Source: Rhizodiscina lignyota
Lineage: Eukaryota
NCBI GenBank assembly: GCA_010015805.1
Contig: ML978124.1
Coordinates: 372,001-436,000 of the forward strand
Direction of reading: 5' to 3'
Length of the DNA stretch: 64,000 bases
The notes beneath the pieces are model-generated. The model saw only the letters and a list, made by a program, of their open reading frames with translations. It was not told the DNA's origin and did not search any database. Numbering within the stretch: the stretch's first letter is position 1; each line of letters starts with the position of its first letter. This document shows, in pieces, positions 1 through 64,000 of the stretch. Position numbers and translations under genes: made by a program.

Positions 1-2100
1 GGATCGTCATCTTTCCGCTCCCGCATTTGACACTTTGCCCGTGATTTTCGCGGCGCACGCATTGCCCGTGCATCGTACTTTGCCTGCTCCTGGGCTCCAT
101 CATCTATTGGTGTCACCTCGTCTATTACTTCTCGCTTTCCCAACTGGCATTTTGCCGTTCTCCCAATCTCATGCAGCGTGGGTGCACGCTTGTCTTCTGC
201 ATTGATTGTGGTGCCTTTCGCAGTGGATATCTGGAATGCTACAGCGGCCACAGTGCCTGGCACACAGGGTACGGCGCCAATTTTACGCCTGGAAATGAGC
301 GTTAGTCAAAGGCGCACACTCGCAAATGGTCTTCGAAATTGTTATACTGACGAGATCAAAGTGCATCCCTGCCGTGATTCAAAACTGAGGGCAAGAGCCT
401 CGCCGCCTTCATCTACCCAAACTATAACAGTGTCTTCGTATGTCAGCTCTCCATCGTCATCACTATTACAATTAACGTGAATATCGTTACCTTGCTCTTT
501 GAAGTATTTGCTCGAACAGTTTATCTTTGAAATAAGGATGAGTCTGCCGGTTTCATCCTCTGACTCCACTTCGAGCCACAAATCTTTCTGTGATGTGATT
601 TTAGAGCCGACTAACAGTATCAGAGGATTGAGTATCATTGTCATACGATAGTGTCCGAAGTAAGGCGCGGAAATCGAAATTCGACAGTTTATGTCCGAAA
701 TATACACCTACTGCAACGTATCGCAGGCTGGCAAATCCAATTGCACAGTCAATCCAGTTGTCCGCAATTAGCTTGTAGTGCATACAGCGCATTCCTCTTT
801 TGGCTTTTGAGACACGAAGCCGTCGGAATTGTCTTGCATCTGGCGTAGCATCATCTGATTCCCTCTTTCTCTTCAATGACTTTGGTAGCTGTTCCAGTGT
901 TGAAAGGGCACTTTTGACTCGTGCATCTTGAAAGGTAGGTAGTAGTGGAGGCGCCATCCCAGCAAGATCATCGTCGGCAGTAGAGAAGTGAGTTCCGCAT
1001 CGAGAACTACAGAGCTGTTAGTGGGATGGGCCTATACTTTCCCATAAGAATATACAGTCAACATGATTTGGGACATACCAGGTGACACCAACTTGGGAAT
1101 CACCTCCAGACTCAAAATTACAACTTGGACAGCACTCAAGAGATGCTGAACTAATTGAGCTTGACTTCCTAGTAATAACCATGCTCATTGACACCCGTTG
1201 CCCAGGAAAGAAGCAGGAATCCCATGACCGGGAGAGGTTAATGTCTTCGTGAGTTCCATTATCTGTGATAACGAATTCGCCTCTTTCAATCATTCTTTGG
1301 CCGCACCCAGAAGGTTTAAAATTGACTTTCAATATTGCCACAAGGGCCTCGGCAGAGCGCACAAACTCAAGATGGAAAGGGCTATCCTTTCCAAAAGCGT
1401 CAAGCAAATAGACAGGCTGTTGATGCTGAGTTTGGCCGGGAATCTGGCATATGATGCGTTGTATATCGTGAACAGTCTTGAAAACGAGGAAGTTCATTCG
1501 GATAGCAGCTGCACTCAGCGTGAGAAGGCGCTTGCCTAAGTCGACGGTTTCTGTGACCGTGGTGTTAATGGCGGCGAGCTTTGCCATCCATTGAATAGAG
1601 AGCTCCTGAATTTTCGCCGCCAAAGTCTTATGGTGCTGTTCCTGTTTCCTGGCCTGAAGCGATCACGCATCGAATTGTATGCTCAACAACAATACCTCGA
1701 TTGAGCTGGTATGGCCTTGCAACTGTGCTCTAAAAGCTTCGACGTCATCCTTCTTGCACAGTGCCCATTTGATTCGATACCATGCATCTCTCATATTATT
1801 GGATCCGCCACGATGCCCAAGATGGGGTTGGTATTTCCGTATCTTCTTCAGGAACTCGTCGATGGTTGTTTGGCACTGCGCCGCAGCCTGACGCAATGCG
1901 ACCTTCTCCACATTCTGAGATCCATCGAACTCTAAGCGCTTTACCCGCAATAAAGCACTCTCAAGTTGATGAAGCTCGTTTACGAGGTCACGGTAGGTCT
2001 TGCCGGAGGAGGATGACTCGCGGAGAGCGTCGATAACCGTACCAACAAGTTTGAGCGCGGCGAGAAAATCGCCAGTGGAGAAACCGAAGCCTACCGACAT
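1..2100 (-). CDS. Multidomain protein: fungal N-terminal HeLo/SesA-like helical domain, ubiquitin-like domain, C4 zinc motif and Psy2/PP4R3-like EVH1 domain. One in-frame TGA at 1663-1665 (possible recent pseudogene); 3' end outside window
   Basis: ORF 2100-1663 (MSVGFGFSTGDF...) and ORF 1623-1018 are in the same frame across GCG-TGA-TCG. Introns 1078-1007 (GTATGT..CTAAC..TAG), about 711-588 (boundary uncertain), 490-434 (GTAACG..GCTGAC..AAG) and 351-289 (GTCAGT..ACTAAC..CAG) join all pieces in frame: CPSC..CSRC, FRRLRV, then WIDCAIGF..EVESEDETGRLILISKI..KEQDTVIVW..LALSFESRQGC. Frame stays open to base 1 (about 590 codons). Confidence 0.7.
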
Positions 2101-2318
2101 CGATCGAGGAGATTTCCGAATGTCAACGTCTTTTCATAGTTGGAATATCAAAAGTCCGCAATAAGAGACTTGTAGTTGGTAATTCGTGAGCGCCGTTATA
2201 GCAGGAGATATCGAAGAACTGCTACGTTTAAGGGGAATGAAAGAGGAAGAGTTGCGGAACCGCCACGGTCTCGTTCTAAGATGTAGACGACACACAATTG
2301 GATGTCGCTCGCCGACAC

Positions 2319-2479
2319 GCTTGCACGAGGCTGAATTTCTTGCACTACATAAGACTGAGACATGGGAAAGGGGTGTGCATGCTAGGGTCGGCCTTTAGTA
2401 GATTCCACATATTGAGCAACAGCCAACTCGAAAGCGTGCATGTACGAGGCTGCTTGCACAAGGCTGAATTTCTTGCACT
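2319..2479. repeat. 28-bp direct repeat, 2 copies, 1 mismatch
   Basis: GCTTGCACGAGGCTGAATTTCTTGCACT at 2319-2346 and GCTTGCACAAGGCTGAATTTCTTGCACT at 2452-2479. Confidence 0.9.
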
Positions 2480-2842
2480 CCTGAATCTCGCAGGTCACTC
2501 CGTGAATTACTAAGCCATTGTTGAGTGATATGAATATAATATTCTAGATTCGATCAGTGATACATCCAGCCATCAATCAGAATTCATAGTCGATGATTCA
2601 TTCGGTTCACCACACCGTAAGAGTTCCATCCCTCCGTGAGCGATCATACCAAATAGCCAAACTCAATATCGAGATCTAACAATACATGGTATATCGCAAG
2701 AGCTAGTCGTCAAATGCAAGAGGATTTGTTGTCAAACATTGTGACCAAAGCAGCAAAAAGTCGCAATGATAGATCATCAAGTTGCAAACGTAGATAGCGG
2801 AAACATTCAAGCCAGAACCACGGTAGAGTCGTCATGTGGCAT

Positions 2843-4698
2843 TTAAGCCTTCTCGGGGTCGTTGATGCCTCCTGCGGTGATGATATATGTCGCTTCTTTC
2901 TCGGCAACATCGGGAGAATCTACCAGACTTGTGAGAAATGGACCAAAGACCGCAGCCAACAATGGGAACCAGAAGCAGCCTCGAAGACGACGAAGAGAAG
3001 AAAGCACAGACAGCAGATAATGATCGGTGAACGTACCAACAATCTTTGCGACTCTTTCATCCTGACGACCCTTACGAAGTAATATGCGAGTTTGGGATGC
3101 GTGCGCAACGACATGGCCTCCGATAGCTTTTCGGCCATCAACTCCGGCAAAGAGCGCGTTGGCTCCGGGGTCAGATTGGACTTGATTGGTCTGCGAGTAG
3201 GTTAGTTGAAGTGATCGTGAACTATGTCTTGAATACGAGCGTCACATACGCAGAATATTGCGATGTTGAAGGCTATCATCAGTCAGCAAGCCGATCCAAT
3301 TCTCGAGGGTGACTCCAGATTAGCTTACTGTCTGCAATGTTGATCAACTTGCTCATAAACTGCCCAATCTTGGACTGTCGGTCCTGAAGCTCGCCTCTGC
3401 CAGTGTAGTCGACGCGATAGTGGGCCATCAGACTGTCAACGACAATAAGTCTGTACTCACCACTGACAAGCTGCTGCGAAAGAGTGTAAAGTAGCTCATT
3501 TTGGTGCTGCGAAACTGTTAGAACAGACTAAGTCTCCGCTCTCTTGTAACTGACTTCGCTATTGAAAGCTCGGGCGTAAAGGATATTCTCCTGAGCCGCT
3601 TCAGGATCAACTATCGCTTGTCAGTATGGTTTCAAAGCGGACTGCATATAGCTTCGAACCTCCGAAGCGCTTCGAGATCTCTTCAATTCTGTGCAAGTTA
3701 TCAGCCATACAGAAATGATCGCTGTCATCCTGACTATACCTCTCTGGACGGAAGGTGCCTTCAGTGTCTGGAGAGTACAGTCAGTAATTGAATGAATCCT
3801 CAGCAAGTTAACCGCATACCGATGTATGCGGCTTTGCCATCAGCACCGCCCATCGACTTGGGCAACTACAACATTGTCAGTGTTCGATCGTCGTTACCAC
3901 TTGCTGAAAGAAGTAAGATACCTGAGCCATCACGCAAAGAGTCTGGGCCATCTGGGTCTTGCCGCATCCTGTCACCGGCGTCAGCATTTCCATAGCACAA
4001 AAGCGGGTGGAAGACGTCGTACTGAACTCTCCGTAGACCTCAGTGATGCTCAGGCTTCGAATGCCACTGTCAAAGCACGTCAGCAACTACCAGGTCTTGA
4101 CATGCGCACAAAATGTGGCTCACCCGCCGAGTGCAGCATCTAGCTGCTTGCTCCCAGTCGAGATAATATGTAGCTTCTTTCGCTGATGCTTGAGTTCCGC
4201 AGCAGTAATGAAGCCTCCGATCGGTCCAGGCTAAGTCAGATGTCCACGTCAATGAGATCCAACGTCGAAAGATATCGAGCTTACCAGACACTTGGCCACA
4301 GCCTCCTTGACCTTGTCGACTTTGATCTCGCTGAAGCCTTTCACAGCGCTCAACTTCTTGCGCGTCGCTTGGTGGACATCCTGAGCCAGTATCTATCAGC
4401 CACATGCTTGATGGCTAAACGACGCGTCTGGGACGCGTCTGAGGACGAGCAGACTCACCGAAATGCAATAGAATCCATGGGCCTTGAGCTTCGCGATATC
4501 AGTGGCACCAATACCTGTGACGCGTTAGAGACTTGGTCTGGTACGACTTGAGGAGCACGACCAACCGTGGCTTTGGAGCTCATCGAGATCCACGATGAGG
4601 GTGGCGTGCTCCTGTAATGTGCTTCAGCCAACAATGGGAAAATACTCAAGGCCAATGGTACTCACGTCAGAAGCATCGCTGATGACGGAAGAAGGCAT
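2843..4698 (-). CDS. DMC1: Meiotic recombinase Dmc1 (15 exons)
   Basis: Manual splicing of 14 GT-AG introns gives MPSS...[12 protein letters not shown]...[14 protein letters not shown]...STGSKQLD...[14 protein letters not shown] (Dmc1-type Walker A with C)...[12 protein letters not shown]...LIVVDS (Walker B)...[10 protein letters not shown]...[10 protein letters not shown]...[19 protein letters not shown]...DSPD...GGINDPEKA*. Confidence 0.95.
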
Positions 4699-4710
4699 TT
4701 TGACGCGTCA
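4422..4710. promoter_or_regulatory. Cluster of four MCB-like ACGCGT boxes at the 5' end of DMC1
   Basis: ACGCGT at 4422, 4433 (intron 3), 4520 (intron 2) and 4703 (within palindrome TGACGCGTCA 4701-4710, just upstream of the ATG). Confidence 0.5.
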
Positions 4711-5672
4711 ATGGGTGATGCAGTAGTCGCACAGGCTGCTCAAGTGTGTAAATGAATCAGACAACGAGAGAAGACGGGAATAAGGCGAAGAAGGACTTCA
4801 AACTACACACGATATACCAGACGTGTGATTCTCCTGAGGTGTGGCGAGATTCGCATTGTGCGCCAAGCCTCGCGGGTGCCTGACGCTCCTTCCTGTTCTA
4901 ATGGGTGAGTGGCAGCCGACTTGCCTAGCTGAACCTGGGTGGGCTGATCGAACTGGAGCGCAAGTGATACTACGAGAGAAGAGTGAAGTAAACTTGTTCT
5001 TCGCATGCGGTTACAGGACTATGATCGGGTGGTCTATACTGGTCGAGGTGAACGCGAACCAGTCGGGATGAAAGTGAACTTGAGAGTTGCCGCACCAACT
5101 TTGCCATATGCATAAAAACGACTAGAAACTACCAACGGATGCAATCCCAGCAGATGCCTATTCCTTCCAGGACTGACCCCGACAAACTGAGCCATCGACT
5201 ACTTCCTCCTCTCTTCCTACTTCCCGTTTCTTGGCTCTTCAGTCCATTGCCTTTCCTACCAGCCTCTCTGCCTTCCTCAGTCCTCAAGATGTTGCTCGTC
5301 ATTGTGCGGCCCTTGCAACAAGAAACGTTGCAGTGGCGCATCCATGAAGACGTCCAATCGCTCGGTGATGAGGTGTCGTGGGGGTTGAAAACATGGGTAT
5401 CGGAATCTCGTGAATGAACTTGCTTTTTTGATGTATACGCAAGTGGATCGTGTGCAGCGTGAATGGTGTGTTGTCGGTGCCAGTGACGAGGAAAAGAATC
5501 GGGCAGCCGAGGGTGGATGGAAAAACGAAGACTTCAGGGGGGTGTAAATCGTCAAACGTCTAGCGAGTGTAAGGGATGGAACAATCGTGCACAAAGGGGA
5601 GAACCAGGTGCGATAAAATCAGAGGTATCCGTAACGCCTAGAACGGCATGCGAGTCGAGAACGAAGCTGCGC

Positions 5673-6456
5673 TTATGCAACAGCGGGAGCGGCCGCAACC
5701 GGAGCGGCAGCGGGGGCAACATTTGTAGCGGCGGCGTCGCCGTTGACCTCAGCAGTCTGAGTGCAATCCTTCGAGATGTGTCCAACCTCGCCGCAGCGGT
5801 AGCAGGTCTTGCCAGCAGTGTTGTTGAGTGTTCCACCGTTGGGAGCCGTGCAGTCCCTGGAGATGTGGCCGAGTTTACCACAGGCGTAGCACTTCATGGC
5901 CTGAGCCTGGCAGTCGCGCGCGAAGTGGTTCGGGCCTCCGCACTTATAGCAAGAGGTGGCTCGCGGGCCAGAGAATCCACCACGGAATCCACCATAGCCG
6001 CCTCGAGGACCACCAGCACCACGACCAGCACCGGGACCGGGAGCAGCACCGGGAGCACCAGCAACACCTTGGTTAGGGCATTGCCTCTGGATCAAGTTAA
6101 TATGGATATGCAGAAAACTGCTCGATGACTTACAGCAAGGTGTCCGACTTGACCACAGCTGTAGCAGCGACCACTGGTGGCTCCGCTGAGCCTCAAGGTA
6201 GGGCAGTCCGCTTGAACGTGTCCCAAGCCTTGACAGTGGTAGCACTGCTTCGTCTCGGTCGTACGAGGATGAGGGCAGCTGTTCGATTCGTGTCCAGGCT
6301 GCTTGCAATTGTAGCAGAGTCTTTCCGAAGACGAGCACACCTCTGCCGTGCTTTGTTACTAAGATCTTCCTCATGTTTGTTTGTCGCGTTCAACATACCC
6401 GCATAATGGCCCACATTGCCACACTTGTAGCAAGCACGGCGCGAAAGAGAAGACAT
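5673..6456 (-). CDS. GIS2: CCHC zinc-knuckle RNA-binding protein (Gis2/CNBP/Byr3 family)
   Basis: MSSLSRRACYKCGNVGHYA start; two coding introns; seven C-x2-C-x4-H-x4-C knuckles and an RGG-rich linker. Confidence 0.95.
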
Positions 6457-7314
6457 CTTGCTAGTTCTCCTTTCCTGTTCTGCGTGGTCGAGGTCAGATA
6501 ACGTGGCGAGTTGGAGCGATGCGACTCGATGGAATGAGGGCGTGCGCAGGCGATGAATGGGCCGGAAAAAGTCAGGATCGTACCTCTGAACCAAGTCCTT
6601 CGATTCCTTCACCTGAATTCAGCGTGTCAGTGAACGTGTATCGCAAGCGCGCAAGGCGCCGAAAAGCCAGGTTGAATACGGCGCGATGGGGCGGAGGAGG
6701 CGGGCAGCGGGCGACCTACTCTGCAGAGACCACTTTCACAGTCCTTCGCCTCAGCAACTCTTCCTTCAGACCGTCCCGCCCGTGCGACACCGAAAGTAAA
6801 CGATAAAAGCGCGAAGGGAGTGATGGGAAGGTGGAATGAAAGTGGGAGAAGAAGTGCTGCGGGCCGCGATGCAAATTCTCGGACAGGCGTCCGTGCACGC
6901 ACGTTTGCCGAGCACTGGTTAGTCCAAATACGGGACGCACCATCAGCTGCAGCGCGCCAGCATGCACACCACGCAGCCTTCTCCTGTAAGAGCTGCGCCC
7001 ATGGCCAACGACCGACGCAACGTCGACCAGGGCCCCGCGCCGCCTGCTCATTGGCCTGCCCTGAAATGTGATACCTCACACGCTTTGCACGAGGTGTGTA
7101 ACTGCGCGCGTCTTACTGGAAGTGCTCGAGAGATGGGCACGCTAGGTTGTTTCAGCGCTCGCAATTAGCTGAACAGAGCTGTACATCGTCGAAACGGGCC
7201 AGTTTCACTCTACGAACGTCTGTCGTCTACCTGGTATCCATGCGCCGAAAAGGGACAAAACTTTTCTTTTTGCTGGTCCAAACCTGCACGCTAACATGCC
7301 CATGTCTATGTTCT

Positions 7315-8924
7315 TCACTCCTCCTTTTCGAGGACAGCTGGCGCCTTGATCGTCTTGCCCTTCATGAAGTCGAGTCCCTCACCACCCTGGCAACAGTAAG
7401 CGAGTGTTGATCGGATCAGGAAATGACGAAAGAGAGACGGAAACTCACGTAGCTGAGCAGCGGAGACACTTCCACACCGTCATCGGCGTTCTCGCTCTCC
7501 ACCACTCCTCCCGCTCCCTCGACCCACCTGGTGCCTTGCTTCATGATATCCCTCTTGCTCGTGTCTTGATCGTCCTGTCCAGTGCCCTTGGCGTTCTTCA
7601 GCGGTGAGAACTCGTCTTCCCTCTTCACCTCCATGCATGCAAACTTCTCCATTGGCAGGAACGGGAAGCAGTCGAAGACGAACTGCTCCAGTTTGACGCC
7701 ATTGGGCTTCTCTGGCTTGACGCTCTCACCGTTCTCCATGTTGACGCATGGGATCTTCTTCTTGGCCACGTGATGTGGCAACTTGTTCGCCCACTGCGGG
7801 ATGCTCTCCAAGAAGCTGCAGGAGTAGTAGTGGTTGACGATGTTTGCCGCTCGGAATTTCAAGATTTCCGGGTTATGCGGATCCTTTGCTTCGGCCGTCG
7901 CAGCGTCAATCTCAGAGTACTCAACAACGTCTGGCTTGCCATTCTTTTCGACGATCAAACCGACTGACTCCTTTGCGTCGCGCTTTCGGACAACCTTGGT
8001 CGCGATATTGACGTTCTTTGATGCAGCAAAGCCAATGAATGTGGGGTCGGCGACCTTGACGAGGCAGTTGTCGACACAATATGCGTGGATATGCTTGATA
8101 CCGCGCCTAGACATGTCTCCAACAACACCAGATGTAATCAGAGCCTGATAGAGGCCACCGTTACCGTCTGGTGCTACCGCGACCTTCGATTTGCTCTCCA
8201 TGAGGATCTTTCCGTCATTCGAGATGCAAGGAAGAACACCCTGCTCGAAGATCATGACGTTGTCTTTGTTGAGTCCAAAGTAATTGTTCTTCTTGAAGAA
8301 CTCCTCTGTTGGCCCTCTGGTCGGTCCGCTGGTCATGACATACCACGGCACCACGACGCTGTCCTTGCCTTGCTTCTTCGCTCCCAACTGTTGTGCCTTC
8401 CAAATCCTCTCCGCCTGCATCTGAAATAAGCTCTTCCGACTTGGCAGTCCAATATCGTAGCATCCTTTGGGTGCTGAACTACCCAACCTTGTACCTTGTC
8501 CTCCAGCCATGAGCACCACACCGACTTTGTTCTCCCCGATGAGGTCGAGACCAGACTCGTACCATTTCTCCAAGTCCGATCGCGCCGAGTCGAGGACAGA
8601 TGAGGTGGCAGATTCTGGGAGAGGCTCAAGCTTCGCCTCCTCTTTGCCTTCCGTCTTTGGAGGGTTGAGGGCTTTGTCGGCGAGCTCGTTGATGCGGTCA
8701 GGGTCGAAGTTCGAGAGCTGGGCGAAAAGAGCCGCTTTTTCGGAGGCACTCAAAGTATCGTAGAATGCAAAGACGTGATCTTGCCCAGCTTTTTCATATT
8801 TGCTGCGGAGCTCTTTGACTTCGTCTGCACTAGGCTCGTTTGCTGGCGTAGCGGAGCTCTCCTTGCCTGTGAGATGGAGCTTCTCAGCGAGGCTGTGGAC
8901 GACTTCTTTGACTGCTGCTGCCAT
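7315..8924 (-). CDS. UAP1: UDP-N-acetylglucosamine pyrophosphorylase
   Basis: [39 protein letters not shown] motifs. A GTGAGT intron after SPLLSY joins the last exon [23 protein letters not shown]. Confidence 0.97.
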
Positions 8925-9548
8925 GGTGAAAAATCTTGTGCAATGCTCTTGGTGACCGTGAAACGAAGGACCGGTCGAGGTGAGACGGTGAGCTTAAATG
9001 CAAACAAAATCAGGGGTGAAACAACGGAAAGTTGAAGGATCGCACGTTGTTTGGGAAATCTTTGCCATGGGTCCATCCATCTCAGCTCCAGCTCGTTTCT
9101 CGGGGCAGCAAGACGTCACCCCGCCTCTATTTTAAGGACCCCCCGCGCCCGCACCCCAGGGGCTACGAAGTACCCCCCGTACAGTGCTTTGACGACGAGT
9201 CAATTGGCAGCTTCGTTAAGCGTGCAATGCTTTTTGGAAAACAACAACCTCAAGCAGAAAGAGCTTGATTGTCATCCAAAATATGCTCTCTAATGAGAGT
9301 TAAGGGGGCCATGGCGGCACGTCCCAGTGGGCAGTTACCAGGTTACTTAGGTATTTTCAAGCGTCCAAAGGACAGGGAGGGCACGACCAATGCGACCTGC
9401 ATGCAAATAGGTATTCAGCTAAAGATTCTTCTTCATCTCCAACATCGACCAACGCCTGCATCGAGCATGGCATTCATTAATCTCAAATCCACTTGATCGG
9501 AGCTTTCTGTGTCAAAGAACACTTCCCTTAATCATATCCGCACTGATA

Positions 9549-11651
9549 ATGGAGCTCTGTTCGAGATGTAATAGCATCACCCTTGAGAAATTAACTGCGC
9601 CTTTACCAGATCCGGCACCTTCTGTACCATCTCATCGGAGGCAGTCTTTAAAGGGTTACAATGGCTTCCCTGATATGCGCCGGGGGAGCATGTTGTTGTT
9701 TGAGGACTACGGAAAATTCATTATCTCTAAAGAAACATGTCCGCTATGTCAACTTATTTTTCAGGAGCTTCGAAGCCTCCACGGGCTCAATTATACTTCA
9801 ACGCGTAACAGGCCCATATACATTACTCCAAAGAAGGACGAGCTTGGTCGTACTTTCCCCTACCTAACGGGGTCTGGCCACTTTATCACTGGTCTTGTTG
9901 TCGCCTTCTGGGGACAACACAGACCGCGCTGTCGAGAAGTCAGCGTGAGGCTGTTCGCAGAGAGAAGTGCGGTAATTCCACGCCTTTGCAAACCTAGCTG
10001 ACTTCTCGGAAGGCCACCCTGCGGCGCAGAGCGGTGACATTATCGGTCGCAGATTCCTCCCCAGCTCTGGCTGCGACGAAGCTGGGCAACTCATACGAAG
10101 CTGGCTAAATGCATGCAAGAGGGAACACCGTAAATGCACTGAAACGTTATCCAGGCACATCATGGATGACACCCAAGAGCCGACATTGCCAAAACGTGTC
10201 ATCAAGATCTCGCCCCTTGAAGAGCCTCTTAGGCTTCGGCTGATGATCTCTCACGGCAAGACTGGTCGATATGCTACACTGAGCCATTGTTGGGGACCTC
10301 CGGAAATGTCTCCACTGACAACAACTAGCCATAATTTCGAAGCGCACTTAAAGGCCATCGACTGGGCCAAACTACCGAAAACATTCCAAGATACCGTCCA
10401 CGTAACAAGGCAACTTGGGCTGACATATCTTTGGATAGACTCGATATGTTCGTTTCATTCACCCTGATACCGGTTTTTACACTTACCACTTCACCAGGTA
10501 TCATTCAGGACGATACTGAAGATTGGCTAACTGAATCCGCCAAAATGGGCACCGTTTATGAGCGCTCGGAAGTCACGATTGCTGCGTCTCACTCCGTCCA
10601 TTCGTGGCAAGGATTGTTCTTGAATCGATCGTCCCAGTCACCGCCCATACCTCTACCTAACTTCGACCCGCGAAGCAAAGATCTCTGTATTTACGCAGAA
10701 GCTTTCCTAAAGGACTACGCAGCCATCCAACCGGAGAGTGGGCCTCTTGCTAAGAGAGCTTGGGCGACACAAGAGTGGCTTCTTGCGCGAAGAATGATAT
10801 TTTATTGCAGAGACCGCATTCTCTGGTCCTGCCAGACCATCACGCAAGAGGAGACGGGAGAGAAGCGGTACAACACTGCGCGCAACCCGAAGTGGAAGAT
10901 TATCACGGAGCATTATTCTGAACGGCAATTAACGAAGGCAACCGATCGGCTCGTTGCGCTGAATGGCCTCGTCTCTGAGCTGTCAAAACGACTAAATGAC
11001 AGCTACATTTTGGGCCTGTGGAAGAATGCGTTGCCGGATCAGCTACTGTGGCAAGTGTCCCAGCAGGTCAAGGAGCCTTCGAACCCCCTCCAATTGCCGT
11101 CTTGGACCTGGGCGTCTGTGCCTGTTGGGATACGATACATGATCATCAAAAACGCCAAGAACCACTGCCGCCAGATAGACACGAGTGTTTCTGGATCGAT
11201 CACGATTACTGCGCGGTTGAAAAGGATATACGACCTGCGGGACGGAGGAGACCACCGTCTCAATGGGTTGTACCCTGGCATCTGTGGAGCGGTAGGTGGC
11301 GATGTTTACGCTTCCAACGCCAAAAATACTCCCCGGATGTTTTCTTATGTTGTCGACAGAGATAACGCAGAGTGTGGGTGGGCTGTGCTTGATCATTCGA
11401 TATCAAGTGACGCTAGCCTACCACCGCTATATGCCCTTGCCCTCATGGGATCACTTACGCGCAAAGCCAGCGAGCAGGACTACACCGTACCTTCTGGAGC
11501 TCAGTCGTCATCTAAAATCCAGGAATATTGGATCCTTCTTCTCGAGGCGCAAGATCTGGCTACTCACACCTTCACTCGCGTCGGCGTCGGTAAAGTGTAC
11601 GGCCAGGAATACTGGAAGGATTCGGCAGTTCAACGTGTAACACTGGTCTGA
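9549..11651 (+). CDS. HET-domain (heterokaryon incompatibility) protein
   Basis: Introns 9967-10012 and 10448-10497 join three ORFs in frame. Motifs YATLSHCWG, LPKTFQD, YLWIDSICIIQD, MGTVYERS..TIAA, RAWATQEW, PSWTWAS. Confidence 0.93.
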
Positions 11652-11832
11652 ACTGCTTGCGCCATGTTCGTCCACAAGGCGGAGGTGGGTCAGCAAGGCG
11701 TTCATAACGAGCAGAATTTTTTTTTTCGCTATGCAGAACTGGAAGCCGGCGTGTCAGATTCTCGGCGACATTATTACAAATTTAGCAGCAAACCATGCTG
11801 TCCGCGAGACCGGCAACAGAATCTCCTCACGT

Positions 11833-13052
11833 TTAAGCCGTCGGCCCCATAATCAGAGTCTTGATGCCCTTCGCCGCCTTCACGTCATGAAACGCCTGCT
11901 CGGCCTCTTCGAACTTCACTTTCCCCGTAATCAGCTCCTTCACGCTGATTCGCCCCGTCGAGATCAGTTCCACCGCGAGCCGGTAGTCGCCCTCGCTGTA
12001 TCTGAAGCTCCCCTTGACGTTCAACTCCTTCGTGCCCATCGCCGAGATGGGCCAGACGATCTCGTCCTTCCCCATCCCCGCCTGCACATAGGTACCGCCT
12101 GTCCGCAGCGCATGTATTGACGTCTGGATGCATATCTCCGCGCCGCTGGCGTCGATGATCACGTCTGCGCCACCGCCCAAGTTGGTCTCTGACAGCAACC
12201 TCTTTGCGCTGTCCTTTGCGCTCTCCTTCTGGCTCCGGAAGACCGCGGTCGCAGCGTACTTTTTCGCAAACTCTAATCTCTCGTCGTTGATGTCGACAGC
12301 GATGACTTTGGTCGCTCCCCACGCCTTCGCTACTGAGCAGCATAGCAGTCCCACAGGACCAGCGCCGAACACCACGACGCTATCGCCGGGCTTGATGTCA
12401 CCTTGCCGGCAGACATGTACCGCCACGCTCGCGGGCTCGACCAGCGCGCCCTCCTCCAGCGAGACATGACTCGGTAGCTTGTAGCAGAAATCCTCCGGCA
12501 GCGTGTAGTATCTCGCGAGCGTACCGTCGATGGGTGGCGTTGCGGCGAAGGCCATGTCGGGGCAGAGGTTATATCGGCCCTCCTTGCATCGCACGCAGCG
12601 TCGGCAGGGGATTCCGGGCTCCATTGCGACCTCATCACCCGGTTTGACGGTTGTGACCGCGCTTCCGACGCTGTGTACTACGCCTGCGGATTCATGGCCG
12701 AGGACCATTGGAGCTTCGACGATATAGTGACCGATGTGGCCCTCTTGCCAGTAATGGATCTGGGGTTTGGAAGTCAGTATACTTCGTGAGGGCGATGATT
12801 GTCAGGGTGTGGAAAGCATACATCGCTTCCGCAGATTCCAGTGAACTTGACTTCGACAATGACATCGTGCGGATCTTGATCTTTTATTTCTGGGACGGGA
12901 CGGTCTTCGAATTTGACTTTGCCTTTCGACTCGAGGATGAATGAAGGGTTCTGAATTCAACTGTTAGCCTGTCAATTGCATTTTGCCGTTGCCGTGCTGT
13001 CTTTTCAATGCTCGATGCGGGGTGATCGCGGGGCTCGTACCTGGTTTCCCAT
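11833..13052 (-). CDS. xdhA: Xylitol/sorbitol dehydrogenase (Zn-dependent MDR family)
   Basis: Exons MGNQ / NPSFILES...FTGICGSD / IHYWQEGHIG...MVLGHES; structural Zn C-x2-C-x2-C-x7-C; GAGPVG; GSFRY. Confidence 0.9.
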
Positions 13053-13294
13053 TGTGGTGATAATGAAGTATTCAATGCGAATGAGAGAGAGATTGTGTCG
13101 AAAATAAACTATTCAGACAGCAGAGGATTGAAAGCAGCCCAATTGTTGAGGAGGAGAAATTTCGTCGTCGAGCTCCAGAATCTCCATCGTGATTCATGAC
13201 GCTATTTTGCGCGCGACGCGTCGTGATTCGGTGGGATTTCTCCCGTGGCGTACGCCATCCGAAAGAGGGACCTCCGCTCTCGGCTGACGACCAA

Positions 13295-13314
13295 TTTATC
13301 CGCGACTTTATCCG
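13295..13314 (-). promoter_or_regulatory. Tandem CGGATAAA sites (AraR/XlnR-type CGG(D/N)TAAW) upstream of xdhA
   Basis: TTTATCCG at 13295-13302 and 13307-13314, about 250 bp upstream of the ATG of a pentose catabolic gene. Confidence 0.6.
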
Positions 13315-14714
13315 GTCACTCTCACGGACTTCTCCTGCTCTCGCTCTCGACTTTGTTGGGAGTCAGATATCGTGACCGCTCTTTGTTTCCAGCGCCTCGT
13401 TCCGTTGACCGCACTATGTCACGAGGTAGCATACGCCGTCTGACAACATATGCCAACTGCAAAGCTGCGGTTCCGCAGTGGAAACCTTCATATTAACTGT
13501 CGCCGGGAATATCCAGCTTCTCTCGACTTGGCGGGTTGGCCGGCACGATATCCGTCCCACGATGTTCCAAGCGCTCTTCTACACGACCGTCGAATCATTA
13601 CTGAGCACTGGGGAACCGTCTTTTTCCGTGTGACGCCATGGGATAGTTCCCGTACCTAGTGGACGTGGTCGAGACTTTCTTACTCCGCTGTCGAAGACCC
13701 GGAAAAACGCCATGGCGTCACACGAAAGTGTGGTATAGAACCTTAACTGGCAGCGGTTATAATATCTTCCAGGAGACTAGTTCGTTTCGTCACATAATTC
13801 GCCAAATTTGCATCGCCAAATGCGCCATATGCGCCGCTCGACCAAGCGATATGCCATGATTGCCATCCAGATCGCACATTAACGCAGCCCTGCAGTACGG
13901 ACTAGCCAGCTAGTCTGCGCGAGTTCAGCCCATTGCCATGGATCTGGATAGTGCAAAACCAGAGTGGTCCGGCACATACAACTGTAGTTACGCGTCCCAG
14001 AGCCGAGCGAAGCTGAGAACCCGAGAGTAGCCATCCAGTCAAAGGCGTTGATAGTGGAAACATTGCTGACGCCATTGGAATTCCCAACGAATTAGCTTTG
14101 GCCTTGCTCACATGATCGTGAGCAGCTGCGCGCGATGGTGCGCATGCGGCGTGCCGAGGGGTATCACAAAAAGCAATGGTACGAAACAGACGTACGCGCC
14201 AACGATGGCACGCAGGCAAGCGCAAAAAGTGTGTGGGTGACAGGGAACAACGATAATGTGCATTGATGAAAAGCGAGTTCCATGGGGCCTGGCGTGCCCG
14301 TCCAACATGTGAAATGGAAAACTGGAGAAACTCAAAGCTAACAGAAATGACAGGAGCGACGTATCGTACAAGTCTTTGAGCCAAAACGCCAATAAAGTGA
14401 GTTGAAAGCGAAATGAAAATGCCCGAGCGCGCCAAGACGACATGGGAAAGTAGTCATACATGATTTGAAAAACGCCCCGAAATGGAAACCATCCAAACAG
14501 TTGCAGAACGATTGCAGAGCGGAAAGTGCCTGATCAGACTGGAAAGGGTATTTCGAATTGACAGCATCCTCAAGTAAGACGGTGCCCCGGAAGTTTATTC
14601 CGTTTTGCCGGACTAAACGAGTCGTCCGAAATGCGAGCATTGGCTGTTGCTCGGCGGTGTTGGTAGAAGAGAATATCGCCGTAGTGAATAGGGTCAATGG
14701 AGGAGCGCAACACC

Positions 14715-15037
14715 CTAACCTCTTGAGCCGCTATAGTAACCGGAATCTGGTGTCGACATGACGCCTCCTTGCGAACCGGCAGTGGACGATCCTCCTCTGC
14801 CTCTTGAATGCGTTGCGCATGCGTATCCGACGAGGACGGTCTTCTCTTGAACGGAATGGCCGCGTTGGCCGTATGCTGAGCATGCGTCTACCGCGTGGAC
14901 ATGGTATACACAATAGCACGCCGAATAGCTGTGAGAACATCAGCTCTGTCTTTTACTCAAAGTGGGCACGCGACTGGGTGAGGAAGACGCATAAGGAATA
15001 CGAGACGCGCCTACCGTTCGACGACTTGATAACACAT
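14715..15037 (-). CDS. 78-aa Cys/His-rich microprotein of unknown function
   Basis: Exon 15037-15015, intron 15014-14929 (GTAGGC..GCTGAT..CAG), exon 14928-14715 gives MCYQVVERYSACYCVYHVHAVDACSAYGQRGHSVQEKTVLVGYACATHSRGRGGSSTAGSQGGVMSTPDSGYYSGSRG*. The N-terminus resembles a small uncharacterised Pezizomycotina family as I recall it (not searched). Confidence 0.8.
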
Positions 15038-18000
15038 TGCGCACGTTTATGAAGGAGATGGAGGCTAGAGACAATGGTCTGAGGCCGGAAAGCTTCGAGA
15101 ATGTTCGATTGTGCCGAAGGAGAGGAGACGAGACTGACAATCGATGAGGGTGGAAGGATGAGGTATACGTAAGAGCGGGAGGATCCAGAGGTGAATCTCT
15201 GGGAATGGGTCTGAATGTCTCGGAGCGTAGGGCTGAGGGCATGAATATAAAGCCTCAGAGGTGTAGGAGCTATGCGTGGTTGGTAATTTTGACAGATGCG
15301 TTTGTCACTCGAAAGGCCCGTCCCGTTCGTCCCGTCGTTAGCTGTCCTCGTGAGAGATCCGCATTTGATTGAAGGCAGACATTTCCGTGATCTTGATCGC
15401 CAACTGATTTGAGAGCAGATATAGTTGGGGGCTGCAAATCTATATAGCGACGAATGTGAGTGGTGAGCGGGTCGACAAGGGCTTAGAGGAGTAGCAGGAA
15501 AGAGGAACGGTCAGCAACGAGGAAAGGTGTGAGCGCAGTGATCGAAATAGGGCTGTATGAGAAGCACGCTTAGCACCGCCATGGATAGGCTAAGCTCCGG
15601 CGCACATCTAGAGATTGTGCCCGTGCAAGGCAACAGAGCGAGTGGACATGGACAGCGTGTGGCAGCAGACGTTCCCCAAGGTCGCTCAGATGCATATCCA
15701 GTGTACTGGAGTGAGGTACTAGCAGGCATCGAGCGGGACCTAGAAGGGGACCCACCATGTTGGCGCAGTTTGCTGCTTCTGCAGCATATTTTGGGTTGGA
15801 CAGGACACAGCGAACCCGATGACAGTGATAGCGGATTACTTGCATTGAGTTGACATGAGCCTCGGACGACATTCCCAATGACGTTTGCGGGGATCGCGGG
15901 AATGTTGGGAAGATCTCATGGAAATTCACCAGAGAGGAAAGAGCGGCGTGACCGCTCGGCCTATGCCGCGTGGAGCAGTTCGGTGCGGGAATGGCTCGCC
16001 GATTCGATCGGAACCGAAGGAAACAATGGGATATGGCGCAAAGCTAGGCACCGGTGACGGCGGGAGTGGTCGGCGGCAACGCGGGGGACGGAGGCCCACG
16101 CGCGTCCGTCGGGATATCAGCCTGGTAGGTTTCTGTACAGTGTCGTGGACCAGCAGGGTGGTGGAAGCCACGTTTCTGACGTCCGGACATGTAGCACCGC
16201 CGCGAGAATGCGAAGGGAGCTAAGAAACCAATACATTTGTTACTGAGGCGCAGATCGCTAGCCCTGGGCGGGCACTGCGTTTGACGGCGGTGACGTGAGA
16301 CATGAGACTGTACGGGGAAAATAGAAGTCGCTCAAGACGGCGGCATTTATCATGCTGCTTGTCAATCAGGGAGTTCTCGAGCGCTCAGAGGGCGATTGAG
16401 CTTGCGAGAGACCGAAAGCAGATGGAGACATACCTGCAAATGGAAAGGATGTGGCAGGAGAGAGCCGAAGATGGAGACTGTTGTCTGAATGGAATCATCG
16501 GCCGGCGTGAGCATGTTGGGTTAGCATGATCGGGGGAGGGATAAAAGCAAAGTGGTCGTCAGTGTCGTACCCCAGCCTGCGAGTCGGTCGAGTGCAGGCA
16601 CATACGACTACGACGGTACAAGGCTCCAAGGGCCAAGGCCCCACATTTGCCCTAAGAATAGGCGTGTCAGGGATTTCGAGGTTTAGTCTGAGAAGAGTGC
16701 CTGCGCTGGACGCAAAGTCAAGAAGCAGTTTGGTCTCCTCCGTCCAAGAAGCGATTCGTGAACGATCGGCGCGGCATTGCGTCCGTATGCAGTATACATA
16801 GAGCAATTGGTGCCTCCGAAGCACGGAGTGCCCGATAGACGAGATGAAGCGCGAGCAGCAGAGGCAGCAAAATCCGTGTGTGCCGTCGAGTCTAACGCGC
16901 GCCAGAAAGGCGTGAGTAATCTGCAGGGGAGGGACAGTAAGCACTTCCTGGAGATAGGCGGTGTTTGTGCTCGGCTTCGACAATCTTCGATGGGTACGAG
17001 AAAGATACCGAGAGAGATACCGAGCGAGATCCAGCGAGCTACAAGCAAGGCCGTCCATGCTACGAGGCCGTGGCGACTGGTTTGATCGACAGACTCTGGT
17101 GTAGCAACGGCTGACATGAGTGTTACAGGAGAATTATTGGAACTTTGCGAATCGGATGGCAGCCGGAGGTGGCATGCTCTGCACGATGCTAACGCGGTGT
17201 TTGCAATGCTCGATATAGCAGCGGGAATGCAACATGGACAAGGCCCTTCAACAGTTGACTCATGAATCCACTTTGCGGCCTTTGAGCGTGAAATTCGCGG
17301 TGATGGCCTGACAAATAGTGCATGCAGAGATGGCATGGCCTGAACGAGAAGCAGGTCACGTTCCTACGCGATCCCCGGATTGACGCGGCGTGGGAGGGGT
17401 GTCGATGTCTTAGATCCTTCGTTCAAAGCTTTGTTGTATCCTACACGAGTCGGCCATCAACGTCTCAATGGGGCAATTAATGCTTTTCTAGAAAGATTCC
17501 GAACTCAGACCCGCTCCGCAATTACAGATCGTGTCACCGCCTCACATCGTCAGTCCCCATCGACCCGACCTGAAACAGCACCGCGGAGCTCTGTCGTCAT
17601 CTGCCAATGTCCTAAAGTCCCAGTTAAAGTAACTTGTGCCTTTAAATACCTCTGCTTCACACGAGAGCATGAGAAACGCTCTGCCTTTAAGCTCCAACAC
17701 GCGATCACCTCATATCCATTCTTCACGTCTTGGACACCGGAGAATAGAAGTTTAGTAGGTTTGGATTTGGAATGCATTGTGCAATATATCCGATATACAT
17801 AGTACTGGACTATCAGAATGCTGCAGCAACACGGTCCACTCCCGTATCTGCAGAACAGGTCAGGCCCCCAACCGTGCCCAGGGCCTGCGTCCTGAAGCTT
17901 GACGCACATCCGCTCCCTCCCGTCCCTTGAGCCTTCTTCACAGCCACACCTCGACCCCACATACACCTCTTTCCCCTCCATCTTCCCAGTCGCATGTCTC

Positions 18001-18357
18001 ATGCCCGTCTCATGCACCAGAGAACGAGCTGCGAGCGCGACATAATTGCCAAGTTTTCTCAGGCCGCCACGATATGCGGCTCGAGAGGATGACACGGAAA
18101 CCCCACGGCGGAGCAGGAGGTACATGGGACCAGCCACACTCCTGACGTAACTCCGACCGTGCCCGGAAATCCGCGTCTTGTTGATCGACGTGTCGAAATG
18201 AAATGTGCAATGGCGCGTCCTCTTCGGCGTCCGAAAGGAACCGCCCGGACTAAATCTTCCAAAACCGCGTAAACTGTGTACAAGAAGTAATAAAAATGGA
18301 ATGCCAAAGCATGAACATTCCAGGAGCGAGGATGCAGCCTTGAACGAAGTGTGTCCT

Positions 18358-19155
18358 CTACTGCATGTACATGGCCTGCCTGCGGGTGGAGCGGACGCGG
18401 TAGACCTCCTCGTCAGACTCGCTAGAGCAGTCGCTGCTGTCGTCAGAGTAGCCGCATCGGGCGCCCTTGCAGTCGAGCTTAACGCGGTCGCCACCACGGG
18501 TGATTCCGTAGCGTTCGCAAGTGCAGCAGCTGCTGACGCTGGAGACGCTGGATGGGCTGGAAGCATCGCTGCGGCTGCTGGTGAGCGACGGAACGTCGGA
18601 CTCGGCGTCGGAGTCGGAGTCGTCGGAGTCGTCCTCCTCGGTCTGAGCAGACAGCTGGGCAGCGGCGAGCTGCTGGGCGAGCTGCTCGTAGCCGTAGGTG
18701 TAGTCGCCGTTGACGATGTGGCGGGTCTGGCCGGGCTTGACGGGCTTGGGGCTCTGGATCTCAGAGGGAGAGAGCGAGCGGCCCTTGGGGATCTCGGCAG
18801 AGACGCGGCGAGAGGAGCGCTTGCTGGAAGACTTCTCCCGGGAAGAGGACTTCTCGGTCTTGCCGACTGGGACGTCGAGAGTGTTGAGCTTGCGGCCGGT
18901 GGTGGGCTCGACGACGTGGTCCTTGGCGGGGTCGTGGGAGACGTGGTAGCCGTCAACGATGTAGTAGTACCAGTAGCGCTGGCCCTGCTTGAGAGTGGAG
19001 CCCTGGAAGCGGAAAGAGCCCTTCCAGCCACCAGACTTGGCGGGGTCCTTGGAGAGCGGGAGCTGGCCGGTGTAGTTGTCCCACGAGCCGAGCAAGTGGA
19101 CGGTCTTGCAGTTGGAAGAAGTGCGGAGAGAAAAGTTCAATTGAATAGCGGCCAT
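18358..19155 (-). CDS. esdC: EsdC-like early sexual development protein with N-terminal CBM48/AMPK-beta-type glycogen-binding domain
   Basis: Intronless 265 aa, strong C-ending codon bias. KTVHLLGSWDNY, RYWYYYIVDGYHVSHDP and C-terminal CCTCERYGITR..KLDC..RCGY match Aspergillus EsdC. Confidence 0.85.
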   Translation of the reverse strand: MAAIQLNFSLRTSSNCKTVHLLGSWDNYTGQLPLSKDPAKSGGWKGSFRFQGSTLKQGQRYWYYYIVDGYHVSHDPAKDHVVEPTTGRKLNTLDVPVGKTEKSSSREKSSSKRSSRRVSAEIPKGRSLSPSEIQSPKPVKPGQTRHIVNGDYTYGYEQLAQQLAAAQLSAQTEEDDSDDSDSDAESDVPSLTSSRSDASSPSSVSSVSSCCTCERYGITRGGDRVKLDCKGARCGYSDDSSDCSSESDEEVYRVRSTRRQAMYMQ

Positions 19156-20641
19156 TGTGAATGATTGAATTCGGTCTGTCGATTATTTGGGGGATATTGA
19201 AATGATTGTTGGTTGTAAGTTGAGCGAGCAAGAGAGCTGGAATTAGTTTTTTTGGAGGGGTTTGTCGACCGGCGACGAAATTAAGTGATTGTGGTGGTGT
19301 TGTTTTTGGAATAATTAATTAATTGGTGGTTTGTATGGTCGAGCACCAGGCTCTTGGGGGAAAACAAAAAAGGGTGGAAGGGAAGAAAAAACCAAAAGGA
19401 CAGCTCTTTGATTGACAGACTTGCTGAGGAAAGGAAAGGAAGGCCGTATGCGAAGAGGCGGCTTTAATATAGCAGCGGACGTGCCATTCAGCAAGGCGAA
19501 GGTGGAGTGTGCTACAGCTGCACATACGCGCCGCGCTAGCGAGCTCCCGCGCCCTCATTCGCCTCGATTCGTCGCCCAGGCCCCACAGGCTGCAAGGCCT
19601 GCGGGAGCGGTCTGCCAATCAGCGCGCGCAGAGCCGCTCAGCGAGAGTGCCATGTCGTGCTTCCATCCAGGAACTCCGTGCGCCGTGAGATCCCCTCCTC
19701 AGCGCGCTGCACCAGAGGCAATCTGTCGATAGAGCATCATAGCGCCATCTGCCTCCGTTCCCTGTCGTGTGCACGAGTGCCGTGGTGACCGAGTCCGACG
19801 AGTTGGCCCTGTCTTGCCGGCCTCCTCTTGCCCCTGCAACGAGCTGCCTCCGACTGCGTGCGCCGGGCGGTTAACTGCAGCTCCGCATGGCAGCTTAAGT
19901 GGGAAAAAGGGCAGGCCGTCTTCGAATAGGCCTAGTCGCACGCCGTTTCGATATTGCTGAGGATCATGAGCTGGTCCGCTGCATTAATCGGCACTGAATT
20001 CGCCTAGAAGCAATGCATCCGGAAGTGTTTGTCTGACGCCCCGCGAATCGAGGTCACAGCCGAAGCGCCCATCACCCTGTATTCCGTAAGCGTTGTACAA
20101 CACGCCGACGCGAATCTGTTGGCTCTCTGCGATAGGAAGAGGCAAGAAGACTCGAGGTACCGGTCAGGAGCGCCGCTGCATGCAAAGGTACCGCAGTCAC
20201 GTACTTCTGCGTCTGGCCTCCCTATTTCATCGATGCTCTCGGCGCCAAATTCTAGCCTAAGGTGTATTGCATCAAGACGTCGCTAAAGTGGTCCACGTAG
20301 GTAGTCAACCGCACTTTCATGATCTGTAGCTTCTTCTTCCGATTGCAAGTAGTCTATCCCATCTTCATTGGAATCTCACCCCGAACCTTGCATGTTTATC
20401 CCGCTCCTTCTCCTGCAGAACGCGCGACTGAGACGACTCACTCGGAGAAGCGACTGTTCACTACTTATCTTCTCATCGTCATCTACCAATCAACTACCAT
20501 ATATGAGTTGCATGATTGGCTTGTACATCTTCGTACGATAGGTCATGGAGATGGTCTAGAGGGTAGGTGGTATATTAACAGTGTCTGTACCAAGCAGGAT
20601 ATCACAAAACCAGAGCCGGGCGTATTCATCGTCATATCATA

Positions 20642-22597
20642 TCATATCAAGCCAACGAGCATCTCAGCCAATTCGTCTCTCGTCAACGTGCTTTTCCTTC
20701 GCCTCGGGCGCCCTCCTATCCTCGTCTTTCGTGGCGAGCCGCTCCTGACGCCCTCTCGTGCTCCACCACTCTGGTCTCCAATTTGATCCTTTGAAGCCGA
20801 TTTCGATTCCTTTTCCACGACGGTTACAGCTGCCTCCTCTGCCTCTGCTTGAACGGCATCAAGTTTCTCCTGCACCGTCAATTTCGGCGAAGGCTCGTCG
20901 TCATCACGTTCGGCCGAGGAATTGCGCTTCAGTGCCTGTAGCGGGTCAACGTAAATACATTTATAGTTTTCTATGCATGGGGCAGCTGGTGCGCTAGTGC
21001 TGGTGCTTGCTTGGTCAGGTGCTAAGAAAGTATTGTCAGGACGTACTTTGCGCGGTAGGCGTGATGCCGTTGGCCTTGTTCTCGATCCAGCCCTCGAGGC
21101 AGGTTTGACTAATGTAGGATTGATCAGGTCGACATCTGATGCATTTTCATCTGCTGCTGGGTCCGAGGCCTCGAGAGTGGATGCCGGGTGGAATGTCACC
21201 TTTTTAGGCGACGAACTGTTGCCAGCTGCTTCCTGCAATGGTGGATGCCGCAACTCTTTAGACGCACCCGTCTTCGTGACATCTCTCACTGGTTGCAAGA
21301 CATTCGGTGATGATTCTGGTGGGATATCATCGTCCTCGGCTGCAGAGTCTAGATCCAAGTCGTCTACTTCCTCGCTCTCTTCCGCTATTCCTTCAAGTTT
21401 GGAACCGTCGGCATCGCGGTTTGCGGCCATATACGTTCCCAATCCCGCGCCCAAGCCAAGACCGATCTTCAGCTCTTCCAAATTAACGGTATCTCCGCCG
21501 TTTACCATTCTCTCTCTCCAGCCATTCATCAGTACAATGGCCTCATGCCATTGGCCCTCCAGACGTTCAAAGCCAGCTCTCAGCCTAGCGATTTCCTCCT
21601 CACGAACTGTGACCTCATCGATCGGCACAAAATTGGGGTTGGTGAGCAGTGACTTGAGGTTCTCAAGGACGCTGTCCATATCTGTGGCAAGCGCTTCGTA
21701 AGACGTTGGAAGCGCTCGAACCATATCGGAGGAATTATTTGCTTCGTCGGCCTGTTGAGATGTATCGCTGCCCTCCACTCTTTGCGCGTTACCTGGAAGG
21801 CCTTGTAATTCTCGTAGAGTTGCCAATGTGCTGCGGACTAGGCCTATTAGACTGTCGTTCTCCTCACTCAGGCCCTGGCTTAATTCTGTCAAAAACTCTG
21901 TTGTCTCTTGATTAAGGGTATATGCAGGATCATGAACATCTGGACCATCCTCCTCTCTGAGAGCGCCCAAGGCGCCTCCCACTCCAGTCACTCCTGGTGT
22001 TATGGTGATGCTCGCTCCGACAAGACCAGTCTTATTGCCCCGTTGTTGAGAATTCAGGTGCATCTTTAGTTTCTGTATCTGTACATCTCGTTTCCGAACG
22101 TCGTTCGCACACGAAGTCCGGACTTGCTGTACCGTGGTCTTCAGCCGAAGCATCTCCTCGCGCAGTGCTTTCGCAGAGGCTTCAGCGGTGCGAAGGGCAA
22201 CTTTTGCAGCACGCTCTTGTGATTGGGATAACGACAATTGGCGAGTCAGATCCTCGGTTTTCGCTTCGAGACGTTCGGTCGTCGAAGTATTCCGCGTGGC
22301 ATCCGTACGCAGGGACCGGATCGTTTGCACGAGAGTTTCGCGCTGCTCTTGCTCGCGCTGTGACGCAATTCATTATTAGCATAGTAGTTCCGGATAGCAT
22401 AATATAGCGCTGCTAACATCTCTTCGTAATATCAGGTCGTGAATGATGTTGATGACTTGCGCCATAGTCGCTTCAGTCCCGCCTTCTCCCTTCGACGGCT
22501 TCGCAAACTCGAGAGGCTTGCCATTGCGCAGGAGACCTCGCGCAAGTAAAAGATTGTTAACGTATGTCGATGCGGTCTTTAGACTAAAAGAGTCCAT
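20642..22597 (-). CDS. tinA: ADIP/Msd1/SSX2IP-family spindle-pole coiled-coil protein (NIMA-interacting TinA-like)
   Basis: MDSFSLKTASTYVNNLLLARGLL..INIIHDLILRRD, an intron, then coiled coil CANDVRKRDVQIQKLK; second intron 21046-20936; C-terminal RRRKSTLTRDEL. Confidence 0.8.
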
Positions 22598-22805
22598 GTT
22601 TGCCTGAAAGTTAGGATTGAAGAAGCGCAAGAATTCATGGCGGGCGTTGTTGACGCTTGTTGACAATTTGCCATTTGCGGTTTGGCGCCATTTCGGCTCT
22701 CTCCGTCATTCCGCAAACCCAATTGCCTCACGATCACGACTGTTATTGCCGAGAGATGGTCCTGAATATACCAGCAAATCACTTTCCTTGAGCAGTCAAT
22801 ACAAG

Positions 22806-23732
22806 ATGAGAGTTACGCGGTCTGCTGCGGCTCAGTCTACTCCTATCGACGACGAGAACACTTCAACATTCAATGGCGGCCTCGCTCGATTTCAGTATGC
22901 CACTCAAACTTCCGACAGAACTGCTGTAATAAGGAAATCCACCGGTGTTACGCCGTCTCTCTCCTCTACGGCGCATAGCCCACTGAAGCGATCCCTAAGT
23001 TCTGTCGTCGGTGAGAGCGCGACGAGCGATGACGCTTCAAGAACCCCCTCTCCTGCGAAACGACGCCGGGAATCGAGCAAATACGCACCACCCTCGAAAT
23101 ACGCGCACCTCCCGCCACTCCTTGACATACTGGAACCGAATCTGATTGCAATATTCGTTGGATTTAACCCCGGGGTCCGCACCGCTACGTCTGGCCATGC
23201 CTATGCGCACCCCTCAAATATGTTCTGGAAGTTGCTGCACTCCTCTGGTCTCACAGACCGACGGTGGCGACCCGAAGAAGACGGGAATCTTCCGACAATT
23301 GGTCTGGGGAACACCAATCTTGTCGATCGTCCGAGCAAGAATGCAGGCGAGCTGTCAAAGCAAGAGATGGCCGCAGGAACTCCCATACTGGAAGAGAAAG
23401 TGAGACGTTACAAGCCAGATGCTGTCTGCATTGTGGGCAAATCAATCTGGGAGTCAATCTGGAGATACCGGTACGGGAAAAATCCCAAACCGAACGAGTT
23501 CAAATATGGGTGGCAGGATGAACGAGAGAATATGGGCAAGATAGTCCAGAAGAGCGACACCTCTGACGAAGAACCCTGGAGCGGAGCAAGAGTATTCGTC
23601 GCCACAGCCACGAGCGGCTTATCGGCTTCGCTTAAGCCTGCTGAGAAAGAGGCCATTTGGAAACCTTTTGGCGAGTGGGTACAACAAAGAAGAACAAAGC
23701 GACGACCACCACAAGTAGAATCACTGAATTGA
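22806..23732 (+). CDS. G/U mismatch-specific uracil/thymine DNA glycosylase (TDG/MUG family, Thp1-like)
   Basis: IFVGFNPG, GHAYAHPSNMFWKLL, GNTNLVDRP, ATATSGLS motifs. ATG 22806 preferred over the TTG start in the ORF track. Confidence 0.92.
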   Translation: MRVTRSAAAQSTPIDDENTSTFNGGLARFQYATQTSDRTAVIRKSTGVTPSLSSTAHSPLKRSLSSVVGESATSDDASRTPSPAKRRRESSKYAPPSKYAHLPPLLDILEPNLIAIFVGFNPGVRTATSGHAYAHPSNMFWKLLHSSGLTDRRWRPEEDGNLPTIGLGNTNLVDRPSKNAGELSKQEMAAGTPILEEKVRRYKPDAVCIVGKSIWESIWRYRYGKNPKPNEFKYGWQDERENMGKIVQKSDTSDEEPWSGARVFVATATSGLSASLKPAEKEAIWKPFGEWVQQRRTKRRPPQVESLN

Positions 23733-24358
23733 ATGCTCAGGGTCGGCTAACAATGCCCTTAGCCCACTGCGATAAGACACTTCATGCTCGACAGGAGTAT
23801 TGTTGTGTCTTCCAAGGACAATTCCAACCTCCACTATCTCTTTTACGCTATGTGTTTGAGATAGATTTTACGGATGCGCAAAGTATGCGTCTGCGATGGA
23901 GTTTGCACCAGTGCTAGCCTTTCTGCGCGAGGTGGGTTTGCCCAGGTCCACCCACGTTCACTGTGAAGTTGACTGGACAATTGTTACCAAGAATTCATTT
24001 ATATCTTCGGGTTAGCAATTTATGCCTTCGGCGAACAACAGAAACATTCTCTTAAAGATCATAGTGAATCGTTCACAGCATATTCAATATTTTTGAATAT
24101 TTTCTCTCTTGAATAGAGTTGTCTTGTAAATTCAAATCACCTTCGTCTAGTGACACAGCATGTCTTGTCTTCCTGCGAGGCTTCCTTACTATTTCCTTTG
24201 TCTGCTTGACCCACTTTCTCTCTGGCGACACAATGTGCTTCACTAACATATCTGCTACGTCTTTTCCCTACCAGAGACCTTCGAGGTCTAATTTCAAGCC
24301 AATCTTTCATATAATTTAAAGACTTCGATACGCACTACTCGTTCCCCCAATCATCAAC

Positions 24359-24905
24359 ATGGGTCGCATATGGAGAACTGCAAAGAGTTTCGCGAAATTT
24401 TATCACAACAACATCAAATCGAGCATCGCCCACCCGCAGTACTATACAATAACGTCAACGGTTACTGGCAGCGAGAGGGATGGATCTCCGGTGAAATCCG
24501 CATCACGCAGGGAGTTCCTCAAGAAACCATACAGGAAGATGCGGGAGTATGCATCCAGCTGCTTCACTGGAGATGATGACAGCGAATACTCCGAATCTTT
24601 TTGCAGTACCTGCTGCGCAGAACGATCGTCAACTTTCCCAAGCAGGAGCACGGTGTCTGTTGACCCAAACATGGGCTCTTCAAGCAATCTTTCATGAGCG
24701 CTATGCAAGCAATATTCACAGCATTTATCCGAGCCCTGCGGAGGCACCGGCGATAGCAGATTTGCTCGAAAGCCATCTGTTCCATTATCTATATTTATGC
24801 TTTCTCGAATCGGTTGTGCGTGGCTTACTGCAGCAGACATGGGCTGACCACGGACATTGGCTGGAAGGAAATGACGCAGGAGACGAAGATTGGTCTAATG
24901 GTTAA
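24359..24905 (+). other. Possible orphan or degenerate small gene (two overlapping ORFs in different frames)
   Basis: ATG in good context (CATCAACATGG) after a pyrimidine-rich leader. ORF 24359-24697 overlaps ORF 24549-24905. No recognisable domain or convincing intron. Confidence 0.3.
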
Positions 24906-25604
24906 TTTAAAGACATGTTTCCTGAATACTTGCTACTTGTCCCGCTGCTGCAGCACTAGTATTGCAGCGTAGAGTTAGTTATTGGTCATGATTTGTTTCG
25001 AAGTATTTTACTTCACGTATTGCTCTACTCCGTCCTCCGTCGGTCCTCATTGTTTTAGTTAGGGTTGAACAGTCGCAAATGCGATGCCAGCATGTCAATT
25101 GTGTCGAGCAATTAATAATTGGACCATATCACTAGGGCCAAAAAAAGGCCTTTGCACAGTAGATTCTGACTCAGTCGGCCGCTGTACGAGCGGCTAATTT
25201 AGTGTCTTGGAGTAGTTTATCAGTACCGTACCGAAAAATAACGATTGGTTAGCTCAATAATCGGCTCCTTGCCAGGTAGCACGCGGATCTTCTACAGCTT
25301 CGGATAGGCTCTCCAAATTGTTTGTTTTCAAACTCGGTATCTATCCCTTTTTCAGCTGAATGGTATACGCTTACGGATACGCTTACAAACCAAAATTTCG
25401 AGTTTCACCGTAAGACACTCGCTCTCTACTTCGTACACCTCCTAATAGCAATCTCAGCCTCAAGCTCCTGAAGTAGCCTCGTTCGATTTATTTGTTCTTG
25501 AGATGTGAATCCAGTATTTTCCAGAGCTACTCTGCAGCTTATCAACGGTGCTCTACTAGTTCTTTGTTCTTTAATTTCCTCCTTTCTCACTGCCTCGTGC
25601 AACG

Positions 25605-27427
25605 ATGCCCCCTGTAGTAGCGGCGGCTGCTGTTGCCTGTCTTGTCTATGTCTCGGTCCTAGTCTATCGTCTCTGTCGCAATATTCTCAATGGGAGGAAG
25701 ACTGGTCTTCCAGTTGTTGTGGTTCCTTTGGATCAGTAAGTTCAGTAACAGCGGCCAGCCGCCACCCTGCGCCAGAATGCCAATGAGAGAACAGAAATCA
25801 CATACTTTGGATGTTACTAGCGGTCCCGTGCCGCCCGACTCTAAAGCGGATCCTACCCAACTTCATCTGGGAACGTATTACGATTTCGATTTACGGCTGG
25901 GAATTCCATGAGAGGCGCAAACCGTACCAGAAGTACGCAGGCAATGGCAAATCGTTCATGCTTGCTGGCTGCGGCAAGCTGGAGCTCTGGACAGGCGATG
26001 CGGAGATGACATATGAGATTCTCAGGCGTCCACAAGACTTCGTTCAATTAGACCTTACGACGTTGTTCATGGCCCCGTTTGGACGCAACGTCCTGACTGA
26101 AGACGGAGAGAGCTGGGCTCGTCAGCGCAAGATTGTCGCTAGTGTCATCAACGAACGCATTTCCAAAGCTGTGTTTGACGAGGGTATACGACAGACTCAG
26201 CAGATGGTCGAAGAAATCTATGAGCAGGCTGCTCCAGGGCAAGTGTCAGTTGAGAGCAACCAGCTCTTCGACTCGCTCAAGAAAATCACAATTCATATCC
26301 TAAGCGGCGCTGGGATGGGAGCTAGTGTTCCATGGAAGAATGGAGATGGCGAGAAGCCAAAGCCGGGCTTCAAGATGAGCTACATCGACACTGTCAAGGC
26401 TGTCATCTATGCCGTTACGGGCCCGATACTCTTACCCACATGGTTGTTATTACGATGGCCAAGCTGGCTGCCAGGACACGACAAGTTGACCGAACTCGGT
26501 TGTGCCAAGGTCGAATTTCCGAAGCATACAGCCCTCATGCTCGAGGAAGAGAGACTGCGAAGCGAGTCCAGCAAGGGAAAGTCGCGGAGCAATATCATGA
26601 GTCAGTTGCTCCAGGCATCTCAGCAGGAGCAAGCGCACAAACGCTTGAGCGATGAAGAGATGATGGGTAATCTCTTCGTATTCACAGCGGCAGGCTTTGA
26701 CACCACCGCCAATACTCTTTCATTTGCATTAATGTTCCTTGCACGCTACCCGCAGTGGCACGACTGGCTTCTCGAAGAGATTGACGAGATCATGCCGACA
26801 AATCCTGATGAGACGCTTGATTATTCGACAAGCTACCCGCGAGCACAGAGGATCATGGCATTCATGCTGGAGACGCTACGGCTTTGCCCTGCGCTCATTC
26901 ACATTGCGAAGATGACGAATGGACCCCAAACTATTACGACATCCAGTGGCACGTACTGCTTTCCTCCAATGACGACTGTCTATGGCAACGTTGTCATGCT
27001 ACACTTAGACCCCGAAGTCTGGCGCGACGTCAACCATGCATCTGATCCAGACTTTGTACGCCAGTCAAAGGATGATAGAGATGACGAATTCCACTTCCGT
27101 CCATCACGCTGGATCAATCCCTCAAGCTCGCCGCAGCCCTTTTTCCAGCCTCGCAAGGGCTCCTTCGTTCCTTGGTCAGCTGGCCCGCGCGTCTGTCCTG
27201 GACAGAAGATGGCACAAGTGGAATTTACGGCAGTCATGCTTGCACTTCTCCGTCGTCATCGCATAGACGCTGTACCAATCGGTCAAGAAACGTTAACAGA
27301 GACCGAGGCAAGGCTAGATGCAACAATCCAGGACAGCATTAGTATCCTGACTTTACAAATGAATGCTGTTTACGACGTCGGGGATAGCGGAAAGGGCGTG
27401 AACCTAAGGGTCAGTCTACGTAAATAA
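25605..27427 (+). CDS. Cytochrome P450 monooxygenase
   Basis: Hydrophobic anchor MPPVVAAAAVACLVYV, intron 25736-25794; AGFDTT (I-helix), ETLR, FRPSRW, heme motif PWSAGPRVCPG. Confidence 0.96.
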
Positions 27428-28233
27428 ATTAACTCACCAGGAGTATCATAATGATCTCAATTTGAATTATTCGCAGTTGAATATCTATAATCCCAGGAGC
27501 TGAGGTCTCAGAGCTCGATTTTAAGCTAGTGACCTCGATGTTTTGCAAACCAGGAGGTCTTTAACCGAGTACTTTCGTACCGTCTCCTGTGCTAAGTTTA
27601 GCGTGGAAAATCTTCTCATTGATCGACCACTTTGACACCGTATCATGTTCAAAATTCCTCCACATGACATCAATAATTCAACTAGCAATGATGAGATCAT
27701 CAGAAATCAATAGACAATCGAACCGAATCTCCTTCGACGCCTTTCCCCGTTAACAGTTGGCACGGAGCCCGCCGTGCTTAAACGGTGCGACCCGTAAGAG
27801 ACTCGCTACAGTCTGCCCTCCTTTGATTGGACAACGTGAACAATTAAATTGATTCTAAAACGACACGGGAAAAAACTTCGGTTCATGGAAAAGTCCCGCC
27901 CGGAGGCGGCCAAGCAGCGACGTCGCAATAACGCAATTGGACTGAGAGTCCACTCAGTCGCATGGCGAACGGCAATCGGCACGAACGTTCTGCTGCGAAT
28001 GTGACTAGGCTAAGGAGTGAATTTTACCTAACTCGGCCGAAGATGAGAAGTCATGAAGAAATGGAATTCTCATTACTTAAACACCCTCGGTCCTCAGTAG
28101 CCATTTTGTCTTCTCCCCTCTCGTATTTCAATTCCAATCAAAAGTTGAGCAGAGCAACTACAGTCATTAGAGAGCACCCGTACAGTATAATAACGTTCAT
28201 CCTGTCTCATTTTGTACTCCAAATTCACCGCAC

Positions 28234-29793
28234 ATGAATACAACTTCCAACGGCAGCAAGCCAGGACCAACTACAGCCAGCAATATCCAGATAACCCCTC
28301 CAGGTCTGCCTGAGCCCGTGCCAGGATGTCCAGCTCATATCGACTATCCTCAACGAGTAACCGGGGAAAACAAGTCCTCAGTCCCTATTGACGTGGATGT
28401 GGGGAACGAAAAGACAATCGAGGCCAGCGATGAGACATCTACTTCAGTTGGTCCAGGTTCGCGGTCGTTCGGCCATTCTGATGGGCACACTTACCCCGAA
28501 GGCGGGCTTCAAGCATGGTTGGTCGTTGCTGGTGCCTTCGCTGCTATGCTTTCTTCGTTAGGGGTAATGAATACACGTATGTTATACATTTACCATTGTT
28601 CCTCATTGAAATGCTGACCCGTCCATCTAGTTGGTGTTTTCCAGGCCTATATCAGCACCCACCAGCTGGCAGACTACGATGAAAGTGCAATAGGATGGAT
28701 CTTCTCCGTCTACGCTTTCTTCGCCTTCTTCTGCGGCGTGCAAATTGGCCCGATTTTTGATGCCAAAGGACCCCGCCTGCTCATCCTCTCCGGCAGCATA
28801 CTTGTCGTCCTCTCTATGATGCTCCTTGGCATCTGCACCAAGTACTGGCACTTCATGCTAAACTTTGGCGTTATTAATGGAGTTGGCTGTTCGCTTCTCT
28901 TCACACCGGCTATGACTTCCATTGGGCATTTCTTCATGGTAAAGCGAGGCGGGGCGACCGGTTTGGCAGCCGCTGGTGGATCGCTCGGTGGGATCATCTT
29001 TCCACTGATGCTGCAATCTCTCCTTCCCAAGGTCGGCTGGGCCTGGTCCACTCGTATTCTCGGTTTTATCCTCATGTTCCTTTGCCTCATCGCCAATCTG
29101 CTTATCAGAAGCCGGTTACCGCCAAAGGAAGGTGGTTCAGTCATGCCCGACATTCGCATCTTCACGAACCTCCCTTTCCTGTACACCTCTCTCAGTATTT
29201 TCTTCATGGAATGGGGCCTCTTCGTTCCCGTCACATACCTCATTTCTTACTCACTCTCTTCTGGAGCCATCAACACGACACTCAGCTACCAGATCATGGC
29301 AATATTCAATACGGGATCGTGCTTCGGCCGGTACCTGCCTGGAATTTTCGCAGACATGATCGGCCGCTTCAATGCCATGTTCTGGACACTTGCACTGTGC
29401 GGTCTCACAACACTGGTGTTGTGGCTTCCTGCGACTATCCTGCCTCTTGTAAATGAGGGAGCTCAACCGAGTCGAGCCATCGAGCCACTCGTCATCATCT
29501 ACTCACTGTTATTTGGCTTTGCATCTGGTAGCAACATCTCCTTGACTCCGGTGTGCGTCGGTCAGCTCTGCGACACCAACGAATACGGGAGATACTATGC
29601 TACCTGCTATTGTTTCGTTTCGTTCGCAACGCTGACGGGCATCCCGATCGCAGGATCTATTCTGCAAGCATGCGCTAACAGCTACTGGGGAGTTGTTGTC
29701 TTTACCGGAGCATCCTATGTTGTCGCGGTGGCCTTTATCATTGCCGCGAGGGCTCTCCGGGTCGGGGGTTGGATGAAGTGGGTGAGGTATTGA
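28234..29793 (+). CDS. MFS monocarboxylate-transporter family permease (Mch5/MCT-like)
   Basis: [12 protein letters not shown] motif, intron 28577-28630, [25 protein letters not shown]; about 12 hydrophobic segments. Confidence 0.94.
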
Positions 29794-30113
29794 TTACATC
29801 GTTTCCAGACTTGAAAGACTTGATTCATTGCATTGGCATACATGGTAAATATTCACCTTGGCATTCAAACATCGATAACATAGCGTTCTGTGCATAAATG
29901 GCGTTACTTGGGGGATCGGTATTTGATGATATGGAAAATTATGAGATCAACGACGAGCATGTTCTTGAAAGAAAAGTTACCGCGATGATCAGGGGAAGGG
30001 AAGCGACTATGAAAATTGATAAACAGATAACGAAATAAGCAGTTCTGAGAGCTTAAGCTTTCTCCTCGCTTTACCCTGCGCGAAATCCCTTTGCAATGCA
30101 TGTTTTGAATATG

Positions 30114-30526
30114 ATTAACCGGGGATGAGGAATGAGCGCGCTTACCTATCGATTGCTGTATATATAAAGTCAAAGGACTACAGTATGTTAAGGTGGATAC
30201 CGAAAGACCTAGAATGAGCAAAGAGGAAATTTTGCCGCTTTGAAGATATCGGCTGGCATCGACCCGAAGCGCAGCCAAGGCTCACGATGGCTGGCTTGCG
30301 CTCACGCCGACATCCCCGCCGAAAGCTCTACCACCCACCGGCGGAGAAATTATCGGTAGCACAGCATGTTGAGGCTAGTAAGTCAGGCACGCGGTTACAT
30401 CGTGACCCACATACACCCAATCATCATACCAAGGACCCTGCCGTGGGTCCGTTGAGCCTTCACGTCCTGACACGTAGAAATCTCTCCCGCGTAGCGCCTC
30501 ACGATTTCTTTACGAGGTCAGGCTAA
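30114..30526. promoter_or_regulatory. Putative AraR/XlnR and CreA sites upstream of ladA
   Basis: CGGTTAAT (minus strand, 30114-30121), GCGGAG (SYGGRG, 30342), GGCTAG (30373), GGCTAA (30521). Confidence 0.45.
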
Positions 30527-30625
30527 GTACCTCGAGCTGCAGCTGCCCCTTCGTTTCTTCCATTTCATCTGCGCTCTGTACACTTAGCTCAATTACTATA
30601 CTCTTGCCCTCGGAGACCGCCTAGC

Positions 30626-31837
30626 ATGTCATCTACCACCACCGAGACGGTGGTCAAACCGTCCAAACCAAACATCGGCGTCTACACTAACCCGCAGCAT
30701 GAGCTCTGGGTTGCCGACGCAGCGCCTTCATTAGAGGACTTGGATAAAGAGGACAATCTCAAGCCAGGCGAAGTCACAATTGCAGTCAAAAGCACTGGCA
30801 TATGTGGGTATGTTGTAGCAACCAATCCACCATTATTTGCCACAATTGCGCAGCGCACCTCCCAAGCGTCGCTTGAAGCTGACATCCATCGATATCGCAG
30901 ATCCGATGTCCACTTCTGGCATGCCGGTCGCATTGGTCCTATGGTTGTCACAGACTCGCACATCCTCGGTCACGAATCATGCGGTGTCATTATTCGCACT
31001 CATCCTTCTGTCACCTCCCTCAAGCTAGGCGACCGCGTTGCCATCGAGCCCAATATCCCCTGCTTTGCCTGCGAGCCTTGCCTCACCGGTCGTTACAACG
31101 GCTGCGAATCCGTTGAGTTCCTCTCCACCCCGCCCGTCCCTGGACTGCTGCGAAGATACGTCAACCACCCCGCTGTATGGTGCCACAAGTTACCAGATAG
31201 CATGACCTGGGAGGAAGGCGCGCTCCTGGAGCCGCTGAGCGTCGCCCTGGCCGGGCTGCAAAGAGCCAAGGTCATGCTGGGCGATCCAGTATTGGTGTGC
31301 GGAGCGGGACCAATTGGATTGGTGACGCTGGCGTGTGTGAAAGCTGCCGGCTGCGAGCCACTGGTGGTGACTGATATCGATGAAGGACGGTTAAAGTTTG
31401 CGAAAGAACTCGTTCCGTCTGCGCGGACGCTGAAGGTCGAGATTGGGGAAAGCGCAGAGCAATTCGCCGCGCGAGTGAGAGAGCTCATGGGTGGTGTGGA
31501 ACCAAGCTGCGCGATTGAGTGCACCGGGGTCGAGAGTAGCATTACCGGAGCAATTCAAGCACTTAAGTTTGGCGGGAAAGTGTTCGTAACGGGAGTGGGT
31601 AGGGAAGAGATCAAGTTTCCATTCATGAGGTGTAGCACAAGAGAGATTGATGTGCAGTTTCAGTATCGGTACGCGAATACGTGGCCGAGAGCCATCAGAC
31701 TGGTGCAGGGTGGAGTCGTTGATCTGAGGAAGCTGGTCACGCACAAGTTCAAGCTTGAGGAAGCTACAGAGGCGTTCAAGACGGCGGCGGATGTCAAGAG
31801 TGGCGCTATTAAAGTTATGATCCAGAGCCTGGACTAA
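30626..31837 (+). CDS. ladA: L-arabitol 4-dehydrogenase
   Basis: [15 protein letters not shown] start, TGICG|SDVHFW across intron 30808-30900, [40 protein letters not shown]. Confidence 0.95.
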
Positions 31838-32827
31838 CTTGTATACTTTGAGCATGCATACTTTTGATGTATTGATTGAATGTACGAAGGAGCTAGTTTC
31901 CCGTAGCGAACAGTCTATAGAGCCGTTCTATTATATTCGCCTTCGGCCTTTCTAAGAAACTTCCGCATGAGTGAGTTTGCATTCGAGATCGTCAGCCTTA
32001 GAAGATTTGCGTCCCGTTGTTATGGAAAAGAGACGCTGTTATAGGTCTCATCCGCTCACGAGAAGCTAGCTCCTTCGTATTTGCAGTCTCCCCTAGAGGT
32101 TTAGAATCAAATTGATTGAATGGGTTAAAGGTCGTTGTTTGAGTCTAAGATTACTGCGGTGGTATGCTGAACGGGTTGACTGGTGCGGCGTCCCGTTGAA
32201 CATGTTTGAGGAATCAGCAGCGTCGGTTTTTTGGCGTCCTTGCGCGTCGTCGAAACGTGTGTGCAAAGCAGAATTGAAGGTCCAGTTTGGCGGGAGATAT
32301 CTCGATATATAGTATACTCCATACATGAACCCCTACGACTTTGTCAGTACTGTTCAGAGCAGGGCAGGCCACGGCGTTACCCGGAGCGATTGGCTGTTCG
32401 GAGTCCGCGAAAATATTTCGCCGGCGGCTTTGATGTGCGGATGACATAATCAACAGCTTGAGCTTTGAAGCCCGCGCGCGTCAGGCGCGTGGTAACGTCA
32501 ACGTCCACCCGCCAAGAGCTCCCTTCAAACCTTATTAAATAAAAAATCTACGGTCAACAACAACCCCACTTCTTTCCCTACACAACCCTCACCAACTCTA
32601 AAACCCACACAACCTTCACCCACGAATTTCCACTCTCAAAAACACGCTTCCCCGCTGCCACCTTTTCACCCTCGATCAACACTCAAAACTTCCTCAAAAC
32701 TTCCGATCGAGAACACTTCCACTTTGTGTAGGACAGTGACAAGAAAGCAGAACGACGAATTTGATTGGGAGTGTACGCGCCTTGAGAGTGCCGCGTCAAT
32801 ACGCCTGACTGAGCTGGAGAGGTCGAG

Positions 32828-35800
32828 ATGTCGAAGAGAGAGGCAGGCCCTCCGGCCACCCAAGAGGATATGCAAGATGACTTCGAAACAAGATTTTGGG
32901 CTGCTACAGAGAAGGAACGGAAGGACTGGGAGATCGATTTGATCAGGAAGATCTCGGCGCGCTCGCAAGGCAGCGTCCACGACAAGGAGGAATGGCAAGA
33001 ATCCTACAACCAGCTCCAAGGCTTCAAAAGGAAAGGACCGCCTCCACCGCCTCCACTGCCTCCACCACCGAGAGCCACTGCTGCCGTCATGGCTTCGCGA
33101 AGGTGAGTTGTGTGTTTGTTTCCTCCCCTCGTCATTGCCCGGAAAGCTCCGCGGGCGCAAAACTTTTGTGCCACGAAGCTATCCAATGTGTTAGCTTTGT
33201 CACTTGACCACGGCGCTGTTTCATAAGATCTATGTAATGAGCTTGTCATGAGTCCTCTGCTATTGTTCCAGCCACCCGCATTTGCCAGCTTCAAACCCAA
33301 CCCCATCAAACTTTTTCTCTTATAACAACCCACACTCACCACTACTCAACAGAACCGCGCCTCTGAAGAAGAGAAATAACTTTGGTGCTGCTGGTATGAA
33401 CTTCCATGCACCCAAAAGTCAATTTGCATTTACGCCCGCCATAGACCCCGCAAACATGGGCAATCCGCCCTCACCATCAAAAGAGAATTCGAGCTTTGGC
33501 GCTGCTGGTACGATATTCAATGCCCCTAAAAGTAAATTTACATTTACTCCTGCAACAGATTCCAACCCGTTCGGTGCCGCGCCACCGTCGCAGAATGATG
33601 TTCAGCAGCAGCAGGCGAATCCCTTTGGTGCCGCGCCACCACCGCAGAACGATGTCCAGCAGCAGACGAATCCCTTTGGTGCCGCGCCACCACCGCAGAA
33701 CGATGTCCAGCAGCAGGCGAATCCCTTTGGTGCCGCGTCACCATCGGTGATTGATGCCCAGCAGCAGCCGCAAGCATCGACGAATCCCTTTGGTGCCGCG
33801 TCACCATCGGTGATCGATGTTCAGCAGCAGCCGCAGCCACTGCAACAGGCCGATACTGACCGCGACATGAGCCTCCAGGTCGAGCAACAAGCTCTCCCTC
33901 AACACTTTCCACAGCTCTCGCCTGACGTCAACATGGCCCTGCATACCTTGCAACAGGCATTCGACATACATCTTCCACTAGATGTCAATGTGGCGCTCCA
34001 AATGGTGCGGCAATACGTTCAGCAACATGTGGTCCCTCCGAGAGTGCCTTTACCGCAATGGTCGAACGATGTGCTTGGGAACTGCCAGCACCCTCCCGAT
34101 AACCTTGTCCGTACCTTCCCCTGGACTTGGTCTCCTTCAGAGCAGAAGCGCACCAACGATCGGCAGCATGTCGTGGAGCAAAATCATACCAACGATCGAC
34201 AGCACGTCGACGAGCAAAAGCGGACCATTGACGAGCTAAATCGCGTCATCCAAGAGTCAAATTGCCTAATTGATGAGCAAAGGCAAGGCATCGACGTCCA
34301 AAAGCGCACCATCGCCGAGCAAAACCGCGGCATCGAGAACCAAAAGCGCATAATCGCTGAGAACGCTTGGCTCGTTGATTCGCAAAACCAGCGAATCAGC
34401 GAGCACTTTCGCAACATCGAGGAGCAGAAGCATGCCATTGCTGAGCAAAAACGCATCCTCGATGATCAACAGCGCCAGATCGATAATCAGCAGCGCAACC
34501 TCGATGAGCAGAAGCGCAACTTCGATGAACAACAGCATGTCATCGATGGACGAAAGCGCAAACTTGACGAAGAGCAGCATGTCATCGACGAGCGAAAGAG
34601 GCAAAAGCGTGCCGACGAGCACAAGCGTCGTAACCTCAAGCCAGAGGATTGGAAGTCCTTCACTAAGGATCAGAAGGCTGAATTGGTCTTCCTTTCGTTC
34701 CAAGCAAAGCTTGAGGCTGCACCACATGCGAGCCTCGCGTTCCGACTCGCCCTCGGAAAGCAGTTTATGAACATTCTGGAAGCGATCGGCATGAACAGTC
34801 TCGAGGCGACAGAACTTACACCTGGCCTCACTGTACCTCCTACCACCTCATCATCTGGTCCTAATTCATCGGCTCCCATGCCAAACGTCGCTCCGTCGGC
34901 TCCCATGCCAAGCTTTGCTCCATCGACTGCCATGCTAAGCTCTGCTCCGTCGGCTGCCATGCCAAACGTCACTCCCTCGGCTCCCATGGCAAACGTCGCT
35001 CCATCGGCTGCCATGCCAAGCTTTGCTCCATCGACTGCCATGCTAGGCTTTGCTCCGTCGGCTGCCATGCCGAATCCTGCTTCGTCGGCTGCCATGCCGA
35101 ATCTTGCTCCGTCGGCTGCCATGCCAACCCTAGCTCCATCGGCTGCCATGCCGAATGCAGCTGGCTCACAGACATCCTCGCTCTTCAGGGGCGTGTTACA
35201 GAACAGACAAGGTACCCTTCAAGCCCCCGCCGCTTTCCCTGGAGAGAAGCGCAAGCGTACGGATGATGCCGTAAGCACAGAGGCTGAGGACGTTGCTGCT
35301 GCATCGCATGATGCCAAGCGCAAGCGTACGGATGACGACGCAGGTGTAGAGGCGTCTCCCTTAGCTGGAGACGTCGCTCCCTCGTCCGCTCCTACGTCGG
35401 CGCTCGAGGTGTCTCCCGACCCAGCAGCAACGCCCAGTGAAGCAGAGCGCCAGCATGCGGGCGACGACGGTGTAGAGGCGCCACCACCTAGTGGAGGCGT
35501 CGCTCCCTCGTCCGCTCCGACACCAGCGAGCGTGTTCTCCTCTGTGCTTGACAGCGCACATCTCCGGGCGCCGCACATCGCCAGAGACAACATCTTTGGC
35601 CACCTCTCGGACAGGGATTCTGCGGCGGAGAGCAAGAAGGGCTTCGCTGACGATGAGGAGTCGAGTGGCGACGATGGACCTCCTCCTCGCCGTATCCCGC
35701 CACAAGCACCGGGCCGCAGCTTGTTCGAGCGCATCCAGCGCGTCCCAGACGTGTCTGGCACCGAGAGCGCGGACACTGGCGCGGATACTGGCGAGGAGGA

Positions 35801-36158
35801 GCCGGCGCAGAACGACGCGCAGACGGACCTGGTGGGGTTGGAGAAAGAGAAGGAAGGCAGCGATGTCCTCTTTGAGGCTTCCAATGCCGCGTTCTACCGT
35901 CTGGACAAGCAGGCCTGGGCAAAGAAAGGCCTGGGCTCCCTTCTCGTACTGAAGGACCAGCAGACGGGCGCGCGCAGGATCCTCATGAAGACCGTGCCAG
36001 GGGGTAGGGTGGTGGTGAACACGCTGGTGGGTCCCCACGGGGGGTACAGGGTCGCAAGGCCCAAGCAGGTGACGCTGGTGGTGGGGGAGAGTGGTCCTTG
36101 CAGCCTTCGCTTTGGCTCCGCAGAGGAGGCGGAGGGTTTCGTGAAAGCATGTCTGTAG
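32828..36158 (+). CDS. NUP2: Nup2/Nup50-family nucleoporin with C-terminal Ran-binding domain and expanded internal repeats
   Basis: Exon 32828-33102 (MSKREA...RATAAVMASR), intron 33103-33352 (GTGAGT..CAG), exon 2 in frame. FG/NPFG motifs, NIFGHLS, RSLFERI, RanBD-like LFEAS..WAKKGLGSLLVLKDQQTGARRILMK. Confidence 0.78.
33563..33835 (+). repeat. Coding tandem repeat, 5 x 51-63 nt (NPFGAA-PPPQNDVQQQ)
   Basis: Unit starts at about 33563, 33617, 33668, 33719 and 33782; the middle copies are near-identical at DNA level. Confidence 0.92.
34140..34630 (+). repeat. Degenerate 21-nt/heptad coding repeat (IDEQKRx) forming a coiled coil
   Basis: Recurrent GA(C/T)GAGCA(A/G)AAGCG units; protein IDEQRQG IDVQKRT IAEQNRG IENQKRI. 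Confidence 0.8.
34866..35156 (+). repeat. Coding minisatellite, about 11 x 27 nt (APSAAMPNx)
   Basis: ATG codons spaced 27 nt apart (34878, 34905, ...); consensus GCTCC(G/A)TCGGCTGCCATGCC. Confidence 0.93.
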
Positions 36159-36719
36159 AGCAGCTGCGGAACCAGAGCGGAGGTTGTAGGGACGGTGGAG
36201 GGGAGTGTATATGAGGGGGATGGCGGGGTGGACATAGGCACAAGCAAATCAATACCATTCTTATCAAAGTCGTCCAATGTCTATAACAATGGCAAAATAA
36301 AACAGAGTCACAGGCGAACTGGTAGGCTTGCTACGGAGAAGTACGCACGTGACGTAATAAACCAGGTGGCGAATATCACAATCGAACCACGTGCGTCCCT
36401 TCTTTAGGGGCTTAGGACTTAGCGAGGAAATCTAACAGAGGCAGGGCCTAACTTGGTGAGAGTATATAGGGCATATGCATACGGGCAGCCATCAGTATGT
36501 ACTCTTCTAGCGGAAGAGTTACATTATGCCGAGCGTCTGCGACTGTAGTCATCAAAAGAATAGTAGCTCTACCAGAGTCGTCCAATCTCTGTAGACAATA
36601 ACAAAACAGTCCTGAATCAAGCTTTCATTGATGCTCTCATTCGTGTTGAAGAATACATTTCGTGTTGAAGAATAAGACTCCTCCGTGCTACACCAGTTCG
36701 CCTCTGAAGTGGCCGTGGC

Positions 36720-38557
36720 TCATTCCCGTTCAAAGTCCTCATCTGCACCGTACTCAGAAACGACCCATCTACAAAAGTCCTCCCACGACGCGAGCCATTC
36801 TTGCAGTCTCGTAGCCCGAATGCTCTTTCCAACCGCACCCATTTTTATCTCATGCAGCCACTCTTTAGACGAACAATCTTCAAAGGCAGCCCAGCGGACG
36901 CTGTTTTCCGCGAGCGAGCCCAGGCCAGCCAAACCAAGATTGTCCCAGCCTTGCAATGCTTGCCAGAAGTCGTGTGTCATGCCGTTCGAGCCCTGTCCAA
37001 GAAAAGCTGGGTCGTCGTTGCTCAACGAGCAGGGAACGCCTCTTGCGAGAAGTGAAGGCAACGGATGTGACATAATGGAGGCGCTTAGTCGAAGGACTTC
37101 ATTCGAAATGGGACAACTTTCAATGAGGATCTTCTTGTCTTTGACCATGTCGATGAGTAGTGGGTGCTTGTAGAGAGAGAAACCGTGGCCGATACGCCGA
37201 GTACCGAGAAGGATGGCGTCGAAGAGGTTCTCGTCTGTGCTGTCACCGTCGCCGAGGCATTCGCCTGCGTGAAAGAAGAATGGAATGTCGACTCCTTCTT
37301 CGACACAGCGCTTCTTAAACCAGAAGATCTCGGGCACGAGCTCGGCGAGGGGGCGGCCTAAGTCTTCTTGGCCGACGAAATCAAACCCTGCAACAAGATC
37401 TGGATAGAGCTTTTTCATTTCGATGCACTCCTTCATAGCCCCGATGATCATCTTCTTATCGAATCGTCTGATACCAGACCAGATGATGCGAGCTCCCCAG
37501 AAGTTTTTCCCTTCTTCGGTAGCTTGGAAAGCTTTCAGTTCTTCTCCGAACGCCTTGAAAAATTGAGAGTAATCCTCGTCGGGATCATCTGCACCTTCGC
37601 GGATGAATGGTGCAACAAACCCGTGGCGGAGTTCTACATACTGAACCCCATCCTGTCGAAGCTGTTCGAACATTCTACGGATCCACTTCCGAAATATCGG
37701 TTCATAGAACAGGAGCGAGCCGATAATTGGGAAAATCGAAGTGAACTTTCTCCAGACTTCATTGACGCCTTCATGGTGCTTGAGCGACTCTTCGTATGTG
37801 ATAGTGAGTCGGGATCGGAGCCAGTTGACGAATTCTTCCTCACCTCCAGAGAAACTTTCGGCTGCCTTTTTGATGGATATGAGGGCATTCGGTGGATACG
37901 ATTCCGTCCAGATAGAATTGTTTTGGCTCGAGACGGTCTTGCAGTACTGGAAGATGAATGGCGCTTTTAGAAGTTCGTTGGGAGTCTGAAGCGGGGCGGT
38001 GGCCTTGATGTATATGCCTTCTGTCTCGAAGAGCTGCTTGAGAAGCCAGTCCAAGTCGACCATGGCCTCAAGATGGGAGTGTAACAAGGCACCTTTCGGC
38101 ATGCGCCGCACGATATTCCACAACTTGCTCTTCTCCATGCGATCCCTCGCTAGCATGAACATCATGCCTGGATACGCATTTGCCCGCTCGCCTGACAGGC
38201 TGTCCTCGTATTCTGGCGTCCATAGTGTTTGTTGCTCCTCAAAACGAATCTGATCGACAATGGCACATGCTTCGAAAGCGGTAGGAGAGAGGGCTTCACG
38301 GAACAGGCGGTCTTTTCAGAGAAGCGAGTCGTATTAGTACGTGCTTCTTGGGTAGTTTCGCAACGCCATGGATCTCACCAACCGCTGCGCTTCTGTTTCT
38401 CTTGAGCCACAAGAGCATCTCGGCCGTTCAGATACTGCTGAATGAACTTGTCCTCCATGCGCGGAACCCCTTCGGTGGCCTCCCACTCCTCGTCAGGGTC
38501 CATGTCAGGTTTGATGCCCCAATTCGCGTACGCCGGGTGATCTGTAGACGTGCTCAT
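36720..38557 (-). CDS. Adenosine deaminase, ADA2/CECR1 (ADGF) type; start ambiguous (38668, 38557 or 38503)
   Basis: Intron 38382-38312; MPKGALLHSH, GFDFVGQED, FFHAGE, TRRIGHG, ESCPISN, SNDDP motifs. Confidence 0.92.
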
Positions 38558-39064
38558 GCCGTGGATATGCCTGTAGGCGAAGGTATTCGTGCTGGAGTCG
38601 AGGAGGCGCGTGAGGTATAAGTGGGGACTCGACAACGAGGGGCGGAGCTTCGCGCTGAGGATCGTCATAGACAGTCACGCGTACCTTACCTCGACTGTAG
38701 CTTTTCTTTAACCACCGCACTTGGTCGAGCTAACCCGACGCTCACCTATCGCATACTACACCTAAAGCCTATGTACACTTTATGTTCGAGAGCTAAGATA
38801 CAGTCGGAAGAACTCATGTACCGCAACGCCTTCAACGTCTTTCCCTCATGCTGCCATCTACCGTAACCGTTCGTCTACGCAGGCGTAGCCTGACCATCGA
38901 TATCGATCCGAGCTCACTCACCGCCCTGAGACGGCGGTGCGTGTCTGGCTGGCATTTCACGAAAAGTCTTTTCACACGTTCTATCACGACTTACGAATGT
39001 GTTGTCGCTTTGCCCACCCTCGTACCCTCGATCCAACGATAGTACAACCTACGAGCTGCCCACC

Positions 39065-42000
39065 ATGGCGTATTTCCTGCCCTCGTCCATCCAGAAGCGG
39101 TTATTACGATATGCACTATCTCGTCTAGAGCTTCTCGATACCGATGCATTAGACTTGGAGAACCTTGACATTGCGTGGGGCAGAAGAAGTACAGTTGAGC
39201 TGAGAGATGTCGGCCTCAGGATACAGGTGCGAGATAAATGCTGTTAAGAATAGCATTAAATACTGACTCGGCATTATCATATAGAAACTGGCGACATTGT
39301 TGCATCTTCCTGAAGAACTCCAGCTCCTCACGGCTCGAATCCTGCTCCTGCGCGTTACTGTACCGTCCGATATCTACAATAGTGGCATACAAGTCGAGCT
39401 AGAAGGTGCTCATATCGTACTCCAGTTGGCACGCGAGAGCGCAGATCCATCCAACCCTGCGGCGAAAGACAAGAAATCATCAGGGAGACAGCGACAACAA
39501 GCAAAAAGGAAGGACGAAGATGACGGTATACCGACGACGCGAGATGTTGCGAAATCGTTTCTTGCAGAGGAGCCGCTGGAGGAGAAAAAAGAGCTGGAAG
39601 CTGCTATTCTCTCTCAATCGCAGCACCTGCAGGATTCTGACATACTCAGTGAGGATGGAGATGGCGAACCAAACGTCGGAACGGGCACGGGACTAGCACT
39701 ACCAAGTTTTCTTGCCAAATTTTTGCAGGGCATCGCAGACAGGCTGGAGGTGACAATTTCAAACGTGAATTTCGAACTCAGGGCCGAGTTGGATTTCTCA
39801 GACATATCTTTTCGAATGACAGATCAGCCGAGCGCGTCTGTTCTTGTCCATATTGAAAGAGTCGGACTCGAAGGACTCACGTCCATCTCAATCCCCACTC
39901 CTGGCAGGACCGAGACAACAGACGCGGCTGAAACCCCCCGGCCTGGCAAGCGGAAAGTCCTTCTAGAGAGCCTCTATGTACGTCTACTTTCTGATCCTGC
40001 CATCTTCTCAAATCTATCGCGAGTACCCAGTGTGGCATCCCCTGCTGAACCACGATCGCCCCGTTCGGAACGAACAAATGGTTCTCGGACTGGGACAAGG
40101 TCTTTCGGTAGTCCTGCATCATCTCCAAGTCTGTCGCGCATGGCCACTGCGTTCGCAAGGGAGTCTTCCCCACCAAGGACGAGTCCAGCAAATGGGCTAT
40201 CATTTATGAGAGACTCTTCTCCATCAAGCATTGCTGCCACAAGTGGCCAATCCAGACGATATCATTCCCCTTCACCAGCTGTCGAGCGGAGCAGGCGTTT
40301 CTCTTTTGCCGACAGTGAGAGATTTGCCGACGCAAGTGACGCGGGCTCCTTGGCAGATGTCCGCTTCGATGCTCATCAAGATCACCTCTCAGCCCACGGA
40401 AGTGTCGATCTTTTAGCCGCGAGTACTAGCAGTAGCACCGTCGACGATCAGCCGTATCTTGACTATGCTATTGATCAAGAGATTCCAGTGCCTGAACTCG
40501 AGGATCAATTCGACAGCCAGCATGATCTGATTTCCGCTGATATATCTCGGAGTGACCAATCCACCGAAGAGCGCGAATATTACGTCGAAGGGCCTTTGCA
40601 AGGACGGTCCTCCCGTCATCTTGCTTCTACCTCTCCAGACATCTCCAACCGTCCCTCTACTGGCACTGCAGCACATTCTGGCACACACTGGACCGTTTCT
40701 CAATCTCAGCCCTTGGGTAGCGGTGGTCCATTACCAGCTGCTGAAGACCTGACTTCAAGGGGCCCTCGTGGCCTAAAACCAGATCCTGAGCAGTCCGAGC
40801 AGAGGACACCTAGCCCAGCGAGCAGCAGTAGTCGTTCGTCGGGTGCAAACTCTGGAGATATGGCTGAGTCCAAATTGTATAGCCATGAAGAAGCCGAGAG
40901 CATGTATATGAGCGCTTTCAGCGAAGCTCCTACGTCCAACGAAGCAATTAACATTCCCGGAGGATGGCAAGCTGATAATCCAATCCCGCAAGGACAAGTC
41001 GTTAGTTCCATGCCAACTGATGGGCCATCTGACTCGCCAGCTCCGATTGAGAGACGTGAAGACCTTGACGAGGAAGGCTGTGCAACTCCACGGCCGGCTT
41101 CGCCAGCCCCTTTGGCTGCTGTCGTGTCCACGGCTGCTGACAATGCAACGGACACAATTCCTCAGAGCCTAGAAGACGACAAAGCATCGATTCCACCTTC
41201 AGATACAGATGAAGTGAAATCAGATCCTTTAAAGTCTCTTCCAAATAAAATCGCAAAGGATATTTTCTGGATAGATCAAGTATCAGCATGGGTTCCAACG
41301 AAACAGCAGTTCTCCCCGACAAGTCCATCCCAAGCAGAAGAGCCGATCGCTTGCATCGATGCGTCACAATCAGAACTTAGACCCCTCCCAGGATCGTTTT
41401 CGCAGTACGCCGATTCAACTACACTTTCGCGTAAGCTAAGCGCCAAAAGGTCTTCCAACTCTACCACTTTACCTCCCCAAAAAGATGGGGGTATTGGACA
41501 GGGCCTTCCCCAGGAGACTTCGCCTGCAGATTCACTTTTCGAAATCTCTATTGGTTCAGTCACCACCAAGGCAGATATGTCTGTCTGTCGTGTACTGTTC
41601 CAGCTTGTGAAGCAAATACAGCATATGATGACACCTTCAGAGAATGGGCATCCTGGACCTTCTGCTAACAGTGCAAAACTACCGGAAGACTCGAGTACCC
41701 CGTTTGCCTTGGCCATCAAGCACCTCTCCTTCGTATTTGTGGAGCAAATGCCACATTTCTCGGCAGTTGAAGCACTTTTCGAGCCTCATTTGGAAACTTC
41801 GGTCGACCAGTCGGAATCGGCGTTGCTCCTCGTCGGTTTCGCAAACGTCCAAGTTTCATCCAGTGCGAAACGAACAATCCGTCTTGCGATCCAAAGATTT
41901 ACACTCGGCGTGGACGAAGACCCTATTATTTCGTTTAGTGCCTCCACATCCGTTAGGTCCACTATGTCTATCAAGGATGCCACCGAAAATGATATTGACA

Positions 42001-45000
42001 TCAGATACAAAGCATCTTCAGCCGGAAACAGCCTGGATATTACAACTCTTCCACTGCGAATAATCTTGGATGTGCAAAAGATTGACGATACTCTAAGCTG
42101 CTTTGGAGGTCTCAGTGGCATTCTGGAGCTGAGTAATTCGATGTCTTCTGGCAACGCTGTAACTCCTTCACCCGTCAAAACGAGCTCCCGGCCAAGAGGC
42201 GTTCGATTTGCTGGCGAGCCAGAGGTGTCACTGCCGACTCCGTTGTCTGGTTGGAAAATTCAAGGCGCCTTCGGAGGGCTGCATGTTCTCCTCACGGGAA
42301 AAACCTGCGGAGTATCACTCGATACGACCACACTCCGGGTTATTGGTCGTGAGCAGGGCATCAGAACAACGTTCTCTAAGGTGCGGCTCGCTGGGCCGCT
42401 CTTTGACTCAATTACAGCTGCTCCACCTCTGAGCCTACACTTGGAGCGCTCTCAGGTTGATTTCTGGTTCACGCCTGAAGAGTCCGATTTGACGAAACTT
42501 GTCTCCCTAATAACTCCTTCTCGCGACAAGTTCGAGGACGATGATGACATCCTTCTTGATACACTCTTGCGACAACGGAAGAAGGGCTCATTACTTCGCG
42601 TTGGCGTGGGAGAATCTCGAGTAGAAGTGGTAGACTTGGATGCTCTGAGCTCTCTTCAAAGTTTAGGTGACGAACTATCCAAGCTCTCAAATGTTGCCAA
42701 GTATCTACCCGAAGATGATCGTCCTGGTATCCTCACGATGCTTACCATTGAGGATTTGCGAGCGCATGTCACCGTTAATCGTCACTTTGGACTTCTTCAG
42801 TCACGAATGCGCAATGTCCGCTTCGGCCATGTTGGCATTCCTCCTCTACTGGCGCTGGGCATTGACCGCGTGTCACTGACGCATGGCAACGACACGCGCC
42901 TCATCACGGAGGTTCTAGTGAAAGATGCTCAAGATATCCCCATGATCATGGTTCGCATTATCGCGGACGAGATGGTTCCGACCATCAAAGTGAAGCTTTT
43001 CAATGTCTGTGTAGAGTACCGAGTCGCTACTCTCTTGGCTGTTATGGGGCTAGTGGAGGAAGAATCTTCGGACGATCTGACGAAAAGTATGGCTTCCTCG
43101 ATAATCACGATCACGCATCACGCATCCAAAGCCATCATTCAAAGACAGGGCACCGAGAGCAGTCTCGGCAGCCCAAGCCGAACAGCGAAACAGACACATT
43201 TGGACCTGCTTTTCCGGGAATGTGCGTTGGGACTGAATCCCCAGGGAATGCCAAGCAAGGCTCTGTTCTTACTCTCCGATACAAAGTTCCACACTAAGAT
43301 ACCTACTGGGACGGCGATCACTGCGTCACTTGATGTGCGGAAAGCGTTCATGCTTATTGTCGATGACGTTTCAAATCTCTCGCCCGGCAGCACATCGACC
43401 GCCAGGTCGAACTTAGCAGTGACAGGGACTCCACATGTCTTGGAGCTATGCAGTAGCGGGTTTGTCTCTATTGGATCGATTTCGAAAGCTGCAGTATCTG
43501 TGCACAGTTTCGAAGATGATGAAGGCACCCGACTCACAGAAGTAGCTGTCAGGAACGAGCTCCTCATCATGGAGACGTGCGCCGACTCAACGCATACTCT
43601 CACGAAAGTCCTTGGTGCCTTAGCGCCACCAACGCCACCAACCACAGCAACACAATATCGCACCAAAGTTATGCCAATGGAAGATATGATGGCATCGTTC
43701 ACCGGAGATGCGTTCCTGGAGAAAGAAAGTGAAGCGACGGATGATGAAACAAAGCTGGACGATGACGAAACCATGGGACTAGACCATGTTGGAAGCTTCT
43801 ACAATCCTGACGATAACCTCGCTTCCGAACAAGCTGTCGAGATCCCGCCGAACGACGACCTAGCCTTTTTAGCTACTGCACCTCTGCCTCCCGACCAGTC
43901 CCTGCTTGAGAGCTCTCAAGAGCGATATCACATCTCCCCTGTCGATGAACCCTTCTTCTACGAAGATGACTATTACTCGAGGCAGGCGGGTACCAAAGGC
44001 ATGGCTCGCAAATGGGACTCTGCAAAGAACGAATATGGCATCACTAGCGAGTCAAAGGTTGCAAAGAGCCCTCTCAAAATTCACGTTCATGACGTCCACT
44101 TCATTTGGAATCTATTTGACGGGTATGATTGGGCGAAGACGAGGCAGACCATCGAAAAGGCTGTTTATGACGTCGAAGCCAGAGCAGAAGAGCGCAGGCG
44201 AGAGAAGCGGCTCTCCTCTCCAGAAGATGACGAGGAAGACGTCGTGGGCGACTTCCTGTTCAATTCAATCTGGATCGAAGTACCGCCGAACCGTGATCCT
44301 CGAGAATTGGCCCATCAGATCAACCGCAACATGGACGACTTGGCTAGTGAGACTGAGAGCTACGCTGCAACTACAACAACAATGTCGCCACCAAGATCAA
44401 CCGCACCTCGACCAAGGAAAAAGAGGCTTCGGCTCCAGCGAAGCCGACATCATAAGATCACCTTTGAATTGAAGGGCGTATCAGCTGACGTATACGTCTT
44501 CCCTCCGCACTCCGGTGAGACACAGAGTTCCATCGATGTTCGTGTGGGGAACTTGGAAGTTTTCGACCACGTTCCCACCTCTACTTGGAGGAAATTCGCC
44601 ACATACATGCAAGACGCTGGAGAACGCGAGATGGGCAAGCCAATGTTGCGCCTGGAACTCCTCAATGTCAAGCCTATTGAGGATCTCGGAGCATCCGAGA
44701 CGGTCCTCAGAGTTACGGTTTTGCCACTGCGACTGCACGTCGATCAGGATGCGCTGGATTTCATTACACGATTCTTCGAGTTCAAAGATGATACAGAAAA
44801 GGATCAACCTACCTCTGGAGACCAGCCGTTTCTGCAACGTGTAGAAGTCAACACAGTGGCCATCAAATTGGATTACAAGCCTAAAAAGGTGGACTACGCG
44901 GGCCTTCGTTCCGGTCACACGACAGAGTTTATGAATTTCTTCATCTTGGACAGCGCCGACATTATACTTCGGCATTGCATCATCTATGGCGTTTCCGGTT

Positions 45001-45793
45001 TCGATAAGCTGCACAAAACATTGAATGACATCTGGATGCCTGATGTACAACGTAATCAGCTGCCCGGAGTGCTCGCCGGATTGGCCCCTGTTCGGTCGAT
45101 TGTGAACGTTGGCACCGGTGTCCGCGATCTGGTCTACATTCCAATGCGAGAGTACAAGAAAGATGGTCGGATCGTCCGCAGCGTCCAAAAGGGCGCCATG
45201 GCGTTTGCTCGCACGACAACTAGCGAGCTTGCCCGCCTGGGCGCCAAGTTGGCAATAGGCACGCAAACCGTTCTGCAAGGCGCTGAAGATCTACTCGCGC
45301 CGCCTTCCGCGGCCGCCACGTCCTCCCGACGCCATGGTGATGGCGATTGGGACGATGAGGCTGACACGTTTGATGAAGACGGTCCCTCCGGAGATGAGGC
45401 CCGTGCCATCTCCCATTATGCAGACCAGCCCATCGGAGTACTTGCAGGACTTCGTGGCGCGGCGAGAAGTCTCGAACGTGATCTGCTTACAGCGAGAGAC
45501 GCCATCGTCGCTATTCCGGGCGAGGTCATGGAGAGTGACAGCGCAGGTGGAGCGGCAAGAGCGATTGCGAGGAGAGCTCCAACTGTAATTTTGCGACCCG
45601 CCATCGGCGCTTCGAAAGCGGTTGGGATGACCCTATTAGGCGCAGGGAATGCATTGGATAAAGAGAGTAGGAGGCGCATAGACGATGTAAGTGCAACGTA
45701 CCCTCGCCTGCGTGCAGCGTGCATGCATTTCTTCACTCAATGAAGACGGAAGTTGGCTAACGCTTTGACATGCAGAAATACAAGAGATTTTGA
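39065..45793 (+). CDS. ATG2: Autophagy-related lipid-transfer protein Atg2
   Basis: [22 protein letters not shown]-terminus, an intron, a 2148-aa exon with [43 protein letters not shown]; final GTAAGT intron to KYKRF*. Confidence 0.97.
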
Positions 45794-48700
45794 AATCTGC
45801 CTCGTGTCGTTTTGGGTCATAGGGAAGATGCACGTCTGAAGCATTTGGATTTTCACGGGGAGATCCGCAGGATTTCTGCCTAAGGTGAAGCCTCGAAGGT
45901 TGATTCGCGCACTGCATCAAGCGTCCTCCAGGCGTTTCAGGTTATGAATGGGGCATCTGGCAACTCTTACTGCATTCGGTTACGAAGTACATGTACAAGG
46001 TCATGCATCAGGTCATCAGAGATATCACTGTACCGATAACTTGCACTTCCTTCCTTTTCCGCTTTACAAATCAAGCCAATCATGGCGCTGGAACCAGCTT
46101 CTGCGGCGTGTACACCTGACTGCCGTCGGCGTACTTTTTGACGTATCCAGCCTTGCTCTTGACGTCCATTCATCATGACTACGTAGCCTTGTCGATTGCC
46201 TTTATGCAAAAGGTCATGAGAGACTGAATCACCTTATGCTTCGATCATCTCGGCCCATTATCAAGTTGCATCCCACGCCTAGTCCACAATGATGACTGTT
46301 TGACGCGAGCTTTGTTAAAAGAAATGACTAAAGAGGGGGAGCGAAAGTTGGTCAAGGTAATCGCCTTGCCGAAGCGCGTCTCCTCTCCGCAACCGACCGT
46401 TTGGTTCCCTTCACATGCATCCTACAGCTCGAGTCTCACGGTTTTTCCCTTCCACTAAGCCAATAGAGCTCCCCAGCGCGCTGCAGGACGGGAAGCAGAC
46501 GCGAGATTGAACCCTCTTGCGGCGCCTCCAAAGCTACAGTCCGTCCACGTCAAGAGGGAGGATCGACGATGGTAGCTTGTCCTGACGAGATACGCGCACC
46601 ACCGCAAACCCGCCTATTCCACGGTGCAGCACAGCCATTTTGCTCCCATCCCCGCGGCGATCAAGACTTGTACGGAGAGATTAAAAGCAGCTAGCACTAG
46701 AAATGGCGGCAGCGCGGGCGGTGCCGCTTGGAGCGTGCGCTCGGAAGGCCCTATGCGGACGTCACGACTCCCTCCAGCGTCTCCTTTCCCTCTACTTGAT
46801 GACTGCAGTCTTTGGCGCTGCGAAGCTCGTTGTCTCAAGGGGGCCATTGCGACCCAGCTGCTCCTGATGCCAACTCATTCGCGGGGGCTGCCTTTTATTG
46901 TAGGCCGCTGATGGTGGATGTTCTCTTATCCGGCTCTAACCTCGCCTGCAGGCCGTTCCGTCGTTGCCGAGACGAGAAATCGCCATGCCATTCGCACAAG
47001 GGAGCAGTCGTCCACAGCGTAATGTAAAATTTGATGTCCTATCCTGTGCCTCCTGGTCCACTGTTGCTTTGGGCGCGACTGGCGCCGCGTAATGAGGACA
47101 CCCTCGTCGAGCGTGAGAGTCCTTTCGACCAGCCATAGCTCCAGGACGATTCAACATGATCTACTCGAGGATCATTGGCAGCACACTCTGGGCATGGCGC
47201 GTTTGCTGAGACCCAGAACGTTCCTGTGCCCAGTCAAGCACGCCACGACGGTGGTCCGCGTACACACTTGCCACGACAGCTGGAGCAACTGTACACTCGC
47301 TAATCAGAACACGAATTGCTCAGATCTAGAAGGTTCCAGTATCGTATACTTGGTTCTACATCGATACATTGCTTCCAAGAACAGCCTCCCTGACCCTGAT
47401 GCGGCGCGGCGCCTGCGCTATGCATAGAGTCAAGTCTCTTCCACCATTCTGTTCGCAGCTCCTCGTTTAATCTCCTGCCTCTTACTCTTTCCACGCCGGG
47501 TCGCTTTGGCGGACGACACGTTTCGAGACGCACTCAGCGTGCTTGTTGTCAATATCTGAAGCGTTCGCGAGCGTTTTGGTGGATCTCACGGCCGTTGATG
47601 TCATCCGCCACTGCCCGCAAGGTTGTCGAGCAAAAGCCTCATTTGCCTTTTTTCCACCTTGCCGATCTAGGATCATGGGAGCAAACCGATTCTGGCGACC
47701 AGCATATGCTGGCTCCATTAAAACACTTTTGATCCCAGAGGTGCGGAAAAGCTGGGCGCTAAAACGGGGGGAAGACGGCTTCGAATCCATATGGCCATAT
47801 CAACGCACTTTATAATCAAGCCAACAACGCCAGACCCTAAGCGCCAGATTGAGCTCGGGACGCGCCGCTCCCGCAGGGCGGTCGGCGGGTACGTGCCTAA
47901 GGCACATCTCCCACCGTTTTCACATGAGTCTGGACGTTTGGGGTAATGCAAGATTTGTCGCTCCATTTGGAGCACCATTTCCACAACTTTTGGAATTAAT
48001 TTTCTTAAAATCTCATTCAATTCTATCGTTAATACGCTCGGCAGAGTCGCCGAGCATACCTTGCGTATCTAAATATCTCTATGCCGCCGGTACTACATAC
48101 ACGCGTAGTTCATCTGCATCGGGAGCGGAATAAATTTGATTCGGAGTGTGAGCTTATTTGGTCCGTCTGATATTCTTTGTTTCTATGTTACTTCCACACC
48201 ACAAATCTCAAATTGCACGTCTACGTTTATTTCGTACCTGGTACACACAAGCGAACGTCGTTCTGTTACACCAAGCACGTGTCTGTACCTGCGTCCTGTT
48301 GTGTGACCGCAGATTCCAGATCCATGGCCTCAGTCACGTCACTCTGCCTGGCGAGCGCAAAACCGCGCGACTGTGCTCGCAGCCGGAAGCCGAAGCGCGG
48401 CGGTCACATGGGCGAGCGTCCATCAAGTTCAGCATGCTACTATGCCGCGCGGATGCTGGTATGTCTCTAACAGACCGACAGGATGCTGCTGCGCCTCAAA
48501 CGCCGAGCAGAGCAAAGCCACAGGCACACAGTCGCAGGACACGCTCTAGCGCCGGATCTGTGTGGACGTTGATCGGCCGCGGGACCTGCAGCACCCCTTG
48601 GATTGTTTATGATGACGACACTGAAAGGATGATCATGTCGAAGAGGCAGAGCTGTCGCGTTGAGGACAGCAAATTCGCCCGGCCATGAGGGCATGTGGCA

Positions 48701-50852
48701 TATTTCCATTTACCTGTGTGGCTGATAGGCCTGGACTTTTCCCCGAGGGACATGCCACTCTTTTCTGCTTCCGTCTGCTGGCTGTTCGCAATGTATATCA
48801 GTGCCGATTGAACCAAACGCAACTGCAATGTGGGTTCTTTCGGGCAGGTCGATCAGGGAATCAGATAAAGCATATCACTGCCATTCCGTCGGTGGATAGA
48901 CGGGGCGATGCCTCTACTAAGAATGGAATGGAGGGTTACTCGTGTTCTCAAGCAGCAGGCAACTTTTAGCCTGCGGTCATCAATGCTACGTCCGCGTTCG
49001 CCGCAACAAAATGTGCAAGCGAATGTACGCGGAAACATTTGCCTGAGTGAGAAAGGAAACGTTGCGCCTCTGTCGAGGCGTCAGGATTTGTGGATTTGCG
49101 TCATCTCGGCAGTGCTCCCAATTCGAATTGAGATCCAGCCAGATGGGACGAAAAGCGGAGAGTGAAAATCGGCAGTATCGCGTGCCATCGAAAACGGCCT
49201 TATTTCGCAACAGAGCTCGACGATCCCGGACCACACATTGCTGCACGAAAGATGCAAAGCACAATGACAAGGCGCACCCCATGCCGTCCCGCCGCCGTGG
49301 TAAGAGATGGCCCCTTCGAGTGAGCTGCAGGCCGCGGATGTAGGCCGCTGCTTCCCCGCTGCACGTCGAGTGCTCTGCAAGGCTCTGGCAGCCAGATTTG
49401 CAGCGTGGTACATGGGCGGAAGCTGGGTTTCGCTCGTGGAGGTGCGTGGGTGTGGAGCAGGCATCTCAGAAGTCGCTCGAGGCCCAGGTTCGGGGCCGGT
49501 ATTCGGTGCGGGCCGAGCAGTACAGTGCTCTGCTGCTGTACAGCGACCAGCGGCCAGGCGCGTCATCATGCGAGCGGCGATGTCGAGCGGGGTGCGGGTG
49601 CAGGACGCTCGAGTTCTGGCAGACGCTGCGCCGCCGCAGCGCGCCTGGAGAGGGCTGTCGACGGTACTGGTACTTAGGGTAAAGGCGATTTGGAGGCCTC
49701 GAATGCGGGAAGAGCCGCCAAGTGTCCACGGATATTCCCTGATGGCTCGGAATGACAGTGGATTTGGCAAAATGCTGCAGCGACCGGGGCGCGACGTCGA
49801 CGTCGAAGCACACTGGCCAGCGTCTCTCGTGTGCGCTCGTGCTCTCACGGTCATGCTATGCTCTGCTCGTGCTCGCCGTCTCTCTGCCTGCCACAATGCC
49901 TCTGCTCTGCACCCCAGGCGTGCGGCAGCTGCTGGCGAGCGCGTTGCTGAGCGACACGGCGTATGCAGGGCTCGACGTTAACGGCGCAGCGTGCTGCAGA
50001 CGCGGCCTTCCGTCCAGAGCAGCGCTGGGCGTGCAATTGGCCGGCGAGGCTCGGGCGGGCGGCGCTGGGGTAGCTTCGACGTTGGGTGAGCGCGAAAGTG
50101 ACTGATCATCCTGCCGGCCAGCGCGCCTGTCCCTGCTCAGGCTTGCCGAATCGGGCGGCGTTCGCGCTGGGGGCGCACGCCCTGGCGAGCCTTCGAGAGG
50201 CCCTTCCGCATGCATACTGTGGCACGTCTGTGGTAGGCGCCGTGAGTGTGGGGAGCTCGAGCTGCCGAGCTGGTCCTAGACACTCTGATCTGTCCGATCG
50301 CTGCTCGCCACTAGGCACGCACGCGATGGCCGGCTCTGGGATAAGGGTCGAGCGTAAGAATGCGACGGCGGCAGCGAGTATTGCAATCTCTCCGACACTC
50401 CAATTGCTTGCTCCAGCAGCGCGACGCTCCAAGCGCCGGGGGCTCCAGCTACACTAAGCAGCGCAATTGGAACGACGCGCAGCGATTCGCCTTACGCCTG
50501 GGATCTTTTCGTGCTCACCCTCCGACGCCATCAACACCTGCTGAACAGTGCATGAGGCCCGGCCCTGAATGCGCCGCTTTCCAACGGCTGCTGGTATGAC
50601 GATTTCTCAAATGCCTGCTCGCATGCAAGCCCTCACGTAAATGGTCAACACGCCGTAAATTTTCCACCTTGACTTCATATCGCGCACTATCTTAATTTTC
50701 ACCACCCACCTAATCGCTGGAGCCCTCACCCTGACCTTCGCTAGCGAGCGCTGGCCTATATAGCTCCCGCTCTCGCCCGCTATATCAAGCAATTGACCTC
50801 GCCCGCCTGGCGATCTTCAAGCCCACTCAGCCTGGTGCATGAAAACAGCACT

Positions 50853-52587
50853 ATGGAGCAGTGGTGGGTGGAGTTCGTCACTGACGCTCGTTACGACTGG
50901 AAGTTCTTCGTGTTTCTCTTAGCCTGTTTCCTGTAAGTCCTCTCCGCAAGCACCACCGCCCGCTCACGCGCCATTCACCCGTCGATCACCTCTTCCCCTC
51001 CTTGCAAGCAGCGAGTTCTGACGTCCGCAGCTTTTGCTCCCGACAGTTGCGGCTCTTAGTCAATCTCCGCGCCGTCTCCAAGCACCGCCCAATCCCCATC
51101 CCGGACCATCCAACGTTCACCCCGCAGGACGTGACGGTAATCATTCCAACCATCTGCAACGTCGTCCACGAATTAGAGGCGACCATCCGCTCCGTCGTGC
51201 GAAATGATCCCCACGAGATCTACATCGTCACGACCGACGAGAAATTGAAGCTCGTCCGCAAACTCGCCACTTCCATCTCCAAGAGAATCAAGGTGCTGCG
51301 CAGCCCAGTGCAGAACAAGCGGATTCAGATGTGCCGTGCGGTGCCGAAAGTCACAACCAAATTCATTCTCTTTGCCGACGACGATGTCTCTCTGCCAGAT
51401 CGCACCGTGCTGTGGATGCTGGCTCCATTCGAGAGCGGCAAGATGGGGGGCGTGGGAACCGCGCAGCGGGTCAGGCGAGACGGAACGTGGAACTTCTGGA
51501 AGTTCCTCGGCTTCCAGTACATCGCTCGTCGAAACTTCGACTGCAGTGCAGGCGTATACATGGATGGTGGGCTGCCCTGCCTCTCCGGCCGTGCAGCCAT
51601 GTATCGCACGCCAATCATTCAGGATCACGAATTCATGCACAATTTCACGCACGAGTTCTGGGAGTGGCCGTGGCCATTCAACCGATACATCACCTATCTG
51701 ATTCACGCCGACGACGACAACTTCCTGACGCGCTGGATGGTCGACCGTGGCTGGGACATCTACATTCAGGTGCACGAGCAGTGTATGGTGGAAACGACGC
51801 TCGAGGAAGGCTGGAAGTTTGTCAAACAGTGCCTGCGTTGGTCCAGGAGCAACTGGCGGTCGAATTACACGAGCCTTTTCCGCGATCGAACGATCTGGAG
51901 GTGCGTCACGCGAGCATCACGAGCAGCTCGACCCCGGGGCAAACGCGTCCCAATGCACTTCGGAATTGATAATTCACTGATGTTTTGTCTAGGCGTCATC
52001 CTTGGAGCGTGTTTGCCTTCTTTCTGACCACCTTCACCGAGTTCGCATTGCCGCGCGACGCGTTCCTCTGCTGGGGTGTGGCTTACGGCACGGAAAATCT
52101 CAACTCGCCCGCGAAATGGGCCGTTCGAGCTCTCCTGTGGCTGCACATCCTCCTGATCTGCCGCATCGTCAAGTTCAACATCTTCCGCTACCCCTCCGAT
52201 CTCCTTTACCTCCCTCTAATCCCGATCTTTGGATGGATCCATTCTGTCACTATCAAGATCTGGGCCCTCTCCACATTGAATGAGGTAAGCGCACCCTTCT
52301 AATTTATCGATGTATTAAAGCGTGCACGCCATGGAAGAGTGCAAGCGTCTCACTCTACACTACAGACGTCGTGGGGCAGTCGAGAAGGCGCAGATGCAGA
52401 CGACGCCTTCCGCATGATTGCTCTGCCACCATACGACGGCATTGCCGGTTCCTCGTCGAACTCGCAGCACGATCCCTTATACGATCTCTGGCATGACGAC
52501 GAAAATGACGAAATTGACGAAATCGAGCTCAACTGGGAAGAGGTTGCGCTACCCCAGTACAACGAGACCATCGTAGACATTGTGTAA
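50853..52587 (+). CDS. Processive family-2 glycosyltransferase, Cps1/CpsA-like (hyaluronan/capsule synthase-like)
   Basis: Four exons (introns GTAAGT about 50933, GTGCGT 51901, GTAAGC about 52285); VTVIIPT, FADDD, CLSGR, ADDDNFLTRW, QCLRWSRSNW, then TM helices and TSWGSR. TATATA near 50757. Confidence 0.9.
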
Positions 52588-55500
52588 TGTCTATTTAACG
52601 GCCGCCACTGCCTCCGCAGCATCAGAGCCCTAATGGTGGCTACGACCTCGACCGCAACAAAAAAAACTCCTGATGGCTTTGCTTTTCACGCGCAAATGGC
52701 GATTAACGACTATGAATGGACATTCCCTCTGCACGGCACCTGAGATTCGAGCACTAATTCTTGCTTCCCGCGTTCTGCGATTCACATAGATTCACTTCTT
52801 TCCGCGCCTCTTGAGGGAAAAGTTTTTGGTGGTTCGTTCAAGCGAGATTCTCCCGGAAAATCATCCGGCGCAAAAGTTTGGCATAGGGTCCTTCTCTTCT
52901 TCGGCGTCTTGGCATGACTCCACGTTCCTGCCGTTCGAGCGCAGTGGCAGGCTGATGAGCACTCCGAGCGCATGTACTTCTAGGATTCCGGCGTTGCGAT
53001 CGGCACGATGCTGGTCAAATCAAAATGGCATTTTGTGCGACTTTGGCGGGCGCGACCCCGATTGGAGCTCGTGCTGATCAGAGGATTAACCTTAATGCCA
53101 TGACCGCCATGTCTCACCTCACTCGCCTCCCCTGACCATTTTGGTGTGCCCTCACGTGCTCCCTCCACATGTCTCTCCACCCTCTCAAATAGCTCGGTTT
53201 GACTTGCCACGCGCTGCCTCAGCATTTCTCATGTGCATCTCTCGTGTGCAGCTGTTATCGGTCTGGAATTCCGCGCGGAGAGTGCGTTCCCATTTGGAAT
53301 TGAGCCTTTGCACGCTGCGGGCTCGGCTAGGTGGACTGCAGTGCTAGCAGGCTGCCGGGCACGGGTTGGTGAGATATTCGCCTGGAGCAGCTGCAGCTGC
53401 TGCTCCCCAAAGTCCTATGACCTAAAGTGGCACGGTACGTTGAATGATGTCGACGCGCAGCCTCGAGCAGACGCGACTGCGCGTGAGATGGTGAGCAGGT
53501 GGTGAATGCTCCATGTGCACGTTCTATCGAGACGCCTCTGATCACCGGCGTCGCCTGCCGCTTCGGGTGTCCGTTCGGCACGCTGGCCTGTCATCAACGG
53601 CCGTTGTCGTCGCGCTAAAGGCAGCCGAGTCAGACGAGTGGCACCAACGCAAGTCATACATTCGCGCTTCCTCCCGCACACCTCGTTTCCTGCCTAGCGG
53701 CCCTCATGTCGAAAGTGTCTGTGCTGCCTTCCCCAGCCCGTGCGCCCGCCATCGAGCGCTTCAAGCGCCACGCAGCTTGCCCGCCCGTTCACGCTAAGCC
53801 AGCGACTGAGGGTCGAGAGAGGCCTCCACACGCTTCGCTACACCTGGCCCGCCGCGTCTACAACCCATGCCGCAATGCACAAGATGCGACCCCCATACGA
53901 GCTTGATATTGAGGGCGTTGCGAAGCTTTTAGCCTGCGCAAGAGCGGCCACAGCATGGCGCCGGCGAGGAGTGTGCTCCGTTTGCTCCAGAGAGGTCCGC
54001 TTTTGCTGGCCGTACCTCTCCGAACGCTACTCCACAATAAGCAGTAACAACATCAGTACACTGCTCACACGAGTCAAGTCCAAATCGGTGCCTGCATTCA
54101 GACGTTTTGAGCTCGATGACCAAGTCTGACATGAGCAAATCCTCAACAAAATGCCCCAGGCCTCCAATTACGAGCGGAAGGATTTGATACAGCTTCCCAA
54201 TTGCGTAGATCGCGCATATTACGACCGGAAACCAACGTCGACCTCAGAAATGAGACCAGTCTTTGAATAGGATATCGTGCATTCCCATATGCGAGTCAGA
54301 GCCACGATCCTACCACACCACGAATCCCTCCACGGCCTTTATCATCGTACCTAGTAATAGGGCACATGCAAGACCGATCGCAACTGCTCCTACGTAAATT
54401 CTGACTGTTCCCCACAAGTCCCGCCGTTCATCATTCTCATCTGACGCAAACACAGCAAGAGGAACCTCCAGCCGTCGACACTCGGCCTCCCCGCCTTCCA
54501 AGTCGAGATGGCCGCACGACCAAGACGTCCGTCCGACACATGCGGGTGGTGGAGTCTAACCCTCCCGTAGCGCGGCCAACGGCGCGAACCTTCCCCCCAT
54601 GGCACACTAACATGAAGGACCCTTGAGGATCCCAAGATCGGCCTGGTCAAACGGTTCTCGTCAGCCTTGTCGTTGGCCCTAAATCAAACCGAAGCGTGGC
54701 AGTCGATGCTTTCGTACCTCTGCCCCGAATATCATCCAGGTTTGAGACTTGACACCATCTTCCGATCGGGCAAACGCACTTCTGAGCGTTTCACATGTCT
54801 CACTTTCCGGCATGTACCGATGCTAGCTCTCCACGATGCTGTCTGCAGTCTCTACGCGCGGGAGGTGTGGTTGCGCAACCCTGTACATTCCAGCCAGGGC
54901 CAATGGTTGGTGCGTCGACGGTTCTCGCGACCACTATGGGGTATCCAAGTGCCTGATTCAATCTACATGGCATACAGGCTATAGGCAACCTCTTTCCATC
55001 CCACAACACACCACTATCAGCATGACTCCACCGATCAACGAGGCTACTATTATCTTTCCTCCGCCTTGGCCTGGTTGTTTTCGGCGATGCATATTCCGCG
55101 TCGATTAATATCCAGGTTACTCAAAGGATGCCGTTCCGCAGAATAGCATTGGTTGAATCCTTCAGCTCAATATGTATCTATGTGGCTTTCGGTCTGAACC
55201 GGCTCGTGCACCAGTACTGATTAGAGCGCGCGTGATGTAGACACGGCCCGGCCTTACTTCTGTGCTCGGCGAAACTTGTCATGAATTGGACGTCCATGTG
55301 GAGACATATTTGCAATTACCCTTTTCAACGCTCTTCTAATAATCAAGTACACGCATATTGTGGGTTCTCCATTGGCATCTGCAAGTGTTTGCAGAGCCAA
55401 GTCCGATTCGCATCCAAACGCTCCGCACACAAGCGAGGAAGTACGGAGTACGCGGGTGACATTGTCCGACGTTTACCGTACCTTGCATGGAGTTATCGTG

Positions 55501-56236
55501 TGTACGTACCAGTGTGGCCAGCTCTGCGCCACGCAAGCCATGGCCATGCACTGATCTGCCTTTCACTGCATCCTTTGACGATCACATGAAGCGCGCGTGG
55601 CACGGACAAAAACTCAGACTCAACGTTCCAGCCAAGTCGCATGTGGTCAACTGACACCTCCTTCGTCATTCCAACACATATAGTCTGAGTCCATTGCTCA
55701 TAGGCTTCTTTCGCCTAGTAACATTAAAAAGCTAATTCAGTTCCGTTGAACCAAAGTGAAATAAGAATTTGAGCTCGCTGTTACAAGCCGGTTTGGAACC
55801 GATATCAGATATTGCATGCATTATAAATCCCGGGTGGATATAATTGCGATCTGCAGTCATCGCTGTTCGTTCTTTACATATCAATTGACCGTTGGGGGGA
55901 CGGAGCACTTTTGCTGCTGAGTCGCTCGCGACTACTAAAGTTTCAATGACCCTGTTATTTACGGTTAGCACTCCGCGTGTTATTCGTAAATTAGCTAGTT
56001 TCTGCACCTCTAGGACCAATGGGAGACCAAAGTTCTTGAGCATCAGAAGAAGCGAAATGAAACGCGCAAACGGGGTGACTGAAATCCACGTACCTTCCAG
56101 CCCTCCATTATTACGGAGTGGATATACCCAGCAGAGTTCTGATCCGACGGTCTCCTTTATGTACAGGCGCCGTCCGAGTAGTCCTGTAGAAATCAAACCT
56201 GAATGCTAACATGATGGCCTTCAGCTCTGTAAACCC

Positions 56237-57024
56237 TCACTCCGCTCTTCTTACCCCAACCACTCTCGATAGACGCTGCTCGAGTGCCAAGAGCCGGTCT
56301 TCCAGGTGTCGTGTGTCTCGTTCCATATGCACAAAAGACCTGAAGCGTTGTCAGAGGGCCCGCGCAATGATACAGAAAGTCCGTCCACTCACACATTCAT
56401 ATCTCCCACCTCCTTCGCGATCCGCCTCGTCTGGATCATCTGCAACGCCACCATCAGGTTCTTCACCTTGTACTTCGTCTGCAGCCAGATGATGCGCTCC
56501 CTGAGCCCACACTTGCGGTACTCCGAGCGCACGTAGGAGCTATCGTCCTGCTCCCAGTCGTCCTTCAGCTCCTCCGTATCCCAGTCGTCCTCGCGCAGCG
56601 AGCGCCGCACCGCCTTCTTCTGCTCGTGCTCGTAGCGCAGGAACGGCCGCTCCAGCTCGCGGAAGCTGCGCACCATGTGCCGGATCGTCTCGCGCATCAG
56701 CAGCAGCGTCCTGTCCGTCGAGCCGTCGTCCCTCGACACGCGCGCCCCGCCCTTCTCTCTGTCCCTGCGCGGCGCCGACCTCGAGCGCCGCCGCCGCTGC
56801 TCCCGACACACCCGCCGCAGGTGCCGCCGCTCCTCGTACAGCCCGGCCTTCAGGTTGCCCAGCATGTCGGTGATCTCGGTCGGCGCGGCCCAGACCGTCT
56901 GCAGGTTGTCCCACGACACGCGGAGCAGCGTGGCGGCGGTGATGATGAAGGAGACGAAGCCGATGATGGTCGAGGCGAGCGAGATGGGCGCGAGCGTCGA
57001 GTGCGTCGAGAGCGTGACGCCCAT
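56237..57024 (-). CDS. Hypothetical protein with an N-terminal TM helix and Arg-rich coiled coil
   Basis: High GC3. APISLASTIIGFVSFIITAATLLRV TM segment; intron GTGAGT..CTGAC..CAG joins exon 2 SFVHMERDTRHLEDRLLALEQRLSRVVGVRRAE*. Confidence 0.8.
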
Positions 57025-58005
57025 TGCCGGTGCGCGCGAGGGAGGAGCCAATTGCGGACTTGAGGGCGTTGTTCGAGGCTCTGCGACGCCGTTCTCATGC
57101 TCCTCTTGCTTTTGCAGAAATATGCAAATTGGATCTTATGTAGATCCGCACCTTCCGAGTAGCGCCGGGAAGCGTTGCTCGGAGGATTTGTTGGTAAACA
57201 TTATACCATGACGTTATAACCATGATGGACCGGGGTGAAGGGTATCAGAGAGCATTGAAGCTCGTCAATTGAGATCGAGGAAGTTTATCACGGAGAATAC
57301 GATACAGATCGTCCCATACGATGCATGCGATCCAGGGCGAAGCGAGCTCGGCACTTAGGCGATGAAACGGAGCGGTATCCCACAGGCTCAAGCCACAATG
57401 AGTTACGGCCACCTTAATTAGGGCTTGATGCTTGCTCCACATTCGAGGAGGATCGATCATCACAGGTATATTTTGGGTCAAACTGGTCCAGCTCGATACA
57501 TTTGATTCATTGAACTGGAGTATCGAATGCTAATCTCCCAGTATCGTGACTTCCAACACACGGCTTAGAATACAATTTCCTTGAAGTCACTGATGAATTT
57601 ACACCTCATTGGTGCTTTTTGAAGTCCTTGATGAATTGACACCTCACTGCTGCAAGTGAGTGTTCTCATACCAAAGATCGCCTCCGGGAGACAATGGTCC
57701 ACTCCGATTGTACGGAAACTTGGATGACTTGATCTCCTTCAGCCAAGTTACCACCCTTGGTACCGGTTTAAAGCCACCCGGTTCATTGGTATTAGAGATA
57801 ACCATCTGCTTGCCATCGTCATTCCTATCTTCGAGACCGCTCCTAACGCCGGCGCGATGCACAGTCGTACCTAAATGAAAAGTTTAATAAGGAATGCTCG
57901 CATCAGGAATGTCAAAAGCGCAGAGGTGCTTCTGGAGGGGTTTGGTGGACGTGTGTTGGAGTCGCAAAAAGTAGTAGTAAAGATCTTAAAAGCAAATCAA
58001 CTCTA

Positions 58006-61000
58006 TCATCTCACGGACACACCGGAACGCTCTGTAAACATCCTCGCCGCGATATTCATGCTCTGAAGCTCCTGGAATAGCAGCTTCGCCGCGTAGGGAA
58101 TGTGCACCTGCACAATCTCGGTCTTGTTCTTGCATGGACGACATTCGAATTGCTGCTTCTTCAACGAGCTTTTGTACCAGTTAGCGATCGAAAGTTTTCC
58201 AAATGAAGGGGTATGTGAGTGACTTACGCAATCGGCGTCATAAGACCACAGAGCTTGCAGATGTGCACGCGGTACGCGTCGCTAACCTCGAACAACCTCT
58301 CCTTCAGGAAGCTCGCTGCACCATGAGAGATCATGCAATCGCGCTCCATCTCTCCGAATCTGAGACCACCGTCTCTCGCCCTACCCTCCACGGGCTGCCT
58401 CGTCAGGATCTGCACCGGGCCTCTTGCTCTGGCATGGATCTTGTCATCGACCATGTGACGGAGGCGCTGGTAGTACGTCGGGCCCAAGAAGATCTGCGCG
58501 CGGAGCTTCTTGCCAGTGTGGCCGTTGTACATGACTTCGAAGCCACGAGACTGATACCCGGATTGACGAAGAAGTTCTGACACGCTGGTGACGGTAACGT
58601 CAGTGAAAGGCGTTGCGTCGCCTTCCGAGCCCCTCAATGATCCGACCTTGGAAAGCAGGCACTCGATCAAGTGAGCAATTGTCATACGAGAAGGAATGGC
58701 ATGGGGATTGATGATGAGGTCTGGCGTCAGACCCTCCCTTGTGAAGGGCATGTCTTCTTGCCTGTAGGTGATACCGATAGTACCCTTCTGTCCGTGCCGA
58801 GAGGCAAACTTGTCGCCGATCTGTGGGACTTTGGTCGTGCGAGTGCGGACCTTGACAAATTTGTTGCCCTCAGTATTCGTCGTGAGGACGACTTGATCGA
58901 CGATGCCATTCTCAGTGCTGCGGAGCGGAGTCGATACATCGCGCTTAGTGTGCAACTTGGTTCGTTGTCCAAGCTCTTCAGCATCCGGTGCGATTGGCGC
59001 AGTCTTGCCAATGATAATGTCTTCGCCAGACACACGGACACCAGGAGCGATGATACCGTCGTGATCGAGTTTGTCGTACGTACCATGCTTCATGCGCAGA
59101 GTATCCGAGCGGATAGGCTTCTCAAACTCTTCCACAACAGACATTCCGACCTTCTTCTCTTGATCCGTATAAGCTCTGTAGAACAGACTGCGGAAGAGAC
59201 CGCGGTCGATGGAACTCTGGTTCATGATAACCGAATCTTCCTGGTTATAACCGGAGTAACAGGCGATGGCAACGATGGCATTCTGCCCAGCAGGTAATTC
59301 TCGGAACTTGAGGAACTCCATCGAGCGAGTTGTAGCAAGGGGCTTCTGCGGATAGTAAAGGACGTTGACCATAGTGTCCATGCGGAGATTGTAGTTTGTG
59401 AGGTTGATTCCCATAGCTTGCTTGCCCATAGCAGACTGGTAGGTGTTACGAGGTGATTGATTGTGGTCTGGGAAGGGGATGATGCTTGCACAGACACCGA
59501 GAATCATGCTAGGGTGGATCTCGCAGTGCGTGTACTCCCGCACCAATGGGTTCGGCCTCGGCTTGACACGTTTGTGCGGGTCGCTATCATCATCAAAGAT
59601 TTTGTCGCCGACCTGGAGCTTGTGATGGTCCTCCAAATCGTCCGGCGTCATGATGATCATGGCAGTCTCCTCCTCATCGGCATCTAGATACTCGACGACA
59701 CCATTCTTGAGCAGGTAGTCATCCCAGACTCCTTTGTACTTGTCGGTGAGCGGCTCGCCTGTAGCGGCTGCAATTTGTGCCCACTTCTGGTGACCTCCAA
59801 GCTCTTTTTCGAGGAGACAACGGTCTATATGATCCTTGTTGAGGACCAGACTACCCTTCTTAGAGCTGGCAGGATTCGTGTCGACAGCAAAGAGAGGGCG
59901 GCAAACGCGACCAGCGTCGGAGAAGATCTTGAATTCGCGGTCACGAATGTCCCAAATCATGCTGATTTCTTCCATGCTGCGAATGCCGGACTTGCGAAGG
60001 TTCTTGACGATAGGCACTAGCGTGGCTGGTTCACGATGAATGCCGACCCATACGCCATTGACAAAGACCTTAGTGGCATTTGGAGAGGTTGTAGGTTCGT
60101 ATTCTTCCAGTACCGACATATTGCGCTGCATCATGAAGTCGACGACGGGGTCAGCGATTGTGCCGACAGTGACGTAGCACATGAGCGACAAGTTCTTGAC
60201 CAACCCACAAGCCTGGCCTTCCGGAGTTTCTGCAGGACAGACCAAGCCCCAGTGAGTGTTGTGGAGTTGACGAGGCTTTGCGAGCTTTCCGTCACGGCCG
60301 ACGGGAGTGTTCGTTCTGCGCAAATGGGACAGCGTCGAGGCGAACGTGTAACGGTTGAGCACCTGAGACACGCCTGCCTTGCTGCTAGCAGCCTTCTTCT
60401 GATCTCCCCAGTTGCCGGTGGCCAAAGAATACTTGAGGCCATTCGTTAGGGTGTTGCTCTTGATACCCAACTGCAACGAGAACTCCCTGTTTGTCTCCAC
60501 ACACTTCTGCAGATACTTGTAGATGTCCTTGGTGAACCTGTCGAAGAGTCCTCGAAAGAGGCTGGCCAAAAGCGGACCAGCGAGATCAAGTCGCTTCTTG
60601 CCAAAGTGATCGCGATCATCTTCCTCTCTTCTTCCCAGGGCGACTTGGAGCAATCGATGGACCATGTAGCCCAAAAAGAAGGCCTTTCGGGTCTCGCTGC
60701 CCTCCTTTTGAGAAATGTGCGGTAGAAGTTCTTTCTGCAGGACGTCGCGAGCAAATCTCACACGCTTCTCCTTCTGGCCAATCCTATCCGCACGCTTGCC
60801 GATGAAGTCAAGTGCGACACCTTGCTCCTGAATCAGGAACGACTCCTCGATTGATGGCTTCAGCTTCTCGAGCATCTGTGTGTCGTTCCGGTCGTAGACG
60901 ATGTGGTCGAGAATGTCTTCATCCGAAACAATCCCAAGCGCACGGAACACCATGACAACGGGGATGTCCGACTTGATGTACGGAAGGGTCGCCTTGACCG

Positions 61001-61859
61001 TGTCACCGAAGCCGCCCCTCGACAGCTCTCCCTTGCCAAGCTTGATCTGAAGGCTGGAAATCAACCTTGAGCCTCTCTCCAGAGAGCTTCTGATTTCGGC
61101 AACAAAGGGCGTTGGGTTCTGCTTCTTGTGGAAGACCTGAACGATATTGCCCGCACTGCGCTCTTGTGCAATCAGCACCTTCTCACTGCCGTTGATGATG
61201 AAGTAGCCGCCAACATCGTATTCACACTCATTGTGGCCGGCCAAGAATTCCTCTTTCGTTATCCTCTTGCTCAGCCGGCACAAGTTAGACTTGAGCATGA
61301 CGGGCATCTTGCCCGCAAAGGTCTTGGTCCACGCCTCTTCTCCTGTGTCTTTGTCCAACTGCGGCACGTCCTCGCGCTCCCATCGCAGCTCAGTTGGCTG
61401 AGAGCCGGCCTCGCCATCAAAACCATCCATGTCGATCGGAACTTCTCTCGCCACCATGATCTTTTTCTTCATCATGAGCCACATGGGAGCGGCGTAAGTG
61501 AGGTTTCGCAACCTCGCCTCGTGGGGCCACAGGTTGTTGTGGACACCATCGCCTTCCGTCACTTGCGTTGTCGATATTGAGAGCTTTCCGAATTCTATCT
61601 CGTATCGTCTTTTCACGATGGGGTCATCCTGGTCTCCAGGTGGCGTGTTCTGGTCGAGGATGATCTTGCCCTTGTCCTGGACTATGTCGTTCATCGTCTT
61701 CACTATAAACTCATTGTAGGAGTCGAGCTGCTGCGACACGAGGCCATGTTTTTCGAAGAATGAGGAGATGACAGTCCAACAGTCCTCCGCTGTGATAACA
61801 TTGTCATCCTCCAGCTCATAGTCCTCGTCGCCAAAGCCATCCGTGTATTCGTCCTCCAT
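58006..61859 (-). CDS. RPB2: RNA polymerase II second-largest subunit
   Basis: [58 protein letters not shown] single GTAAGT intron precedes the last exon ...[30 protein letters not shown]. Confidence 0.99.
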
Positions 61860-62382
61860 GTTGGAACAGTAGCAGGGTTGTGATCCAGCTGGAAGATGAG
61901 GAGGGTTGGAGAAGAGTTGTTATGGTGGTTGTTGTGATGGGTGGCGGGTGTCGCGAGTGAAGAGTGTTAAGGGAGGAGGGAGAGTAGCGGCAGCGCGCAG
62001 CACAGCTGGCGATGCAGCAGCGAGGTAGGCGTGCGCAAGATCAAAAGCGCATGTGGGAGAAACGCGCACAACTGCCAAAGTGGTGCTTGAGGGTGTTGTT
62101 GGCAGATGAAGCACGCGAAGGAGAATATGAAGAGCGCAACGGAGGAAAAGGCAACTTCGAGAAACGATGCGGCTCTTTTGTTGTGCCAGGGCGAAGGCGC
62201 TAAGGGTTCACGCTAACTACGTATGCGGCTTAGCGCCATCTTAGAACTCCAAGGACCAACGCAGATTCACATGGAGCGAAGTGAACGAGGCCAGTATATT
62301 CTAGCGCATTCATCTACGTCGCTTCTGCTTCTTACTCCGTACAATTGCCTCTTCTACGTCAAGGTCACTCATGTCGTCTAGC

Positions 62383-64000
62383 TTATGTCTTGCTCTCCTT
62401 GCTCGTCCCGTTGCATACTGCAATATAAACCGAAGAAACAAGAATCAGTGCAGAGCCCGCAACTGACATGAGATTTAGCCCCGTGCCAAATACCATTAGG
62501 TCAGCTGCAATCGCGAATACCATCTGCGTATACACCATACATGTCACTCGCGTGGAGCTTTCATGCTGGAGCCCGGCCGCAAAGACAAATTGCTGTAGTA
62601 TTCCGTATCATCAGCCACTCGATCACTGTGTCTGGGGAAGGACATTTCTGTACACTCACCATTAGATATCCGGAGATCGTTATCACAGCTAAGTAGGTCC
62701 AGTCCTGCCAAGCTGAGGGGAGGACAAAACCGATCCCTGGTACGGCGACCATGGCAAGCGCAGCGAGTACTGCACACCAAAAGGAGAAAGTGTTCACAGT
62801 CTGGAGTGGTGATGCTCTTTTGCCAATCCATCTGATTGTAGTAATGGCGAGAGTATTGCCTGCCAATGATCATCAGCATTTCTGCCATACGCGGAAAAGA
62901 GATCTCTCGCAACCTAGTACACCAAGCATTGCTACAGCAACCGCGCCAGCTCTCTGTCCAGCGCTCACGACCACATGTGGCTGAAGATCGATGGCTGGCA
63001 CCGGGACAAGTGTGCTGTTTATAACATCCATCATGTGGCTGACGTCCATGTCTAGTTCTAGGCTAGGGGACCACGGTCTCGCGATGAGCACGACACCGAC
63101 AAGCGAGACTAATGCAGCAAGTTGTTGTATACGGGTGAATGATTCTTTCAAAATGAAAGAGCACGCCCAGCAAGCAAGCGATGGCGCAAGGAATGTGACA
63201 ACAGTCGCATCCGCGATTGGAAGATACATCAACGAGTCTAGTTCACCAGATCATCAGTATCATCTTTTGGCTCATAGAGGACAGACCCCGTGGGGATGAG
63301 CGCTGGATACATACAGTACATCCCCAAAACACCGAAACATCCTCCAAGACTTCTTCCAAGCATCAGCAATCTGATTCCCTTCGCTCCGAGAAGGAAATCA
63401 GGAGTCTTCTGCCGCCACAGGTATATGCTTGCAAGTATCGATGTTACTGACATTCGCCAGAAAAGAATCTATCAGTGTTAGCGCTCCATTCTCATGCCAC
63501 ACCGACAAATCTCCTATGTTACGAAGTCTTACCTGAAACGGATGCATGCCATTGCCGTGGTTTCCCTCAACCTCAAGCACTCTCGTCGTTGTATTCATGA
63601 GCGTGGCAAACAGCTGCGACAGCACGACTAGGAGCAGGCCTTTGTTTCTTTGCCAGAACGCTTGCAGCTCAGCCTGCAATGATTTTGGGAACCCCCCAAC
63701 CAGTCCAGATGCTCCATCCTCTTTAAGGAATGCGGAGTCTTCTCCAGATAGGTCTTCCTCTTCGGCCGCTAGATCGATGGATTCTTTGCTGGATATGCTG
63801 CTATCATCGAGCGATGTAAGTTTCCGGTCTCGCCGGCGGCCAGCTGCGTCATCCGCGGACTCTACATCATTGTGATTTATCGGGATAAACTGCAAGGGAA
63901 TTTCTATTGTTGTCTCTCGCTGCTGGTTTTCCTTGGCCCTTGATGGAGTAGCAAGACTGTCACCGTCGTGGTCCTCGATCGCGCTAGGCTGCGGAAAGGA
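62383..64000 (-). CDS. EamA/DMT-family membrane transporter (5' end outside window)
   Basis: Multi-exon. NKGLLLVVLSQLF..MNTTTRVLE, MHPFQ, GRSLGGCFGVLGMY, LPIADATVVTFLAP, SLVGVVLIARP, IRWIGKRASPL, GSALILVSSVYIAV..SKT*. Frame open to base 64000. Confidence 0.9.

Follow-up and report, generated by a model that had tools for sequence, protein, structure and literature searches.

The MLKL death domain has its fungal counterparts in the HeLo-like domains, for whose control outside the amyloid/NLR route we know of no account. The closest described systems fall into several groups. Cell-death proteins of the HELL type, such as HELLP, carry an MLKL-type bundle recognised by PF17111 (Helo_like_N), a profile that can be aligned to the executioner domain of MLKL (PMC9815663, available part). 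The proteins annotated as 'Fungal N-terminal domain-containing / Ubiquitin-like domain-containing' (e.g. CHGG_08502 of Chaetomium globosum) combine PF17111 with ULD_2, and neither a study nor an activity assay of this family was found in the literature. PP4R3 (Psy2/SMEK1-2/Falafel; structures 6R8I and 4WSF) consists of an N-terminal EVH1 domain followed by SMK-1 (PF04802) and Arm parts. Finally, in the integrated decoys of plant NLRs and in the putative decoys derived from the CHK-2 kinase in NLRs of Sordariales (PMC12258605, available part), a duplicated host domain is fused to an immune-type protein.

The window, a 64,000-nucleotide stretch of contig ML978124.1 of Rhizodiscina lignyota, contains on its minus strand one gene that starts with an ATG at 2100 and extends beyond base 1. 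The annotated product, P0001, which was mapped onto the window, comprises 592 amino acids encoded by six exons (2100-1696, 1626-1079, 1006-712, 587-491, 433-352, and 288 to beyond base 1); the final 21 residues are encoded to the left of base 1, outside the window. The domains are arranged in the order HeLo-like (PF17111), ULD_2 (PF22893), C4 zinc ribbon and PP4R3-type EVH1 (PF22972). An earlier note on this DNA had joined four open-reading-frame fragments into one frame; the single spliced frame was recovered, but the number of fragments was too low, P0001 having six exons. The introns that it had placed at 1078-1007, 711-588 and 490-434 (57 nt) have exactly the coordinates given by the annotation. 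The neighbouring genes are ordinary (Rad51-like, zf-CCHC, UDPGP and ADH) and the GC content over the gene is 45-50% versus 49-59% nearby, on which grounds a RIP or transposon context was dropped.

Exon 1 (1696-2100, minus strand; aa 1-135) contains the start codon at 2100 and the helical HeLo-like N-domain (PF17111, PigL_N/Helo_like_N), beginning with the sequence MSVGFGFS, which is near-invariant across the family alignment. In the single frame 2100-1663 the Pfam scan matched PF17111 with an E-value of 2.5e-11 (43.8 bits against a cut-off of 27.2) and SesA with 0.022, and in P0001 the PF17111 match covers residues 15-142 (E 4.7e-9, 36.4 bits, cut-off 27.2). Exon 2 (1079-1626, minus strand; aa 136-317 and two bases of codon 318) encodes a long helix, the ubiquitin-like ULD_2 domain (1425-1171) and, from 1131, the first CxxC of the zinc ribbon. 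ULD_2 is matched in the single frame 1662-1018 (E 2.3e-16) and at residues 203-287 of P0001 (PF22893, E 3.9e-16, 59.4 bits against a cut-off of 24.5), and its beta-grasp fold is predicted confidently by AlphaFold2, with pLDDT of about 90 over residues 200-290. The N-terminal helical HeLo-like/SesA domain that had been proposed from the sequence is therefore identified by PF17111 above its cut-off, and the ubiquitin-like domain in the middle by ULD_2; the following CxxC...CxxC pair corresponds to the C4 zinc ribbon of the family.

The zinc ribbon is completed across intron 2 (1007-1078, minus strand; 72 nt), which reads GTATGT...CTAAC...TAG, is in phase 2 and splits the codon of Cys318 in the second CxxC. 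Exon 3 (712-1006, minus strand; aa 318-416) physically joins the two sides of the fusion and comprises the second CxxC (to 997), the motifs MAPP (957-946), KRKR (873-862) and FRRLR (828-814), and, from 792, strands 1-2 of EVH1. Because the second zinc-ribbon half, KRKR, FRRLR and the first EVH1 strands all lie in this single exon, the fusion of HeLo-like and EVH1 parts is, judging from the sequence, real and the work of one gene. The alternative would be an annotation chimera, in which a HeLo-ULD-zinc gene ending near 1018 was wrongly merged with a small EVH1 gene or a PSY2 fragment. Indeed, without splicing the frame 1662-1018 stops just past WYVPNHVDC, the junctions are predicted ones, and the public models of several relatives are visibly wrong at intron 2 (P0002, P0004 and P0019 read through the site, with W-Y-V or W-L-V in place of the Cys). 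However, removal of 1078-1007 completes the family-invariant second CxxCG, after which the same exon runs on through the near-invariant KRKR and FRRLR into EVH1; the Cys is kept in 17 of the 19 other aligned relatives, 12 of which reach EVH1 and continue in one frame; and less than 250 nt lie between the two parts, which would leave no space for a terminator and a promoter. A chimera is thus scarcely credible.

The gene belongs to a family, that of the PF17111-ULD_2 proteins, which is conserved in Pezizomycotina and whose design is recurrent though unstudied. The constant part consists of the HeLo-like (MLKL-type) N-domain, the long helix, ULD_2, the C4 zinc ribbon (CxxC...CxxCG) and a linker with KRKR and FRR[VI]R (FRRVR among the motifs shared with the window gene), and identity among family proteins is 41-55% over whole proteins. 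The C-terminal module differs among members. PF17111, PF22893 and PF22972 all occur in the precomputed annotation of nine of the 41 family matches. A word-based search with the window EVH1 alone returned only the self-match; a profile built from six EVH1 segments was then used, and it matched 13 of the 41, to which P0009 was added by eye, giving 14 EVH1-bearing members. The C-termini of other members include GATA in P0017 and a weak Hpt match in P0035, and further tails are C2H2-like or unassigned. A TPR C-terminus seen in an Atlas cluster is a lead only. Annotated proteins with the same domain order as P0001, which the earlier note had suggested seeking in related genomes, come from five ascomycete classes: Sordariomycetes, Eurotiomycetes, Dothideomycetes, Leotiomycetes and Lecanoromycetes. 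The belief that the architecture was undescribed agrees with the literature searched, where no work joining HeLo-like with EVH1 domains and no paper mentioning PF22972, PF22893, EVH1_PP4R3 or ULD_2 (in the Pfam sense) were found; but it is not a one-off, since nine of the 41 family matches carry all three Pfam domains.

The copy in the window has an in-frame TGA at 1665-1663 (codon 147), in the end part of the HeLo-like domain. The annotation places this codon inside a 69-nt intron 1 (1627-1695, minus strand), with the result that the P0001 model lacks 23 residues and its HeLo-like domain is interrupted. Read in frame, the intron segment corresponds to 23 residues that belong to the coding sequence in each of the 19 other aligned relatives, and the splice signals are weak, comprising a GTATTG donor and an AAG acceptor without a CTRAY branch site. 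The base calls, including the TGA, show no differences from a 150x Logan contig of a public DNA-type run (X1), which is possibly the window's own source. If the weak 69-nt intron is not truly spliced, the locus would be a recently disabled allele able to yield no more than a HeLo-like fragment of 146 aa, and we consider the chances about evenly balanced. A shorter alternative excision of 42 nt (junction 1696|1653) would cost 14 residues instead of 23. Neither the in-frame TGA nor the MAPP motif of the linker appears in the earlier note.

The remainder of the gene encodes EVH1. Exon 4 (491-587, minus strand; aa 417-448 and the first base of D449) contains the middle strands, exon 5 (352-433, minus strand; aa 449-476) the core from DTVIVW to ALSFESRQGC, and exon 6 (1-288, minus strand, leaving the window) the end of the C-terminal helix (to about 273), followed by a tail that is poorly conserved and predicted to be disordered. 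EVH1_PP4R3 is matched in the single frame 707-342 (Pfam, E 6.6e-7, 29.9 bits against a cut-off of 27) and more strongly at residues 391-476 of the spliced product (PF22972, E 1e-12, 48.5 bits, cut-off 27). The solved structures matching by sequence are 6r8i_A (5.3e-10) and 4wsf_A (3.3e-9), and the same two are the top Foldseek matches of the AlphaFold2 model (pLDDT 85-91 over residues 390-480), with TM-scores of about 0.70-0.71 by target and rmsd of 2.1-2.3 Å. These matches agree with the Psy2/PP4R3-type EVH1 that had been recognised by eye. A downstream SMK-1 domain, which would have made the gene simply PSY2, was looked for in P0001; PF04802 is absent in the Pfam scan, and the protein ends about 110 residues past EVH1. 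Since P0001 lacks the SMK-1 domain, it is not PSY2, and the reading as plain PSY2 is ruled out.

The origin of this EVH1 is recorded in its introns. Intron 3 (588-711, minus strand; 124 nt, phase 0) lies where canonical PSY2 genes have an intron behind the codon corresponding to P41 of P0043. Intron 4 (434-490, minus strand; 57 nt, GTAACG...CTGAC...AAG, phase 1, G/AC) corresponds in position and phase to the intron that separates QKQQ from DTLIVW in canonical PSY2, and intron 5 (289-351, minus strand; 63 nt, GTCAGT...CTAAC...CAG, phase 2, TC/G) to that at W107/K108. All three lie within the EVH1 region. For comparison, 80 canonical PSY2 loci taken from metagenome contigs stood in for the host's own PSY2; breaks after P41, at Q78/D79 and at W107/K108 occur in 23, 18 and 7 of them, respectively. 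On inspection, the donor directly follows the P41 codon in four of six loci, the junction at Q78/D79 is in phase 1 (G/AY) in seven of seven, and that at W107/K108 is in phase 2 (TG/G) in five of five. The three shared positions and phases therefore indicate that EVH1 was copied as genomic DNA, and its capture, which the earlier note had guessed, is well supported; it came from the 5' exons of PSY2/PP4R3, introns included and with the rest of the PSY2 protein absent.

In an AU test, the grouping of eight fused EVH1s as one clade gave p = 0.589, so that a single origin was not rejected in this set of 47 hand-chosen rows (8 fused and 39 others; LG+G4, quick search). From both this tree and a 127-row tree, 46 short N-terminal fragments were left out. 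The end branch of the window EVH1 is 1.5-1.7, compared with about 0.03-0.2 for canonical Sordariomycete Psy2.

A rapidly evolving duplicate of a housekeeping domain could be an integrated decoy or bait, in which the copied EVH1 mimics PP4R3, so that a microbial or viral effector attacking PP4 substrate recruitment binds the copy and triggers membrane attack by the HeLo-like domain. The shared introns identify EVH1 as a domain derived by duplication of a host protein domain, as in integrated decoys, and the HeLo-like domain is what fungal NLR systems employ as an MLKL-like execution domain (PMC9815663, available part). The variable C-termini of the family, with GATA, weak Hpt and, as a lead, TPR modules, point in the same direction, as does a NACHT protein of Seiridium cardinale (P0190, KAM0810766.1), in which a near-canonical EVH1_PP4R3 occupies the C-terminal, sensor-like end. 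For NLRs of Sordariales, some domains have been put forward as putative integrated decoys (PMC12258605, available part); EVH1 and PP4R3 are absent from that paper in its text and in the 12 of its 17 supplementary files that were searched. A virus is described, in the part of the source available, as interfering with PP4:SMEK1 substrate recruitment, but the AAV Rep protein contacts the HEAT/Arm part of SMEK1 and not EVH1. To our knowledge, no fungal effector is known to target PP4. Further points against a decoy are that P0001 contains no nucleotide-binding domain (NACHT or NB-ARC; Pfam, E <= 0.01) and that a scan of ten ORFs within 16 kb (2100-16000) turned up no NLR gene. Unlike typical fast-turnover immune genes, the family shows high conservation of its constant part over five classes. 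Moreover, fusions of EVH1_PP4R3 also occur with RRM, La, KIX/PAH, homeobox, C2H2, PHD and transcription-factor-type proteins, and a copied EVH1 alone is therefore no immune signature. On this evidence we regard a decoy as rather unlikely.

What the EVH1 could bind is suggested by its ligand groove. At the positions corresponding to Tyr, Trp20 and Leu70 of Falafel, the window protein has Tyr, Trp and Val; the change L70A abolishes ligand binding by Falafel EVH1, where the roles of these residues were defined (PMC7776573, sections 2.3-2.4). In the window EVH1, Ala also replaces the first Gly of GxG, and the C-terminal helix has Ser at its Trp position. P0005, P0006 and P0019 keep Tyr/Trp/Leu. 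The triad is degenerate in P0014, P0015, P0021 and P0023, four of the 14 EVH1-bearing members; therefore, binding of FxxP/MxPP is not a universal role of the module.

A potential ligand is present in the protein itself. The MAPP motif lies in the linker, 17 residues after the zinc ribbon, and experimental mapping has identified MAPP as an EVH1 ligand in fly CG8478 and, according to the available part of the source, in human KAP1. M.PP occurs in five of the 14 EVH1-bearing relatives versus none of the 27 without EVH1, on a background of 8 occurrences in 103,941 residues, the five cases coming from about three lineages and thus not being independent. In the four M.PP members whose gene model is intact there, the motif stands 17 residues past the second CxxCG. 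AlphaFold2 models the MAPP stretch as disordered (pLDDT <45) and not visibly docked. A complex prediction of EVH1 (386-490) with the linker (323-362), run without alignment and without controls, gave a score of 0.01, which speaks neither for nor against binding.

The groove and the motif could also be those of a PP4 pathway modulator, a regulator or substrate instead of a death effector, in which the EVH1-only copy competes with PP4R3 for FxxP/MxPP or the linker MAPP recruits PP4. The Tyr/Trp/Leu(Val) site retained in the Chaetomium, Talaromyces and window members, the experimentally known ligand motif in a disordered linker, and the basic KRKR motif, a candidate nuclear-targeting signal, would all suit such a protein. 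Against this, the most conserved regions of the protein, namely the HeLo-like, ULD and zinc-ribbon parts, have no function in such a model, and the triad is lost in four of the 14 EVH1-bearing members. We therefore judge it very improbable.

The reading we prefer is that of a family gene whose copied EVH1 serves as a motif-recognition module, in a copy of the state described above, and we hold it with slightly better than even confidence. Without the SMK-1/Arm part, EVH1 would be unable to recruit the phosphatase; it would most likely act as a recognition module for short motifs (FxxP/MxPP), coupling ligand binding to the HeLo-like/ULD part. The M.PP 17 residues past the zinc ribbon is a candidate built-in ligand of EVH1, and could provide either an autoinhibitory latch or a head-to-tail oligomerisation contact. 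In a more speculative extension, the family members would be NOD-less fungal death or alarm executors operating as self-contained guard devices. EVH1 would clamp its own MxPP pseudo-substrate, holding the HeLo-like pore-type domain via the ULD/zinc-ribbon hinge, until a ligand or modifier of the EVH1 groove frees the latch and fires the N-domain. A PP4-directed effector or a flood of unphosphorylated FxxP/MxPP clients might be the trigger, and the NACHT-EVH1 protein of Seiridium would be an NLR version of the same bait. We think this extension distinctly doubtful. The family itself, by combining within one protein a HeLo-like domain, a copy of the PP4 substrate-recognition domain and the known ligand motif of that domain, offers a concrete mechanism testable at the bench. 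The intron-verified capture of a housekeeping domain by an immune-type fungal protein is relevant to the question of whether bait domains, as employed by plants, also exist in fungi. In addition, errors of gene models are systematic in the family, with two conserved introns read through and a stop hidden in a possibly invented intron.

Compared with the known systems, the window gene is nearest to the PF17111-ULD_2 family, in which EVH1 is confined to a minority of members. Like HELLP-type cell-death proteins and the MLKL bundle, it begins with a domain matching PF17111 above the cut-off, but here this is followed by ULD_2, the zinc ribbon and EVH1, its end is cut by the TGA, no amyloid signalling motif was noticed at the C-terminus by informal inspection, and no partner NLR occurs among the ten ORFs scanned within 16 kb. 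With PP4R3 it has in common PF22972 (39-41% identity over the aligned fold), the Tyr and Trp of the peptide groove and, with fungal PSY2 genes, three intron positions and phases. Its EVH1 is C-terminal, unlike that of PP4R3, has neither the SMK-1 and Arm parts nor the link to the phosphatase, carries Val in place of the ligand-contact Leu, and has a branch about ten times that of canonical fungal Psy2. The NACHT protein of Seiridium likewise has a C-terminal, near-canonical EVH1_PP4R3 that keeps Tyr/Trp/Leu; however, its front consists of DUF7708 and an NPHP3_N/NACHT NTPase instead of HeLo-like and ULD domains, and in the tree its EVH1 sits, with weak support, apart from the fused family. The decoys of plant NLRs and the putative ones of Sordariales NLRs similarly join a duplicated host domain to an immune-type protein, but the window protein has no NB-ARC/NACHT domain, paired helper or known effector, and the likeness is one of logic only.

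The minus-strand frame that opens with an ATG at 2100 lies in a eukaryotic window with introns of fungal type, and its pieces exceed the curated Pfam cut-offs: PigL_N/PF17111 at 2100-1663 (E 2.5e-11; SesA 0.022 on the same piece), ULD_2/PF22893 at 1662-1018 (E 2.3e-16) and EVH1_PP4R3/PF22972 at 707-342 (E 6.6e-7, 29.9 bits versus a cut-off of 27). A search with the ULD exon retrieved the window's own product, the annotated 592-aa protein P0001, in which the same domains occupy residues 15-142 (E 4.7e-9), 203-287 (E 3.9e-16) and 391-476 (E 1e-12, 48.5 bits), respectively. PF17111 is the profile once named Helo_like_N; it represents the HeLo-like domain, which can be aligned to the executioner domain of MLKL (PMC9815663). 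By sequence, the EVH1 of P0001 matches the solved domains of human PPP4R3A (6r8i_A, E 5.3e-10) and fly Falafel (4wsf_A, E 3.3e-9). The same two structures are the top Foldseek matches of the AlphaFold2 model of P0001 (TM 0.71 and 0.70 by target; rmsd 2.1 and 2.3 Å), which was built on a 20-row alignment and has a mean pLDDT of 66, with 85-91 in the EVH1 region. An EVH1/PH fold is thus present in the 800-350 region, both by sequence and by fold. The Pfam scan of the whole protein detected no PF04802/SMK-1, and P0001 ends about 110 residues past the EVH1 domain, in a tail predicted by AlphaFold2 to be disordered; the possibility that the gene is PSY2 itself, the gene of the PP4 regulatory subunit, is ruled out by these two features.

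Mapping of P0001 onto the window places its six minus-strand exons at 2100-1696, 1626-1079, 1006-712, 587-491, 433-352 and 288 to beyond base 1, the final 21 residues falling beyond the window edge. The introns proposed in an earlier note from the sequence alone (1078-1007, 711-588 and a 57-nt intron at 490-434) are identical to those of the annotation, and its account of the domain pieces, their coordinates and their splicing agrees with the Pfam, mapping and fold results. Introns 2, 4 and 5 carry ordinary fungal splice signals (donors GTATGT, GTAACG and GTCAGT; branch CTAAC or CTGAC), and intron 3 has a GTAGGT donor, a CAG acceptor and no clear branch consensus. Intron 2 is in phase 2 within the Cys318 codon, and its removal restores the second CxxCG of a C4 zinc ribbon found throughout the family of PF17111-ULD_2 proteins; of the 19 other relatives in the alignment, 17 have a Cys here. 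The three models lacking the second CxxCG (P0002, P0004 and P0019) are disrupted exactly at the intron 2 site, where W-Y-V or W-L-V replaces the zinc-ribbon Cys, the mark of read-through at a TG|GTATGT-type donor that is also given by the unspliced window frame. This shared signature therefore indicates that intron 2 is conserved in the family and that these three public models are faulty. Exon 3 is stop-free through the family motifs KRKR (873-862) and FRRLR (828-814) into the first two EVH1 strands; since it spans a zinc-ribbon Cys as well as these elements, the family core and the EVH1 domain are linked inside a single exon and belong to one gene rather than two.

The origin of the EVH1 domain was traced through its introns. 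Canonical Sordariomycete Psy2 proteins were recovered by the EVH1 profile, an alignment of eight of them yielded 80 PSY2-like loci from metagenome contigs, and the first 130 residues of the canonical reference P0043 served as the tblastn query against these loci. The match was single and unbroken in 46 of the 80, which are intron-less or transcripts, while in the remaining loci breaks recurred after P41 (n = 23), at Q78|D79 (n = 18) and at W107|K108 (n = 7). Among the loci inspected, the donor follows straight after the P41 codon, in phase 0, in four of six; the Q78|D79 junction reads ...CAA G|GT(or GC)...AG|AY, phase 1, in all seven; and the W107|K108 junction reads ...TG|GT...CAG|G AAA, phase 2, in all five. 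A GC donor (G|GCATG) is apparently used at the QKQQ/DTLIVW intron in two metagenome loci (L033 and L040), the other five inspected loci having GT there. Introns 3, 4 and 5 of the window fall at positions that align with these breaks (...RYVA|KDLW, ...KEQ|DTVIVW and ...CTLIS|RKIG) and in the phases of PSY2 (0, G|AC and TC|G). The earlier proposal that a Psy2/PP4R3 EVH1 was captured and joined to a HeLo-like/ubiquitin-like/zinc protein is supported, and is strengthened by this agreement of three introns with the metagenome PSY2 loci. By these shared positions and phases, the domain was acquired at the level of genomic DNA, the 5' exons of a PSY2 gene being taken over together with their introns rather than as a retrocopy.

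The EVH1 trees, based on 101-104 columns, are poorly resolved (12 of 122 inner branches starred in one, 3 of 44 in the other), and the branches of the fused domains are long (window, 1.5-1.7; canonical Sordariomycete Psy2, about 0.03-0.2). A single clade of eight fused EVH1s was not rejected by the AU test (p = 0.589), the tree constrained to one fused clade being better by 2.75 log-likelihood units. Because of this result and the common flanking architecture, the simplest history, though not a proven one, is a single old capture with later divergence and loss.

The ULD exon matched 41 family proteins (searched among proteins of 376-2000 aa), the named source species being Sordariomycetes, Eurotiomycetes, Dothideomycetes, Leotiomycetes and Lecanoromycetes, and aligned relatives are 41-55% identical to P0001 over whole proteins. 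The N-terminus, ULD, zinc ribbon and FRRVR motif are near-invariant, while the tails beyond FRRVR vary: EVH1, a GATA finger (P0017, E 7.6e-10, above cut-off), C2H2-like and Hpt matches that are weak and below cut-off, or nothing recognisable. Non-EVH1 tails (the GATA finger, the weak Hpt match or C2H2-like cysteine/histidine patterns) were seen among P0017, P0034, P0035, P0022, P0027 and P0028; one source names the member with the weak Hpt tail 'Multistep phosphorelay regulator 1', and an Atlas cluster, as a lead only, pairs ULD_2 with TPR repeats. Precomputed annotation places PF22972 together with PF22893 in 9 of the 41 proteins, so that the combination recurs among relatives, and our EVH1 profile matches 13 of the 41, P0009 being added by eye. 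Several 'EVH1-less' models end at, or run into, conserved EVH1 introns: P0007 terminates in ...QRQQG, P0008 (Coccidioides) soon after ...KQQG, and GTG is the point at which P0011 and P0013 are cut short. The real share of EVH1-bearing members is therefore probably higher than counted. Through such read-through or early ends at the family's conserved introns, the domain is shortened or overlooked in the public models P0002, P0004, P0019, P0007, P0008, P0011 and P0013.

The FxxP motif recognised by this domain was reportedly defined by Ueki et al. 2019 (Mol Cell), together with the 6R8I structure. According to PMC7776573 (sections 2.3 and 2.4), PP4R3 EVH1 ligands are FxxP and MxPP motifs, the proline is sandwiched by Trp20 and Leu70 (Falafel numbering), and L70A abolishes binding. 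Tyr/Trp/Leu are retained in the fused relatives P0005, P0006 and P0019, and the triad is lost in P0014, P0015, P0021 and P0023. The groove residues of the window EVH1 are Tyr, Trp and Val; in addition, the first Gly of GxG is replaced by Ala and the helix Trp by Ser. An M.PP motif lies in the disordered linker 17 residues past the second CxxCG in the window (MAPP, 957-946; pLDDT under 45 in the AlphaFold2 model), P0005 (MLPP), P0007 (MAPP) and P0009 (MPPP). P0004 has MPPP in the corresponding sequence block, its spacing being unreadable as the gene model is broken just upstream, and P0006 and P0003 have MPPR and ILPP at this position. The motif occurs in 5 of 14 EVH1-bearing members versus 0 of 27 others, and unrelated proteins contain it 8 times over 103,941 residues; the one-sided Fisher value (~0.003) overstates the support, the five cases representing about three lineages. 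As an EVH1 ligand, MAPP itself has been mapped both in fly CG8478 (PMC7776573) and in human KAP1 (bioRxiv 10.1101/2025.06.13.659448). The association of M.PP with EVH1-bearing members and the mapping of MAPP as a ligand suggest that the linker M.PP is a built-in ligand, which could act as a latch in cis or else in head-to-tail contact.

This copy may carry a defect. The annotation excises 69 nt (1695-1627) between exons 1 and 2, whose in-frame translation, VLLLSIQFDA-stop-SLQARKQEQHHK, contains a TGA at 1665-1663 and aligns with 23 residues found in all 19 other sequences of the family alignment. A GTATTG donor and an AAG acceptor bound the supposed intron, in which no CTRAY branch site is present; an alternative in-frame excision of 42 nt (1695-1654) has a better acceptor and is very short. 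A Logan contig from a public run (mean depth 150), possibly the window's own source, is identical over 1-2200, and the TGA is therefore no consensus slip. Downstream, all 446 codons and four good introns are intact. This points either to a recent stop or to true removal of the segment by splicing, and we give about even chances that this copy is a disabled allele.

The locus lies outside any transposon-rich island, and GC content around the gene gives no sign of a RIP-degraded one. The neighbours are ordinary genes: the ORF Pfam scan identified, on the minus strand, a Rad51-like exon (2843-3241), a triple CCHC zinc-knuckle ORF (5673-6389), UDPGP (UTP-glucose-1-phosphate uridylyltransferase, 7416-8993) and a zinc-type alcohol dehydrogenase (11833-12801). 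A plus-strand ORF of 438 aa at 10335-11651 encodes a HET domain (heterokaryon incompatibility, PF06985; E 1.6e-7), ~8 kb away from the HeLo-like gene. The ten ORFs scanned within 16 kb included no NLR gene.

In a full scan, the EVH1 profile matched 1320 representatives at E <= 1e-3, and among the best 150 of 1320 many proteins carry the domain elsewhere than at the N-terminus. Pfam annotation of 34 such proteins from these 150 detected PF04802 in 12, which are PP4R3 genes with a displaced EVH1, one model having an additional N-terminal Serinc domain. The other 22 lack PF04802; eleven have no other Pfam domain, and eleven combine EVH1 with RRM (4), La, KIX plus PAH, or homeobox/C2H2/PHD/Myb/WW-type domains, one tandem-EVH1 protein and one DUF7708-NPHP3_N/NACHT protein being among these eleven. 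Such fusions without SMK-1 were seen in P0076, P0112, P0136, P0138, P0139, P0063, P0108, P0117, P0123 and P0054, and P0061 (1068 aa) has four to five tandem EVH1_PP4R3 domains, forming one starred clade, and no other Pfam domain. Judged from these sequences, the PP4R3-type EVH1 is a mobile peptide-binding module in fungi, widely reused outside PP4, and its presence alone is therefore not a sign of a 'decoy'. The best explanation for the gene would be that a conserved HeLo-like/ULD effector chassis carries a module for recognising peptide motifs, possibly with an MxPP latch, and that the copy in the window may be disabled; the integrated decoy or sensor envisaged in the earlier note is still a hypothetical function. 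The literature searched, to which most subscription journals were external, held no prior description of the HeLo-like/ULD/zinc/EVH1 architecture, although at least nine public proteins display it in their automatic Pfam annotation. In the Seiridium cardinale NACHT proteins P0190 and P0210 (1061-1065 aa), DUF7708 and an NPHP3_N/NACHT NTPase precede a C-terminal EVH1_PP4R3, which is near-canonical with Y/W/L intact. At least one true NLR thus bears the domain at its sensor end, as a candidate integrated bait.
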